In this document: positions 1 to 9,544 of the stretch, piece after piece | Layout: each line of letters starts with the position of its first letter | Position numbering within the stretch: position 1 is the first letter of the stretch | DNA from: Zygophlyctis sp. KS116 | Taxonomy: Eukaryota; Fungi; Chytridiomycota | Reading direction: 5' to 3' | Assembly: GCA_054661495.1 (NCBI GenBank) | Contig: BAAFSQ010000347.1 | Span: 1-9,544, forward strand | DNA: 9,544 nucleotides | The notes under the pieces: generated by a model | The model's input: only the letters and a program-made list of their open reading frames with translations | Told to the model about the DNA's origin: nothing | The model's database searches: none | Made by a program: the position numbers and the translations under genes

Positions 1-465
1 CAGCAAATCTAATGGCTTGGTTATCTCCAGCCGATGGATCCACCCTCGAGTCTTTTAGAAGCATTTTAACAATTTCGATATGGCCTTTTCCAGCAGCAAA
101 TCTAATGGCTTCGTTATCTCCAGCCGATGTATCCACCCTTGAGTCTTTCAGAAGCATTTCAACAATTTCAGTATGGCCATTTCCAGCAGCAAATCTAATG
201 GCTTGGTTATCTCCAGCCGATGGATCCACCCTCGAGTCTTTTAGAAGCATTTTAACAATTTCGATATGGCCTTTTCCAGCAGCAAATCTAATGGCTTCGT
301 TATCTCCAGCCGATGGATCCACCCTTGAGTCTTTCAGAAGCATTTTAACAATTTCAGTATGGCCATTTCTAGCAGAAAACCGAATGGCTTCATTGAATCT
401 TGCTGATGGATCGACTCTCGAATCTTTTAAAAGCATTTTTACGATATCAGTGCAACCATGACTGG
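1..465. repeat. 93-bp coding tandem repeat (ankyrin units) with a 186-bp A-B higher-order period
   Basis: The string cagcaaatctaatggc starts at 1, 94, 187 and 280. Unit 1-93 is identical to 187-279. Unit 94-186 differs from 280-372 at 3 positions. A more diverged unit follows at 373-465. Confidence 0.95.
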
Positions 466-858
466 CTGAATATCTAATAGCTGCATTATCCTGTATAGTT
501 GGATCAACTTTAGAATTATTTAATAAAATCTCGACGCTATCATAATATTTTCCTGCTAATGCTCTGAGTAATACTTGATCAAGTCCATTAGATTCAATCA
601 CCCCATTTAAGGGCAGTTTAACTTTTTTTGAATTGCCAATATTAGCTGCATTCTTAGAGTCTAAATCAATTATTGTCTGATTATTCTCTTGTGATGGCCC
701 GATTGGATCATTTTTTTTTCTATAATCAATAATAAAACCACTTACCCTGTAGAGAAGCAGCATGATGATCCATTTAATAGTAAAAGCTGAGATGTATAAA
801 ATGGATTGTAAAATGCAGATCGCAAGTGGATCTGTCGCTTGACAAGTCTAGATATCAT
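1..858 (-). CDS. Ankyrin-repeat protein (31-aa repeats) with a mitochondrial-presequence-like N-terminus; 3'-partial. Exons 858-746, 719-<1
   Basis: ATG at 858-856. A 26-nt intron at 745-720 (gtaagt...ttgattatag) joins the exons in frame. The translation is MISRLVKRQIHLRSAFYNPFYTSQLLLLNGSSCCFSTGKKNDP..., followed by repeats such as VDPSAGDNEAIRFAAGKGHIEIVKMLLKDSR carrying the ankyrin core A-x-x-G-H-x-E-I-V-K-x-L-L. The frame is open to the window edge. Confidence 0.88.
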
Positions 859-930
859 ATTTTCCTTTGCACTAGTACTAGAGAAGATGAGGTTCCTTTC
901 GTTCCTACGCCTGCAATACAAATCAGTGCA
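859..930. promoter_or_regulatory. Putative 72-bp bidirectional promoter between the ankyrin gene and the MidA-family gene
   Basis: Lies between divergent ATGs at 858 (-) and 931 (+). Contains the perfect palindrome CTAGTACTAG at 872-881. Confidence 0.45.
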
Positions 931-2157
931 ATGAAAAAGGGACTGTTGAATCTATCAATGGCCAGAAATTCATTTTGGGATTCTGCGATTCCCGATTCAA
1001 ACATGAAGAGTCATTATCTCGTCAGAGACTTCATTCATACCTGTTTATATGGAACTGCTGGTTATTTTACATCGCATGCATCTATATTGTCTCCCGACCC
1101 ATATGATTATAAAAGCTTCAAAGATCAGGATGCATTCCTTTCTCAGATTGGAAAAAGTTATTCTGTAGAGAGCGGTCAGATCTGGCACACGCCTTGTGAA
1201 ATATTTAAGCCTTGGTTTGGTAGTTGTATTGCCGAATATTTAGTTAAAAAGAGAAAATCAGACAAACTCATTATTTATGAAATGGGAGCTGGGAATGGGA
1301 CATTGATGTTTGATATTTTAGATTTGATTAGAGCCCGATACCCTTTACTTTATGCTAACTTAGAGTATAATATAATTGAAATTTCTCCTAGATTAGTTGA
1401 AATTCTAAAGGAAAAATCCAAGAATCATCATTCAGACAAGATAAATATTAAACAAATTTCAATTTTTGATTGGGATCAGCTTGAAGAACGGGAATGCTTC
1501 TTTTTAGGAATGGAAGTTATTGATAATTTTGCTCATGATGTCATCAGATATGATTTTAATACTCTTGAACCACTTCAGGCACATGTAATTGAAAGTGTTT
1601 CAAATGAATTAAGTGAAATTTATACTCCAGTCACTGATTCTTTAATTAAAAGATTCTTGGACTTAAGATCTAAAACTGAACATTCTTCTTTAAACAGTTG
1701 GAAACGGAATTTAAGTAGATTTATTCCTTTTGCACCTTCAATGACACAAAAAGAATTTATTCCAACAAAGTCTTTGGAATTCTTAGAAATCATGTTTAAA
1801 TTCTTTCCAAATCATTCACTTTTACTCTCTGATTTTACTAAATTAGACAGATGTGTTCCTGGAAAGTGTGGACCTGTTGTTCAAACAATGGTTGATGGAG
1901 TAATGTTACCGTGTACAACATATTTAGTAATATTTAAAGACTAATTCTAGTTAAAAGGCCCTTTTGATATCTTTTTTCCTACAGATTTTCAATTACTCTC
2001 CAAAATGTATCAAACGTTATCTAAAAAGACTGTGACTGTCTCCTCTTACTCTGAATTTCTACGATCGTGGCCTGATTCAAAGAAAACAATTGTTAGATCA
2101 GGAGAGAATCCAATGCTCAGTTTCTATGACAATTACGCATTTTTAGAAGCATATTAA
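931..2157 (+). CDS. SAM-dependent methyltransferase of the MidA/NDUFAF7 (DUF185) family, fungal YKL162C-like type, ~400 aa. Exons 931-1926, 1951-2157
   Basis: Motifs RDFIHTCLY..GYF, QIWHTPCEIFKPWFG, IYEMGAGNGTL, YNIIEISPRL and EVIDNFAHD. A 24-nt intron at 1927-1950 (gtaata...ctaattctag) restores the C-terminus FDIFFPTDF...SGENPMLSFYDN, ending at TAA 2155-2157. The start could alternatively be ATG 958. Confidence 0.88.
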
Positions 2158-2202
2158 CTAATAATTTGTAATAAAGAGATTTTTAGGACTGAGGTTCAAA
2201 TT

Positions 2203-3859
2203 ATGAATTTCTCTTCTGAAATTCTTAAAATATTTACAAAGCGACATGGTCTACAAGTCAATAAAGAAGGACTAGAATATTTATCAGGGATTTTAAATGA
2301 TTTATCAAGGGAAAATGTTGATATTTTGGATTCTTTGGATTTTATTGCGAAATCGTATTTACAATTCTCTAAAAATAATTCTAACATTGTAAACAAGACA
2401 TCGCTAGAGAAAGTTTATTTAGAAATTAAAAAGGCAGCGCTTCTAGAGCAAGGTGTGTCTTGCGGAGGGAATTATTTGGCGGTGTTGGACGCATTTAGTC
2501 TCCCAAAACTTGTATTTAAAGAAAAAGGATTTGTTGTAGATCATCAGAAATCTCCAAAATTACTTTCAGATGCATCGGAAAAGGCAAACATGTTTAAAGA
2601 TAGGTTTGATCTAATTTATCAAAGAATTCAAAGGAATGAAATGCTAAATTCTTCAATTAATGAATCTTCAATCACTCCTATTAAAAATTTAAATGGTAAA
2701 CCGCCAGGAAGTTATTTACTTTTTGGGATGTTGACTCAAATGAAGGAAGGTTTAGTATTTTTAGAAGATTTAGATTCTTCAATTGAACTAATTCTTGCTA
2801 AAGATACTTTAATGAAGGGTCCAGGAATGTTTACTTGTAATTCTTTTGTTCTGGTTCACGGGGATTATACAGATGATAAAAAGTTTTTTGTACAGGTTAT
2901 TGGAATGCCACCGCCAGAGCCAAGGAAGAAATCAAAACAGGCGTATGGGAATGATGTGGATTTCTTTGGTTCTCCAGATTCAATTTCTGATGAAGGGAGA
3001 TTATTAGAAATTGAAGCGAAATTATCAGATTCATTTTTTGTAATTCTATCAGATGTATGGTTAGATTCAGCAAGAGTTTTAAGCAAGTTGGAAGAACTTT
3101 TTAAAGGATTTAGTTTAGAGGATTCTGTTTTGCCTTTGGCATTTATATTTAATGGGAATTTTATTTCAAAGCCTTATACATTTGATTCTGAAGATTATCA
3201 AAAGTATAAAGATGGATTTCAGCAATTAGCAGATCTATTGGGTTCTTATCCTAAAATTTCAAGTTACTCGCATTTTATATTCGTTCCTGGACCTTTTGAT
3301 CCTTGGTGTGGTAGTATTTTGCCCAGACCAAGAATTCCAAAAGATTTGTCGTCTATATTATCTGATCGATTTGATAATATTCATTTTGCAAGTAATCCTG
3401 CGCGGATAAAGTTTTGTACAAAGGAAATTGTAGTTTTCAGAGAGGATTTGATGAATACTCTCAGAAGAAATTGTATTATTCCTCCCCTAGAGTCTGATGA
3501 ATACCCTTTAGAAAAACAGGTAAAATTCATTGTCTAAAATACAGCTTGTTTCTACGGTTCTTGATCAATCTCATCTTATTCCTGTTCCATTACAGGTCAG
3601 ACCTATATTCTGGTCTTTTGACCATGCACTTCGTCTCTACCCTCAGAGTCACTTGGTAAGTTTTTTTACATTTACAAATCAGTTAATTTTAGCTGATAAG
3701 TGTGAACCTTTTGTTGTTGAATATGAAGAAACTCAAGCAATTAATCCTGGATCTTTTGCCAACTCTGGAAGTTTTATGGTCTATCAACCAGCATTAAACG
3801 ATGTGCAGCCAAGGTAATGTTTATTTCCCAAATTCTAAAAATACAGTGAAATCAATTAA
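2203..3859 (+). CDS. DPB2: DNA polymerase epsilon subunit B, ~523 aa. Exons 2203-3519, 3545-3655, 3683-3813, 3847-3859
   Basis: Motifs LFGMLTQMKEG..FLED, LSDVWLD, FVPGPFDP, LPRPRIP, SNPARI, EIVVFRED, QSHLIP, DHALRLYP and NPGSF. GT-AG introns at 3520-3544 (25 nt), 3656-3682 (27 nt) and 3814-3846 (33 nt) join the two ORF-track pieces. The protein ends VQPSEIN*. Confidence 0.95.
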
Positions 3860-4084
3860 CCTCTTTTCATCTAGTATATTAGATATTTAGACTTACAGAA
3901 TTTCTGATGCAATCTTTGAATGCCTGAAACTCTTTAGCGCATGAGTCCTTTTGAGTCTCTGCAAATGTCTTTGAAATACATTTACCATAAGCTATTCCCT
4001 AGCATTAATTGAACTAGACCATACAGTTGATGCACATTCGGCAGTTGCTTTTCTGAGTCTTGCGATTGGACTCGCCCTATTCAT
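3856..4084 (-). CDS. NDUFAF8: Twin-CX9C protein, NDUFAF8 (C17orf89)-like complex I assembly factor, 58 aa. Exons 4084-4025, 3998-3897, 3870-3856
   Basis: Two 26-nt phase-0 introns (4024-3999 gtatgg...ttaatgctag; 3896-3871 gtaagt...ctaatatactag) give MNRASPIARLRKATAECASTGIAYGKCISKTFAETQKDSCAKEFQAFKDCIRNSMKRG. It has two exact CX9C motifs. AYGKC and KDSCAKEF match the AYGRC and KDFCAREF pattern I recall for NDUFAF8. Confidence 0.88.
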
Positions 4085-4094
4085 TACAAACCTT

Positions 4095-4633
4095 ATGGAC
4101 TTTGAGACTTTTAAGTCGGGCTGCAAGATGTTGTGTTGTAAAGATTGGACATGGTCGGATCAAGAAGAGATGCTCATATTTTGTAAGCGATTGGAAGTGG
4201 ATCAAGTAACAAATGATCCGGATGAATTTCCAGCTGATGATCCCGCACTCTACGCTCCCCCATTTAATAAACGCATCCTAAAGCTGGAAGTCCATATCGT
4301 GTATTCAGTAATTTGGGATGCACCCGAATGTTACTTAAATGTGTTTTGGGAAGATAGCGGTGAAATTTTAGAGATTGATCAGTTTTGTTCGCTGATAAAT
4401 AAACCAGTGCCAAAGCTATTATCTAAAAGGGTATTTTTAATTTAATTAATCTCTAGTTTCATCCAGTATATAATATTCCCTACTACAATCTACACTCTTG
4501 CCATTCTCAAGAGTGGATATTAGAAGGGGGATCATCAAATACCTTTATGAGATGGCTGACTACAGTGAATCAAATGTTGGATTTGGTTCCCATGATTGAT
4601 TTAGATCTAATATTAAAGGCCTATCCAAAATGA
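4095..4633 (+). CDS. ATG10: ATG10-like autophagy E2-like conjugating enzyme, ~170 aa. Exons 4095-4430, 4457-4633
   Basis: Contains an acidic DEFPADDPA loop and EVHIVYSVIWDAPECY (family pattern H-x-x-YS-x-x-Y-x-V-P-x-L-Y). After a 26-nt intron at 4431-4456 it reads HPVYNIPYYNLHSC (family pattern HP-x4-P-x3-LHPC), then a WL helix. Stop TGA at 4631-4633. Confidence 0.8.
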
Positions 4634-6472
4634 TTGGCCATTTGGATTATGAATTATTGATGATCCAAAATTTGGCGATTCAATTACCCATTCATACCAA
4701 ACCTTTTTCTGATTGGTTAATCTCCATAAATAGACGTTCAAGACTGAATCTTTAGAGAGAAGTACCGGATTATGAATAGGAAAATACATGGGAAACCATG
4801 AAAACATCCCTGGAGAGTGAGTTGAAGGAAGAATGGAAATTTTGACGTCTTTGTAGAGGATTGCTTCAAAATAGCCGCCAAGTCCATGCATTAAAGATGT
4901 AGCCTTGATTTTAAATTTCAATTTGCTAAAACGTTCATTATGAAGATTTGAATTCGTGTTTTTCAAACTTGAGACTGGGTGTTCAAAAGTCCAGACGAGA
5001 AGAGGATTAGATAATTCATCAACTTGATCAAATTTCACGACAAATGGAGTTTCATAGTTTTTCACTTGATTGTAGGATTTTATAGTTTCATATAATCTGG
5101 GGGAAGAAATAGGGACTATAAATGAGTCATATCTGGCAGGAATCATGATTCCTGTTTTAGATAAAACTCTTTCGACACCATCTAGACATTCTGGGCTAAG
5201 CTCGTTATCTCCAAAAGATCCAAGAAGTTCACTAACTATAATATCGATTTTCTCCATAGGATTCCATTCTCGCATATCGGCATTTACTACTGTGACTTTA
5301 TCTAGCCATTCAAGGTTTCTTTTAGATAGAGTTATAATAGCATTTGGGTTCTTTTCAACTGCATATATTTGAAGGTTAAGACCTGGTATTTTGCTAGCAG
5401 CGGAAAGTGCTCGATCCACTAATGGACCTCTTCCTGCTCCCACTACCGCTAAAACTCTTTAATTAGAATAAACATAGTCTTACAATTTCTGACCATTCAA
5501 CTCTACTTTCTTGTCACTTAATGCAGAATAAATCGCGTTTTCATATTCTTGATATTTTACTGGATCCATTTCAAAAGCTTCATAAGTAGCAGACTGCAAA
5601 TGATCCATCAATGGCTGCAGCGGCGTTTGCAAATAGTCTTCATATCCAAAAGTAATCTTTGCTGAAAGTCCCAATTCAGGCTGAGATTGTTTTAAAAATT
5701 TTAAATAATCCGCATATTTTGAAAACTCTTCTTGGTTTGTCAAACTATCAAATGAAACAATTGGTTCAATTCCTCTTCTCTCCAATTTCCAAAATAATTC
5801 ACATGCTTCCTGATTCAAGTATGGATTTCCATTCTTATTTTTCCTAAAAACCGACAGAGGAAAAAACAAAAATTTAATCGGTTCAACATTCCATTTTTCT
5901 AAAAGATTCACGTTGGAAGTATCATCTAGGATAAGTCCTAAATTCTTTAGAAATTAATTAAATACCAATCTTTAGATTCTGAGAAAAACTGCTCATCATC
6001 CTGATCTTATTCCATTGATCCCATGATTCAGAAGAAACAGGAGAAATAATTACCATCTATAATCAGCATAATTAAAAAATACAATTGATTTGCCAAGCTT
6101 GGAAGCAGATCTATTTAAAACTCTTGAAAAGTTTATGCATTCTCCAACTGGAAGATAAGTTGCCAAAACAGATACGCCACAATGAAGCATCCAGTCTACT
6201 TGTTTCATAAACAGGATTTCTGAATTTCTTCTGACGATCGGATCCAATGACTCCAAGTCAAGACATGGGCTAATAATTCCTAGTTTGCATCTTGCATCCG
6301 ATGCATCATTCAGAATCAGAGTATCGAGAGTCAGGTCGGGCAATGCATCATTAATGAGTAGCGATGTAATATCATCAGACATTATATGACATGCCTGAAA
6401 GTCAAACCCAAGTTCTCTTGCTACTGAGCACTGCAAAGGATAAGATCCGATTATATCAAACCCAATCTTCAT
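4613..6472 (-). CDS. PRMT5: Type II protein arginine methyltransferase PRMT5 (Skb1/Hsl7), ~592 aa. Exons 6472-6083, 6056-5966, 5937-5484, 5456-4613
   Basis: Motifs DYLQTPLQPLMDHL, TYEAFEMDPVKY, VVGAGRGPLV, VEKNPNA, IIVSELLGSFGDNELSPECLDG and MFSWFP. Introns at 6082-6057 (26 nt), 5965-5938 (28 nt) and 5483-5457 (27 nt) link three ORF-track fragments plus a 91-nt exon (SWDQWNKIR) in frame. Confidence 0.96.
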
Positions 6473-6482
6473 ACAAAAATTT

Positions 6483-6726
6483 ATGGTTAGAGGTAAATTG
6501 CCTACTGTAAGATCACTTTTTTAATCATTAGTATGCAGCATTAGGAGCAGCTGCACTTTATTGTGGGCATAGTAATTTCATGATCTAATCGTTAGAATTG
6601 GCACAATACCAAGACTGTAAATTAAAGGAATCTTTAGAATTGGAAACTGCAAAGATGGCGGACTATAATCCTCAGAATATGTTAAATGAATGGGATGAAT
6701 TAAAGGCTAAAGAGCGTCAAAGTTGA
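6483..6726 (+). CDS. Unidentified 64-aa microprotein with a short N-terminal hydrophobic segment. Exons 6483-6506, 6532-6571, 6596-6726
   Basis: Two introns match the local style: 6507-6531 gtaagatcacttttttaatcattag (25 nt) and 6572-6595 gtaatttcatgatctaatcgttag (24 nt). Splicing gives the open frame MVRGKLPTYAALGAAALYCGHKLAQYQDCKLKESLELETAKMADYNPQNMLNEWDELKAKERQS*, which fills the PRMT5-ITFG1 gap. No family recognised. Confidence 0.72.
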
Positions 6727-8735
6727 TCCGATGTAGTGATCTCCGACGCTCTAATTCGTCTTCTCTCTATTTATTATCAATAAAATGAAATTTACTTCTT
6801 CTTCTTTGTGAAGGCTGTAAATAACTCCACAAAGAAGGATCAGCATTGTTATGAGGACAATTGTTGTTCCAAAAATTGCAGATGTGTAAGCGACGATCAA
6901 CTGGATCTTCCATCTATGGTTAAATACATTAATAAGTTTACGTTCCCAAGTCCATCGATGGTATAATAATCATTCTTGAATTAGGAATTATTCCATGATA
7001 TACTTTGAAATAATCGGTCTAGGAATTATTAAAGATAAGTACGATATTTAATGGTATGCCAATGAATAAATCCTGAATGTAATTGCTTGTACGTCCCAAA
7101 CCAAATATTACATAAGGGGTCATGGCCTCCATATAATTCATTTGGGGAAGTTGAGCGACTTAAACTTTAAATTGGTAGATTACCTTGAATAGCTCTGATT
7201 GCCCCAAATGGATCAGAGACTGCGTATTTAAATGAAGCACCGGGATAAATGCTTCTAGAAGAACTTTGCACTAGTTTTAAATATAAAAATTGATTTACCT
7301 TGACTTTTTATAAACAAACCATCATAAAAGACATCATTAAAAATAATATAAGAAGCTTGACTAGAAGAGTTCATCCAGGTCGTAATAAGAAAATCAAGAG
7401 TTCCCTAGAATTTAGAGTCAAGATTTTTACATCGCCATTAAAATCTGCCCAAACTCCATGCATGTCTTTCCCAGGAATTGAATCAAAAGCTTTACTCCAT
7501 GCTGTATCCTCTACATAAGCTCTTCGCATTTTTGGATCTTTACACAAGGTAGGAGAGCAAGCCGTAGAACGAAGCATATAATAACGGTTGTTTTCAAACA
7601 ATGCCAAAATATCCGGAAATCCATCATGATTATAATCAACGATTTTAATGGTATAGCGAGCTTTGAATCCTTGAAATCTATCATTCGTATCCTTGAGCTT
7701 TAAATCTGATCCGATAATGTCTGGAACTGATATTAATTAGGGCAAAGTTACATTTATATATAACTGCTGTCTCTAATGAAACATCACTGGATTTTCCACA
7801 AAGATCCCTTCTACATTTCCCATTTTCACAATAAATTGATTCATTATTATGAAGTATTGACATATAGCAATAAGTATAACTGCAACTAGCATACACCAAG
7901 TCAATCATCCCATCAGAGTCCATATCACCTAACGCAAGATTATTTACATCCGTAGGAATCGTTATATCCTTTTCCAATAAAAATCCTCTCTCTGTATTAG
8001 AATAAATCCTAATATATTGCTTAGTTTTGAGCCAGCCACTAGCTTCACAAAATAAAAGCAAGTCTTTAATTGAGAACTTGTAAAAGTACCTGCCTTACAA
8101 TCTCCATTCAGATCAACCCACGCGCTTGAATGCGGATGTGCCAAAACGCATCCTTCAAGCCCATTTAAATGTGTTAAAAACGGGTCATTTCCATCAAGTG
8201 TCCAAAGAGAGAAATTTGAAGATCCTTTCAACTGTCCAAATAAGGAAATTGAAAAATTGCCAAAAAAATCCAAAGCAAACGGTTGTGCAAGCGACGAAGG
8301 AGGTAGATTGATCAAACTATACCCATCTCCATTATTTAAATACAATTTCTGTCTCAACTCATCATTTGATCCTTGTATTTGAACCAATACATCCAGTCTC
8401 CCATCCTGATTAAAATCAGCAGTTAGCACTAAAGATTAAAAACGCAACATTACCATTTTGAATTGGCGAATCATTGACATCAATATATGCCTCTAATTTA
8501 GCCAATATTTTTGAATCTCATAATTTAACTTATAAAATATACCAGTATTCATTGACCAAATTTCTACTTTAGTCTGTTTGGAGTTTATGACATACATTGA
8601 AGTTCTAAAATCAGATCATAAAGATTACCTTGAATCATCCCAATTCCCAAAGCTGCTCACATAGCCCGTTAGATCCGGAACTAATTGCACTCTCTGTGCA
8701 AGAAAACCGCATAAAAATAATAAAATAAATTTCAT
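6707..8735 (-). CDS. ITFG1: ITFG1/LINKIN (T-cell immunomodulatory protein)-like FG-GAP repeat type I membrane protein, ~580 aa. 12 exons: 8735-8629, 8604-8543, 8516-8454, 8428-8090, 8063-7752, 7726-7431, 7404-7299, 7270-7184, 7158-7043, 7018-6942, 6913-6796, 6766-6707
   Basis: Signal-like MKFILLFLCGFLA. Ca-binding FG-GAP loops DFNQDGRLD, DLNGDCKAD, DMDSDGMID, DYNHDGFPD and DFNGDGTLD. Family motifs HPHSSAWVD, AQLPQ, FGLGRTSNYI and IIPNS. A TM helix is followed by the tail REDELERRRSLHRINFDAL*. Eleven 24-29-nt GT-AG introns are all phase-consistent. Confidence 0.92.
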
Positions 8736-8927
8736 GACATTTAACACGCGATTTAACCATCAATTCATGATTTTATCATTTACTTTTAACCGCAGAAACT
8801 ATTCATTTTTAGAAAAGAGAATGCTATCTAATGCACTAGTGTAGATCAGCCCAAAACAGCCTAGATCAGTCCAAATCAGTCAAGATCAAACCAACTGCTA
8901 GGGTGACTTTCGCGTTTGGGTTTCAAA
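8736..8927. promoter_or_regulatory. Putative bidirectional promoter for ITFG1 and NDUFV2 with an inverted pair of TCGCGT motifs
   Basis: 192 bp between divergent ATGs. TCGCGT lies on each gene's sense strand: 8751-8746 (10 nt before the ITFG1 ATG) and 8910-8915 (12 nt before the NDUFV2 ATG). Function is inferred. Confidence 0.5.
8841..8895. repeat. Imperfect 10-bp tandem repeat (20-bp dimer) in the divergent intergenic region
   Basis: Consecutive blocks: gtagatcagc / ccaaaacagc / ctagatcagt / ccaaatcagt / caagatcaaa / ccaac. Confidence 0.75.
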
Positions 8928-9544
8928 ATGCGTTTAATCAGCAAGCGATTGTTTTCCGATAAGATATTTCAAGTAAGTTTAGCATATTGATATATTATAG
9001 CATCGGTCTTCTCCATCGGATTCAATCCCCTTTACTTTTACTCCAGAGAATTTAAAGAGAGCAGAAGCCATTTTAGCAAATTACCCACCACAGTACAAAT
9101 GTGCTGCTGCTCTACCGCTCTTGGATTTAGCTCAACGGCAGAATAATGGATGGACTTCACTCCCTGCAATGAATTATGTCGCAAAGTTTTTGGAAATGCC
9201 CCCAATGAGAATATATGAAGTTGCTACATTTTACACAATGTATAATCGGTAACACAATATTTTCTGAAAACAAGTGAACCAATCGGTAAATACTTTTTGC
9301 AAGTATGTACGACAACGCCTTGTGAATTATGTGGAGCATCGAATATTGTTAAAACAATCTCTGATCATTTGGGTATAAGTGTTGGGGAAACCACTAAAGA
9401 TGGTCTATTCACTTTAGTAGAAGTAGAATGTGCTGGAGCTTGTGTTAATGCACCTGTACTAGCAGTAAATGACGATTATTATGTATAAACAAGATGTTTC
9501 TAATGATTAGGAAGATTTGACACCACAAGCTACAATTTCAATTT
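8928..9544 (+). CDS. NDUFV2: NADH:ubiquinone oxidoreductase 24-kDa flavoprotein subunit 2; 3'-partial. Exons 8928-8972, 9001-9248, 9275-9482, 9511->9544
   Basis: Motifs [35 protein letters not shown], the [2Fe-2S] ligands CTTTPC and [10 protein letters not shown], and DDYYEDLTP. Introns at 8973-9000 (28 nt), 9249-9274 (26 nt) and 9483-9510 (28 nt). Confidence 0.97.

Follow-up and report, generated by a model that had tools for sequence, protein, structure and literature searches.

The window, a 9,544-nucleotide stretch of chytrid DNA, holds a 6,533-bp block of six intron-rich genes whose strands alternate strictly, whose frames are all free of internal stops, and in which gene spans leave only 20 bp uncovered. 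The block belongs to the tight tail of a genome-wide compaction; it is extreme, but neither unique nor a special cluster.

Gene models and junctions of the block

The junctions measure, in order, −4, +10, −21, +10, and −20 bp, and the six models contain 22 introns, all GT-AG and 24 to 33 nt long. The earlier note had described six genes in strict alternation with 20 bp of intergenic DNA, overlapping tails, and two 10-bp heads, and the models confirmed each of these points. The features are listed below; L002 and L028 are diverged relatives.

931 to 2157, plus strand: NDUFAF7/MidA-type methyltransferase, the upstream neighbour; 400 aa, 1 intron; PF02636, E = 2e-28
2203 to 3859, plus strand: DPB2/POLE2; 523 aa; PF04042, E = 3e-27; omega 0.03 to 0.05
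3520 to 3544, 3656 to 3682, and 3814 to 3846, plus strand: DPB2 introns; last exon of 13 nt
3820 to 3825, minus strand: AATAAA, candidate NDUFAF8 poly(A) signal, in the DPB2 last intron, 30 nt past the NDUFAF8 stop
3856 to 3859: DPB2/NDUFAF8 stop overlap, TTAA, 4 bp shared by both stops
4084 to 3856, minus strand: NDUFAF8-like twin-CX9C protein; 58 aa; introns 3999 to 4024 and 3871 to 3896; CX9C, E = 6e-5
4085 to 4094: NDUFAF8/ATG10 head-to-head spacer, 10 bp
4095 to 4633, plus strand: ATG10, E2-like autophagy enzyme; 170 aa; intron 4431 to 4456; PF03987 in both exons; omega 0.18 to 0.21
4613 to 4633: ATG10/PRMT5 C-terminal double-coding overlap, 21 bp; equal length in L002 and L028
6472 to 4613, minus strand: PRMT5; 592 aa; PF17286 (E = 4e-58), PF05185, and PF17285; omega 0.11
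6057 to 6082, 5938 to 5965, and 5457 to 5483, minus strand: PRMT5 introns
6473 to 6482: PRMT5/microprotein head-to-head spacer, 10 bp
6483 to 6726, plus strand: microprotein; 64 aa; introns 6507 to 6531 and 6572 to 6595
6707 to 6726: microprotein/ITFG1 C-terminal double-coding overlap, 20 bp; equal in L002 and L028
6779 to 6784, plus strand: AATAAA, candidate microprotein poly(A) signal, in the ITFG1 last intron (6767 to 6795), 52 nt past the microprotein stop
8735 to 6707, minus strand: ITFG1/LINKIN; 580 aa; 11 introns of 24 to 29 nt; FG-GAP matches; omega 0.06 to 0.10
8736 to 8927: ITFG1/NDUFV2 head-to-head spacer, 192 bp, a typical size for the genome

The genes of the block are confirmed as real, and the observation stands. 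None of the six gene starts has an in-frame upstream ATG before a stop. In an independent sample (L003, 96% identity) the junctions are identical to those of the window, so the block is not an assembly artefact. Database searches were done exon by exon. The names DPB2, ATG10, PRMT5, and ITFG1 are backed by Pfam, and the L028 orthologue of ITFG1 carries C2_ITFG1. No Rfam match was found in the window. NDUFAF7, NDUFAF8, and NDUFV2 all lie inside 8.6 kb.

The two small genes have less familiar products. The NDUFAF8-like protein is under purifying selection (omega of 0.11 to 0.16) and has homologues in Gorgonomyces and Terramyces; its CX9C/CHCH matches fell under the curated cut-offs, and Atlas gave 0.91 to fungal Cx9C clusters. 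The name NDUFAF8 is putative and follows from a resemblance of motif, the sequence evidence being that of a twin-CX9C protein only. The microprotein has a single, weakly hydrophobic segment at its N terminus and ends in a charged tail. Its frame and both intron positions are kept in L002 and L028, with an omega (0.37 to 0.53) that indicates purifying selection. It had no Pfam match exon by exon and no Atlas match for exon 3, and its one database match was 95% identical. A relationship to the small TM gene beside ATG10 in Terramyces or near DPB2 in Globomyces was unsupported (hhalign probability of 1.1%).

Conservation in relatives

Gene order, intron positions, and the three stop overlaps are kept in two diverged relatives (L002 and L004/L028; dS of 0.8 to 1.7), and the overlap lengths are identical in the three lineages (window, L002, and L028). 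The earlier note would have failed if the real starts and stops left normal gaps. However, the 13-nt last exon of DPB2 (SEIN-stop) is kept behind a divergent 24- to 33-nt intron in L002 and L004/L028, and the first ATG and N terminus of ATG10 are kept in L002. The terminal intron of DPB2 is also present in Gorgonomyces, Terramyces, and Globomyces, and for Globomyces the NCBI gene model uses it at its end. The DPB2/NDUFAF8 stop overlap reads CTAA in L002 and L028 and CTAG in Gorgonomyces.

The cultured chytrids Gorgonomyces and Terramyces keep DPB2-NDUFAF8-ATG10, with head-to-head gaps of 19 and 11 bp, respectively, and five genes are packed in Gorgonomyces with junctions of −1, −4, +19, and −24. 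The NCBI annotations of both miss or fuse the NDUFAF8-like gene and ATG10. NDUFAF7, which ends 45 bp before the DPB2 start in the window, adjoins DPB2 in Gorgonomyces and, inverted, in Terramyces. With 12 bp in L002, the NDUFAF8/ATG10 gap is 10 to 19 bp in four lineages, and the starts possibly overlap in a fifth (L004/L028), as CATG (−2) if the first ATG is used. For the PRMT5/microprotein gap, L002 has 51 bp and L028 has 18 bp, compared to 10 bp here, so its length is not fixed. A fixed 10-bp head-to-head rule was rejected, as relatives show 12, −2, 19, and 11 bp at one junction and 51 and 18 bp at the other. The block order near DPB2 was not found in Globomyces, Powellomyces, Rhizophlyctis, or two environmental loci, and a metagenome search for related loci returned only distant PRMT5 loci (best segments 33 to 77%, full-length <50%). 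The sequence P0085 was considered as a spliced transcript and rejected; its contig, L004, retains introns, and P0085 is therefore DNA.

The best named matches of DPB2 are chytrids. A DPB2 tree without rozellid rows places the host among chytrids, next to Rhizophydiales, and as sister to four of them with an SH-aLRT of 88 on a long branch (one gene, quick tree). A placement in Microsporidia or Rozellomycota was rejected on the matches, on this tree built without rozellid rows, and on the microsynteny with Gorgonomyces and Terramyces. Judged from these sequence comparisons, the host is a chytrid, of the Rhizophydiales or sister to them, and the microsporidian framing of the earlier note was misplaced given the DPB2 matches and tree. 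The host is a lake dweller.

Compaction across the genome

A 192-kb sample (1.5% of the assembly), annotated with our own predictor, consisted of ∼83% CDS and 5% intron, with introns mostly of 23 to 31 nt. The distributions of start and stop distances by orientation, which the earlier note had proposed, could be computed at the scale of this 1.5% sample and predictor, and the median gaps were 38 bp for tail, 84 bp for tandem, and 181 bp for head junctions. Other close junctions were present, with head-to-head gaps of 4 and 24 bp and tail-to-tail values of −4 to +3, and most of them involved Pfam-confirmed genes. The sample contained 338 introns in 154 kb of CDS, a density of ∼2.2 per kb of CDS versus 3.7 in the block. 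The claim of compaction without gene or intron loss thus holds, with 83% CDS at these intron densities, and Pfam showed in the window that complex I, autophagy, and PRMT5 genes are retained. The sample shows spacers of the microsporidian type (∼100 bp with some CDS overlaps) but not the massive gene and intron loss of that type.

The chance of such a run was estimated by resampling the genome's own junction distances. At the 20-bp figure, ∼0.02 six-gene runs are expected per genome; with predictor compared to predictor, for which the block measures 91 bp, ∼0.7 are expected. A six-gene run of 101 bp was found in the 192-kb sample.

Poly(A) signals and promoters

The AATAAA in the DPB2 last intron is kept in the window, L002, and L028 at 18 to 30 nt past the NDUFAF8 stop, though the intron has diverged. 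Terramyces has AATAAA at a comparable distance, 13 nt past this stop, within a 62-bp spacer, and Gorgonomyces has only A-rich variants at this place. In the three lineages the microprotein AATAAA persists, at +50 to +53. Among 15 orthologous intron triples, two carry a neighbour-strand AATAAA in all three lineages, exactly those just past a convergent stop, compared to 0.03 expected from composition, an expectation that overstates independence because the lineages share ancestry. This restriction suggests that the poly(A) signals of NDUFAF8 and the microprotein likely lie in the neighbour's last intron. AATAAA was the top hexamer after stops (30 of 104 sense versus 17 antisense; 9 overlap the stop). 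Among the introns of the sample, 13% contain TTTATT, with no clear enrichment in convergent terminal introns (2 of 8 versus 41 of 322). No conserved AATAAA was found near the stops of DPB2, ATG10, PRMT5, and ITFG1 in the three lineages.

The sense-antisense overlap of transcripts at 3′ ends, which the earlier note had called obligatory, follows logically from the overlapping stops. Its claim that signals lie inside neighbours gained the two poly(A) candidates, but overlap at 5′ ends is not obligatory, since 5′ UTRs of <7 nt could fit within 10 bp. Starts are close, as in bidirectional pairs, at 10 bp twice. Near the head-to-head junctions there was no extra synonymous conservation (23 of 55 versus 269 of 621 four-fold sites, a comparison of low power) and no positioned promoter motif, and the spacer sequence is not conserved. 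An upstream scan showed A-rich positions −3 to −1 and scattered CGCG/TGACG, with no positioned C-motif. Two CGCG elements (8747 and 8911) in the ITFG1/NDUFV2 spacer are kept in L002.

A model for the block and its alternatives

We consider it probable that the block marks the tight extreme of a compaction affecting the whole genome of an intron-rich chytrid, with signals hosted by neighbours. Spacers and introns have shrunk genome-wide while genes and intron positions were kept, as seen in the 1.5% sample, and here shrinkage has continued to the observed state, in which convergent genes share 4 to 21 bp of coding sequence and divergent starts lie 10 bp apart. Judging from conservation, each gene may be its own Pol II unit whose 3′ end runs antisense into the neighbour and uses AATAAA; for the small genes this would lie in the last, AT-rich intron of the neighbour, which offers the only non-coding DNA nearby. 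Divergent pairs might share a very short initiation zone, with promoter contacts spilling into the neighbour and 5′ UTRs of a few nucleotides or starts within the opposite gene. Because their signals would lie inside neighbours, such pairs would not be easily separated, and DPB2-NDUFAF8-ATG10 would stay together across Rhizophydiales. Strict alternation allows the intergenic sum to reach 20 bp; functional linkage of the genes is not needed.

One alternative is an annotation artefact, with small genes or terminal exons unreal and true spacers of 40 to 240 bp. Our predictor, for which 20 other contigs served as training data, found each of the six genes and 22 of 23 introns in the window but picked an unspliced DPB2 end, at 3817 (gap of 38), and a later ATG10 start, at 4128 (gap of 43), and the microprotein has no family and an omega of just 0.37 to 0.53. 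Sequence comparison favours the original DPB2 end and ATG10 start over these. Open frames and the positions of introns persist despite divergence in intron sequence and length, NDUFAF8 combines low omega with homologues in two cultured chytrids, and the Globomyces annotation uses the DPB2 terminal exon, all of which makes an artefact very improbable.

Loose run-on transcription, in which genes lack boundaries of their own, both strands are read through several genes, termination leaks, and the cell puts up with RNAs that span several genes or carry antisense sequence, as happens in Antonospora and Encephalitozoon spores, would account for the four of six genes without a conserved AATAAA near the stop, and such overrun is known from fungal relatives with compact genomes (PMC2803860). 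It is nevertheless unlikely, given that the conserved AATAAA of two genes and the enrichment after stops genome-wide argue for defined ends and that strictly alternating strands, which do not form a polycistronic unit or operon, exclude one polycistronic mRNA for the block. A selected regulatory module, with the NDUFAF8/ATG10 spacer as a minimal bidirectional initiator and sense-antisense overlap coupling or limiting neighbours (complex I assembly, autophagy, and replication), seems less plausible still. The 10- to 19-bp spacing persists though DPB2 is only ∼40% identical and typical head gaps are ∼180 bp, and three NDUF genes lie within 8.6 kb; however, the sequence of this spacer is unconserved, the PRMT5/microprotein gap differs between lineages (10 to 51 bp), the surroundings of DPB2 in Globomyces, Powellomyces, and Rhizophlyctis lack this order, no pathway is common to the block genes, and each genome is expected to hold about one run of such tightness.

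Comparison with known compact genomes

The architecture is of a known kind, seen in microsporidia, Paramecium, and Ostreococcus. Chlorarachniophyte nucleomorphs likewise have tiny introns at high density and overlapping transcripts but are relict organelle nuclei with a few hundred genes. Encephalitozoon and Antonospora resemble the host in spacers of ∼100 bp (their mean is 115 to 119 bp), some CDS overlaps, AAUAAA, signals displaced into neighbours, and order held at short spacers, but have ∼2,000 genes and few introns (PMC2803860, PMC2099475, PMC4355639). In Encephalitozoon, 5′ UTRs are <7 nt and control elements are displaced into adjacent genes (PMC2803860), and gene-order conservation in such compact genomes is correlated with short spacers (PMC2099475). 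The host, in contrast, has a 12.7-Mb assembly, with complex I genes in the nucleus and 2 to 4 introns for each kb of CDS; its introns are candidate hosts of neighbours' signals, and a triple-C promoter motif was not apparent.

Paramecium provides a precedent for compaction alongside numerous tiny introns (PMC8997361). The macronucleus of P. tetraurelia is ∼80% coding with ∼25-nt introns and a full gene repertoire, and its divergent pairs are on average more widely spaced than others, as in the host; however, its mean spacer is 352 bp, and it is a somatic genome made by DNA elimination in an unrelated lineage (PMC8997361). Ostreococcus is similar in size (12.6 to 13.2 Mb), with a gene every 1.6 to 1.7 kb, spacers of <200 bp, and overlapping opposite-strand 3′ ends, but only 20 to 25% of its transcripts have introns, averaging 188 bp (PMC2367439). 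Blastocystis is intron-rich with 30-nt introns and apparent 3′ CDS overlaps, but many of these arise artefactually because polyadenylation creates the stop codons (PMC5608401). Stops of this type were rejected here, as genomic stops are present and conserved and C termini match relatives. No literature report of near-zero-spacer packing in chytrids was found.

Implications

A broader reading, which we offer tentatively as a possibility, is that Rhizophydiales-like chytrids form a hitherto undescribed class of genomes, dense in introns and with near-zero spacers. In these, tiny terminal introns may serve as non-coding slots for the poly(A) signals of convergent neighbours, and divergent genes may initiate without an intergenic promoter, from starts that overlap as CATG or lie 10 bp apart. 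The block itself sets compaction apart from reduction within fungi, with near-microsporidian spacers but genes and introns kept, and gives a base-level hypothesis for the placement of poly(A) signals and promoters in a eukaryote whose spacers have vanished. The arrangement is common to two cultured chytrids, so Pol II initiation on divergent genes 10 to 19 bp apart is addressable. Chytrid annotations that miss or fuse the NDUFAF8-like gene and ATG10 bear on conclusions about gene loss in complex I assembly and autophagy. If the broader reading is true, terminal introns would be locked in by the needs of a neighbour, which would newly explain why introns are retained and gene order stays static.

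Gene models and junctions of the block

The source assembly is eukaryotic (12.73 Mb, 1,175 contigs), and the window is one complete 9,544-bp contig. All gene models in it were rebuilt from coordinates, and Pfam was searched exon by exon. The block consists of the following genes.

2203-3859, + strand: DPB2, 523 aa, Pfam-confirmed
4084-3856, - strand: NDUFAF8-like protein, 58 aa, sub-threshold CX9C/CHCH Pfam hits
4095-4633, + strand: ATG10, 170 aa, Pfam-confirmed
6472-4613, - strand: PRMT5, 592 aa, Pfam-confirmed
6483-6726, + strand: microprotein, 64 aa, no Pfam match in the exon-by-exon search
8735-6707, - strand: ITFG1, 580 aa, FG-GAP repeats by Pfam

The six open reading frames had zero internal stops across 22 GT-AG introns of 24 to 33 nt each, and no upstream in-frame ATG was found at any block start. 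The junctions were, in order, -4, +10, -21, +10, and -20 bp, so that all but 20 of the 6,533 bp lie within a gene, and every junction was the same in L003, a 96%-identical copy from an ENA metagenome. The alternating six-gene block with a total of 20 bp of intergenic DNA, as proposed in the earlier note, therefore stands; the evidence for the packing is good, and relatives share it.

The lineages L002 and L004/L028 are more distant, at 73 to 75% nucleotide identity to the window (dS 0.8 to 1.7). In both, the genes follow one another in the same order, the frames are open, and the introns sit at the same positions, while intron sequences and lengths differ. Omega was 0.11 to 0.16 for NDUFAF8, 0.18 to 0.21 for ATG10, and 0.37 to 0.53 for the microprotein. 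Each tail-to-tail overlap had exactly the same length in the window, L002, and L004/L028 (4, 21, and 20 bp); the head-to-head gaps, in that order of lineages, were 10, 12, and -2 bp (the last only if the first ATG is used) for NDUFAF8/ATG10 and 10, 51, and 18 bp for PRMT5/microprotein. In L004/L028, the ATG aligning with the ATG10 start of the window is now TTG, and the NDUFAF8 and ATG10 starts may overlap as CATG (L004:3620-3640; L028 reverse strand, ∼1690).

Our own gene finder, trained on 20 other contigs with the window held out, recovered 6 of 6 genes and 22 of 23 introns. It missed the 13-nt last exon of DPB2 and placed the ATG10 start 33 nt later, and at both sites the comparison favored the versions in the earlier note. 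The DPB2 exon is conserved although the intron before it has diverged, and the Globomyces NCBI model terminates on the equivalent exon.

Some local features were also observed. ITFG1 intron 2 (8517-8542, - strand) has a rare GAG acceptor, which is CAG in the L002 orthologue, and one ITFG1 intron in L028 seems to begin with GC. In the L004 relative, pieces of a hAT transposase (L004:1-1581) lie in place of NDUFAF7 immediately upstream of DPB2. An ankyrin-repeat gene with near-identical repeats (window 1-760, - strand) is truncated by the contig end.

Placement and synteny in cultured chytrids

The nearest named DPB2 relatives were chytrids (40 to 46% identity), and in a one-gene DPB2 tree the window lineage formed a long branch adjoining four Rhizophydiales, with an SH-aLRT of 88 that is not decisive. 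The microsporidian comparison made earlier is thus one of analogy and not of kinship.

Cultured Gorgonomyces haynaldii (46% GC) keeps the order NDUFAF7(+), DPB2(+), NDUFAF8(-), ATG10(+), with junctions of -1 (TGATG), -4 (CTAG), and +19, followed by a 24-bp ATG10/Maf overlap. Terramyces JEL0728 also keeps DPB2, NDUFAF8, and ATG10 together, the first two 62 bp apart and the last two 11 bp apart, and its NDUFAF7 is inverted. The ATG10 orthologues of these two species were Pfam-confirmed. Both ATG10 and the NDUFAF8-like gene are absent from the NCBI models of these two species; the annotated 651-aa Gorgonomyces DPB2 (L026:10001-12323, GCA_025526955.1) fuses with part of ATG10. The unannotated Gorgonomyces genes are as follows.

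L026 11863-11705, - strand: NDUFAF8-like, intronless, 52 aa, spanned by the annotated DPB2
L026 11883-12323, + strand: ATG10, partly inside the annotated DPB2

The block gene order was not found near DPB2 in Globomyces, Powellomyces, or Rhizophlyctis.

In Terramyces, an annotated 1.7-kb gap holds NDUFAF8-like, ATG10, and 52-aa transmembrane (TM) microprotein genes, all unannotated (L087:9708-10500), and the same contig carries two annotated DPB2 copies. An unannotated 60-aa gene upstream of DPB2 in Globomyces (L025:9400-10000, - strand) resembles the Terramyces TM gene. Gorgonomyces has a lone PRMT5 3′ fragment (last ∼45 codons plus stop; L026:6280-6429), flanked by histone and MTHFR genes and 2.3 kb upstream of NDUFAF7, which may be left over from an earlier linkage of PRMT5. 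The complex I-related genes NDUFAF7 (931-2157), NDUFAF8-like (3856-4084), and NDUFV2 (8928-9488+) all fall within an 8.6-kb stretch of the window; the first two remain close in Gorgonomyces and Terramyces.

Compaction across the genome

In a 192-kb sample (1.5% of the assembly), our predictor assigned 83% to CDS, 5% to intron, and 12% to spacer (9.6% in pieces from contigs of at least 15 kb). Introns were chiefly 23 to 31 nt. The compaction with introns kept that was suggested in the earlier note is seen throughout the sample. Median gaps were 38 bp tail to tail (n = 23), 84 bp in tandem (n = 53), and 181 bp head to head (n = 18). Other tight junctions were present as well, among them a head-to-head gap of 4 bp that separates a sulfate permease from a DUF4442 gene (L012:5812-5815).

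Resampling of junction distances gave a P of 1.7e-4 for a sum of 20 bp or less and 0.016 for five strand switches, that is, ∼0.02 20-bp runs per genome at ∼7,000 genes (our own estimate). A fairer, like-for-like comparison takes the 91 bp that the predictor itself gives in the window, because it misses micro-exons everywhere, and at 91 bp ∼0.7 runs per genome are expected. One of 24 runs in the sample was also very tight, totaling 101 bp over six genes that include UreG-like, eRF3-like, and WD40 genes (L016:61-5924). Therefore, the block is the tight tail of compaction across the genome.

Candidate signals at gene ends

No hexamer was found downstream of predicted stops more often than AATAAA (sense strand, 30 of 104; antisense strand, 17), with 9 copies overlapping the stop itself. 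Of 15 introns that have orthologues across the three lineages, only 2 carried it on the opposite strand in every lineage: the last intron of DPB2, 18 to 30 nt beyond the NDUFAF8 stop, and the last intron of ITFG1, 50 to 53 nt beyond the microprotein stop. Composition-matched shuffles gave 0.03 expected conserved triples, a figure that disregards shared ancestry. The Terramyces hexamer lies 13 nt beyond the NDUFAF8 stop, within the remaining spacer, as would be expected had the intron assumed this role once the spacer was lost. For PRMT5, a weaker candidate lies 161 to 166 nt downstream, inside the ATG10 intron. The earlier expectation of poly(A) signals inside neighbors is thus supported for two genes by conserved intronic AATAAA as a candidate signal. 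No AATAAA candidate was found downstream of the DPB2, ATG10, and ITFG1 stops; therefore, other signals or read-through must apply there. Enrichment of the hexamer in convergent terminal introns of the sample was not clear (2 of 8 versus 41 of 322).

Neither four-fold sites nor upstream words gave positive evidence on 5′ ends. Four-fold sites near the head-to-head junctions were no more conserved than elsewhere (23/55 versus 269/621). Upstream regions showed an A-rich -3 to -1 stretch plus scattered CGCG and TGACG words and nothing else; these words were over-represented ahead of start codons in the 192-kb sample and absent from the two 10-bp spacers. CGCG elements at 8747-8750 and 8911-8914 (ACGCGA, TTTCGCG) are kept in L002, the rest of the ITFG1/NDUFV2 spacer having diverged, and resemble E2F/SBF/MBF sites.

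Proposed mechanism and alternatives

The analysis showed that the genes are real, that their overlaps are conserved, and that the genome is compacted while keeping its introns. In the proposed mechanism, each gene would be a separate Pol II unit whose 3′ end overlaps antisense. Two genes would have their poly(A) signals hosted by the terminal introns of neighbors, initiation would occur within a few-nt zone or inside the opposite gene, and gene order would be locked in. Taken as a whole, this mechanism is probable. Leaky run-on transcription is unlikely by comparison. A selected co-regulation module is less likely still, and an annotation artefact is very improbable.

Other compact genomes offer comparisons. 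In Encephalitozoon, control elements are displaced, 5′ UTRs are shorter than 7 nt, and AAUAAA is overrun (PMC2803860), gene-order conservation has been linked to short spacers (PMC2099475), and overlapping genes occur with mean spacers of 115 to 119 bp (PMC4355639). However, compact genomes of the Encephalitozoon type have lost most genes and introns, whereas this chytrid genome keeps its introns. Paramecium is similarly ∼80% coding and its introns measure 25 nt, but its spacers are 352 bp (PMC8997361), and Ostreococcus is similar in genome size and 3′ overlaps but its introns are few and longer (PMC2367439). In Blastocystis, overlaps often result from stops that polyadenylation creates (PMC5608401), unlike those of the chytrid block. 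We found no account of such packing in chytrids in the literature searched, which was largely open access. The block is a fresh variant on a known genome architecture, and the hypothesis is specific and testable, with cultured models in existence.
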